Origin: Octopus vulgaris
Lineage: Eukaryota
Reading direction: 5' to 3'
DNA length: 64,000 nucleotides
Assembly: GCA_951406725.2 (NCBI GenBank)
Contig: OX597823.1
Span: forward strand, 57,660,001 to 57,724,000
The translations under genes were made by a program, and so were the position numbers. Of the stretch, positions 1 through 64,000 are shown piece after piece. Positions within the stretch are counted from its first letter, which is position 1. Every line of letters starts with the position of its first letter. The notes beneath the pieces are model-generated. The model saw nothing but the letters and a program-made list of their open reading frames with translations. It was not told where the DNA came from and did no database searches.

Positions 1-311
1 ACTTGGGCAAGTGTCTTCTGCTATAGCCTCGGTCGACCAAAGCCTTGTGAGTGGATTTGGTAGACGGAAACTGAAAGAAGTCCATCGTATATATGTATAT
101 ATATATATGTTTGTGTGCCTGTGTTTGTCTCCCTAGCATTGCTTGACAACCGATGCTGGTATGTTTATGTCCCCGTCACTTAGCGGTTCGGCAAAAGAGA
201 CCGATATAATAAGTACTAGGGTTACAAAGAATAAGTCCTGGGGTCGATTTGCTCGACTAAAGGCTGTGCTCCAGAATGGCCGCAGTCAAATGACTGAAAC
301 AAGTAAAAGAG
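1..311 (+). mobile_element. SINE family A (tRNA head, CORE-like cttgggcaagtgtctt, internal microsatellite); 5' end cut by window edge
   Basis: Near-identical to full copies at 24714, 50728 and 56649; ends ggccgcagtcaaatgactgaaacaagtaaaagag. Confidence 0.9.
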
Positions 312-633
312 TATATGTGAAGATTATAGGATTTGCTGATGAAGGTCGGAGTAAGATCAAAATTAATCTAGATTGGAAAATCATAATAATCATTGGATAA
401 TTTCACTTTTCTTCTTTTTACTCTTTGTGCATTTATTATGATAACACAAACTGCATTATTATTTTTCATTGGGATGTTGATCTTGAAACATTCAATCTCT
501 AAAAAATATATATTACACTCACGTATGTGTGTGTGAGCGTCTGTGTTTGTGTGAGTGAGTGTCTGTGTTTGTGTGTGTTAGTGCATGTGCGTGTTTTTGT
601 TTGTGTGTGTGTGTATGCATATGTGTTTTGGAG

Positions 634-1015
634 TGGAGGCGCAATGGCCCAGTGGTTAGGGCAGCGGACTCGCGGTCATAGGATCGCGGTTTCGATTCCC
701 AGACCGGGCGTTGTGAGTGTTTATTGAGCGAAAACACCTAAAGCTCCACAAGGCTCCGGCAGGGGATGTGGTGATCCCTGCTGTACTCTTTCACCACAAC
801 TTTCTCTCACTCTTACTTCCTGTTTCTGTTGTACCTGTATTTCAAGGGGCCGGCCTTGTCACTCTCTGTGTCACGCTGAATATCCCCGAGAACTACGTTA
901 AGAGCGCACGTGTCTGTGGAGTGCTCAGCCACTTACACGTTAATTTCACGAGCAGGCTGTTCCATTGATTCGGATCAACCGGAACCTTCATCGTCGTAAC
1001 CGACGGAGTGCTTCC
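634..1015 (+). mobile_element. SINE family C (tRNA-derived head)
   Basis: A box tggcccagtggttagg and B box ggtttcgattccc; body shared with copies at 19715 and 28527. Confidence 0.85.
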
Positions 1016-1116
1016 ATATATGTGTTTTGGTGTGTGTGTCTGTGTGTATGTCTCTATGTGTGTGTCTATGTATATTATATAATATATTGATATAACTGAA
1101 TTGTATGTTTATATGT

Positions 1117-1440
1117 GAAGGCGCATAGCTCAGTGGTTAGAGGGTCGAGGTTGAGAGATCGAATCCCGGACCGGGCTGCGTATTGTGTTCTTGAGCAAAA
1201 CGCTTTATTTCATGTTGCTCCAGTTTATTCAGCTGTAGATATGAGTTGCAACATCACAGGTGCCAAGCTGTATCTGCTGTTTCCTTTTCCTTGGATAACA
1301 CTTGTGGCGTGGAGATGAGAAGCCTGGTATGCATGGGCGACTGCTGGTCTTCCGTAAACAACCCTGCTCGGACTTGTGGCTGGAAGGGTAACTTTCTAAG
1401 TGAAATCCCACGCTCAGTCATGACCGAAGGGGTTCTCAAC
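1117..1440 (+). mobile_element. SINE family C variant, diverged
   Basis: tagctcagtggttag head, then gtgttcttgagcaaaacgctttatttcatgttgctccagtttattcagctg as in the copy at 59853. Confidence 0.7.
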
Positions 1441-1583
1441 AGCAATATATATGTTTATATATATATCATTTATAAAATCACACACACACATACGCAAAGC
1501 TCATTATTAATAAAAGAATGTTGAATGTATCGAAGACTGCTGCTAAATAGACCTAACATACATGTACACACTTATGCTAGTAA

Positions 1584-1614
<31 letters not shown>

Positions 1615-2490
1615 CGAGCAAATAGGTGTTTTTATGGTTTGCTGTTTTTTATAGTAGTTGGTGTTACTGCTGGTCCCGTTGTTGTTGTTGTTGTTGTTGT
1701 TCAGTTCAAGACACTCCACCAATGACTATCCCCAATTTTTTTTTGTTTTTTCCTATCACCAGCAAACACATGGCCGCATTATATCTCATATCTTGTTCTA
1801 GGTTGTTCCCTACTCTTTTCTTCAATGATCTGTGACGGGAGAACATAGATAGGGCGGGAATGTACACGACAGCAAACTGGTTATATTTATCAGTTGATAT
1901 AAATCCACTTATTTCACAAACACAGCTATAACAATCACGTGAAATGCAATAATGAATATCTCACGTCGCATTCATTATATTTTATTTTTCAAATTCAGAC
2001 CTCTGTCCTTTGTTAAAAAAAAAATCGAATTAACGAACAAAGGAAACTGAATCCAATATGTATAGTTTGATCTTCTCGAAACGTTTTATTTTTTTTTTTA
2101 TATATATAATTATAAATTGCGAATCTGTAAATAAATATTATTATTTGATTTTTCTCTCTCACTCAATATTTGGTTAGTTGATGGGCAAACAAATCGAACA
2201 ACAAACTCTACGTTTGACATAACAAAAATAAAATAATGAGAAAAATCAAAAGCTTTCCGTACATAAGAACCCAAACATGCATATATACGCATACAAAATA
2301 TAGACTCAAAGAAGCCTATACACACTCACACACACTCACACATATACATACGTACATACACCCTGACACATACGTATGTATCTTAATGTTTGCTTTTGTG
2401 TACAGTTATAATAAAAATAGTCTTACATTAATCTGATGGGTTACTCTATATTCTGTAGAGTACAAATCTATTATACTTAAGCAAAAATGT

Positions 2491-2586
2491 TATTGACTGT
2501 GACTTCGAAGTTTCGGACAGCTAAGCCATTGTGAGACAGTCCGACAATGGCTTACCTGGTCGAAACTTCGAAGTCAGATTCAATAA
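2491..2586. repeat. Imperfect inverted repeat with a degenerate hammerhead-like half (GAAA-CTTCGAAG-TC) in each arm
   Basis: ttattgactgtgacttcgaagtttcggacagctaagccattgt / acaatggcttacctggtcgaaacttcgaagtcagattcaataa. Confidence 0.75.
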
Positions 2587-2605
2587 TAGTCTTGTTTAAG
2601 AACTA

Positions 2606-2670
<65 letters not shown>

Positions 2671-2821
2671 ATATATATAGTTTGAGTTTGATCTGAGAAC
2701 ATATCTTTGTGGTGAATATGATATATATATACTTTTCTGTTCAGTCCAATTGGTATATATAAATATTTTAATCGATATATACTGGTAATTGAAAATATCA
2801 ATTTCTACCCTTAATTAATTT

Positions 2822-2869
<48 letters not shown>

Positions 2870-2870
2870 C

Positions 2871-2960
2871 TACTTGTTTCAGTCATTTGATTGTGGCCAT
2901 GCTGGAGCACAACCTTTAGTCGAGAAAATCGATCCAGGACTTATACTTCGTAAGCCTAGT
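2871..2960 (-). mobile_element. SINE family A 3' fragment
   Basis: tacttgtttcagtcatttgattgtggccatgctggagcac is the reverse complement of the family tail. Confidence 0.8.
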
Positions 2961-3138
2961 GCTACGAAGTGGCTCTGAAGTCGGAACCGTACGGTTGAGT
3001 AGTAAATATCTCACCACACATCCAAGTTTCGCACACGAATAAAAAGCTGAAGTTCTTCACTATCAAGACCTTTTGGCTCCATTCATCACCGAAAGGAAAT
3101 GAATATGTAACCAGTGTTTTTTAAACAATATCAAAACA

Positions 3139-3392
3139 CAATCGTAATTCTTTTCACATGTATTCGACTTGCCCTTTTTACCTGGCTGAGCGACAACATT
3201 ACGTGACATTGCATAGGGTTGATTTTTTTTGGGGGGCCGGAGTACAGAAATGGTTTATGATATAGACCTGTGTTTCCAATACTATTTCCCTCCGCCAACT
3301 GCCCTATATAACTTTCCAGAAAGTTACTGGGACGTAAAAACAGCAATCGTAATTCTTTTCACATGTATTCGACTTGCCCTTTTTACCTGGCT
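3139..3392 (+). repeat. 49-bp perfect direct repeat (3139-3187 and 3344-3392)
   Basis: caatcgtaattcttttcacatgtattcgacttgccctttttacctggct occurs twice. Confidence 0.9.
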
Positions 3393-3615
3393 CAGACACA
3401 GACACACACACACATAAATTATATATATATATATATATATAAATATATATACGACAGGCTTCTTTCAGTTTCCGTTTATCAAATCTATTCACAAGGAGTT
3501 GGTTGGCCCGAGGCTATAGTAGAAGATATTTGCCCAAGGTGCCACGCTGTGTAACTGAACCCAGAGCCATGCGGTTGGGAAGCAAGCTTCTTAACACACA
3601 GCCACTCATACGCCT
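3321..3615 (-). mobile_element. SINE family A, 5' two thirds
   Basis: ttctttcagtttccgtttatcaaatc...gaggctatagtagaagatatttgcccaaggtgccacgc...acacagccactc. Confidence 0.8.
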
Positions 3616-3625
3616 ATATGATATA

Positions 3626-4926
3626 TACGATAAGGTACTAAAAAGATACCAGAATTTTGCAATATTTTTTTTTATTCAATTATTTTTAAATGCTTACACT
3701 TTTATCGGTTTCAAAGTAATCTCTATTCGAAGCAGTCCTAGAACTCTTGCGAAGTGATGCCTTTTAACGCCGCCGTCGTTTTTTCTTCACCTCTTCCTCA
3801 TCGGCAAAAAGTTTTCTTTTAAGGACTTTTTTCCATTCGTGGAAACCAAAAGAAAAACAAAAAAAGCTGCAGGAAGCCTGATCGGGTGAATAGTGAGGCT
3901 GGATAAGCGGAGTCATGCTATTTTTGGTCAAAAACTGTCTCACACTGAGGCGACGTACTCAGGTGCATTGTTGTGATCAAACCACCACTCTCCACTCTGC
4001 TACAGTCCGGGGCGTTTTCGTGTAACCGCGTGTTGCAAACACTTCACAACTTCCAACTAAAATGTCGAATTAAAAGTTTGAGCCGGAGGAACATATTCTG
4101 TGTGGACAATTCCTTTCGCATCGATAAAACAAATCAACATCGTCTTGAGACTGGACTTCACTTCAAGCACTTTTGGAGGACGTGGTGACAGTGAATGCTT
4201 CCATCGACTTGATTGCTGCTTCGTTTCTGGGTCGTGGCTGTAGCACCAGCCTTCGTCACCAGTAATGAGCTTCGAAAGAAGTTTCGGATCAACTTCCAAC
4301 TGTTCTCTCAGTCCACAACAGGCATTTAGTCGTGACTGCTTTTGACCTTCCGTGAGCAAGTGAGGCACGAATTTTGATGCAACTCTTTCCATTTGCAATT
4401 CCTCAAAATTCGTTAGCAGGAGCTCCAGGATACACCAGTCATATCAGCAAATCTGTCAATTGTTCGGCGACGTTCCTCCAAGATCTGTTCATGAATTTTC
4501 GTGATGTTTTCGTTCGTTCAGGAAGTCGACGGTTGCCGGAGATGAGGTTGGTTTTGAAGTGACAAGTAATCATTCCTAAAGCATGAATTTCACTCGTAAA
4601 CTTGTGTTTTGTTCATGATAACGTCATTATCATCTATTAGAAGCATAAGAAATGTTTCGGCCACCGTTTACCCCAGCAGGAAACTAAATTTTACGAAAGC
4701 ACGCAGTCCCTTCCACTCAGTCGTCGCAAAAATCGACGAATAGCGAAGAAGCACTGGCAAATAAAGACCCACCACATGGCAGTACAACTTTACAAGGTGA
4801 CCCAGGTCGGCAGACTGCTGCTTGAGAGTCACATCAATTGGCTCCTTGCAGCGGAAGCTTGGACTGCGACGGGCTTGTCGCACAGAGAACGTTTCCACTT
4901 ACTTTACTTTTGGGTACCGCTTCGTA
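3626..4926 (-). mobile_element. Full-length (about 1.3 kb) decayed mariner (DD34D) transposon
   Basis: Imperfect TIRs tacgataaggtactaaaaaga / tacttttgggtaccgcttcgta with TA ends; ORF 4057-4398 contains KFVPHLLT and LITGDEGWCY; downstream HNNAP and HYSPDQ motifs in broken frames. Confidence 0.9.
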
Positions 4927-4932
4927 TATATT

Positions 4933-5028
<96 letters not shown>

Positions 5029-5837
5029 ATCTATTTATCTGAATATATATATATATATATATACATACTATATGTATACACATGCATATATGTGTGTATA
5101 TATATATATATGTATATGTATGTGTGTGTGTGTATGTGTGTGTGTGTATTCTTTCGTTAAACACGATTTGATGCCATAATTCCAACGAGCATTCATTCCT
5201 ATACAGCTGAGCCATTGTGTTTCCACCGAGGAATTTACCAAGATAAATCTTCCATCCTCTTCGCTAAGTCGTGAAATATATTCGATATTTAAATAATTGT
5301 CTACAATTAGTAAAAGATGGCATATGAGCTTGTGAAACATCGGAAGGTGTTTTTACTGAAACGCGTTGGTCTCTTTCTCTCTCTTCAGACACACACGCGC
5401 TCGCTTAAGCTTAAAAGGCATACGTACATACACATTTGTATGCATCTATGTATTTATGAGTGATATGGGCATGACTGTTTGTGTGTGCGTGTGCATGTGT
5501 GTGTGTGTGGTGTGTATGTGTTTGTGTGTTTATCTCTGTTTATCTGCGTGTATGGTGGCACTATATGAGATGTAAAGTGTCTGGCCGGTAATTATGAATA
5601 ATTACATATAGAACTTGAAAATTATCAGTGGCGAAGGTAGGATTAGCAATACCGGCATTACCATAATAACTGAAATGGTTCGATTTGTTTTGTCCATCTT
5701 TACTGTAAGTCATAGAGACTAATCTTTACTGCCTATCTAAGGCATATTAACTTATAATTAGAATTCGATATTTCAACGGTGCATACACATACACACACAA
5801 ATATACACGCGCATAGAGAAATAAGAAGAGAGAGAGG

Positions 5838-5895
<58 letters not shown>

Positions 5896-6150
5896 AGAAA
5901 CACACATATACATAAATGTGTAATTTGTGTGCGACTATATATACAAACACGTATCTAATTATCAATGAAAGTATAGCGGCATGTATATTTGAATATGTAT
6001 GAATACACAAACATAGTGTGTGCATAGGTATATATGTGTGTGAGTGTGTGTGCGTGCATGTGCTTGTGCGTGAATGGACGCGTGTATGTATATGTATATA
6101 TATATATATATATATGCATGTATATATATGTATATATGTGTATAGATAGA

Positions 6151-6197
<47 letters not shown>

Positions 6198-6471
6198 ATG
6201 TGAGTGTGCGTGTGCATGTAGCAAAATTTGTATTTATATATATATGTGTACGCATCTATGTGCACATATATTTAGTGTGCCCACACCCATATGTTTTATA
6301 TATATAGACTCTCTCATCTGTGTGAAGTCAACAAACGCGCTTTGCAACTAAAAGATTTCAAATTTCGTCACACTGAGCACCACCTTGAGCAAGTATCTTA
6401 AATTCGAAGCGGACAAAAACCTTGTTAATGCATTTGGTTGCCGAAAAGTGTGTGGAAACCCTTCGTGTTCA

Positions 6472-7625
6472 TATTGGGTTGGCAACTAAGCTCCCGCCGT
6501 TTTTTTAAACTTAAATTTTTTTTAAATGTTTAATAGAAGAATAACAAATTAATCAATAATGTATTCACCTTTGTTGTTAACAAATACTTCCCAACGTTCA
6601 ACAAGATTTTCGATACCTCGTTGGTAGAAATTCCTTGATCCAACCAAGCTCTCAATTCTACATCAGTATTTAATGAAACTCTGCACATAGCATTTGAAAA
6701 AGATCGAAAGAGGTGGAAGTCCGTTGGTGCTAAATCAGGGGATTACGGCGGGTGTGGCAGCTCTTCCCAGCCATGCGTTTGAATGGCTTCGTTGGTCATA
6801 TTGGCGATATGAGGGCGGGCGTTGTCGTGCAGCCGATCTCCATGCTGCCGATTAAGTTTTTCCTTTTCAATAGCCGTCTTGAGTCGTTCCATTTGTTGAA
6901 CATAGATTTCAGCGTTGAACGTTTGGTTCCGGCCAAGCAATTCGTAATGGATAATCCCTTCCCAGTCCAACTATACGCACAACATCGTTTTACGCGGATG
7001 AAGATCTTGTTTCACGCGCCGTGTCGCTTGTTTACCGCGGCTAAGCCATTCCTTACTCTACTTCATATTGATGTACAGGCACCATTTTTCGTCGCCAGTA
7101 ACGATTCGGTAAAGAAATCGTTGCTTGAGTCCAAGAGTTGAGCGGTGACGAGCAAGCAAGCCAAAGGAGATTGTGGCTCGTTGATTTTTGTTGTTGTCAC
7201 TTAAAGCATGCGGAACACATGCTCCATACTTCGGAAGCTTTCCCATCGAGTGAAGATGTTACTCTATAGCAGTGTGGGACCATTCCATTCTTTCTTCCAG
7301 TTCCCTTGTTTGACGAAAATTTTCATGCAAAAGTTGGTTTAATTGCTCTTCATTAATCTCAACTGGACGGCCATAACGAGGTGCGTTTTTGAGGTCAAAT
7401 TTTCCATTTTTGAACTTGGCTTACCAATCACGCGCGGTTCTTTCAGCTATGGCACCCTATCCATACACAGCACAAATGTCGCGAGCAACTTTTGCGCCCT
7501 TAGAACCTTGAGGAAAAGCAAAAAGGAGGTGTCGAAAATGCTCGTTTTTCTTAACTTCACATACCATTTTAATGATCTGAAAATAAGCAAAAATTAACTA
7601 AAATTAACTACGAAAAAAAAAAAAG
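6472..7625 (-). mobile_element. Decayed mariner transposon (second family)
   Basis: TIR-like tattgggttggcaactaag; motifs VPHALS, IVTGDEKWCLY, LHDNARPH, PHPP*SPDLAPTDFHLFRS across frameshifts. Confidence 0.9.
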
Positions 7626-7717
7626 ATTCCAAAATTTAAAAACTGGTTTGATGAGCTTACTCTGCTACACTGGCTCGACGTAGTTTCACAAAGGCATGCA
7701 TTTTTTGTTTTTATACT

Positions 7718-7822
<105 letters not shown>

Positions 7823-7866
7823 TATAAAAGAATGGAGTTGAACGACGAATTAACAAAATTCCTTTA

Positions 7867-7949
7867 TTTTCGACATATGTTTCGAAGGCTGCATATTCAT
7901 AATTGCGAAGGAATAAGGAGTATATTATGCTGCTTTCTCATCAGGAAAA
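7867..7949 (-). ncRNA. Type I hammerhead ribozyme, intact core
   Basis: Minus strand: ttttc CTGATGA gaaagcagcata..tatgcagccttc GAAA catatg TC gaaaa; stem I 5 bp, stem II 10 of 12 pairs, palindromic stem III, GUC cleavage triplet. Confidence 0.8.
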
Positions 7950-8479
7950 GCAAGGAACTTATGTCAACATCAAGATGCACAAAAAACTTTTAGATGACTG
8001 CTCACACGGAGCCCATAGTGATAATGAGTGTCTCTTTAAAAAAATTTCCTTTATAAGGAGTGATGTCAAAATGGTTGGATGTATATATATATATACAAGT
8101 ATGAAGGAAAACCTTAGGGGCAAATTTTGCTGTAATTGCCCCAGTAAAGACGATGATTTTTGCAAAGCATCTGTCAAGTCTTACAATAGTAGGGTGGAAA
8201 AGAGTAGATACCGCATCGTTAAGAAGAAATTACTTAGGAAATTGTAGCTGCAACTGTTCTACATTTACTTCGAACGTGTGACCAAAAACTTATGCTGCGC
8301 ACAATTATTTGTTAATTTGCCCAGAAATATAGGGCAAAAGATCTTGCCGAATAAAAATGATTCGAACTCATGAAAGACGTCTCCCGCTCAGAAGGTTTTC
8401 GCGCGGAAGGTTCGATCGGACTCAGTATTAGTTGATTGCAGAGCAAACTTCCTTTCACACACAATTATGCCAGCACATT

Positions 8480-8521
8480 GCTATGTATGTATGTATGTAT
8501 GTATGTATGTATGTATGTATG

Positions 8522-8554
<33 letters not shown>

Positions 8555-8808
8555 TTCAATGTATGCATGCGTCTGTATATGTATGTATATTAAAAGAGAG
8601 GGGGAAGGAGAGTAGGGACAGAGAGAAGAAAGAGAGTGAGAAGAGAGAGAAGGAGAGAGAGAAGAGAGAGAAAGAGAGAGAGAGTCTTTAATCCTCAAAA
8701 CTTCTGTTTCGTAAATATCTTTCCATTTACAAACACTCAAAATTCATTCTGAATAACTAAACTTGTCTCCATCGATTTTTACACTGAACTTTTCAATATC
8801 AGAAGACA

Positions 8809-8855
<47 letters not shown>

Positions 8856-8877
8856 CACATATATATATATACATATA

Positions 8878-8926
<49 letters not shown>

Positions 8927-8929
8927 GTT

Positions 8930-8974
<45 letters not shown>

Positions 8975-8985
8975 GTATGTTTGTG

Positions 8986-9018
<33 letters not shown>

Positions 9019-9372
9019 GTATATACATATAAATGTGTATATGTATGTATGTATGTATGTATTTATAATAATACATAAATAGTTCGATTTCTAAAGGTAC
9101 CCATATTTAGAAATAACCATCAGTATGGAAATATATTCAGAATTGTTTGTATGTGGCTCGTTAGAATAGATTTTAATATCGCAGAAAGATGTTTGAATTC
9201 CGGAAACTGTGACATTTTTTTCTTTCATATTCTATTATTCTTTCATACTTTAATTCTTTCAAAGACATGTCATATGGAAATAAAGCAAAAGTGACATATT
9301 GCGATGAATTCATAGACACACACACATACGCACATATGTAGATACACATACATATATATTTATGTTTATACG

Positions 9373-9403
<31 letters not shown>

Positions 9404-9998
9404 ATGTGTGTAAGTGTGTATGCATGTATAGGTGTATGTATGTATGAATATTCGCAGACATCCTGAAATACGCATGGATATATATATACAAAGCGTAAGC
9501 TTTAGTGATAGATTGCTATGTCTATTTAAGTATATCTATTAAATACGTACAAATATATAAAGATTCATAAATATATCTAAGTGTATTGAATAGTGTATAA
9601 ACATGTTATAATAAACTATATGCATTGAAATGACATAACTTAATATATCTCTATATATATATTTAAATGCAAATATACAGACACAAACACACATGCATAT
9701 ATTCATATATATCTACATATATATAAATAGACGTATGTCTATATAAATTTATAGATACCGTTATACATTTAAATATATATATATATATATATATATATAA
9801 CACTAATATACATAGAAATGTTTAAACTAATATTTAACGGTCCCAAACACAAAATAGTGAAAGTAGAGATGTGCAGATCCACAAAACGTACGTACATACT
9901 TAATAAACTTATCAATATATGAATTTATCTCTACATCTTTCAGTCATATATTCTATAAAATTCTCCCGGTATCTGTATACATATGTTTGTATTAATAC

Positions 9999-10071
<73 letters not shown>

Positions 10072-10280
10072 TGTGTATAAATATGTATGTATATGTTTAT
10101 ATATACGAATACATATTGATTATATGTATATATACGCATTTATACAGATGTGTAAATACATTTACATATATATGTGTTTATGTGTAGCTATAGGTATATA
10201 TATATATATAATTGGTAACTATAGAATATACCTAGGCATGTGAGTAATGAAATGCTTCTGAATATATGTACGCATATGTA

Positions 10281-10332
<52 letters not shown>

Positions 10333-10817
10333 CATACATTTATGCTTTCGATGGGGAGTGAGAGAGAGAGAGAGAGTGAGAGAAACAGACAGGCAGATAG
10401 ATAGATATATTGGTGTATATATACGTTCAAAGGTTCACACATATATTAATTCTCTGTTTTGAGGAATATTTGAATGATTTTACGTTTGTTGAACGGTATG
10501 TTTATGCATGCATACATAAATATATTTACTATGATGCTGTCTAGAGTATATATGTTTATATACTATTAAAAAATTAATCTGCCTTTCCCTTTATACAATA
10601 AAATACCCTACAAATTTAGACGGCATATATATTCCGAGACATCTTATGTAATGGCCATTTAATTCTGTAAACAATCTGTCTCTATAGCGCCCATATATTC
10701 AACCCACCTCCAAATATTGGTAAGCATATTTTTAAACGTAGACACTCAAGCGTGTATATATATATATATGTATACACATATATATATTATATACAAATAT
10801 ATAATTAAATATATACC

Positions 10818-10883
<66 letters not shown>

Positions 10884-10900
10884 AATATATACATGTGTGC
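8480..10900. repeat. Dense compound microsatellites (TATG)n, (AG)n, (TA)n, (TG)n
   Basis: Directly visible; similar tracts occur throughout the window. Confidence 0.95.
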
Positions 10901-11005
10901 GTTTGTGTGTGTTCAATATTTTGTAGCAAAATGCAAATTGTTTCGGCCATAAAATGTGCTCTTCAGAGAAAATCGAATGGGATTGATTCAACTATGATAT
11001 ATATA

Positions 11006-11060
<55 letters not shown>

Positions 11061-11484
11061 GAGAGAGAGAAGGGGGGAGAGGGTGATATTCATTCCTTAA
11101 TTACCAATCAAAAACAAATCATGAGCAATACAATTGCTGAACTAAAAAACCTCTTCATGTATAAATCAAATATTACTGACAGTACGCTTATAAGTGGGGG
11201 AGAATATAAATGAAGAAGGAAATATCGTATGAGGGACAAATTGCAAATTACAGTCGGAGTTAATAGAATATATTAGGTAAAAGTAGTTAATAAATCGATA
11301 AAGTGTATTGACAAAAAAAAAAGGGTAGTTTAGAAAATACAAGCTCAAATATAGCTGAGTTTACATAGAGTCTGCTTAATGTCAGATAAGTGTTATAGTG
11401 TTGGGTAATAGACGGACATTAAAAGTTGAATAAACGATGAAATAAAAGAATTGATAATTGGTTAAAAAGTTTTATATAAAAATA

Positions 11485-11525
<41 letters not shown>

Positions 11526-11614
11526 AATGCAAATAAACCCAAACTCAGCAGTACATACGTGTATATAACATGAATTAATATATACATATATTTATAGACG
11601 TGTGCATATATATG

Positions 11615-11678
<64 letters not shown>

Positions 11679-11961
11679 TAAAGACGGATAAAAATATTTA
11701 TACACTGAAATAAATATTTTCTGACTACATAAATCAATAGATATATATAAATATACGTAAACTTCATAGATGGTTTTATATTAACGCATTCAAAATCAAA
11801 CTTGCCAAAAGTATTTAAATACAAGTAAAAGCTTAAACATTTTCAATATCAGCAAACCAACTAATACTTAAACATAAAAATTATTGCCCTAAATAAATTA
11901 TTTTGGGGAAAAAAATTCATACGATCATTATAAAATTAAGTACTGGACATATATATATATG

Positions 11962-12171
11962 TACTCTTTAACTTGTTTCTGTCATTTGACTGTTGCCATG
12001 CTGGAGCACCGCCTTTAGTCGATCAAATTAATCCCATGACTTATTCTTTGTAAGCCTGGTACTTATTATATAGGTCTCTTTTGCCGAACCGCTAAGTTAC
12101 GGGGACCAGCATCGGTTGTCAAGCGATGTTGGGGGACAAACACATATACACAAACACATACACATACACAT

Positions 12172-12256
<85 letters not shown>

Positions 12257-12327
12257 TACGACGGGCTTCTTTCAATTTCCGTCATCTAATGCGTTTCTCC
12301 ATTTTCTTATTTGTAGCACACACACAC

Positions 12328-12361
<34 letters not shown>

Positions 12362-12489
12362 AATCCACTCACAAGGCTTTGGTCGGTCCTAGGCTATAGT
12401 AGAAGGCACTTGCCCAAGGTGTAATGCAGTGGGACTGAACCCTGAACCATGTGATTGGGAAGCCAGCTTCTTACCACTCAGCCACCTCT
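11962..12489 (-). mobile_element. SINE family A, with expanded internal (CA)n(TA)n tract and a short insertion
   Basis: Tail, body and head match the consensus of other copies. Confidence 0.9.
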
Positions 12490-12855
12490 GATGTAAATGT
12501 ATATGACCCATAACACTACGTTATCAAAAGCTGTCAAATGAGACTGCTTAAAAATTCGTGTTAGAATTATCACAACTTAAATACTGTAAAAACTATTAAT
12601 ATTTTAAATAATTTATGTGACTGAAAGAGCTCTCAAAACAAACAACTAAAAAATGTATTTGCAGCCTCAGTTGAAACAATATAGAAAGATAAACAGAAGC
12701 ATAATCGTATGTCGATATAAATACACACATACATGTGTGTGAGTGTGTGTGTGTATGTGTGTGTGTGTGTGTGCGTGTGTGTGTGTGTGTGTGAAGGCTA
12801 AGTATAAATTCATATATACAGATATACAAACACACACAAACGCCCATACACACAT

Positions 12856-12902
<47 letters not shown>

Positions 12903-13061
12903 CTCAGTTATAAAAGCTTCGTTTGTCTTTACATCTAAGTAGATTCGAGTTCAGTTTCCCTCAGTGTTACCTGTTACGAAAATATTATACTGTAGGCATG
13001 GGTCGCGGACTGTCTTTGAAATGAATCTTTTAGGGAGAAACTGTGCACAAGCTCATATATG

Positions 13062-13103
<42 letters not shown>

Positions 13104-13504
13104 TATGTATGTATGTATGTATGTATTTATTTATTTATGTATATATGTATACGTAAAGGTGTTTGTGTTCTTGTCTAGGTCTCTCACGACACAACAGAGC
13201 TGACTTCCTTACATCCTCTTAGCCAGCGGTTCAGAAAGATGAGACCCATAGGATGATTATTCAGATCGATCTGGAGGATAAAATCATTTTAGGATAATAT
13301 CCAAGGAATGCATTTTTCATATGTATTTTATTATTTTAACTCACAATATTTTTCGTATATATCTTTTTTCTCCACACTTGAATTATTACTAGCTTTACAT
13401 CTGTAAATAAAACAGTATAAACGTTGTATTATGAATTCCATTACTTGCTTGAGTAAGTGGTCTCATAAAAATTTCTGGGACCAATGGTATGAAAAGAATA
13501 ATGG

Positions 13505-13899
13505 CTTCAAATTTTGCCACTATGCAAGCAAGTTCGGAGGCGGGGATAAGTCGTTAGCGTCGACCCCAGTGCTCAGCAGGTACTTATTTTATCGATCCCG
13601 AAAGGATGAAAAGCAAAGCTGGCCTCTGTGGAATTTGAACTCGGAATGTAAAGACGGACGAATACCTATTTCTTTACTACCTACAAGGGGCTAAACACAG
13701 AGGGGACGAACAAGGACAGACAAACGGATTAAGTCGATTATATCAACCCCAGTGCGTAACTGGTACTTATTTAATCGACCCCGAAAGGATGAAAGGCAAA
13801 GCTGACCTCGGCGGAATTTGAACTCAGAACGTAGTGGCAGACGAAATGCCACTAAGAATTTTGCCCGGTCTGCTAACGATTCGGCAAGCTCGCCGCCTT
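13505..13899 (-). mobile_element. SINE family B, dimeric internal module
   Basis: Reverse complement of ggcggcgagc..gaatcgttagc..gagttcaaattccgccgaggtc..ctttcatcctttcggggtcgat, body repeated twice. Confidence 0.85.
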
Positions 13900-13914
13900 T
13901 CTTATAGAAAGACT

Positions 13915-14212
13915 ATTACAACTCATATTATGCCGGACGCATACAATTCTGTTCTTTTCCGGCAAACAGTATATCACAAACCACGCAACATGTCATGGTA
14001 GTACTCCTTGTTACTGCCTGTCCAGGTGGAGTATACTTGTGATAAACAATGCCCTTGTAACCAATCTTGTTGGTCAACTGAAAGCAGTTTTGGCTCAAAC
14101 TCGGAAGACACGCACTTACATGTATAATACCAACTGATACAGTAAAGCTGTCATTTAGACTGTATGGAACAGTAGTTCTTAACAAGGGTCCATATAACTT
14201 TTGAGGATACAT
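13915..14212 (-). mobile_element. Mariner remnant
   Basis: YKGIVYHKYTPPGQAVT resembles the mariner GIVHxEF.PxGQTVN motif. Confidence 0.55.
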
Positions 14213-15217
14213 ATAAGATTTTGTTGTTAAAATTCATCTGGGATAAACAGGTTATACTTCTAGAATAGACAAAATATATAAACAATATTTTGTACAATTC
14301 CTAGTAGTGTTTAATTATTAAAATATACCATGGTCATTTGAACATCGAATGGCTATGAGGGTCCAGCCGACAACAATAGGAATCAAGGCGGTTCATAGGT
14401 AAAAGACGATTGAGAATTGCTGGTATAGAACAATAAACTTCTTTCGTGTTTTATTCTCGTTCCATAAATTGTACTTTTGCTCACAAACACACTGAAACAC
14501 ACACACATGTATACTCACATGCACACACGCGCAGATACAGGCAAAGACACACACATACACATGCACACACAGACACACACATACATACACAGATTATATC
14601 TAAAAAAAGAACATTCTACTCGAAGTTTCGCTCATGGCAGACCGCAGCTTTCGAAATGCGGAACAGCACTCTTAAGTGGACTGTCACATTTTGAAATAAA
14701 TATATCTGCCGACTCAACCGAACTCGTTGATAACTATATCAGATAATATTTGCACTATGTAAAATATATATTTATATATATTTTACAACACTTACATTAA
14801 TACACGTATATATTTTTATAATCCTATAATTTCACCAGAATCGCTTTTATGTATAAGTATTCCTCGGTTTAGTGATATTGAAATTGTTTAGGCTTTTATA
14901 TGTAAATGCAATTCTGAAGTTTTCATTTTGAATGTGTAATAATGCAACCTTTATATCTTTTATAGGAGGGTATCACTTTTATATGGTTTTATAATGTAGT
15001 TCAGTGAATAAATGTATTGTAAGTCTTATGATATATGTCTATTGATATATGTTCATATTTATATTTCTTTTATGTACTTCCATCCGTGGATCTGTTAATA
15101 TTCATGTATATGTTTAAGTATGCATATATCTATATAATTTTATCTATCTTCTAAATATCTATCTATCTGCACACGCTCATATAAATGCTTGTATACGTAT
15201 GTATGTATATGTCTGTG

Positions 15218-15271
<54 letters not shown>

Positions 15272-15499
15272 CACACACACATATGTGTAATGTGTATATG
15301 ATAGAAGGTAGATAAATAGATATGTATAGAGACGCGTAGATCACTATGTGGCTATATACGACAATTTAGAAAAGTACTCAATTCATATATTTATGTGAAT
15401 GTTATTTTTTCATAGTTAAATATTTGCTTTCGTATTTTTATCCCCTGAACATCTGATGCATTTGTAGAAATAATAGAAAGAACGAAAAGCAACGTGGAA

Positions 15500-15605
15500 T
15501 GCAGTGTTTTACTCAAGTACACAATACGCTGCCCGACCTGAGAATCGAATCCATGGTCTGGCGAACGTGAGTGTAACAGCCTAACAACTAGGCCACCCGT
15601 CTTCA
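15500..15605 (-). mobile_element. SINE family C head, diverged
   Basis: Minus strand gtggcctagttgttagg...ggattcgattctc...gtgtacttgagtaaaacactgcattccacgttgc. Confidence 0.65.
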
Positions 15606-15799
15606 CAGTGTATTCACCGTGTATTGTTTAGAGCTAATTATAAAAATGTATTTGGTAAATGACAAGAGCTTCTTCAGACCTGAAACTTTAAGAAAATAGA
15701 TGGGATCATACAAAATAAATAGGTTTCAAAAAGAATAAAGAAACCTCCATTCTATGCTGTAGAGATTGAATTAACATTTATCTTATTTTATCTTATCTT

Positions 15800-15945
15800 A
15801 TCTAGTTTCATCTCACGAGCTGTGGCCATGCTAAGGCACCGCCATTCGGTGTTGCTACATGATTTTACTTCACGAATACTTTTTAGCAATTGACATTTGG
15901 TGCATGAGAGAGTTTGATGCAGCTGCCCTCATCTGCACCTCCTGG
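15800..15945 (-). mobile_element. 3' stub of CR1-like LINE
   Basis: Reverse-complement match to 32466-32601; homologous to the end of the ORF at 37506-38072. Confidence 0.8.
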
Positions 15946-16784
15946 GACACCTGACAGGACATATATCTTCAAATTTACAAAACGAACAATTTCAAAGCAG
16001 TAAAAGACATGAATTTATCTGTTGCTATAACACATATTTGCGATATGGTCAATTTCCAAACTTGGTCTGTCAGGGATAGGTGTTTTTTTTTTTTTTTAAC
16101 TGGCATCACAGTTAATATTGGGGTCTAAATCAAAATTATAGGAGAATAGATGATGGGAGGAAACTCGGACGCAATAGATAAGAGGGGTATTCGTTAGAAG
16201 TTCCAGCCGAGATTTAAAATTTTACTTAAATTAATGGAATGCTATCACAAAATTTACTTAACATTTGAAATAATAGATCGGACAGTAGTTGCAGAAAATC
16301 AGTTCCACAAGGGGTACTTCATTGTCCAAATAAGAAAATGTATAGATGACCGTTCAATAAAAGTCACCATTAATTCGAATTCTCGGGCAAGCTCACCGTT
16401 AATGTAAACGCATCCGAATAATCGTGTGTGTTATTTGCGTTTGTGAATCATGCGATATTGCAAATCTCAGGCAAGTGATATTACATACACATACAAACAT
16501 ACACACACTCACACACACAAGCACAGACATACACACACACGTACACACGCAAACATTCACACATACACGCACAAAGTCAAAAATAACTTATACACATACA
16601 CACACGTATATATATATATATATGAATATTACATACCTATACAAAAATATATAGGTATATACACATACATAGGAATGTATAGATTTACAGTTGTTTGAAC
16701 GAACGCTATATAAAAAATTATTCATCTGCATGTGTTTACTATCGTATATGATGAGTTTTAGACTTGTACACACACACACACATG

Positions 16785-16825
<41 letters not shown>

Positions 16826-16916
16826 TTAAGAATACACATATATGTGTGTAATTATGTATATATTAATGCGTATCTTTAGTAATCCATGTATATATATATA
16901 TGTGTGTGTGTGTGTA

Positions 16917-16957
<41 letters not shown>

Positions 16958-17949
16958 TTTTGTGCGTATATCTTTATATGTATCATGTACATGTAAATAT
17001 TTACATTTATATATATATATATATGTGTGTGTGCGTGTGTGTATGATTATACTTATATGAATATACACATACATGATTATAGATATATAGATATATGCAT
17101 TATTTTAATCTATATACATACACACATACACAAACATACACACAAATACATAAGAATATGTTTAGATATCTTTCATACAGTCATGTTTTGCTTTATATAT
17201 GTGTACATGTGGGTGTATGTACATATATATAGATACATATTTATATATACATATGTATTTTCATGTATATGTGTACAATATATACATATTTAAATGCATC
17301 TGTAATTATACATGTATATATACATATTCATATGTAAACGCACGCACACTCTCACACACGCACACACAAGCATAATCACATATATTGGGTAAATCATTAC
17401 CGTTAATTTGACACGCTTATCCATGTAAACATATTATAGAGGCAGACCAGACAACTTAATATATCACCTGCATTGATTTGTCAGACTGTCAAATATGATT
17501 ATCGCATTTCTTCTAACACATAATTTGATTTCTAATAACTATATGAAGCTGATGAACATGATGATAGTGTTAGCAGTAATAATAACAGAAAAAAAAAATG
17601 ACAAATGACACTAAATTAAGTGAATCCTTCGAGCAACCAACCGTTATACTGTGTTTGAAATCTCAGTTGACGTTTTATCTATAATCTATTCTGAAGACAT
17701 AAAAATACTATTTTTTCGCTTAACCATGATGAAGTGATTAAGGATTACGTATCACATATATGCTAATTATGGAGACGGGGTTAAGAATTACGTATCATGC
17801 CTATGTGATTTTGGTGTCCGAGTACCTCCGTACGACACTGCATAAGCGTTTGTCGTTAAGGGAAAACTCGCTAACAATTTACCCTGATGATGGAAAAGAT
17901 GTTGCTGTACAGGTAAGCCACTTTATCTTTGAAAATGGGACCGATGTGC

Positions 17950-18420
17950 AATAGGCTGCTTATTAAGTAGCGATCGGTGACCCCGTCGAAGTCTTTGAAT
18001 CGACTATAGATTATATTGATTCAAGACGACGGATCCAGCACTTCGGCTATAATTTTGAACTCGTTATGCAGTAAAATTATGAGACTGAAATTACAGATAG
18101 CGTTCCTCTTCTGGGCGTCCTTGCTCTGTAGTACCACCATTCCTCAGACCACACAACTAACAATGTTCCCAGTGCGAGACCATTTAAATTCGGCGAATTT
18201 ACTTTCGCTTATCCAATAGTGTCCCCCAAATGTAAGAGGCTTTCATTATCTTTAGCCGTACAGATTTGGCAATATACGCGACATACTGCGATATACGAGA
18301 CATTTGCTTCCGGCAAACAGTCGAGCAAAGTGTTGCTGAAAGACTGCTCACGTCTGCCTGAATTCGAACAGTATACACCCACCATAGTCCATGGAGGAAA
18401 GAATTCTGGCTTTGTTGCCA
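17950..18420 (-). mobile_element. Very old CR1/Jockey-group LINE RT remnant
   Basis: NIIYSRFKDFDGV resembles D.IYLDF.KAFD.V, and EANVSYI resembles ANV.PI; many stops and frameshifts. Confidence 0.4.
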
Positions 18421-19714
18421 AGTTGATAGCTTACCACACGTTCCATAGGACTGCATTTGCTCCTTCCTCTATTACAGAATACATTTGAGCTAATACAACA
18501 CACCCGTCGTGTTTCGTGTCGACGTAATTGCCTAGTCCTATGATTTTGTTCTATGGTTTCCTATCATCGATGAACTGAGGGTTTATAACTGTAGCAACTG
18601 AGCGAGGGTTTATAACTGTAGAACTGAATTTCCCGGTTCGTTAAAGATCTTCTGCAGCATTGCGTATCCTTGTAAATTAAAAAGTCCTTTAGGCTATTGA
18701 AAATCTCTTTAAAATATCTCTTATTATCACCAAAGTCTGATGTTTTGTCTAGAGTATATAGTTATTTATTTTACATTTGTATATTTTCCGATCACTGTAT
18801 CATCTCAGCCTTCTCTATGCAGAGATATGCGTTTTTTGTACGTAATAAAGATAGTCCGCTTTGTTATCTGCGTGATGCTGCTTCTGTTGTCGTTCTTGAT
18901 GTTGTGGTTTACTGTGATTTTACCGGTCTGACCGCGAGTTTAAGAGTCTCAGGTAAGTGATCCTACCTGATATGTTACACCTGCAGCTTCTTTTCTCTGT
19001 TACAACATACAAACAGTTGGTTTCCGTTTGACAACTACATATAGCCAAAGGTATGCTTAGATTTTTGTGTAACCTGCATGCCGAGATTTAGATACCAATC
19101 TCGACCTGTTTTCTTACGTAAACCCTTATATTCAAGTAACATTACTTGTCTTTCTGACATCCCTACTGCTGACACCCACAACATATTTACCTCCATTTGT
19201 ACATCTTGTTATTCTCCACTCCTCCACGTGGAATCAGTGTACACCCTTCCAGTGACTTTAACTGTGATTTAATTTTCACAGTCTCAATGTCTTATGAGAC
19301 TGACGAAATCAAAGTTACCGCCGATACACCCAAGTATTTCTCTGCCTGGGTTCGCGTAAGGTTGTCCGTCTGCTAGCTTACCGATTAGTTTGCCAGTACG
19401 CTTGGTCAAACATGTTTACATAGTCCTCAAATCCTATTTTATTCTGTTATTCTCAGACTCTTTTCCAGAACTAGTTTTACAAAACACTTCTAATTTCATT
19501 TTAGTAGACACTGTATTGAGTTGTATGTTGTTAATAACTATATTTCAATAGACGTTTATTTTCGAAGGAGATTACTTGAAATAACGCTTTTCCCAATTAC
19601 TTTAATTATAAATTTACTCTTTAGTGCGGATAATCTTCTTTCTTTTGGTTTCCAGTGTCTCCAAGCGTGTTTATTTATTCATTATACTAAACGCACATAC
19701 ACACTCAAATACAA

Positions 19715-20012
19715 ACGGTTAGGGTATTTTGCTCATGATCGTAAGGTCATGAGGTCGATTCCCAGCGGCGCGTTGCGTCCTGGGGCAAGGCACTTTATTT
19801 CACGTTGTTTTGGTCTTCTCAGCTGGCAATAATGAGTTAACCTGTAATTCAAAGGGCCACCCTCGTATCACATTCTATGTCATGCTGAATACCTTTGGGC
19901 AGTACGTTAAGGGTAAGAGTGTCTGTGTAGTGCTCAGCTAGTTGCACGTTAATTTCACAAGCAGGTTGTTCCGTTGACCCAAGGAACTGAAAATCTTGTC
20001 GTCGTAACCGAC
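19715..20012 (+). mobile_element. SINE family C chimeric copy
   Basis: Head and middle like 59853, 3' half like 634-1015. Confidence 0.75.
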
Positions 20013-20236
20013 TATTCTTATTTATTTTATACTTTTATCTAGAAACTTATCCGATACTTAAATCTTTCTTACTTATTTTGGTAATCTCTTTCTATAATAA
20101 TCCATCACCTATTTAACGTGAGAATTTCTGTTGCTGAGGAAGAACAATGCAATGCTAGTGCTCATTTGTACGGTATACATGTATAAATTGGGACAAGGAA
20201 CAGCCATATCCTTGCTACATACATTCATGATGACAA

Positions 20237-20455
20237 TGGCAGCGAGCTGGGAGAGTCGTTAGCACACCGGACAAAATGCTTCGCGGCATTTCTTCTGGCT
20301 TTACGTTCTGAGTTCAAATTCCACCGAGGTTGAATTTCCCTTTGATTCTTTCAAGGCTGATGAATTAAACCAGTTGAGTATTAGGGTTGATGGAATTGGC
20401 ATGCCACCTCTCCTCGAAGTTTCTGTCCTTGTTCCAAAATGAAAGAGTATTACTC
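20237..20455 (+). mobile_element. SINE family B (short form)
   Basis: ggcagcgagctgggagagtcgttagcacaccggacaaaatgc...gagttcaaattccaccgagg. Confidence 0.75.
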
Positions 20456-20639
20456 CTGTTGACTGCATATAACCTGATAATAACTCAATGAAATAAAATA
20501 TATATTTACTTCGAAAAATAATCTTTTATATTTATTGTTAGTATTATTTCTGCCGGGGACGGGGGGGGATGGATTAGCAGAATTAGTAGAGTGTCGTACA
20601 TAATGCCATGCGGTATCACTTCCGGCTTTTTACGAACAG

Positions 20640-21060
20640 TATGAAAGTCACTCCATCGTTATCTTTCCATTACAATCTTCCAGTAAAATCGACTGTTCCC
20701 TTCCAACCGAATATGAAACCGCTTCTAGTTTCTGAGAACTTGTGCCAACATAAGAAACCAATATCATTCCCGTACATATTGGAAGAATTGTCATAGAGTG
20801 GGGCAAAATATTTGAAAGAACTCTTGCAAAAGTTTGCCAGTACACTGGTCCCTTGTTTCATCGTGTGTGATAAATATGCCGAAAAAGTCCTCCTTGTTTT
20901 TTTGGCACATTGCCAATAGGCAACCATGCAAACCTCAACGGACTTCTCTTTCTAAGCTGCCTACATTCAGCAGTTAATTTTTTATATTCTGAATCAGTAT
21001 ATAATTCAATCCCTTGTCTACTGACCACTGTGTAGAAAAGCATCTTACGTAGTTCATTAG
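20640..21060 (-). mobile_element. Gypsy/Ty3-like reverse transcriptase remnant
   Basis: ORFs 20858-21043 and 20648-20845 share one frame: PIGNVPKKQGGLFRHIYHTR*NK resembles PIVLVPKKDG.LR.CVDYR.LN; TFARVLSNIL resembles TFQRLMN.IL; YGNDI in the adjacent frame resembles YLDDI. Confidence 0.5.
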
Positions 21061-21229
21061 TTATTTTATAATCTTACAAGCAAACTGCTGTATGGTCATT
21101 TTCCTGATTAAAATAGCACCCAGATTTTTCTCATATCACTGTTTACGGACTTAAAGAAAATGAAATGCTATGTTTGACTATGTAATTCCGGTGTGTATGT
21201 AACGGTTTTTCCTGATTATTTTGCTAAGT

Positions 21230-21700
21230 CATCATTCAACATCATCATTCAACATGTTCATTCTCAGTCATGTTCTTCCCACTATATGGTGAATGCCTCC
21301 CCATGTTGGTGTCAATGGCTTCTATCCTGTGTTTCTCTTATCCACGTAACGTCTACACATTCATCGATTTCGTCTTCCCATTTTTCTTCTGTTCTTCCTC
21401 CTAAGTACGTGGATTTATGGCCGCCATTGTATGTACATTTTAATGTCTCTTCTCATTTGATCGGGTCACATGACCTGCTCAACTTCCAATATCTTTCGTT
21501 TAACGTTTTACAGTGTCTTGCTCTTTCCTTAGCACTCTTAATAAGTGACAAGTTACCTTGTTACTTTTACTTATTGTTAACATACATCTACTCAAATTTC
21601 TTTCTGTTGATCAAATGTTCTGCTCTGCGTTTTCAGTCACCACTTATATCTTCGATAAGTATAGGAAAGTTTACACTTCACTGTTGACTTCAGGAGTAGT
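21230..21700 (-). mobile_element. RTE-clade LINE 3' remnant
   Basis: Minus strand S*AGHVTR resembles WAGHV.R; GEAFT near the end, followed by a short gatgatg tail. Confidence 0.55.
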
Positions 21701-21914
21701 TAAATAAATGTTCGAAGTTGCATATCGCACTTAACTGTAAAAAATTAAAATTATATATCGGCTTTACAATAGGCAGATAGTGATGGAAAATAATGATAAA
21801 GAAGAATGAGAACTTGCCAAAATAGTGATGAAGGAATCACTGTGTAAAAGTATAAACTACATCGTTTGGCGTAGAAAAATAATGTTTAATAAATAAACAA
21901 TTCAGTAAGATCAT

Positions 21915-22100
21915 TGCGGGCATGGCTGTGTAGTAATGAATTTGCTTCCCAACCACGGGTTCAGTCCCGCTGCCTAGCACTTTGGGTTAATGCTTTCTTC
22001 GATAACTTCACAGCGACCAAAGCCTTGTGACTGAAAATTTTATGAAGCCTATCATAAACATACATAGATACATACATACATACATACATACATACATACA

Positions 22101-22134
<34 letters not shown>

Positions 22135-22450
22135 CATACATACATACATACATACATACATACATACATACATACATGCATACATACATACATACATACA
22201 TACATACATACATACATGCATGCACATACATACATACATACATACATACATACATACATACATACATACATACATACATACATACATACATACATGTGTG
22301 TTTTTTGTACCTCACAACCAGTAAAAGAATCCGATAGACAAAATATTAAGCTCAAAAATAAGTCCTGGAGTGAATTTGTTAGATTAAACCCTTCAAGGCC
22401 GCGCCTCAGTATGGTCGCAGTCCAAGGACTAAAACAGGTAAAAGGTAAAA
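21915..22450 (+). mobile_element. Diverged SINE A with about 240 bp (CATA)n at the internal microsatellite slot
   Basis: Head catggctgtgtagtaatg..gggttcagtccc; tail cagtatggtcgcagtccaaggactaaaacaggtaaaag. Confidence 0.65.
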
Positions 22451-22487
22451 CATAAATGATAAATATTGTTATCATTTTCTTATTCCA

Positions 22488-22700
22488 AAGCGGAGAGCTG
22501 GCAGAATCGTTAGCACGCCGGGCAAAATGCTTAGCGGCATTTCGTTCGTCTTTATGCTCTGAGTTCAAATTCTGCCAAAGTTGACTTTGCCTTTTATCCT
22601 TTCGGGGTGGATAAAATACGAACGAGTTGAGGACTGGGGTCGATATAATTGACTTACACCCTGCCCCAAATTTTCTTGTCTTGTATCAAAATTTGAAACT
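22488..22700 (+). mobile_element. SINE family B (short form)
   Basis: agcggagagctggcagaatcgttagcacgccgggcaaaatgcttagcggc. Confidence 0.85.
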
Positions 22701-24483
22701 CTCATTTCTTTACCTCATGAACAGATCTAGTTACACTTGGCATTTTATTAACGGACAGTGGTGTAACTATTAATTTTGCATGGATAGCGTCTGAAAATAT
22801 TACTATGTATTAATTCAATTGCTGGGACTTCGACAGAAATATTTACTTTACACAAATAGCGAAAATTTATTACTTTATCTAACCAAATACTTGAGCTTAG
22901 AAGTAGACATTTCAAACTACCAAGAAACACTGCTGTATTTTTCTGAAGTACAAAACAGACTTTTTTCAACATGGCGGCGTAATATGCTTTTCTTATCTTA
23001 AACGGGAACGAGAACAGTATTAACCTATACACCTGTATGTGTAATTAAACAATATTTCGTGTAATAACTGCAATACATATTTGTTCGGTTCATGGAAAAC
23101 AGAATATGTATAATAGATTTTATTGTATCGTTTCGATTATCAGTATTCTCATAGGCATAAAAACCATAATCAATACAAGTGAGACGTGAACATTAGAACG
23201 TCGCACTTACGACTAGGTGCCATCGCTTATCTAGATCGATGTTGTACTGTATGTACTAAATAACCGATCCTAGAATTGCTCAGAAATCAACTTGACCGAA
23301 TAATTCTGGAGACTAATAGTCTGAAACAAATTTAAATTAAATAAGGGAAACGTTAATGTTGTAGTTGAAATTATGTTTTCATGTCTGCAAAATCGTTTGT
23401 CTCGAGAATATTAACTTCTGTTCCAATCACTCTGCACCGAAGAAAGGTTATAATAGGCTTGTTCTTTCTAGTAGTCAGAATAAGTAAGAACATATTCTTG
23501 GTGAGTTATCGTTATTTGTTGTATTTCAGGTGTGATTTATTAGATTACGTTTATTCGTTGTTCAAGGTGTCCAAGATTTCTCTGTTGAGTTCATATTAAT
23601 TTACACTTCAAGTGCTAACTACATGATTAAACATTTGTGGAGTTATGTAGAGATAGAAAAAGAAATATCTATAAGAACATTTCATGGCCTTTTATTAATA
23701 TTGGTTTGGAATATTGTATTAAATGGCTGTATTGATGTTGTTAAAATATTTATGTATAAAACGCATGAACGTAAAATTAAGTTAGTGTGAGAAAATTTCA
23801 CTTTCATTACCAGTTTTCATTTTTTTTCTTTTTTGTAAGTTTTTGTTTTCTCTGCAAGCTTGCAAAGATTTCGCCGTTGTTAGGAATTCAACAATAAAAT
23901 ATATTACAGATATAATATAAAACCACAGAACTTCACAAGGCAAAACATTTTTTATAAACAAATAGTTTAAATTGAGCATTACAAATGAGAAAAAGGAAGT
24001 CGAAAATGTGTGCTTAGAACTTTATGTATAAGGGATAATTTCGAAAATAAGTGCTCAAGGAAGTTAAAAAAATATTACACTGAATTGTGTAAACACGAAC
24101 AAAATGTATTTCTCTATTTTCAATTTATTCATAAACTCTGTGATGTATGGGTTTTGAAGACGGAAAATAAGCCTTTTTCTCTGAACCTTAGCGTGTTACA
24201 TTAAACAAGATTAATTTGGTATAACAATTTTGTCAAATATCTTTACAAAAGATCCTGTAATATACAGTTTTTATTGGCATAAACATATATATATATGCCT
24301 AGTTGATAGAGTTAAAAGAACAATTATGTTTCGCTAAAAGTGTATACTTATATTTCAGAGTTAACAAATGAAATGCAAGGGTTCCAGTTTCAAGCCAGTT
24401 TTAATATCAGATTTCAACACTAGTGCAAATTTTATGTAGATTTTATAGTTTGTACATCAAAATATTACCCCACACACCACATA

Positions 24484-24579
<96 letters not shown>

Positions 24580-24591
24580 TATATATATATA

Positions 24592-24628
<37 letters not shown>

Positions 24629-24713
24629 GTGTATATAGGTGTGTGTGTTTGTGTATATTGATGTATGTACGTATGTATGCATGTATGTGTATCTATGTAT
24701 ATGTATATATATA

Positions 24714-25115
24714 CAGGAGTGGCTGTGTGGTAAGTAGCTTGCTAACCAACCACATGGTTCCGAGTTCAGTCCCACTGCGTGGCATCTTGGGCAAGTGTCT
24801 TCTGCTATAGCCCCGGGCCGACCAATGCCTTGTGAGTGGATTTGGTAGACGGAAACTGAAAGAAGCCTGTCGTATATATGTATATATATGTGTGTGTGTG
24901 TGTGTGTGTGAGTTTGTGTGTCTCTGTTTGTCCCCCTAGCATTGCTTGACAACCGATGCTGGTGTGTTTACGTCCCCGTCGCCTAGCGGTTCGGCAAAAG
25001 AGACCGATAGAATAAGTACTGGGCTTACAAAGAATAAGTCCCGGGGTCGATTTGCTTGACTAAAAGGCGGTGCTCCAGCATGGCCGCAGACAAATGACTG
25101 AAACAAGTAAAAGAG

Positions 25116-25117
<2 letters not shown>
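24714..25117 (+). mobile_element. SINE family A, full length, young
   Basis: A box tggctgtgtggtaag, B box gagttcagtccc, full body and tail. Confidence 0.95.
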
Positions 25118-25167
<50 letters not shown>

Positions 25168-26221
25168 TCAACAAAACAGATTTTACATAAAATTGTTCTG
25201 ATAGACATTCCATACATCGACTGCAGGTAGTTATAATTTCGGCGTCTTTCAATAATAATGTTACTCAGAGGGATAATGAGGATTATTGACCAAACCACAA
25301 AACCCCCACATCAAATCATATTTTTGTCCTCTTGTTATCCATGCAACAAACACCACTCCCACCACAGGCAAACACCTCCCTCATAGAGGAACCATTTTGT
25401 TTTATGAATTAATTTGATAGTTTGGTTTTTTCTCTTACATACTTCTACCACAGCCGTGGTACACATTAGCAAGAAGTCAGTGAGTTTGCGGCTTGAGATT
25501 TTGAGGTTCTAGTTCCCGTCGGTCACAAATTTTGATTATCTTGTCCAGAATTTATTCTAAAATTTAACTTGCATTTTGTTCTATCAAAGCTGGAAGGATG
25601 AAAAGCAAAGTGACCCAGACTTTCTGCAGAAGCTTTTGGAATTACAGTTTAGGCGCCAAGGATACTTGTATCGAAAGAGAATGCAAAGGCACACTTCACA
25701 AAACATATTTTCCCACTCTCATATGTTATATCCTCTGAATACTTCAATAGTAAAGTTAGTGTCAACCATATCTTTATTAGTTAATTTTTATCGCACACAT
25801 ATGAAATGCCTACATGTGCATTGTGCGTACGTTTACAGACGTAGACACAAGACATATATAAAATGGCTCTTTGCTACTTCTTGTAGATGTAAGTACAATG
25901 CAACGCATATTTCTGTGTATTGATTTGCTCAATATTATTTCGAAACAATGTGCCATTCCTTATTGATATTTCTAATATATTGAACATTAAAAACATAATC
26001 AGAAATAATTTTTCTGTGTGGCATCAAAGCAATGTTAGCTGAATGACAATTGACACTTTAATTGATACAGCAAGTATTTAGACAACTCTGGCTAGTCAAT
26101 TACAGACTTCACTATACTGAAAATCCTTAAGTAGATATACACGGGTAAGTAGATGGTACACGGGTAGGGATAAACATTTTCATGTTTCAGAGAATAAATT
26201 TGGTTTAAATTAGGTTCAGAG

Positions 26222-26430
26222 AATACTCTAGGCACAAGACCCGAAATTTTGGGGGAGGGGACCAGTCGATTAGATGGACCCCAGTACGCAACTGGTACTT
26301 CATTCATCGACCCCGAGATGATCAAAGCAAAGTCGACCACGGCGAAATTTGAACTCAGAATGTAAAGACAGACGAAATACCGATAAGCATTTCGCCCGGT
26401 TTGCTAACGATTCTGTCTGCTCGCTGCCCT
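26222..26430 (-). mobile_element. SINE family B (short form)
   Basis: Reverse-complement match to the family B head and short tail. Confidence 0.85.
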
Positions 26431-26606
26431 TCAGAGGATAAATAATGCCACATACCAGTCATGCACTTTGATTTATCGTAATTTAATCTGCCTGCAAAAC
26501 ATACCGAAGTTAACGATGAAGCCATTACGTGGTCGCACAAGCTGACTAAAATATCAGCCAAATCTCCCTCAAATTCTATGTTTACTGCATCGAAATATGG
26601 AAATGA

Positions 26607-27034
26607 TACTCTTTACTCTCTTTTACTTTTTTTTACTTGTTTCAGTCATTTGACTGTGGCCATGCTGGAGCACTGCCTTTAGTCGAACAAATCGATCCCA
26701 GGACTTTTTTTTTTTTAAAGATTAGTACTTATTCTATCGGTCTCTTTTGCCGAACTACTAATTTACGGGGACGTAACACACCAGCATCGTTTGTCAAGCG
26801 ATGTTGGAGGGGAGAAAACAGACACACAAACGTAAACACACACACACACTTATATATATATACATATATATGACGGGATTCTTTCAGTTTCCGTCTAACC
26901 AATCTACTCACAAGGCTTAGGTCGGCCCGAGGCTATAGTAGAAGACACTTGCCCAAGGTGCCACGCAGTGGGACTGAACCCGGAACCACGTGTCTGGTAA
27001 GCAAGCTACTTATCACACAGCCAATCCTACGCCT
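26607..27034 (-). mobile_element. SINE family A, full length
   Basis: Reverse complement of the 24714-25117 copy. Confidence 0.95.
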
Positions 27035-27783
27035 GTGACTAATTTCTCTAAAAAATATTTTCGAAGGTCTAGGTACCAAGGTTGTGAGAATAAATTTGTT
27101 CAGTGCAGGTTAATTTTGGGCCCTAAACAATAGTAACAACAATCCAAACTCGTGTGATTCTACAAAGTCAGCATTTGTATTTATCTTTTTTGTCCGTAAC
27201 ATTGCTTTGTTTCGTTTTAATGCTTTGTCTTTTAGTATAGATAAATATTCTGGTCATTGTTTTTACTCCATCTTGAATTCGAATAAGCCTTAGTCGACTG
27301 GACTTCCCCCTTCTACTTGAAATTTCAACTATTAACATCTTCCATTAATCAACAGTGAAAACTAAGTGAAAGATTTTCTAGTACTTCTTATGTTATCCAT
27401 TTCCGGCCGTCTCACAATCATGAGAGTGACGTGAAATACACTCAGCGAAACTTTCTTCTCATATCCGGTGTGACTACTTTTGATTCCCACTCAAAAGTCA
27501 CTTTATTGCTATAAAATTGCCGTCGTTCTTTAAGCAGCTTACCACTTCTATCTTAGCATTAGGACAACAAAGTTTCAGTAATTTCCTGAAAGATGGTTCT
27601 CCTTCTATTTCTTGTTATGTTTGCTACTGTCTGTCACTCCATTCATTTCTCTTCCCTTACTCTCCATTCTATATTCTACTCCTACACCTGTTCCCTATGC
27701 TCACAATTTTCGTAATTATCAGTCACATCTTTTTCTCTCGTTCTCTCATTCCCCTCCATATCCCTTCACAGTATAAATAAATA

Positions 27784-27834
<51 letters not shown>

Positions 27835-27873
27835 TACGTATAAATATATATATATATAATGTATATGTGTATG

Positions 27874-27906
<33 letters not shown>

Positions 27907-27924
27907 ATATATATATATCATATA

Positions 27925-27958
<34 letters not shown>

Positions 27959-28063
27959 CGCACATACATGCATACATTCAAATATATATATACATGCACA
28001 CAAATACATATGTATACATGTCTGTATATCTATATGTTTGCCTCTCAGTATATCTATCTATAT

Positions 28064-28099
<36 letters not shown>

Positions 28100-28447
28100 G
28101 CATATAAAAATTTGTACGTAAAATCCAGACCAAACAAGACGTACATATACGTAATATACTTACGTATATATATATATATATATATATTTATGTATCTAAC
28201 ACTCATTTTTCTGTGAGTAGTTATCCGGCAGTTTGACATGACTTCATCTTCACAATTTATATCTTCACTTCAAACATTCACTCGATTGCTTAACACGACC
28301 GTCATGTGTTCGGCTCCAGATCTCAGTCATTTTTGATCTCCATTGTGCAAGAAGCTGTAGACTCGCAACGAAAAAAAAATATACGAAGTCGTACGTATGC
28401 AGTTACTTTCAAGTAGACCGGACTACCTACTTACATATATACCAATT

Positions 28448-28526
<79 letters not shown>

Positions 28527-28528
<2 letters not shown>

Positions 28529-28738
28529 TGAGCGAAAACATTTAAAAGCTCCACGAGACTCTGGCAGGGGTGGTGGCGATCCCTGCTGTACTCTTTCGCC
28601 ACAACTTTCTCTCACCCTTTCTGCTGTTGGCCTGCATGCTTAGCCAGCGAGTTGGCGTCATTTGAAGACTAAAACAATGGGAAGCGCATTGTGACCAGCG
28701 ATTTGTAACAACATCTTATAGCATGGTCGGTCACAGTG
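28527..28738 (+). mobile_element. SINE family C, headless, alternative tail
   Basis: attgagcgaaaacatttaaaagctccac..ccctgctgtactctttcgccacaactttctctcac matches 723-810, then diverges. Confidence 0.75.
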
Positions 28739-29067
28739 TGCTTTATATATATATATACACGCACACATGTATTCATACATAGTACAGAGAGACAACAGTA
28801 GAATGAACCAGGACGTTAAGCTAAGAGAATTTAAGGAAAGTTAGTATAAGTTAAGGCACATGTGAGCAAGACAGAGTAAACGAAAAATGAAAAAGGATAA
28901 AATTGAAAAAATGGAAAAGGAAAAAAATGAAAAGTTGAGGCAGTGTCAAAGGGTGAGTTTTTAATAGATTACATGAACTAAAAGGGGTCCCTCAAAAATC
29001 CCAGTTTTAAATTCCAGAAAATTTCAGATCTCACTCTCTCTCTCTCTCTCTCTGTATATATATATAT

Positions 29068-29245
29068 ATCTTGGACCGCTGAAATCTACAGGGTTTTTTA
29101 TATTCTCTCTCTGTTTATTTTCTCTTATTCTTTTCTCTCGAAGAGCGTAGGCTCGAAACGTAAAAGCCTCATTTTTCTCGAGTGACAACTAATGTCGCTC
29201 ACACACCAGTCTTAGTCTTTTGTTTTTCTATAAATTTCAACTATA
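29068..29245 (+). mobile_element. Penelope-like element 3' end with minimal hammerhead-like motif
   Basis: LGPLKSTGF resembles the GIY-YIG C-terminal L.TL.P.GLN motif; cgaagagcgtaggctcGAAAcgTA at 29139-29162. Confidence 0.55.
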
Positions 29246-30198
29246 TATATATAAAAGGGTTTGTATGATTGTGTATAGAGGGATATATATTATTCAAAGA
29301 AATTCCAACTGTGTCTGTTTTTTATGTTTCATTTATATTATTTATAATATTAATGTATAATATAGAATATATAGTATTAATAATATATATAGTAAAATGC
29401 AATGAAGTACTGATTGTCTTATTAAATAGATGAAATAGATGAAATATTGAATATAAAATATTAAGGGACTAATATACTTTCTTGCATTAAAGCAGTCTTC
29501 AAGGTCCCAGGTTGTGACAGGAGTGTCAAATGTAAGATATGACCTCTAGAAATTCGATCAGATTCAACATGAATACGAGTACCGGCTTCTAGCCAACTGA
29601 GGCGAGTTGAAGATGAGCAAGTTTCTCCTTTTCCTCGGATTTAATTACTGGGGGAATGGAGGTTATTTTTGTTGTTTATCTTCATGCCGAGCTCGATAGA
29701 GAAGTTGCGGCTATTCCTTCATTTTTAGAGTTAAGATTATATAACCAAACGTATACTTTCTTTAAGTCAACAGAGTGTGTTTCGAGCAAGATTTAGCAGG
29801 GCGACGGATACCCTGGCTGCTCAATCCTTAGAGCATTCGAAAATTGTCGTTATGACGTTGTACTTGAATTTCAGACATTGACTTAAAATATTTCAAAAAG
29901 CCGATTATTATATTAGAAATTCATAAAATATTCAGCAAAAAATAATTGGAAGACCAAGACACAAAACTTTATTCACTGGAAAGCGTCGGCTGGAAACGAA
30001 AGCACTTGTTTGTCCCAATATTTGCGGTTATTTAGTGCAAAAGCATTCTCGGAAAAAGAAAAAAAAAGGTCCAAATATTTTAAGTAGGTAATGTTATGTA
30101 GAATTATTGTATAAACAAGGAATATTCATAATATATTTCTTCTTTCCTCATTCTAGATTGTTTACAAATTATATTTAAGGTGTATCTTGCTTATAATA

Positions 30199-30244
<46 letters not shown>

Positions 30245-30871
30245 TAATATATTCATATGGATGTATATATATATATATATATATGCATATACACATATAT
30301 GTAGGTATGTATATATTCTTTAGAAAATATTTTGTAGAACATTAACTAATTAATTATTAGAAACGTATGTAACTACAAAACACACACGCAAACATGAATG
30401 TACCTGAGTTTAAATATGTGTGTGTATGTATGTATATGTGTGTGTGTGTATGTTTATGTCTATATTTCTATATGTGCTAACATATATATAAAAAGTAATT
30501 AATTTGTTAATATGCTCGGAATATATCAAAGGATGTATAATACTCCTAAATGAGACGAAAGTATGTATACAATATACCGACCTAAAAATATGAATTAGTA
30601 TTCTAAAAGACGATTAAGATTAAAATTACAAAAACTACGCGTGTATTAATTATATATTTATGTATACATACATGCATATATATATATATATGTATGTATG
30701 TATGTATGTATTTATCTATGTCTGTATGTATATGTATGTATATATATATGTCTTTGTTTCTTGTTTATTTTCCAATGAGTCCTCAAGTCTCTCAACTTAT
30801 ATCTGTCGTCGTCATTTTCAACTTAATAACTTTTGCTTTCATACTTTTCATTTCTTCAGTTATTGCCAATA

Positions 30872-30933
<62 letters not shown>

Positions 30934-31498
30934 TCTATAATTATATGCATGCGTGTGTGCGCGTGCCTGCGTGCGTGTGTCTTTTGTATGTGTGAGTGTG
31001 TATATGCAAAGAATCATGATTTTTTTCGAATTCTATTTGTGCAAAAACTGACCTCATCTCTGGTCATTTGTTGAAACCTAAAGCAATAACATCGTACAAA
31101 AGTTATTTTTGTCACCTCACAACACAAGGAATTCTATATTTTTTCTTTTGCTTAGTGAATTAAATATGAAATTACCACAGTGAGCTTGGTATAGATACAG
31201 TTCCACAACAGCTGAAGCTGTAATAAATACTCCTATAATAACTAAGTTCCAAAAAGTTTCAATTGATTATTATTATTATTCATCGTTCTACGCTGGTATG
31301 ATAACAATTTTATCATCTCCCAAAATAACAAAAAAGTTAACATCACAGTTTCGGTTCAGAACAATATTCTGTACATTTTAGTTGATGTGGGTATACTATA
31401 GAAAGCTACAGAACTGCAGTTTTCGTCGCGAGAAAGCTTCCCGTGTAGACGTATAGAGTTAAAATGCACAGAAATGTATTTGTAGCAGTCTTGCAAAG

Positions 31499-31550
<52 letters not shown>

Positions 31551-31612
31551 AATAATAATAATAATAATACTAATTATTATTATTATTATTATTATTATTT
31601 AATAATAATTTA

Positions 31613-31850
31613 AAGGCGGCGAGCTGGCAGAAGCGTTAGCGCACCGGGCGAAATGCTTAACAGTATTTCGTCTGCCGCTACGTTCTGAGTTCAAATTCCG
31701 CCGAGGTCGGCTTTGCCTTTCATCGTTTTGGGTTCGATAAATTAAGTACCATTTACGCACTGGGATCGATCTAATCGACGTAATCTCTTTGTCTGTCTTT
31801 TTTTGTCCCCTCTATGTTTAGCCCCTTGTGGGCAATAAAGAAATAAGAAA
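31613..31850 (+). mobile_element. SINE family B (long form)
   Basis: aaggcggcgagctggcagaagcgttagc...agccccttgtgggcaataaagaaataag. Confidence 0.9.
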
Positions 31851-32164
31851 TAATAATTTGAAAAATCCATCAATACTCCTGGGCGCGTTTCCTCTGTCAC
31901 GGATACACATCGTAACTGTCTGGCACTATACCTCTATAGGAAAAGCTTTCCCAAAACGAATGCTGCAGTTTCTAGGCATTCTATATGTATATCCACGTTA
32001 AGTTAGATATATAGAATGCTATTTTTAACATGACAGATTTTGTTTATTTTGGGTGACTAAAACGATTCTACTACGATGTAATTGTTAAGCGTAAGCAAAT
32101 TTTGTAGAGTTATGTACACTTTAAATATGTATAAGTGTTCGGGACTCTGAGCACTTATACATAT

Positions 32165-32322
32165 GGCGCAGTCGTGACTGTGTGGTAAGAAGCTTACTTC
32201 CCAGCCACATGACTCCGAATTCGGTCGTTGCGCACCTTAGGCAAGTGTCTTCTACTATAGCTTCGGGCCGACCAAAACCCTGAGTGGATTTGGTAAAGGG
32301 AAACTGGATTAAGCCGGTCGTA
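32165..32322 (+). mobile_element. SINE family A 5' half
   Basis: gtgactgtgtggtaagaagc..ccttaggcaagtgtcttctactatagc. Confidence 0.8.
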
Positions 32323-32421
32323 ACATTCTTCTGACATAATGACTCAAATATATTTTTTAACCTTTTAAAACAAGCCTTCTGTAGTTTTTTCACTTTTTAC
32401 TATTTTCTATATATATATAGC

Positions 32422-32453
<32 letters not shown>

Positions 32454-32465
32454 CAGATATATATA

Positions 32466-32627
32466 TGCAGATGAGGGCAGCTGCATCGAACTCTCTCATG
32501 CACCAAATGGCAGTTGCTAAAAAGCATTCGTGAAGTCAAACCATGTAGCAACACCAAATGGCGGTGCCCCAGCATGGCCACAGCTCGTGAGCTGAAACTA
32601 GAATCAATCAATCAATCAATCAATCAA
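32466..32627 (+). mobile_element. 3' stub of CR1-like LINE with (AATC)n tail
   Basis: Encodes MQMRAAASNSLMHQMAVAKKHS*, homologous to VQMRVAISNSILHQV at the end of ORF 37506-38072. Confidence 0.8.
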
Positions 32628-32710
32628 TATATGTATTATGTATGTATGTATGTATGTATGTATGTATGTATGTGTACATAGCTATATATACATATATATA
32701 TATAAGTATG

Positions 32711-32744
<34 letters not shown>

Positions 32745-33340
32745 CGTGTGGTGGGCTGCTTATGTGTTTTATGTTGCCTGTGCGTGTGTCTTTCTGTCTT
32801 TGTACCGCTTGACAACCGGTACTGGTGTGTTAATACTCTCCTATCTTCGCTGTTTGTCAAAAACTGACCGATAAGTACCTCACTTAACAAAACATCGGTA
32901 GAAACTAAAATTTCCTTAAGGCAAAGCCCCACATGGCTACACTCTAATGACTGTAGCAAGTAAAAGAAAAAATAAAAGATATGTATCACATAACGTCCTG
33001 TCATTTCTACATTGGTCGGATTTCTTTATTCTGAAAACGCAAAACCGCACTATGTTCTTGGTAATTATAATTTATGAATTTATAGCAAAGCATACTTTCG
33101 TCCTGGATTAAAAATATTTGGCGCGCATCTAAGAACACCAACATTCTTAGGCGATTGACAATTTCACTCTCGTATGCATTAATCAATAAGAAAGGAGTAG
33201 TTTCTAACCGTTTATATCTGAAATATTTAAGGTCCCGTCAAATTATTCGGTTCGAGCTAGGTTAGTATGCTTTTACCAGAAGAGTTGTGAGATAATGAGA
33301 TCAAACACGGGAATGATGTTGAAGTATCTTGCTGAGGACA

Positions 33341-33426
<86 letters not shown>

Positions 33427-33429
<3 letters not shown>

Positions 33430-33570
33430 CGGAGTAAACACTTAAATGTGAAACAAGGTGGAAAAAAGAGTACTCAAATACCAGTGGTAGAGTAATATGC
33501 TAGATGAACGGCAACGGGAAACTCAGAGTAACAGGTTTCGTTGAATTTTCTGCTGCTTTAAATAAAGTAT
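33427..33570 (+). mobile_element. Probable Penelope pseudo-LTR fragment with degenerate hammerhead
   Basis: gatgaacggcaacggGAAActcagagTAacag at 33503-33534, followed by AATAAA. Confidence 0.45.
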
Positions 33571-33776
33571 ATATATGTTAGTTAGTTAGTTAGTTAGTTA
33601 TATATATATATACATATATATATATATAAAATATTAGAAAAATCCACCTTTCATCAATTCAAAATGAATAATTAAATTACACCATCTAGAAAATTACATA
33701 TAATACAAAAGTTAAAATAAAAATAAAAATTAAAAAGTAAAGATTAAGTATTATTCCCTCAAATAATAATTAATAA

Positions 33777-33812
<36 letters not shown>

Positions 33813-33849
33813 TATGGACGCAGTCAAATGACTGAAGCAAATAAAAGAA

Positions 33850-33902
<53 letters not shown>

Positions 33903-33937
33903 GTCTGTCTGTCTGTCGGTCTGTCTGTCTATGCATA

Positions 33938-34780
33938 TGTGAGGTCATTCCAAATGTTTTGAAGCTGTTTTTAAGAGAAGCAGCTGTAACTGTCCTAGAT
34001 TATTGTAATTTTGCATATCATTGCAATACATCTAATAAGCTAACCTGCTAGGATTTTAAAAAAATTCCAAATTGAAGGAGACAATTGTAAAATCACTTCT
34101 AGTGCACTTAGCTAAACACTGCTTCTCACTGGTGAGTAATTTGCAGAATACAGTCGGGACGTGATAACAATTTGGGATAAAGTTTGCAATAAAGTTTTGT
34201 GTTAAGTTGGGCAAAATCGTTAGAGAAACATGAAATGCTTCATGAAATATAAAATGTTTATGGATTAAATTTCCGAACATCAATATTTCGCTGGCAGAAG
34301 AGGCTAGACAAAGCAAGTTCATCGAGAAGCTTATGATGATCCCCTTCCTCGACAGTAAACGCATCGTCTATATCCAGGGGAATTCTCCTGGTCGAGCTGT
34401 TACCAAAGAGTACTTTGTCGAAGCTTAGAAGGAGTTCAGAAAACAAAATTTCATGGCAAAAGCCGAGAGCATCCGCACCAAGGAAATGTGCCAATCTACA
34501 ATAAGATCTTGGTAATTAACTACTTTAGAGAGATGGATATCAAATCTGTCCTTCACTCTACCTACATGCCAGAACTTGATCTCTATGGCTTAATTCCCAC
34601 GCCGAAGGAGACGTTTAAGGGGGCTATTACATGGCCGTGACAACTTTCGATTCAAAGAATTTTCCTGTGGACTTCACGAAGTGGCTGCAGCGTTACAGCA
34701 AGTGCGTTTAAATTAGGGGATCCTACTTTGATGGAGATTAAAATTTTGTACTTCTTTGAAAGTTATAAATGTCCCTTCTA
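33938..34780 (+). mobile_element. Internally deleted mariner remnant
   Basis: KLMMIPFLDSKRIVY resembles K.M...FFD..G.V; HSTYMPELD resembles HPPYSPDLA. Confidence 0.65.
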
Positions 34781-35642
34781 TATATTTGTATGCAAGTACA
34801 CACACACACACACATGCACACACACACACATGCACACAACATATACATGTAGTCCTTATTGAAAACATGTTCAATATTCAGTATATCAGAACTTAGAAAT
34901 TGTAATGCATGCATTGTAGTATTAAAAATATATTCTATGTAGGCCGGCAGATTTTTGACCGACAAAGAGAGATCCATATATAGGAGAAGAGCTTTCTCCT
35001 TTGATCCATCAGTATCCATCAGTATCCATCAGTAACCATCAGTATCGGCATTTCTAAAGTTTATGCCTTACAGTAAGGACATAACCTACAAACATGGCTA
35101 AATAACTATAACACTATCTTGATGTATATATTTCTAGAATATTATCTAAATATTTTATTTTTTGCACTAATTTGTCGCCAAAATCCAAATCTTAGATTAA
35201 AATATCATTGTGACCAATGATAAATATATATAATCTACATGAAACATCGACGTATGAAAATCAAAATAAAAGGCCTTTGGTAAAATTACCGAAAATAATA
35301 TATAGAATTTCAAAAAAAAAAAAAAACATCACTCCAGTAGATGACAGTTACCTTATCTTCAAAAGTTGATATCTGTGTGTGAAGCCTTTGTTAAAATAAG
35401 ATGTTTGTAAGATAAAAAAAATGGAACAGAAATTTTTTTGGCAATTATTATTTTGTAGTCAGTTCGCTATTGTAAAGTCTGTCACAGACAGTAAGAGCTT
35501 ATTTTCTACTAGTCTTTGTATTATCATTTTGTCTTATATTTTATTTATTGGTTTTCTTTCTAAAATATATCATTTTTTGACGTAATCTTTTTGTGTCATC
35601 TTTTGATTTTAGTATATATATATATATATATATATATATGGA

Positions 35643-35709
<67 letters not shown>

Positions 35710-35872
35710 TTATCTATCTATCTATCTAAAGGAATATATATATACATATACATATACACATATGTACGTACGTACATACATGCACATATACACATATATG
35801 CATATACATATACACATATATACATGTGTGTATGTATATGTATATGTGCATGTATGTACGTACGTACACACG

Positions 35873-35926
<54 letters not shown>

Positions 35927-36775
35927 TTTGTCCTCATACACACATATTTATTAAAAGTGGTGGCACCTTAAATCATAACGCCGAGATTCACGTTGCCGAT
36001 TGCACTAACGAATGAATGAAAGAAACAGCTTTACAATGCGTAAGCAAAATTATTTGCTAACGAATCAGAATACAATTAATCATCAAAATTGCCAAAAGAA
36101 AGAGATGTTAAAAAAATTGTGAAGTACTCATCTATTCTATTCTTCAGCATCTCATGTATGAAACACACCAATCAAGGTAAGAAACTAATGTTAACGAAAG
36201 TTTTGTGCTGGTGATTTCATCTTATTATTTAATCAGTTATATGATTATCTTTCGGAGATCTGAAAGCGAATTATGTAAGAAACGAGCTATTTTAAACAAA
36301 ATTCTACCTGGAAATTTCCCAGCATCTAGCAATGGTTGTGTCTTCTAAAACACCACAAATTCCAAGCATTTGTTGAAAATTAAAAAAAAAACAGGTCTGT
36401 AATGAAAATCACTCATCTGGAGCCTTTGAATTAGAGGAATTCGCCTTCTTTAACGGGCCAATAGATTTTTATACTTGCTAATATAAATATTACCCAAATA
36501 TATTAGTGTAGCGAGTAGGCAAAAAGTTTATTGTAGTTATGTGCATTTATGATTTGTGGGCAAATATTTCAAAGAGACATGTTATCCCAAGAATTAAAGC
36601 TAATAAAGCGTTGAAAATAAATGACCTACGGTTCTAAGGTATCTATACCAGCATTTTCTTCGTAAATCTGTCGATATCACAAAGTGGAATTACTTATATG
36701 TCACTAACGTTGTTTTCACTCTTCATGTCCTCTTAATGTGCATTCGTATCAGCTGATAATTGTATGTGTGTGTGC

Positions 36776-36885
<110 letters not shown>

Positions 36886-37487
36886 GCGCGTGTGTGTGTG
36901 TAGTTGAGTATGAATGGGCGTAAAGCTTTTAGGAGTATGTCCCAAAAATGTTGTGATGGTGCTTGTATGTATTCTGTTGTCTATAGGTTCTATCTTCTTC
37001 CCTTGTTCTATGTTTATTGAGACATTCAGGATGTATGAGGTTGTTGGTCGTAAATCGAGGGTTTCTTGAGTTTCTATGATGATTATTCATATTATGGTCT
37101 CTGTGTTGTCCGTATTTTACTTGTCTTTTTTTCCATGTATTCATCCATCTAGGGTACTTGGTACTATGAGTTGGGTATTTTCCTAAATTATGAATATTGT
37201 ACTAATATTTAATGCTTGTTCATGCAAAGCGTAGCATTTCACAGAATATGGGACTTAGCTACACAGTGTAAATGAATATTCATTTTCATAGGACTTTTAA
37301 CTTTGAACTTCGAACTCTTTTCTATTTTTCAGTGATGAACGCACCAGCCCCGTTTTCTTATTTCTTCCATCCAACTTCCTAAAGTTGACATCTTAGAAAG
37401 GTCACCAGCCCTTTTGAGAAAATGTATTTATTTACAAATATATTGATAAGTATACAATGGAAAGAAAATAGAAACAAATGAGAAAGA

Positions 37488-38116
37488 ACCAGAGATAAGG
37501 AAACCATGATGGTCCTCTGGTGGACATTCGTCCTCAGTCGCTTGGATTACTGCTCACAGCTATGGTCACCCACCAGTGTAAAATTAACAGCGAACCTTGA
37601 AGCAATCCAGAGAAGATTCACAAAGAAGATCATCTCTTTGCAACAGCTCAGCTACTGGGAAAGGTTGAAACAGCTAAGACTCTACTCCCTGGAGAGAAGA
37701 CGGGAGAGGTATGCAGTAATATATGTCTGGAAGATCCTGGAAGGAATTGTGCCAAATTTTGGCATTGTAAGCTACACCAATGCTAGAACGGGACGACGCT
37801 GCATAGTGCCAAAGATCCCAGCAATGCCATCACGCTTCAGGACCAGCTTCTGCAACAGCCTGGGTTTCAGGGGCCCACAGCTTTTTAATATTCTCCCAAA
37901 GAGTCTGAGGAACTTGCACAAAGTGGATGTAGCGGTTTTTAAATCAAAGCTGGACATCTTCCTGTCAAGAGTCCCAGATGAACCTACCTCACGACAGGAG
38001 GTGCAAATGAGAGTAGCTATATCAAACTCCATTCTTCACCAAGTGCCACATATTAGACGAGGTTCGTCGTAATAACAGTGTAGCACAAGACGGCGGTGCA
38101 TCAGCATGAAACTAGG
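37488..38116 (+). mobile_element. 5'-truncated CR1-like LINE, open ORF2 C-terminus (37506-38072, 188 aa)
   Basis: SRLDYCSQLWSP, LEAIQRRFTK, SYWERLKQLRLYSLERRRER, FKSKLDIFL are typical CR1-group post-RT motifs; ends in a poly(A)/(TA) tail. Confidence 0.92.
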
Positions 38117-38167
<51 letters not shown>

Positions 38168-38544
38168 AGTACAGTTGTAAGGTACTGCACAGGTCGAAGT
38201 ATATATCAAACAAGCTTTGAAAATGCGAGTTTAAAGATGTTTATTCACTTGACCGGTTTCACTTTTTAGATAATGATTGTCAAAAGTAAAGTGTAAAGCT
38301 TTGTATGAGCTTTGTTGTGTTAAGTACTGGTTATCACAAAACTATTAAAAAACAGAAATACATTCTGTGATAATAATAAGAAAATGTTTAAAACAGTTTA
38401 CAAGAAAGTATTTAAGAAAGTAATCAGAACGGGACTCCAAAATGTAGAGTTCAATAAAAATCATGTTTGTTTGGTAGTATATATAAATATACAGAAGCAG
38501 ATATATTTAAGAATATATACTTATATATATACGCATGCATATAA

Positions 38545-38599
<55 letters not shown>

Positions 38600-38603
<4 letters not shown>

Positions 38604-38800
38604 GTTTTCCCTCACCACTGCTTGACAATTGGTATAGGTTTGTTTACATCCCCTTAAATCAGCGGTTCGGCAAAGCGGTCCAATGAAATAAATGTTAGAC
38701 TTAACAAGAGAAAAAAAGCACTAGGGTTCATTTGTTCGATTAAAACCTTCAATCGCTGCTCCAGCATGGCCAGAGTCTAATGAGTGAAAGATGTAAATGA
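38600..38800 (+). mobile_element. SINE family A 3' half, diverged
   Basis: gcttgacaattggt..agcggttcggcaaag..gctccagcatggcc. Confidence 0.7.
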
Positions 38801-38924
38801 GCAGGGATCAAAAATAAAAGGGACAAATCGATTCAACCGGAATAGATACTCAAATACAAAGAATGTGATTTCCGTTAGAATTAAGTCTTACAACTTGCCT
38901 TTTGTCGTATATTTACTTCGTCAT

Positions 38925-39075
38925 TGTCTACAAGGGGCTAAATATAGACGAGACAAACAAGGACAAAGGGATTAAGTCGATTATATCGAGCCCAATGCGT
39001 AACTGGTACTTATTTAATCGACCCTGAAATGATGAAAGGCAATGTCGACCTCGGTGTGATTTGAACTCAGAACGG
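38925..39075 (-). mobile_element. SINE family B module, headless, inverted relative to the next copy
   Basis: ctacaaggggctaaatatag..gatgaaaggcaatgtcgacctcgg..tttgaactcagaacg. Confidence 0.85.
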
Positions 39076-39108
39076 AGCAGCAGACGCCTTCTTTTGTCGT
39101 ATATATCA

Positions 39109-39710
39109 TAAGGCGGTGAGCTGGTAGAAACGTTAGCACGCCGGGCGAAATGCTTAGCAGTATTTCGTCTGCGTTACGTTGTGAGTTCAAATTCCGCCGA
39201 GGTCGACTTTGCCTTTCATCCTTTCGGGGTCGATAAATTAAGTACCAGTTACGCACTGGGGTCGATGTAATCGACTTAATACCTATGTATGTCCTTGTTT
39301 GTCCCCTCTGTGTTTAGCCCCTTGTGGGTAATAAAGAAATAGGTATTTCGTCTACCCTTGTGGGTAGTAGTGAAATAGGTATTTCGTCTGCCGCTACGTT
39401 TTGAGATCAAATTCCGCCGAGGTCGACTTTACCTTTCATCCTTTCGGGGTCGATTAAATAAGTACCAGTTACGCATTTAGGTCGATATAATCGACTTAAT
39501 CCGTTTGTCTGTCCTTCTTTGTCCTCTATGTGTGTAGCCCCTTGTGGGTAGTAAAGAAATAGGTCCACCGAGGTCGACTTTGCCTTTCATCCTTTCGGGG
39601 ACGATAATTTAAGTACAAGTTGCGAACTCGTGTCGATCTTATCGACTGCCCCCCCCCCCCCCCCACGCAAAAAAAAAAATTTCGAGCTTTGTACCTTGAG
39701 TAGAAATGAC
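39109..39710 (+). mobile_element. SINE family B with tandem internal modules of about 183 bp
   Basis: Head, two long modules, a partial third, then the short tail. Confidence 0.92.
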
Positions 39711-40280
39711 TAATTCATAAATAACGAGAAATCACAATGATAGCTTGTCTTAAACCTCTCAAATTTTGTTACTTCCAAGTCATGTCATTAACGGCAAGTC
39801 CTTCCATAATGTTGATGTAAGGATAATAGCAGACTCTTTGTGAATTCATAACCCACCAATTGAAAAGAAAATGTATGCAAGAAGTATTTTGTATTATGAC
39901 GCCATAAAGAATAACGAAACAAAAGCGATAGATGTAAAAAGAATAAACTATTATAAAACAATGAAAAAAATTCAAAACATGAATAAAAAACTTACCCATT
40001 AAATAATTAAAATAAATAAAACCAAAGTAAAGTATTTGATGTTTATTTCTGTGAGTCTGCAGGTAAATTAATTTCGTTGAAGGATACCAGGTAAGCTTTA
40101 GTATCGACATTTTAAAATATTTCCCTTTTCTTATTCGGTCTCTTTTTGTTTTAATATTAAGCCAATGTTTCTTTAAGGTGTCGTTTCTTTACCGTAATAT
40201 ATCCAACCAGTAGAAATATATTCAAATTTCTAAGTAGTGAATATACATTAATTTCATTATTTTTTTTTTTTTGTTTATAA

Positions 40281-40670
40281 TGCGGCAAGGAGTCAGAAGC
40301 GTTGGCATGCCGGATAAACCGCTTAGCGGCATTTCGTGTGGTTTTATGTTCTGTGTTCAAATTTCACTGAGGTTGACTTTTCATCATTTCTAGGTCGATA
40401 AAATAAGTACCAGTAAAGTATTGGGGGCCGATGATCTCGACTTCCTCTTCTCCTCAAAAACTGTCGTCCTTGTGCCAAAATTTGAAATCATTATTCTCAT
40501 TGTTTATCGCCCGTCACTAGCTTCTGAGTTCAAATTCCTTTGAATCAACTTCGTCTTTTATCTTTTCGGAGTCGATAAATTAAATACTAGAAAAACACGG
40601 GTTGATGTAATCAAGTAGTCCCCTACCCAAAAATTTCTGGCCTTGTACTTTTAATAGAAAGGATTATTTT
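40281..40670 (+). mobile_element. Two diverged SINE B short-form copies in tandem
   Basis: gcttagcggcatttcg..tgttcaaatttcactgagg; second copy ctgagttcaaattcc..cttgtacttttaatagaaagg. Confidence 0.7.
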
Positions 40671-41269
40671 CATTGTTTATATTAGTAAATTGCATCTCCC
40701 TGAACTAAATATCTAACAACCATCTAACGAAAAAGCTTATGTGTGGTTTCATGACATACTAAAAATAACAGGCAGATTTCCATCACATCACAAACTATTG
40801 TCTTGATGAAATAAAATCTAATTCTATAGTGCAGTCCCATATATTTTATACCCGGAAAAAAATGGGATATTGATAGCGAGGACGCATTTTATAAATAGGC
40901 ATAATGGATCAGAGTTTAACCAACGATAAGGAACACTAACATTATATTGAGGGAGCTTGAATGAAATTGCATAGAGAATTGTGAAAGTTTGACAATCTGA
41001 TAGTCGGTAGATTAAGTATCGTCTATACGTGTAATATGTGCTTGTATGTGTTAATACAGCCATAATACACACTCCTTGGGGAATTTGTCCATTTGAGCAT
41101 TTGTGCCAGCTATAAATCATATACGAAAATAACTTAGCCTTAAGAATGTAGTCTTTACTATGTTTTAGATGAGCGTTCGATATGAATATACTTTAGATAT
41201 TGTACTTAAGGCCCAGTTAGCTGTGATTCGCGTGAGTGTATGTCTTGGTAACATGTACTAATATTTTGC

Positions 41270-41500
41270 TACAGGCAGACACTCGTTTGTCTCCAACACC
41301 CATGATCCGATGGAACATCTAGAATATGACAGCGGGAGATAGAGAGGGCTGCATTAGCCACTGGCTGGTACTCATTGCAGATGAGTTGACATAAACAAAG
41401 AGAAATCAAATTTCCTGTTCAAAATCACCAAACGCCGCCCGGTCTAGGAATTGATCCCACTGCCTCATGATCACAAGCTGACCTACCTACTGCTACAGTG
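41270..41500 (-). mobile_element. Diverged SINE of family C type
   Basis: ggtactcattgcagatgagttgac..cgccgcccggtctaggaattgatccc. Confidence 0.5.
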
Positions 41501-41529
41501 GGCGTCACGTGAGATTAATGAGCTGACAG

Positions 41530-42075
41530 GGAGCTCTTGTCTATCCTAGACATATCTGATGGCAAATGGTGCTATAGAAAGGGCTGTGGTTTTCATATTC
41601 ACATTAGAGAATTTCAACGCGGCTTCTGTTGATAGATGATTAGAATTTCTTGTAAGACATGTATCGGTAGTCAATAGTGAGGTTTGTGAACAGAAATGTT
41701 CAGAATGGAGATTAGATGAACATATTATTTGCAGAGAAAAGTAACGTATTGTTAGAGCTAGCAGTGCCGGAAAAAGAGAATGAAATATACCGACGTGTAT
41801 TTGTTGAAATTAGGAAAGCTTCGTTTCTGGACAGATCGAAATTAAGCAGAGTGGTAATAATGCATTCGATTCAAAAGAAAAGTGATGGATAGAGATAAGA
41901 GATGGATAAAAATAAGTGATGGGTGGAAGTAACTGATGAGGGGAGATAGGAGATGAATGGAGATAATACGTGGGTGGAGTTTATGATACTAGAAAGAAGT
42001 TGATCACGTCAGAAATCGTTGAATAATTTTTTAATGTCAATAGTAATATCCTTGAGTTCACTGGTGCTAGCGACC
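41530..42075 (-). mobile_element. Old non-LTR RT C-terminal remnant (L2/Jockey group)
   Basis: Purine-skewed plus strand; minus strand LFNDF and TYYLHSS resemble FINDL and DTTLHSS; heavily decayed. Confidence 0.35.
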
Positions 42076-42706
42076 AATGCTAGGTGTTGTATAGAAGTAA
42101 TTCTACTTCTATAAAGAGTGTCATACATTTCATTGAATAGGATGAAGGCTTCGAAATATAACAATCGTGCTCATTTACTGATGTATCTATCATATACGGG
42201 AAAACAGTCATCCCTTTGTATACGGTACACAATAATACAAATATTTCAATAAAAGTCTTCGCAATGGAAGCACCTTTGAAGAATTTCAAGAGTATTTTTC
42301 TCAACAAACAAGTAATTTGCGTCATGGTAGCCCACGCATTTGAGACAGCTATTGACCTATAAAGAATATCTGGTCTGAATATTTTCTGCACTGACGCATA
42401 ACAGAGATTGTAGACAAAAACAAGTATGGAACCCAATACAAAGCTCATTTGAAGATTGGAAGAGATCCCGGATTTTTTTCTGAGCAATAAAGCATTCCAA
42501 TCAACATTAGTTACTCAAGCAGACATATGTGATGAGTTATGGACTGAGTGAGGGTGAGAGAAACTCCTAACATTGGAAAAGGATATAAAAATCATGGATT
42601 GTTGTACCAGACAGCTAATGAATTGCGGAGAAATAATGCACAGAATTTCAATTGATTCTCATATACTCAGAAGAATTACAGAGCATGTGTAAGTGTATGT
42701 GTATGC

Positions 42707-42785
<79 letters not shown>

Positions 42786-42791
42786 TATATG

Positions 42792-42846
42792 TACAGTAAT
42801 CACCCGCTATATCGCGGTTCACTTATCGTGCCCTCAGTACATCGCG
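42792..42846 (+). mobile_element. Tigger/pogo-like terminal fragment
   Basis: tacagtaatcacccgctatatcgcggttcac begins with the TA-CAGT TIR signature. Confidence 0.5.
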
Positions 42847-43535
42847 GAGGTAGGTGAGGAGAAACGGGAGAAGGGTGACGGCGGGGCGTGGTCTGGCAAG
42901 GACGGTGTGAATAGTGGTGAGGGGACATCCACGAAGGATGAAGTAGCGAACCATGAGTTGAGACAAGTCTCAAAGTTACTGCAGAGCCTGCGCAGACGGA
43001 GAAATTGTGAGTAGGGGATGGAGAGCTTGATGTTTTTAGGGAGGGAGGAGGAGAAGTTGAGGTATGAGTGTAAGTCTATGTGTTTGTAGTGGATGGAGAT
43101 GCTGAGAGTGGAGTGATGAATGCTGGCTGAAATGTCGAGAAAGGCGATCGATGTGTTGGAAATATTGCAGGAGTATTCGAGGGCAGGATGGAAAGATTTG
43201 ACAAAAGAGAGGTAGGAGTCTCGCTGTTCGCTGGAGAGCAAGGTCGCACCGATGCGGTCGTCAATATAACAATCGTATAGTTCGAGAGTGAGACCTGTGA
43301 ATCTTGAGAATATTTGGGCCTCAACGTAGCCAACGAACATGTTCGCATAGTTGGGGACCATTCTCATTCCCATGGCCACTCCCGAGCATTGGTGGTAAAA
43401 ATCACCCGTTAACGAGAAGCAATTAAGAGAGCGAACAAGTTCGGCCAGACGAAGAAGCGTGAATGTGTCAGGTTGAGGGTTAGGTCGATGGTCAAGTTAG
43501 TGTTTGAGGGCAAGAAGCCCCTCGTGATGTGGGAT
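42847..43535 (-). mobile_element. Penelope-like element reverse transcriptase fragment (pseudogene)
   Basis: IPHHEGLLAL..YHQCSGVAMG..PNYANMFVG..YIDD..FLDI..YLNFSSSLPKNIKLSIPYSQFLRLRRLCS are diagnostic PLE RT motifs. Confidence 0.93.
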
Positions 43536-43536
43536 C

Positions 43537-43638
43537 TAGCTTTATAAGACCCTAACGTTAAATTCAACTTACAATGAAAGTAAACAGTTTGCTTTAGAAG
43601 CGTTTAAATGTATTTAACGTTCGGGTCTTATAAAGCTA
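43537..43638. repeat. 102-bp element with 27-bp inverted arms (MITE-like)
   Basis: tagctttataagaccctaacgttaaat / atttaacgttcgggtcttataaagcta, one mismatch, TA at both ends. Confidence 0.8.
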
Positions 43639-44757
43639 TTTATAAATCCTAAAATTGTAGAACAATTCTTTATTGGACAGTTTAGCTTAGAGGTAAAAAA
43701 ACCTAACGCGTAATCACAGAGATGTGATTTCGAGTCTCATGGCTGACCGTTAACGAATGTTTTTGCAATATATGGATTGTTTATCCTGGTCATGCTATTG
43801 TATTAGCATAATCATGCGTTTGAGAATAAATTATTTCTGTATCTTTCAATATATATATATAGTTACTCAGGGCGCCGCGCTGCGGAACTGAACCTCAAAA
43901 CACCGTGTTTGGCAAGTGCATTTTTCAAGCGTGCATCCAAGTTTGCACGTTTATCTATGTTTTGTATCCTGCATGAGCAGTGCTTACCTGACTGAAAATT
44001 TAATGTAAAGCCTAGGTGTTAACGTATGAAACACATTTGGTAGAATACCTTATAGCATAATTCTAACTATTATGCTCTAAATTTACGAACCGTTGGGATC
44101 CATTTTGCATTTCCTCATTCCGGGATTGATTACAAAAATGATGGTGCCGGATTGGTGATGCTATTAGGGTAACTGGCAAGACGTCCTTTTGCAGTTTCTT
44201 TCGAGAGACCCATGCTAAGGCAAGTGACCATGTCCAGCGACTGAAGATCTATTCATTAAATTTTTAGTATTGTATATTTTTATTTGTTTATGTCAACCGG
44301 TCGAGCGTATACATACAAGGAATTCGAATAGCTGCTTAAGAGAATCACCAATTTGGAATATATAAATATATCCTACAACGTTTGATTTATTTCATCAGTT
44401 TCTACAAACAAATGCTTATGTGTGTATGTTTGTATGTATGTATGTATGTATGTATGTATGTATGTATGTATGTATGTATGTATGTATGTATGTATGTATG
44501 TATGTATGTATGTATGTATGTATGTATGTATGTATGTATGTATGCATGTACGTATGTATGTATGTATGTATGCATGTATGTATGTATGTATGTATGTGTG
44601 TATGTATGTATGTATGTATGTGAGTGTTTGTGTGTAATGCATGTATGTGTGTAAGTATATATGTATTTCATAATGTATAGATGTGTAAATATGCACGCTT
44701 ATAGACAAGAATATGTAAATATATGTATGCGCACATACATACGATATATTATATATG

Positions 44758-44809
<52 letters not shown>

Positions 44810-45375
44810 TATACATATATCATATCTATATATAGTGAACACACAATTATGGAGACGGGGGATATTTATAAGATAACAAACGCATGCATACATAGATTTG
44901 TAGACAGCTTCATACACATATATACATATTTATGCTTGTATGCGTTCGCGGATGTGTTTCCATCTATGTGTGCATGTATGTATACATATATGGCAAATAT
45001 ATATATATATGGCAGATTAAAATATAACATTAAAGACATAGTAAACGAAGAGGCGAAAACAGCAACCCCTGGCTATTTTTCAGTCGTCTAATGACGTTTG
45101 TACATACGAGACACATTGATCAGAAGAAAACAGATCGAAAGTCTGGCTGGAGACTCTAGATATATCTATCATTCACACCAACAGAGCGATGGAAATTCAG
45201 ATATTTTCGTCTTCTATGAAACTTCAGTATGGATATTTAGTATTGTCGATATATTGGGAGACTGAGAATGATGAACATATTTAGTTATAGCTTTTGTTGT
45301 CGTTATTTCTTTTTATTTCATTATATATTTATGATATACACGTACATAGATACACAGATATATGTATATACACAC

Positions 45376-45458
<83 letters not shown>

Positions 45459-46402
45459 CATATATATATACATATATATATAGATGTATGTATGTATATA
45501 TATATATTTATATATATGTATGTATATATACACATATATATATATGTATGTATATATATGCAATATAATAGATACACATATACACAAACACAAAATATAT
45601 ATATATATATATAATACATGTATATGTGTACATAGATACACACATATACACAAACACAAACATATATATATATTTATTTATAGAATACATTTAAGAACGT
45701 GAATAAACGGAGATATTAGCACACACATACATACAGACACATGCGCGCGCACACACGTACATATGTACATATACTTACTTTCGTACATATTTATATATAT
45801 GAAATAACTTACAACCAGTTTTCTTGTTATGTATTATATAATCTTCATATATATAAAATGAATATATCTATGCTACAAGTCTACGCTAAAAGTCGTAGAC
45901 AATTAGTTCTACATTTTGTATAAGAGTACATGTTTTCAAGAAGAATGTCGTAGAATTTTTCATTTCTTCTGTTTAGCCTTCGACAGGAAGACTAGCAATA
46001 TTTTGTATACCCATTCTTAAATTAAATGCTAGAATTTATGGATCGTCCCTTTTAACACTATCATCTGGCTCACAGATGTCTTTATGTAAGTCCACTTTAT
46101 TTAAAACAATCCCATCAGTCCACCACTTTGGAGAAATTGTCTTCGTTCTATTTGTTTTGAAGACCTTGATTCTTTCGTTCTCTTTCATAATTAAAATATG
46201 CAGACCACTGTTAATAGATATAAAAATTTATTTCAAAAATAATAGATTATAAAAGATATTACCATAAAACGTTACAATGTTAGAAGAAAATAGAAAATAG
46301 ATATGCAGCAGTGCTATTTCAGTTTATGATCTATCACACACACTCACAAACTTATATATATATATATATAATGTATATATAAATAAAGTAATATATACAT
46401 GC

Positions 46403-46462
<60 letters not shown>

Positions 46463-46466
46463 ATAT

Positions 46467-46595
46467 ATATAAATACAGTGTACATTTGAACACATAAGAA
46501 GTATCCGTCATAGGATTCCTGGCACGCTAGAAGGAATAGCCAGGAATCCTATGACGGATACCTCTTATGTGTTCAAATGTACACTGTATTTATAT
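46467..46595. repeat. 57-bp inverted repeat with 15-nt loop
   Basis: Arms 46467-46523 and 46539-46595, one mismatch. Confidence 0.92.
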
Positions 46596-46644
46596 GAATA
46601 ATATATAGTCTATTCACTAAATTTTGTAGACGCTAGGTTACTGG

Positions 46645-46772
46645 TAGTAAGTAGATTGCTTACCAGCCACATGGTTTCGGGTTCAGACTCACTGCGTGGC
46701 AACTTCGGCAAGTGTCTTCTGCTATAGCAGAAGTGGATTTGGTAGACGGAAACTGGAAGAAGCCAGTCGTGT
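46645..46772 (+). mobile_element. SINE family A 5' half
   Basis: gtaagtagattgcttaccagccacatggtttcgggttcag..ggatttggtagacggaaactg. Confidence 0.8.
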
Positions 46773-47431
46773 ATATATATATATATATATATACGTGTAT
46801 GTGTGTGTGTATGTGTGTGTGTGTGTGTGCGTGTGTGTGTACATATATATATATGCGCGCACATACACGTATCCATATATGTGTATATGTGTATATGTGC
46901 GTATAATAAGAATTTAGAAGCTTTAGTAGATATATAAAAGTGGAACTCGAAGTAGGTAAAGCTATAAATGATAGTGTGTGGAATATCTGCCTGCACTACA
47001 CTTACCGTGGATAAAATACCCCTCCTATGGTAAAGTTGTGAAAACATCCGATTTGTTCAGTGTCGCCATCAATCATGAATCCCAGACATCCATGTTTCGA
47101 GTATATTGACTCATGTCAATCGGATAGACCTAAGAAAGGCAACTCTGAAAAAGCTTGAAATTCAGTCAACACGTTGACTGATTTCCTCTAGTATATGACC
47201 CGATGAAGGATAATATGCGAATGATAACCCCTAAGCAGTGTTTAGGTATAAGTACACACACACACACACATATATACGCACACACATAGATATGTGTGTG
47301 TGCCTCTGTGTGAGTGTTAGAAACATGACTGAAATAAATGAATTGCAAAATGGAGAAAAACGCTTAAATCTTTGCACCGATGAACAATTTCCGTTTACTA
47401 TCGATATTTCAGCATCCAATATATGTGTGTA

Positions 47432-47650
47432 CTACCCACAAGTGGCAAAACATAGAGGGGACAAACAAGGACAGACAAAGGTATTAAGTTGATTATATCG
47501 ACCCCAGTGTGTAACTGGTACTTAATTTATCGATCGAAAGGATGAAAGGCAAAGTCGACCTCGGCGGAATATGAACTCAGAACGTAACGACAGACGAAAT
47601 ACGGCTACGCATTTCGCCCGGCGTACTAACGTTTCTGCCAGCTCGCCGCC
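47432..47650 (-). mobile_element. SINE family B (long form)
   Basis: Reverse complement of 31613-31850. Confidence 0.9.
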
Positions 47651-47678
47651 AATATATGTGTGTAGATCTTTATGTGTA

Positions 47679-47728
<50 letters not shown>

Positions 47729-47978
47729 GTATGATGCATGGATGTATGTGTATGTGTGGTTGGGTTTATGTGCGTGTTGTTTTTTGTGTATGTATGCATT
47801 GAGTTTGAATATGTATGCATGTGTGCGTTTATGTGTGTTAGTGTGCATACGTATTTTATTCAAAATACTGCTTTATTAAGGCACTAATAGTCAAGAAAGT
47901 GTTTGCAAATTTTGCTCACTTGTCATAATATACAACATATGACGTAATATTTGTTTATAGACATACATTGCATTTATT

Positions 47979-48011
<33 letters not shown>

Positions 48012-48203
48012 ATGTTTGTACGTATATGCATGTATGTATTTATATATATATATGTGTGTGTGTGTGTGTGCATGTGTGTATTTATGTATGTCGATATAGC
48101 TAGCTGACTGAACTATTGAAAGTAACTGGTGAATGGATTGCCGGCATGCAAGGGAAGCAATCTAATAAAGAACAAAATGAATATAAGAATGTGTTTGTGG
48201 TCG

Positions 48204-48723
48204 TGGAGTATAATATACGAAGCCCAGTATACCCATCATGACTACCCGTCTGATAAGGGTACACCAAGCACATGCATATAACCATATGTGCGCGACATGG
48301 GATTCTCATATCACGATAAACAGCGCGTGACCTTGCAGGTGGGGCCCAGTTAGAATTTTCTTCTGGTCGAGTAGTCCATCCCGCTCGAAAGTTCCCTGAA
48401 TAAGGATTATTTAAGGATGTTGAACGAAACACCCATGTTTCCAAAGGTGAATTGTCCAAACCTCTAAGAATTCCTTTCAACACAAGGCTATGATGCTCCC
48501 CCACTACTTCTGCTTGTGATCAGAGATGCACATATCGTCAGCCACTAAGGGACATGCTCAACTGGTTATGGTCAAACAACCAACAAGCAAATCTGAGGTA
48601 TTGAGCAGAATATTTGCTGTAGCCCATCTTTTATACAAAGACAAAACAACTTACATGATAACACTTCCAATCAGTTAAGATCATGAACCATGAGAGCCAC
48701 TGTCTGGTAATGCATCAGGGCAT
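48204..48723. repeat. Probable interspersed repeat, unclassified, about 520 bp
   Basis: Sharp-edged, higher-GC block abutting (CAT)n; single copy in this window, and its repeat nature is recalled rather than shown. Confidence 0.45.
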
Positions 48724-48794
48724 ATCATCATCATCATCCTCATCATCATCATCATTATTAATATTTCAAGATTGAAGTTACTCTTCAGGAAGGT

Positions 48795-49024
48795 AAAGAA
48801 ACACGAAGAGCGCAACTGTTATTGATTATAAATAGAGATTGACTCTGTTTATTAAAAGTAAATGAACTGTATTTGGACACTCTGTGTGTCTTTTACAAGT
48901 TCATATATTTTCAACCTGTAAAAGACACACGGAGTGTCCAAATATCGTTTATTCGTTTCATTTTCATTTTAATTATCAGAGTCAATCTATTTATTAAAAA
49001 TAACAGTTGCGCCCTTCTTCTTGT

Positions 49025-49030
<6 letters not shown>
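48795..49030. repeat. Imperfect inverted repeat with arms of about 105 bp
   Basis: gcgcaactgttatt..gattgactctg..tatttggacactctgtgtgtcttttaca / tgtaaaagacacacggagtgtccaaata..cagagtcaatc..aataacagttgcgc. Confidence 0.88.
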
Positions 49031-49304
<274 letters not shown>

Positions 49305-49306
<2 letters not shown>

Positions 49307-49603
49307 AACGTCGCACAATATACAATAACGTGAGGTTGTTGATTGAAGATGTTTTGTCTACCAGGGGTTTGTACTGTTTGTCAAGTCACAACAAGGACCT
49401 CAGACAGACAATGCTTTACGCAGTATGAGTGCAGTTCCAAGTAATGCCAGCTGTCGCAATACATCTAGATTGTAGTTTATTTCTAAGGTTTTCAGATGTT
49501 TTGTTTTTTTTTCAGATTAGAGAGTATTAAACCCAGTGCTCTGATGGCAAGAGGGGTAAACTTTATGTTCGACTCTTGCAGCTGCCACATCTTAGCGATC
49601 TCG
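49305..49603 (-). mobile_element. 3' end of R4/Dong-like non-LTR retrotransposon (restriction-like endonuclease C-terminus)
   Basis: EIAKMWQL..FTPLAIRALG.. then, after a frameshift, LRQLALLGTALILRKALSV*; flanked on both sides by (TAA)n. Confidence 0.8.
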
Positions 49604-49647
<44 letters not shown>

Positions 49648-49677
49648 CACCATCATCATCTATCACCATCATCATCC

Positions 49678-49714
<37 letters not shown>

Positions 49715-49869
49715 CATTATTAAAAACGTCGCACAGTATACACGTCGATTATTAGGTACTCTTATTTGTCCATCCTAAAGGTTACTATATCCAGCCTTCG
49801 GTGCTCTAAAACCTTGTCTGCCTGGAAATCAAAGTTTCAGAAGATTTTTGCCTACCCCATTTCGTCTAT

Positions 49870-50655
49870 TGGCAGAATCGTTAGCAAAAAGCTTAGTGGC
49901 ATTTCTTCTGTTATTACGTTTGAGTTGAAACTCCTAGGAGGTGGGGGTCAACTTTACTTTCATTCTTTCGAGGTTTATAAAATAAATACCAGTTGAAAAT
50001 TGGGGACGGACGATGTAATCGACTTATCCCTGCAGAAACCACTGTCCTTGTGCCAGACAGCTGATAGAAACGTTAGCACGCCGGGCGAAATGCTTAGCGG
50101 TATTAAGTCTGCCGCTACGTTCTGAGTTCAAATTCCGCCGAGGTCGACTTTGCCTTTCATCTTCCGGGGTCGATTAAATAAGTACCAGCTACGCACTGGG
50201 GTCGATATAATCGACTTAATCCGTTTGTCTGTCCTTGTTTGTCCTCTCTGTGTTTAGCCCCTTGTGGGTAGTAATGAAACAGGTATTTTGTCTGCCGTTA
50301 CGTTCTGAGTTCAAATTCCGCCGATGTCGACTTTGCCTTTCATCCTTCCGGGGTCGATTAAATAAGTACCAGCTACGCACTGGAATCGATATAATCGACT
50401 TAATCCATTTGTCTTTCCTTGTTTGTCCCCTCTATGTTTAGCTCCTTGTGTGCAATAAAGAAACGTTAGCACGCTGGGAAAAATGTTTAGCGGCATTTCA
50501 TACTTCTCTACGTTCATCAAATTCCGTCGAGGTAGATTTTATATTTCATCCATTCGAGGTCGATGTATTAAGTACCATTGAAATACTGGGGTCGATGTAA
50601 TCGACTAGTCACCTCCCCCTAAATTTCAGGACTTGTGCCTTTATTAGAAAGGATG
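49870..50655 (+). mobile_element. SINE family B tandem array (about four units)
   Basis: Repeated gagttcaaattccgccga..ctttgcctttcat..ggggtcgat modules; module starts at 50099 and 50282. Confidence 0.9.
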
Positions 50656-50727
50656 ACAAGGTGAGAAGGTGACGAGCTGGCGGTCTCAGTAACACTACCA
50701 GGTAAAATGTTTCGTTGCGTTTTATAT

Positions 50728-51138
50728 AGGCGCAGGAGCGGCTGTGTGGTAAGTAGCTTGTTTACCAACCACATGGTTCCGTGTTCAGTCCCACTGCGTG
50801 GCACCTTGGGCAAGTGTCTTCTACTATGGCCTCGGGCCGACCAATGCCTTGTGAGTGGATTTGGTAGACGGAAACTGAAAGAAGCCCGTCGTATATATGT
50901 ATATATATATATATATATGCGTGTGTGTGTTTGTGTGTCTGTGTTTGTCCTCCTAGCATTGCTTGACAACCGATGCTGATGTGTTTATGTCCCCATTACT
51001 TAGCAGTTCGGCAAAAGAGACCGATAGAATAAGTACTGGGCTTACAAAAGAATAAGTCCCGGGGTCGAGTTGCTCGATTAAAGGCGGTGCTCGAGCATGG
51101 CCGCAGTCAAATGACTGAAACAAGTAAAAGAGTAAAGA
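50728..51138 (+). mobile_element. SINE family A, full length, young
   Basis: Near-identical to 56649-57068. Confidence 0.95.
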
Positions 51139-51967
51139 GATTATTATTATTATTATTATTAACATTGTTATTGTTTATGCAAAGGATGTATTTTTGCTTC
51201 TGTGTTTCTTTACTCCCGTGTTTCAGAATAATCTAACACAAATTTAGTATTATTTTCATTGTGAAACTCATTATCAATCAATCCCACTATCGGCGATAAT
51301 GTCGACCATGAAATCTTCATTAAAAAAGCAAATTAATTCAAGTTATCACCATCCGTAACAGAAAAATCGACAAACGGTGGACAGTATACTATAAAAGTTT
51401 TAAAGAACTACATATCTGAACGTATGTATTAGTGAATGTGTGCGTATGTATATGGCTGTGTGTGTATGTGCGAGTATATGTGTGTGGGTGTGTGTATATA
51501 TATATATATATATGTATGTGCACACATATATGGTACAGAAATATGTATGTAGAGAGACGCACAGACACTCGATATATAAGAACAGCCAACAAGTAAAACA
51601 TGTCGCTCTGGGTGTATCTACGTATGTGCATCCGTGTGGTGTGTACGTATGTGTGTGTATGTGCGTGTGTGTGTGTGTGTGTGAGAGTGTATGAGTCTAT
51701 CTATGTGTGTGAGTGCGCATAATTGCGTGTAATTTGTATGGTTATATAGGTGTTTGTGTCTGGGTGTGAATATCAAACTAAGTATATGTTTATATGCTCA
51801 TATATATATATACGTATAAACACTATACATATATATATATATATGTGTGTGTGTTTGCGTGAGTGTGTGTACGTGTGTTTTTCTACAGGTAATGTTTGGT
51901 GTCTGTTGTCTGCATGATTTGCTAAACTCACAGACTATAGAATAAGTGAAAGCATCGCTCAGAAGCA

Positions 51968-52042
<75 letters not shown>

Positions 52043-52122
52043 CATACATACATATACACATATGTATGCATATATATATATATAAACATAGATATATATA
52101 CATATATACACACACGTGTATG

Positions 52123-52165
<43 letters not shown>

Positions 52166-52931
52166 GTATGTATGCATATATGTGTGTGTGAGTGAGTATG
52201 TGTGTGTGTATACACACACATGGTGGCACATCTGATTATGTATGTGATGTGAATGCAGGAATGTACTGACACAGCACGTACCTACAGGCATATGCAAACA
52301 CACATACACACATACACACACATACACATATAAAGCGACATATATGTCCATGGCATGTGATTAGTGTGATACATTCACACGCATATGTTTATACATACAT
52401 ACATACATATATACACGTGTGTGTCCCTGTGTGAGTGTGTGTGTGACTGTAATTGAATAAATATATAAATGAACGAATAAATAAGGCGTCGATCACGCCT
52501 GAAAGATCAATGGTCTGGTTCAATACCCACTTATGACCCAACCAGACAGTTAGCCAGCCAGACAGACTTAACCATACGGCAACACAATGCAGTTACTCTT
52601 CTATAATTTACAACTGACCCTCTCGAGTCGTTCATTTACAGAGAAACCACTCACTGCCTGTTGTCGTCATGTCGCTCTGGTTTCTAACTGATCATCATGG
52701 CATTACTACTTGTCCATGTCTGTGACTATGTTTGCGAGGAAGTGTATGCGTATCTTTTTATATGCGATCAATGGTTAGCTTTGGTTAATATACGTATAAA
52801 CGTATGATTACGTCTGTAAGCAAATATATTTGTCTCTCAATCTCTTTCTCTATTTATATATACATAAATATATATATACATACATACACACATATATATA
52901 CCTATGTTATATGTATATATGTATGTATGTA

Positions 52932-52996
<65 letters not shown>

Positions 52997-53036
52997 GTAT
53001 ATATATATACGCATATATGTGCGCGTGTGTGTGTGA

Positions 53037-53071
<35 letters not shown>

Positions 53072-53076
53072 AGTAT

Positions 53077-53532
53077 AGGCGCAAGAGTGGCTGCATGGTA
53101 AATAGCTTGCTTACCAACCACATGGTTTCAGGATCAGTCCCATTGCATGACACATTGGGCAAGTGTATTCTACTATATAGCTTTGTGAGTGGATTTGGTA
53201 TGCGGAAACTGATAGAAGCCCGTTTTATATATATATATATATTTATATGTATATATATGTGTGTGTGTGTGTGTGTATGTGTGTGTGTGTGTGCGTGTGT
53301 GTGCGTGTGTATGTGTGTGTGTGTGTGAATGTATATGTTTGTTTGTCTGTGATTCTCACCTCAACATCGCTTGACAACCGATGCTGGCGTGTTTACGCCC
53401 CCGTAACGTAGCGGTTCGGCAAAAGGGACGGATAGAATAAATACTATGCTTTTAAAGAGTAAGCTCTAGGATTGATTTGCTCGACCAAAGTCGGTGCTCT
53501 AGCATGGCTGAAACAAATAGAAGAATAAAAGA
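53077..53532 (+). mobile_element. SINE family A
   Basis: Head, internal microsatellite and tail all present. Confidence 0.88.
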
Positions 53533-53565
53533 ACACACACACACACATATATATGTGCACACGTA

Positions 53566-53771
53566 TTCCTTTACTTGTTTGACTGAGGCCATGCTGGAGC
53601 ACTGCCTTTAGTCGAACAAATCGACCCCAGGGCTAATTCTTTGTAAGCTTAGTTCTTATTGTATCGGTATCTTTTGCCGAACCGCTAAGTTACGGGGTCG
53701 TAAACGTACCCACATCTGTGGTCCAGCGATGGTGGAGGGACACAAATAATTACATGCATACACACACACAT

Positions 53772-53856
<85 letters not shown>

Positions 53857-53970
53857 CGTTGTGCTCTTTCAGTTTCTCTATACCAAATCCACTTACAAAG
53901 CTTTGGTAGGCCCGAGGCTATAGTAGAAGACACTTGCCCAAGGTCCCATGAAGTAGGACTGAACCTGCAC
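53566..53970 (-). mobile_element. SINE family A, tail-to-tail with the previous copy
   Basis: ttacttgtttgactgaggccatgctggagcac..gaggctatagtagaagacacttgcccaagg. Confidence 0.88.
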
Positions 53971-54368
53971 CTGCGTGTAACATATTTTATTTATATATAT
54001 ATATGTGTGTGTGTTTGTGTGTGTATATATGCATGTATGTATGTGTATGTATATCTATCCATCTATCTATCTCTATATGTATCTATCTATATATATATCT
54101 ATCCATCTATCTATCTATATATGCATCTATCTATATATATATATTAATAAATATAAGGGTAGCGAAAAATTCAAGAAAAATTATTCTCCGCTACCAGCGG
54201 TCTAGTGAGAAAGAAAAGATAGTCAGAGACTATATAATATACATTCAACAATATTAAGGAATGGCCCTAATAGGTCATTCGACTCACTAGAAAGAGCAGC
54301 CAAACTCAAACCGCTAAATAGTTGTAACTTTGAAATAGAAAGAGAAATAAAAACATTTACCCTTTTCA

Positions 54369-54464
54369 TCTGTGGACTATGCATAGTTTCGACAAACTTC
54401 GGTAAAAAAATTAAATTAAATTAAATTAAATTTATTTACAACTGGCGTGTCTCATCAGCAAAGA
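54369..54464 (-). ncRNA. Type I hammerhead ribozyme, intact core
   Basis: Minus strand tctttg CTGATGA gaca..tgtc GAAA ctatgcatag TC cacaga; one mismatch in stem I. Confidence 0.75.
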
Positions 54465-54664
54465 AACCAAAGGCGACAGCAGAGAAGCCTCGAGTCTAAA
54501 TACTCTAAATTTTCAAAATCCACCGCCAACGCGCGGTCTTCTCAGCAGCAAATATAACCTGCTGATTTAATTTCAAAATTAGCCCAAAAATCATCAATTA
54601 AAAAATATAAGGGTAGCGAAAAAATTTTAAAAAGATTATTGTGGATATGTACTAGACCTCGGTT

Positions 54665-54760
54665 TCTTTGCTGATGAGACACGCCAGTTGTAAATAAATT
54701 TAATTTAATTTAATTTAATTTTTTTACCGAAGTTTGTCGAAACTATGCATAGTCCAGAGA
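54665..54760 (+). ncRNA. Type I hammerhead ribozyme, intact core
   Basis: tctttg CTGATGA(54671-77) gaca..tgtc GAAA(54739-42) ctatgcatag TC cagaga; stem I 6 bp with one GU, stem II 4 bp plus a long AU-rich extension, predicted cleavage after C54754. Confidence 0.82.
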
Positions 54761-55110
54761 TGAAATGGGTAAATGTTTTTATTTCTCTTTCTATTTCAAA
54801 GCTACTACTATTTAGCGGTTTGAGTTTGGCTGCTCTTTCTAGTGAGTCGAATGACTTATTAGGGCCATTCCTTAATATTGTTGAATGTATATTATATAGT
54901 TTCTGACTATCTTTTCTTTCTCACTAGACCGCTGGTAGCGGAGAATAATTTTTCTTGAATTTTTTCGCTACCCCTTATATTTATTAATTGATGATTGTTT
55001 GGCTAATTTTGAAATTAAATCAGCAGGTTACATTTGCTGCTGAGAAAACCGCGCGTTGGCGGTGGATTTTGAAAATTTGTAGTATATATATATATATATA
55101 TATATATCTA

Positions 55111-55173
<63 letters not shown>

Positions 55174-55239
55174 GTGTGTATGTATGCATATATATGTATG
55201 CATATATATATATATATATAAAGAAAGAAGGAAAGAAAA

Positions 55240-55271
<32 letters not shown>

Positions 55272-55768
55272 AAACGAATAGGTTAAGGTTCATCACAGCT
55301 GTTTCATACGCATCTTTTATTGATAAATAAACTGATTACCTTATGAAAACGAATCGTTTTCTTTAAGTGAATTAAAAATTAAAAAATTAATAATTGGTTC
55401 GGGGGGGAAATGGCAAAATGTGGTATTTGTGTTAACCCTTTCATTTTGGTGACAAATACGAGAGTGAAAGTATACCGACGTATAACCAAATCTGATGCAC
55501 GTCTGATTCACAAAGGCATCAACAGACAAATGTACAATAAATGATGTTTGAAATGAATAGCAGAGATAAAGCTTTAGAGAAAGACGAAGAGAATAGAACG
55601 GGTGCGAGAGGAAAAGTTGTGATCGAGTAGTTTAATGGAGACAAAATTCTATGCGGTAAAAAATGTTTTACTGCTAAACCCCCAGAATATCAGAACAAGA
55701 ACATTTCCGATAATAAATACTTAGATATTAGATATATACATACAATTCATATATATATATATTTATGA

Positions 55769-55836
<68 letters not shown>

Positions 55837-55837
55837 C

Positions 55838-55915
<78 letters not shown>

Positions 55916-55963
55916 GTATGTGTGTATGTATGTATGTATATAATTTTTTTTTTGTTTTTCTTT

Positions 55964-56236
55964 CTTTTACTTGTTTCAGTCATGCTGGAACACCGTCTTT
56001 AGTCGAACAAATTGACAGCAGGACTTATTCTTTGTAAGCCTAGTACTTCTATCGGTCTATTTTGCCGAACCGCACCGCTAAGCAACGGGGACGTAAACAC
56101 ACCAATATCGGTTGTCAAGCTATGGTGTGTGTGTATGGGGGGGGGGGGGAAGATAGAAACACGCACACGCAGACACGCACACACATACACATAAGATGGG
56201 CTTCTTTCAGTTTCCATCTACCAAATCCACTCACAA
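55964..56236 (-). mobile_element. SINE family A 3' portion
   Basis: cttttacttgtttcagtcatgctgg..tttgccgaaccgc..cttctttcagtttccatctaccaaatccactcacaag. Confidence 0.85.
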
Positions 56237-56648
56237 GTTTTAAGTTACATGACGTGTTTTATAATTACGCCTGTTCAAGTATCATAATAGCATGAAACTA
56301 TTAGGTCTTTCGGTTGTGCATTTAATTTGACATATATATTTATATCTTTATGCGTGTATGTCTGAGTGTATGTGTATACATACACACACACACACACATA
56401 TATATTATGTGCGTACGTGTGTGTGAGTGTCTGTGTGTGTATGTATGTGTGTCTTTGTGTCCTTATTTGTCCCCAACCACCGCTAAGTCTCCGAACCAAA
56501 GAGGTTCGGCTTAGGAGACAAATAGGAAAAGCACCAATTTTTGAAAAGTAGTACTCAGGTCAGTTCATTGGATGCAAAAGATAAAAAAAATTCTCCAGCA
56601 TGGCCGCATTCTAGTGACTGAAACAAGTAAAAGATATATAAACAGAAA

Positions 56649-57068
56649 CAGGAGTGGCTGTGTGGTAAGTAGCTTGTTTACCAGCCACATGGTTCCGGGT
56701 TCAGTCCCACTGCGTGGCACCTTGGGCAAGTGTCTTCTACTATAGCCTCGGGCCGACCAAAGCCTTGTGAGTGGATTTGGTAGACGGAAACTGAAAGAAG
56801 CCCGTCGTATATATCTATATCTATATATATATATATATATGCGTGTGTGTGTTTGTGTGAGTGTGCTTGTCCCCCTAGCATTGCTTGACAACCGACGCTG
56901 GTGTGTTTATGTCCCTGTTACTTAGCGGTTCGGCAAAAGAGACCGATAGAATAAGTACTGGGCTTACAAAAGAATAAGTCCCGGGGTCGAGTTGCTCGAT
57001 TAAAGGCGGTGCTCCAGCATGGCCGCAGTCAAATGACTGAAACAAGTAAAAGAGTAAAAGAGTAAAAG
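56649..57068 (+). mobile_element. SINE family A, full length, young
   Basis: Complete head to (gtaaaaga)n tail. Confidence 0.95.
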
Positions 57069-57077
57069 GGTATAGAG

Positions 57078-57120
<43 letters not shown>

Positions 57121-57379
57121 CAGACAGACAGAGAAAATAAAGATGTATCGGGACTTTATTAACCGGCACAGAAGAATGAAAGTCAAGGCTGACATCGACA
57201 ATATTTGAACTCGAAAGGCGAATAACAGGAAAAAAATTGTCTCAAAGAATTTTCTCTCTGGCCCTAACCGTTAAGCCAACAAACTTCCTTATGTACACAC
57301 AATGCCATCATCACATTTGCTTGTCATCCTTAAATAGCATTGTTATCATTATCCAAGCAAATATACCGAACTCATTAGT

Positions 57380-58720
57380 ACATCTTACCATAACCACCAA
57401 TGCCACCATCACAACCGCCACCACCACCACCACCACTACCACCACCACTACCACCACTACCACCACCACCAGCACCACCAGCACCACCAGCACCAGCACC
57501 AGCGCCACCACCACCACGACCACCTCCACCACGACCACCACTACCACCACCATTACTCTGCCGCCACAACAGCAACTAACGTTCTGACTATACGTTGTCG
57601 GTACTTTTCATTAATGGTGTATTACCATCCACTTGCTATTTACATCTCAGGAAACACCTACAAACACAACGTTACACTCCAAGAAACCATTTCAACCAAC
57701 TACTGGAAACGCTACCTCCGAAATCACCAGAACCACTAACACTATTGTCACCGCCACCACCACCACCACAACCACCACCACCACAACCACCACCACCACC
57801 ACTACTCCGCCTCTGCCGCCGCCCACCATTACCACCACCATCAAAATCATCATCACCACCAGAACATAAAGCATTTTGAAAAAAGTCTATGACGACGATG
57901 ACTACCACCACCACCACCACCACCACCACCGCCGCCGCCACCACCACCACCACCACTACTACCACCACCACCACCGCTACCACCACCGCCACCACCACCA
58001 CCACTACTACTACCACCACCACCGCTACCACCATCGTCACTACCTGCGCCTTCACCACCACCATCGTCATCACCACCAGAACAAAAGCATTTTGACAACG
58101 ATGGCGATTACGACGATGACGGTGACGTCTCATCTCCACCACGTTTATTATCAACGTTTGCCATTCATTATACCAACGCTACCATTATTAAAATCCTCAC
58201 AATTATTCACACACACTCACACACAAACCACATCATTTCAACACACCATTATAGTTACCAACGTAAACATTAACACCAATCCCACCACTACTAACGCCAT
58301 TACAAACCACCACCACTACTACCACCAAACCTACCAATACCGCGACCAATACCTTTGTCACTGCCACCGCTGTCACCACTGCACCACCGCCAAGTCCAGT
58401 AGCATTAACATCACCACCACTGCTACCACCACCACCACCACCACCACTACAAGAACCAAAGCCATTATCTCTACCACTACCTGCACTACCACAACTAGTG
58501 CCATTAACGTCCCCATTGATACTACTACTAGAACCATCACCACCACCACCACCACCACAACCACCACCACCACAACCACCACCACCACAACCACCACCAC
58601 CACCACCACCACCACAAATACTTTCATGAACGGTGAAAATACTTTCACCGCAGCCACCACATCCACCACCCCTACCATTAACATCACCACTACCACTGCC
58701 GGCGCTATCTTTACCAACAA
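57380..58720. repeat. Degenerate (ACC/CAC)n low-complexity domain
   Basis: Strongly C/A-skewed triplet repeats; accounts for the poly-T/H/P ORFs. Confidence 0.9.
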
Positions 58721-59026
58721 TACCGACACGAAGCTAGCCTCCCGACTATATTATACCGATATCCATTTAGCCACCAATTGTCTTTGCCCACACAACATGC
58801 TAAAGCCTTATTCACACGCCCAGTTCCTCCAGCCCAGCCCTTAGTCGCCAGGAAGTCTATTTCGATCTTTTGGTCTTTGAGACACACGGAATGTGCCACT
58901 GTTGGGAGTGTTCAAAGAAACTTTTACTAATAGCAAAACACACTTTTCCTCTTTGCCTCGAATGATGTTTCCCCCGCAACCCACAAATAGAAGTAATTCT
59001 TGTTATTGTCTTCGAGACACAACTTA

Positions 59027-59217
<191 letters not shown>

Positions 59218-59224
59218 AAGATCT

Positions 59225-59550
59225 TTTCCTTCTGATGGACCGAATTTTCTAGTTAACTAAACAATTTGAAACTTCGTATACTGGTAGAATGTGTCAAAAG
59301 AAAACATTATTGTAAACAAAATTGAAAACAAAATTGTAATTTGTAAGTTTAACGTAGTTTAATTATTTGAATTTTAACCAACGTGTTAATGTTTGCGTAA
59401 GCGAGTCCAATGATGGAGACCTCTAGCGTAAGGAAATCCTATGATGGACACATGTTAATGTGTTTAAATGTGCGCTGTATTTTAGATAGATAATATATAG
59501 TCTATTGACTAATTTTTCTATACGCTAGGCCACTGGTAGTAAAAATTTCT
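59225..59550 (+). repeat. Unclassified interspersed repeat; 3' part is also present at 46540-46650
   Basis: aatcctatga.ggac/ta..atgtgtt.aaatgt.c.ctgtattt..ataatatatagtctatt.actaa.tttt.ta.acgctagg..actggtagtaa is shared by both sites. Confidence 0.7.
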
Positions 59551-59614
59551 AAAGTCTTTATTACCCTGATATATATATCACATTATATATATCTATATAT
59601 CTATATATGTATAT

Positions 59615-59690
<76 letters not shown>

Positions 59691-59773
59691 TCATACTCAA
59701 CGCATATATGTATGTATGTATGAATAACTGTAACAAGAAAATCATCTTCCATTAAAAATATATACATATATAT

Positions 59774-59852
<79 letters not shown>

Positions 59853-59854
<2 letters not shown>

Positions 59855-60102
59855 GAGGCGCGTGGCTTAGTGGCTAGGGTGTCAGCATCGTGTTCGTAAG
59901 ATTGTGGTTTCGATTCCTGGACCGGGCGACGCGTTGTGTTCTAGAGCAAAACACTTCATTTCACGTTGCTCCAGTCCACTCAGCAGACAAAAATGAGTAA
60001 CGCTGCGATGGACTGCCGTCCCGTCCAGCTGGGTAACACATGCGCCATTGAAACCGGGAAACCGAGCCCATGAGCCTGGCTAGGTTTTAAAAGGGCGCAT
60101 TT
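59853..60102 (+). mobile_element. SINE family C with V-SINE-like segment
   Basis: A box tggcttagtggctagg, B box ggtttcgattcc, ctgcgatggactgccgtcccgtccag. Confidence 0.82.
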
Positions 60103-60104
60103 AT

Positions 60105-60194
<90 letters not shown>

Positions 60195-60203
60195 AGCAAA
60201 AGC

Positions 60204-60460
60204 AAGGCGTGGCTGTGTGGTAAGAAGCTTCCTTCTTAACCACATAGTTTCGGGCTCAGTCCCATTGAACACATGTATATGTGTATGTGTTCGTATGTGT
60301 GTGTGTGTGTGTGTTTGTGTGAATGTGACTTTGTGTATGTGTTTATCCCTGCATCACCACTTGACAATCAGTGTTGGTGTGTTGATGAAATTGTTCGACT
60401 AAAATCCTTTAAAGTGGTGCTACAGCATAGCCGCAGTGAAATGACTGAAACAAATGAAGG
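60204..60460 (+). mobile_element. SINE family A with internal deletions
   Basis: gcgtggctgtgtggtaagaagc..cagcatagccgcagtgaaatgactgaaacaa. Confidence 0.75.
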
Positions 60461-60489
60461 AATTAGAAAAAAAAAACAGAATGAAAGAA

Positions 60490-60825
60490 TACCATTAGTA
60501 CTACCACCACAACCAACAGGATCACCATTACCACCATCATGATCATTACCACCACCACCACCACGACTCTGAACTGCATCGAAGACCCTACCATTCCCAA
60601 CATACCGTTTCTATCGCCAACGTCTACACCACTATCTTTCACTATCATCGTCATAACCAGCACCATCATAACTATAACCATCTCCACCACCCCCACCACT
60701 GCCGCCACCAACACCACCACCGCCGCCGCTGCCACCACCACGACGTTAGCTTGTCTTCCTAACCATCACGATCAACATGCCGTCACTACCAACATCATTA
60801 CTATAACCGACATGTATCAGCTGGT

Positions 60826-60861
<36 letters not shown>

Positions 60862-61091
60862 GTCATCGTCGTCGTCATCATCATCACCATCACCGTCGTC
60901 ATCATCATCATCATCATTGTCACCACTACCCACGCCGCTAGCAACACAATAACGCCATACCCACCCCATCACCGCCACCACTACCACCACAACCGCCACC
61001 ACTACCACCACAACCGCCACCACCACCACCACTATCACTATTACTACTACTACTACTACTTCTACTACTACTACTACAACTACTACTACTA

Positions 61092-61155
<64 letters not shown>

Positions 61156-61552
61156 CATCATCATCATCATCAGCAGCAGCAAGAACACCAATATCGCAAC
61201 CACCATCACCCAACACCACTTGCATCACTGCCATCACCATCATAACTAGTATCAATATCATTACTATCACCATTATCACCGTCACCACCTTGTACACCTT
61301 CGCCTTAACCACCACCACCACCATCTTACCCTTCACAACCATCAACACCACAACCACATCACCCATCCATCCACTACCGTTGTCATCACTATTACCACTG
61401 TGATCACCAGCAAGACCGACCACCACCACCACCACCAACACCATACCCGTCACCATTACCATCGTCCCGATCATCACCACCACCCTCATCACCTTCGTCA
61501 CCTTCCTCTCCACCATCACCAACCTCATCACATTCATCGCCATCATCACCAC

Positions 61553-61584
<32 letters not shown>

Positions 61585-61630
61585 CCACCATCACCACCAC
61601 CGTCATCATCATCATCATCCTCAGCATCAC

Positions 61631-61671
<41 letters not shown>

Positions 61672-61745
61672 CCACCACCACCACAAACGTCATCATCGTC
61701 GTCATCATCATCATCATCGTCATCGTCATCGTCATCATCAATAAT
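60490..61745. repeat. Degenerate (ACC)/(CAT)/(CTA) triplet domain
   Basis: Directly visible; accounts for the poly-M/V/D/H ORFs. Confidence 0.9.
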
Positions 61746-62265
61746 GCTATTTTGACCATTGTTTAATTGATCTACAACATATACTTGATCAAAGATGATT
61801 TTTCTATAAGAACAAACCAAAAACCAGAAACAATAATACTACAAAAACACATAAAAAAAAAAAGAAACAAAGAAACAAAGAAATAAAAATAACAGAAACA
61901 ATATAAATAAATAGAATCCAAGACCTCACCATTCACTTAGACATTTCTACACGACTTGTTAAATCATTAGACTGTGCAGTCATTAGGACTTAATAGGGGG
62001 AGATCGCAGTGTTTTATAGTAAATTAGTAAACCGACGATACCTCTTCATATTTATCCGTCACATCTACATAAGGAAAGAAAGAGCGGTAGAGAGCGCGAC
62101 AAAGGAAAACGATGAAGACATCGAAAGAAAAGAACAAGCGGGATTTTAGGCAGTAAAAAAAAGAAAAAAGAAGCGAAAGATCCTAATAGATTTTGTGTGT
62201 GATACGCTTGTAGAAAACAGGACGCTTTTCTTATATATATATACAGATTCTCTTTAGTTTATATG

Positions 62266-62327
<62 letters not shown>

Positions 62328-62689
62328 CGTTACTTTTACTATTTGCATTTTTCTAACAGAATAATCTAGAAAATAAACCCTTTTCATTCTTTCTTACCTA
62401 CCAATATTCAGCCGTTCCCCTTGAAAAGACTATAACGTAGAAAGAGGGACAGAGAGAGAGAGAGAGAAGAGGAGGAGGAGGCGAGATGAGGAAGGGGAAA
62501 TGAGGGGAGAGATACATGTCTTTGAAAGTATTTGTTTGAATCCCTAATTAATTCCTTATTTTGCCGTTATTGTTATTGCTATTATTATAATCATCATTAT
62601 CATTATTATTATTACTATTATTTTTATTATTATTATTATTGTTATTCAGATTAAGTGTCGGATAGTTTTATGAGTGATGGAGATATTTT

Positions 62690-62900
62690 TACGGTAACTT
62701 CTCAGGCGGACGTTTTTATTATCTTTTACCAAGGCGATTTTGTTAGCAGACGATAATAGGTGTTCACGCCGACGGAAGTGATACGGCTCTCGTACTCACT
62801 TCACACCGTTTTACAGTTTTGTAACAAGAGAACTAATTGATTTCCTGGACACCTTTAGTTTTTCTCTGCAACAATGGCGTCTTAAATCTAGCGGAAAACA
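62690..62900. promoter_or_regulatory. Possible promoter-like segment
   Basis: CpG-richer unique sequence with ETS-type CGGAAGTG (62773-80) and YY1-like AACAATGGCG (62870-79). Confidence 0.25.
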
Positions 62901-63504
62901 GCATCAACAACTACTACAACAACAACAATAAGCAGAACCACAATTACAACAACAATAGCAAGCAGTAATATCAGCGTCAGCAACATCGGCGATATCAGAA
63001 GTAAACATTAGAAGTAAAAGCATCAACATCATGCGCTGCAGAATCATCAACAGTATCAACAGTGTAGTTATAAGGTGACGGGATATTGTAATGGCGGCGG
63101 CAGTAGAGTAGAACTTAAAGCAATGTTTCAAAGGACGAGATTCTTTTGTTCCTGACTAAATGGCCATTTTGCTCGATAGAATAAGCTGTAGCTAAAAATC
63201 TCACACTGTACACAAACATTCCGAGCTGGTGAGGCCTGAACTAACAGACATTTTCCTCTCCTTCCACTTAAAATATATCTAAGGGAATTGTTTTTCAACA
63301 TCCTTTAGATAATTCTCTCAGTTTCTGGTTTGAAATAAGCATTTACCATTTTTACTAATTCCAAATGATGGTCAGTCAATATCCCTTGATCATTCTTACG
63401 GGTTTCCTTTGATCAAAGATACGGTTATGTCGTTAAAAAGGAATGTATTTTTTATGTATGTATGTATGCATGCATGCATGCATGCATGTATATATGTATG
63501 TGTG

Positions 63505-63592
<88 letters not shown>

Positions 63593-64000
63593 AATATATT
63601 TGTTAGATTAAAGAATGGCAGAAATAACAGAATTCGAAGTCGGAAAGTCACGTCCCGATACCGTTGGGGTTTTCCTTTGTCATTTGGTAAATCCTACCGG
63701 GAAAATAAAAATAAGTACAACGCAGGTACTTGAGTAGTTTTGTATATGATAAACTGTTCTCTACGAAAATTGGCCTAGATCTTTGTAAAAAAAAAATGAA
63801 AAATAAATATTTTGAATATCAAATGGTCATCTATGCTATGACTTCGCTATCTTCTCAATCGATGCTAAAAATATTTTTAATCAAAACAGCGAGTCCAACA
63901 AAAGGCGATTTATTTCGTTCGAGAACAAATCAGGGACTAAATAACCAAATAAATTGTTTTTGCTATTATAATTTCAAGAGCTGAAATTTTGGGAGAGGGA

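What the first reader, a model, noticed from the sequence alone, without database searches (positions are those of the whole stretch)
54143..55085. Retrozyme-like unit of about 454 nt with a hammerhead ribozyme, in tandem and as an inverted circular permutation
Seen: a non-coding unit reads S1-S2-S3-S1(start) with a period of 454 bp (54143 to 54597). After a 16-nt linker comes an inverted copy that reads S3-S1, so it starts at a different point of the same circle. Each copy has a complete type I hammerhead (CUGAUGA, GAAA, GUC, palindromic stem III ACUAUGCAUAGU, long AU-rich stem II insert). Known: metazoan non-LTR retrozymes are tandem units with type I hammerheads that yield circular RNAs, and Penelope-like elements carry hammerheads in tandem or inverted pseudo-LTRs. 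Inference: this is a non-autonomous, ribozyme-processed retro-unit copied from a multimeric or circular RNA, possibly by a Penelope RT (a PLE RT fragment lies at 42847-43535). The head-to-head arrangement could also form about 330 bp of dsRNA.
Basis: partly seen in the sequence, partly recalled or inferred. Interest (0 to 1): 0.8.

Follow-up and report, generated by a model that had tools for sequence, protein, structure and literature searches.

The report
Penelope-pasted hammerhead retrozyme, two-armed insertion
This is one copy of a many-copy, protein-free repeat of about 474 bases that carries a hammerhead self-cutting RNA motif and sits in a TA microsatellite as two back-to-back arms with the insertion pattern of Penelope-type jumping genes, so it is likely an ordinary new member of the known animal retrozymes, copied by a borrowed Penelope enzyme.

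Summary
The repeat and hammerhead are real, but three details need correcting. The family unit is about 472-475 nt; 454 is this copy after a ~19-nt loss. The '16-nt linker' is unit sequence, so the arms abut directly (54640/54641). The minus-strand hammerhead has a stem I mismatch. Public runs show a high-copy, ORF-less family (769-1,048 contigs in three of four DNA runs) whose copies close on themselves at a ~472-nt period, join 5'-to-5' at variable points, and end at the same two 3' sites, 97 nt apart, beside (TA)n. Partial tandem + inverted 5'-truncated copy + one-sided tail is the published Penelope-like-element (PLE) insertion signature, so the 'circular permutation' is the PLE tail and does not show a circle. 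Best reading: a non-autonomous PLE, i.e. an animal non-LTR retrozyme, a link already proposed in print (10.64898/2026.07.22.740005). Cleavage, circularity and the helper enzyme are untested; the nearby Neptune-type RT fragment is unlinked. This scan has already noted similar families elsewhere in this genome, one of 474 bp (e1-8822049). New member of a known kind.

The parts
54143..54596 (-). Arm 1: one full unit (454 nt, lacking ~19 nt just 5' of the hammerhead); its 3' end (site A, 54143) abuts (TA)n
   Evidence: same 3' end + (TA)n in run X14 loose end behind 54973
54597..54640 (-). 44-nt 5'-truncated stub of the preceding unit: the partial-tandem pseudo-LTR of arm 1
   Evidence: 38/44 to 54143-54185; unit-to-unit junction also in X5 rec 25 and X2 joint 54625>54194
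54641..55085 (+). Arm 2: inverted copy (445 nt) abutting arm 1 5'-to-5', starting 30 nt before the hammerhead core and ending at site B beside (TA)n
   Evidence: same 3' end + TA in 2 contigs of run X2 (loose end before 54506)
54641..54660 (+).
   Evidence: loose ends before 54471 in X1 (4 contigs) and X3 (6 contigs)
54665..54760 (+). Type I hammerhead motif; core at 54671, predicted cut after C54754; stems I 6 bp, II 4 bp + 53-nt AU-rich insert, III 4 bp + tetraloop (palindrome)
   Evidence: no variants listed in 54731-54760 in four runs
54369..54464 (-). Second hammerhead copy; core at 54458, predicted cut after 54375; U-C mismatch in stem I (54372)
54989..55085 (+). 97-nt one-sided 'tail' between the two fixed 3' ends; same sequence as 54500-54596 in arm 1; predicted three-way junction (z -1.3 / -1.9, weak)
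   Evidence: variants at 55027, 55031, 55036, 55056-55058 fall in predicted loops and 55022 keeps a G-U pair (one search read)
54934..54972 (+). Hairpin just 5' of end site A
   Evidence: z -3.56, 0 of 200 shuffles fold as well
54471..54499 (-). Segment joining the tail end to the pre-hammerhead segment; present here only in arm 1
   Evidence: (X1 rec 5)
53990..54142 (.). Left flank: (TA)n/(TG)n/(TATC)n microsatellite, target site; no separate target duplication discernible
   Evidence: sequence
55086..55219 (.). Right flank: (TA)n(TG)n microsatellite, target site
   Evidence: sequence

Best explanation
The locus is one insertion of a high-copy, ORF-less ~474-nt repeat with a type I hammerhead motif, laid out as two 5'-to-5' arms in a TA microsatellite, and it was likely written by the reverse transcriptase-endonuclease of an autonomous Penelope-like element acting in trans (a non-autonomous PLE, i.e. 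an animal non-LTR retrozyme). Steps. (1) Shown: unit closes on itself without an ORF at a 472-475-nt period; copies end at two recurring 3' sites 97 nt apart next to (TA)n; 5' ends vary and meet in inversions. (2) Inferred from PLE biochemistry (PMC11167929): the PLE protein binds a longer-than-unit RNA, cuts AT-rich DNA on both strands and starts reverse transcription inside the RNA at two sites; one DNA end primes at site A, the other at site B, so one arm carries the tail. (3) Inferred: each cDNA stops early, arm 1 after passing one unit junction (stub + unit), arm 2 at 54641; the ends are joined head to head. (4) Untested: the hammerhead cuts multimeric transcripts to monomers, which may ligate to circles as in mussel and coral retrozymes. 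Whether the template of this insertion was a circle or a linear multimer is open; the two arms differ more in tail + stub (8/133) than in the shared core (6/326; Fisher P 0.03, post hoc), which leans slightly to a mixed multimer or a template switch.
For:: 1048, 820 and 769 contigs laid in X1, X2, X3 (6 in X5), summed depth 5-8 x 10^4 over 54205-54274 against 22-170-deep single-junction contigs; 8 of the 9 joints in table 5 (plus one more listed only in 5c) skip from the arm-1 region to the arm-2 region, i.e. other 5'-to-5' inversions with different end points (mapped); tandem junction in X5 rec 25 and X2. X14 rec 11 links 55028-55088 to 54730-54788 across 113 nt (472-nt period, no room for an ORF); X14 ends at site A + (TA)n; X14 rec 12 shows another head-to-head junction; 0 variant positions listed in 54731-54760 versus 24 in 54761-54867. 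Literature: layout matches PMC8557442 (Fig. 2 legend: partial tandem, inverted 5'-truncated copy, tail at one end, microsatellite bias) and PMC3846280 (two direct + one inverted pLTR, head-to-head most frequent); PMC4209133 reports paired hammerheads 100-700 bp apart on opposite strands as truncated PLEs; retrozyme = non-autonomous PLE proposed in 10.64898/2026.07.22.740005. The host carried EN+ PLEs.
Against: No genome is held, so arrays, copy number and a helper were not seen directly; the runs are relatives (most contigs 90-95% alike) and summed depth is not a copy number. Only 2 of the 8 inversion joints have 30 or more letters on the short side, and the tool warns about shorter ones at 80% likeness. 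Only ~23 of ~309 loose ends were shown, so a minority branch into a coding ORF cannot be excluded; X12 rec 1 (632 nt) has 535 nt upstream of 54730 that lie on nothing in arm 2. The tail (97 nt) is longer than the 30-40 bp in print. The active hammerhead fold is not the predicted ground state (1.8-2.4 kcal/mol above MFE; stem I pair probability <=0.01), Rfam does not score it, and 8 of 9 Xenopus retrozyme dimers did not cleave in vitro. No multi-unit array with two hammerheads in one orientation is present here.
Confidence: 0.75

Rival explanations
1. The arms are truncated ends (pseudo-LTR plus 5' tail) of an ordinary protein-coding PLE, and ORF-less 474-nt junctions are only secondary deletion products.
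For: Same layout is made by coding PLEs; X12 rec 1 and X17 rec 16 carry a variant hammerhead end, and these two runs show no cover over the tail (54956-55088), with 535 nt of unlaid sequence upstream in X12 rec 1; earlier notes on other genomes found such stubs (unchecked).
Against: The tail-to-hammerhead junction, where an ORF would sit, is closed in arm 1, in 10 contigs of X1/X3 and in X14 rec 11; tail depth in DNA runs is of the same order as the rest of the unit; no unit motif among 4+3 tested in the Craig 2021 supplement held as text, which includes Octopus Hydra and Naiad consensus sequences.
Confidence: 0.12
2. The family is PLE-mobilised but the hammerhead is an inert passenger: transcripts start ~30 nt before the core, no cleavage or circle occurs, and tandem junctions come from read-through or template jumps.
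For: No listed 5' arm end falls at the cut site 54755; arm 2 starts within 1 nt of where the segment lost from arm 1 begins; in the anole PLE cleavage was dispensable for insertion in vitro and no RNA-seq reads ended at the cut site (PMC11167929); weak predicted fold.
Against: The 3' half of the core and stem III show no listed variant in four runs while the flank varies at 24 of 107 positions; relatives carry C at two positions where this copy has U in stem I, turning U-G into C-G pairs (loose ends). The region 54641-54729 was skipped by the read-laying tool, so ends there could not be counted.
Confidence: 0.1
3. A local inverted duplication or assembly fold-back of a single-copy sequence.
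For: Only one locus in the 64-kb window.
Against: Arms differ at 6 substitutions + 2 indels in 328 nt and have different ends; hundreds of related contigs in runs of several organism labels.
Confidence: 0.02

Closest known systems
Metazoan non-LTR retrozymes (Cervera and de la Pena 2020, PMC7229834: passages and section 14 read; Li, Clavereau and Pollet 2026, 10.64898/2026.07.22.740005: parts 1-3 of 5 read)
   Same: ORF-less AT-rich unit of a few hundred nt (their range 51-972; 150-450), type I hammerhead with palindromic stem III, many dispersed copies, host with EN+ PLEs.
   Different: Here only 1.1 units in one orientation plus an inverted arm, so it fails Li et al.'s 'active' test (two consecutive hammerhead units); 53-nt AU-rich stem II insert and 4-bp stem III; circular RNA not shown; those papers' text that I read does not describe inverted arms or fixed paired ends.
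Insertions of endonuclease-bearing Penelope-like elements (Craig et al. 2021 PMC8557442; Arkhipova et al. 2013 PMC3846280; passages read)
   Same: Partial tandem forming a pseudo-LTR, adjacent inverted 5'-truncated copy head to head, one-sided tail, (TA)n target without discernible duplication, hammerhead in the repeat.
   Different: No ORF; tail 97 nt rather than 30-40 bp; helper clade unknown (Neptune, Hydra and Naiad are all tied to microsatellite or (TA)n targets in that paper).
PAc, Poseidon element of Anolis carolinensis (PMC11167929, passages read)
   Same: Two reverse-transcription start sites inside the RNA that bound the tail; AT-rich target cut on both strands.
   Different: PAc is coding, its start sites are adjacent in an AC-rich stem-loop and its hammerhead overlaps the ORF start; here the sites are 97 nt apart in AU-rich sequence.
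Non-autonomous Chlamys elements such as MRC1 (PMC8557442, passage read)
   Same: Non-coding PLE derivatives that make pseudo-LTRs and head-to-tail copies.
   Different: Green algal, mostly without hammerheads, with 3' similarity to a known autonomous partner; no partner identified here.

Membership tests
Type I hammerhead ribozyme | Core CUGANGA / GAAA / NUH with stems I-III in type I order | tested here: met
   arm 2 fully paired, arm 1 with one stem I mismatch; strict chance 0 in 40 shuffled windows
Type I hammerhead ribozyme | Match to a curated Rfam hammerhead model | tested here: not met
   none; the 53-nt stem II insert probably defeats the models (inference)
Type I hammerhead ribozyme | Self-cleavage at H17 | not testable with these tools
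   Needs in vitro transcription; predicted fold is not the ground state
Metazoan non-LTR retrozyme | Non-coding unit of ~150-970 nt, low GC, one type I hammerhead per unit | tested here: met
   unit 472-475 nt
Metazoan non-LTR retrozyme | Head-to-tail tandem units | tested here: met
   Unit junction in both arms and in X5 rec 25, X2, X14 rec 11
Metazoan non-LTR retrozyme | At least two consecutive hammerhead-bearing units ('active' per Li et al. 2026) | tested here: inconclusive
   Not met at this locus (1.1 units); contigs too short and no genome held to test elsewhere
Metazoan non-LTR retrozyme | Many dispersed copies | tested here: met
   769-1,048 contigs in 3 of 4 DNA runs of relatives, many distinct junctions
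Metazoan non-LTR retrozyme | Accumulates as unit-length circular RNA | not testable with these tools
   Only contigs of runs guessed to be RNA; these show no strand, end or circle
EN+ Penelope-like element insertion | Partial tandem + inverted 5'-truncated copy, head to head | tested here: met
   8 of 9 joints table 5, only 2 with side >=30
EN+ Penelope-like element insertion | Two recurring 3' ends giving a one-sided tail of 30-40 bp | tested here: inconclusive
   Two ends recur (site A in 1 contig of X14, site B in 2 contigs of X2) but the tail is 97 nt and the counts are small
EN+ Penelope-like element insertion | AT-rich / microsatellite target | tested here: met
   TA-rich loose ends in X2, X5, X12, X14, X17
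Autonomous PLE | RT + GIY-YIG ORF between the repeats | tested here: not met
   No ORF in the unit; tblastn of 7 PLE proteins hits only 42933-43742

The most novel reading that the evidence does not exclude
The 97-nt structured tail is the cis-element that lets a protein-free ribozyme RNA hijack a Penelope enzyme: the dimeric protein holds it and primes the two cut DNA ends at its two borders, one site per end. At this locus the arms record a transcript that starts ~30 nt before the hammerhead (54641) and a template switch at that point, so tandem units would be built by jumping between RNA ends or molecules rather than by rolling round a ribozyme-made circle, which would revise the rolling-circle model of animal retrozymes.
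Probability: 0.2. Interest if true: 0.6.

Novelty: new member of a known kind. Interest (0 to 1): 0.32.

Why it matters
Animal retrozymes are proposed to be moved by Penelope-like elements, but the 2026 preprint rests on co-occurrence and repeat homology in vertebrates (31 vertebrates, 3 insects, 1 coral) and lists the mobilisation mechanism as open. An ORF-less unit carrying the full PLE insertion footprint is direct genomic support, and its two fixed ends give a ready substrate for the published in vitro PLE assay. The value is incremental: the class, the layout and the link are in print, and this scan has noted the same pattern in several families of this genome. Recurrent head-to-head arms would also yield long dsRNA on read-through, a possible editing or silencing substrate (predicted only).

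Tried and rejected
Whole genome: none held. Rfam: nothing at gathering, only unrelated weak hits at E<=10. Exact 19-nt hammerhead pattern: 0 in metagenome contigs, 0 in viral contigs, 1 in prokaryote genomes (L001), which matches only over the 19 nt and is chance. Sequencing runs: no RNA holder listed on record; the four 'RNA?' runs are guesses, so one search is used for structure only, not for expression, and A>G / T>C counts there say nothing on editing. Lack of cover over 54641-54729 and 54400-54441 is the tool's repeat skipping. Pfam gives no family for the RT fragment alone; its PLE nature comes. Link between RT fragment and unit: rejected for lack of evidence (10.6 kb apart, no hammerhead or shared DNA). 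Second hammerhead at 7944: no homology to the unit beyond the core. Unit motifs in the Craig 2021 supplement: 0 hits. Earlier-finding look-ups by sequence and by relatives: nothing, so identity with e1-8822049 rests on length and layout only. The bacterial promoter scan is uninformative for an animal. The circular fold of arm 1 is moderately stable (-108.4 vs -92.5 +/- 5.4 in 60 shuffles) but is not evidence of a circle. The 'opposite strands' joint 54263/54525 was left out of the inversion count because its orientation is ambiguous.

Full report
Observation. The window is microsatellite-rich animal DNA. Nothing else in the window matches the unit. A descriptor scan finds a type I hammerhead on + (core 54671, cut after 54754, stems 6/4/4 bp plus tetraloop); the strict version had 0 hits in 40 shuffled windows. 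The minus-strand copy (core 54458) has one stem I mismatch. Rfam scores neither. Neither arm has an open frame over 71 codons.

Orientation. Read in the hammerhead sense, arm 1 runs 54640 to 54143 and arm 2 runs 54641 to 55085. Their 5' ends meet in the middle and both 3' ends abut (TA)n. Arm 1 is a 44-nt stub plus one unit and ends at site A (equal to 54988 in arm 2). Arm 2 starts 30 nt before the core and runs 97 nt past site A to site B.

The family. No genome is held, so I used public runs. Twenty of 24 listed rows hold part of the stretch, under five organism labels, best share 0.22; they are relatives, not the source. Laid at 80% likeness, three of four DNA runs give 1048, 820 and 769 contigs, the fourth 6. 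Summed depth is 5-8 x 10^4 over 54205-54274, while contigs with a private junction are 25-170 deep; hundreds to thousands of copies is my inference, and the tool warns that summed depth is not a copy number. Four results matter. (a) Ten contigs (4 in X1, 6 in X3) continue from 54471 into sequence that matches 54641-54669 at 22 and 23 of 29 positions by eye. The 'linker' is therefore unit DNA, the arms abut at 54640/54641, arm 1 has lost ~19 nt (a 5-nt direct repeat flanks the loss), and the unit is 473-475 nt. (b) X14 rec 11 joins 55028-55088 to 54730-54788 across 113 nt, a 472-nt period with no room for an ORF; X5 rec 25 and an X2 joint show the other unit junction. (c) Eight of nine joints in table 5, and one more in 5c, skip from the arm-1 region to the arm-2 region, which means other 5'-to-5' inversions with different stops (mapped); X14 rec 12 shows another. 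Only two of the eight have 30 or more letters on the short side, so each alone is weak; no 3'-to-3' joint is listed, and one ambiguous joint was left out. (d) Site A followed by (TA)n recurs in one X14 contig and site B followed by TA in two X2 contigs. Only about 23 of 309 loose ends were shown and 24 of 57.

Is the hammerhead kept by selection? In four runs no variant is listed over 54731-54760 (GAAA, stem III, cut site, stem I 3' strand) against 24 variable positions in the next 107 nt. Loose ends show C where this copy has U at two stem I positions, making C-G pairs. X2 rec 14 spans the whole motif with its AU-rich insert. Against activity: the active fold lies 1.8 (arm 2) and 2.4 (arm 1) kcal/mol above the MFE and stem I has near-zero pair probability in the model. 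Stem III could form in a monomer (4 bp) or as a 12-bp dimer duplex.

Comparison with print. PMC8557442 (passages) describes PLE insertions as 5'-truncated partial tandems with an adjacent inverted truncated copy, a 30-40-bp tail at one end and microsatellite targets that hide duplications. PMC3846280 (passages) gives the same with head-to-head inversions most frequent and shows pLTRs suffice for mobilisation in trans. PMC4209133 (parts 1-2 of 4) reports hammerhead pairs 100-700 bp apart on opposite strands as truncated PLEs. PMC11167929 (passages) shows the tail lies between two internal reverse-transcription starts, both strands of AT-rich DNA are cut, and hammerhead cleavage is not needed in vitro. 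PMC7229834 (passages, section 14) defines animal retrozymes and shows circles in mussel. The preprint 10.64898/2026.07.22.740005 (parts 1-3 of 5; supplements not seen) argues that they are non-autonomous PLEs; 1 of 9 tested dimers cleaved. The locus is thus a retrozyme-type unit with the full PLE footprint. The 'circular permutation' is the tail and would arise from any longer-than-unit template. Seven searches turned up no paper on this family or on inverted two-ended retrozyme insertions; subscription journals and repeat databases were not covered. PMC13282606 (passages) lists Penelope families in Octopus vulgaris and does not use the word ribozyme. That the host is a cephalopod is my recollection of the flanking repeats plus earlier scan notes; I did not test it.

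Circle or multimer. If both arms came from one circle they should differ evenly. The shared core differs at 6 of 326 positions, the tail at 6 of 97 (P 0.035; 5 of 91, P 0.07 without the last 6 nt) and tail plus stub at 8 of 133 (P 0.03). This post hoc test on one locus leans weakly to a mixed multimer or a template switch. Arm 2 also begins within 1 nt of the start of the segment lost from arm 1, which may mark an RNA 5' end; a slip between the 5-nt repeats explains the loss equally well. No listed arm end falls at the cut site, but the region around 54641 was skipped by the tool.

The RT fragment. 42975-43535 (-) is 52-59% identical to ORFs with RVT_1 and, in several, GIY-YIG domains (152 hits among 1249 candidates). 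Three close full-length relatives have the C-x4-C-xx-C linker before the nuclease, which PMC8557442 ties to Neptune elements and microsatellite bias. It is an isolated piece with no hammerhead nearby. It shows that suitable helpers existed, not which one.

What is left open. X12 rec 1 has 535 nt upstream of a variant hammerhead that lie on nothing in arm 2; it may be flank or a coding parent, and its letters were not shown. That keeps the 'end of a coding PLE' rival at about 0.12.

Earlier scan notes (unchecked) describe 357-360, 474, 485-495 and 557-nt families in this genome with the same two-armed layout. I had reached the PLE-footprint reading and the ~472-nt length before seeing them (notes); they agree and lower the novelty of this locus within the scan. 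The 474-bp one is probably this family, by length and layout only.

Verdict. Real; a new member of a known kind (animal non-LTR retrozyme, non-autonomous PLE). Interest 0.32.

Noticed in passing
window 7944-7872 (-), element roughly 8480-7825: A second, unrelated type I hammerhead (palindromic stem III, stems 5/3/3, long stem II insert) whose element ends ~45 nt after the cut site at (TA)n; probably the end of another Penelope-type family. No homology to the 474-nt unit and no intact ORF upstream.
   Followed up: partly
window 42933-43742 (-): Isolated RT-thumb fragment of an endonuclease-bearing PLE whose close relatives have a Neptune-type cysteine linker; ends near a (TA)n run.
   Followed up: yes
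window 54641 and 54459-54471: Arm 2 starts within 1 nt of the start of the ~19-nt segment missing from arm 1; may mark a transcript 5' end 30 nt before the hammerhead core, or be chance.
   Followed up: partly
runs X12, X17, X19, X2 laid on 54730-54830: A distinct subfamily with changes at 54761/54764/54766 that lengthen stem I and a different 54812-54840 segment; in X12 and X17 the tail is not covered and X12 rec 1 has 535 unlaid nt upstream: candidate coding parent or sister family.
   Followed up: no
window 54478-54495 and 54655-54673 (hammerhead sense): The 5' strand of stem I with its flanks is duplicated about 45 nt upstream within the unit, a possible alternative pairing partner that could switch the ribozyme off.
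   Followed up: no
window 53362-53508 / 53588-53734; 50894-51136 / 56816-57058: Inverted pair (79%) and direct pair (95%, 243 nt) of an abundant SINE-like repeat.
   Followed up: no
window 4060-4443 (-), ~7050-7600 (-), 37482-38069 (+): Mariner-type transposase remnants (PF01359, for the first; the second by eye) and a fragment resembling the C-terminal part of a LINE reverse transcriptase (label recalled; no Pfam hit).
   Followed up: partly
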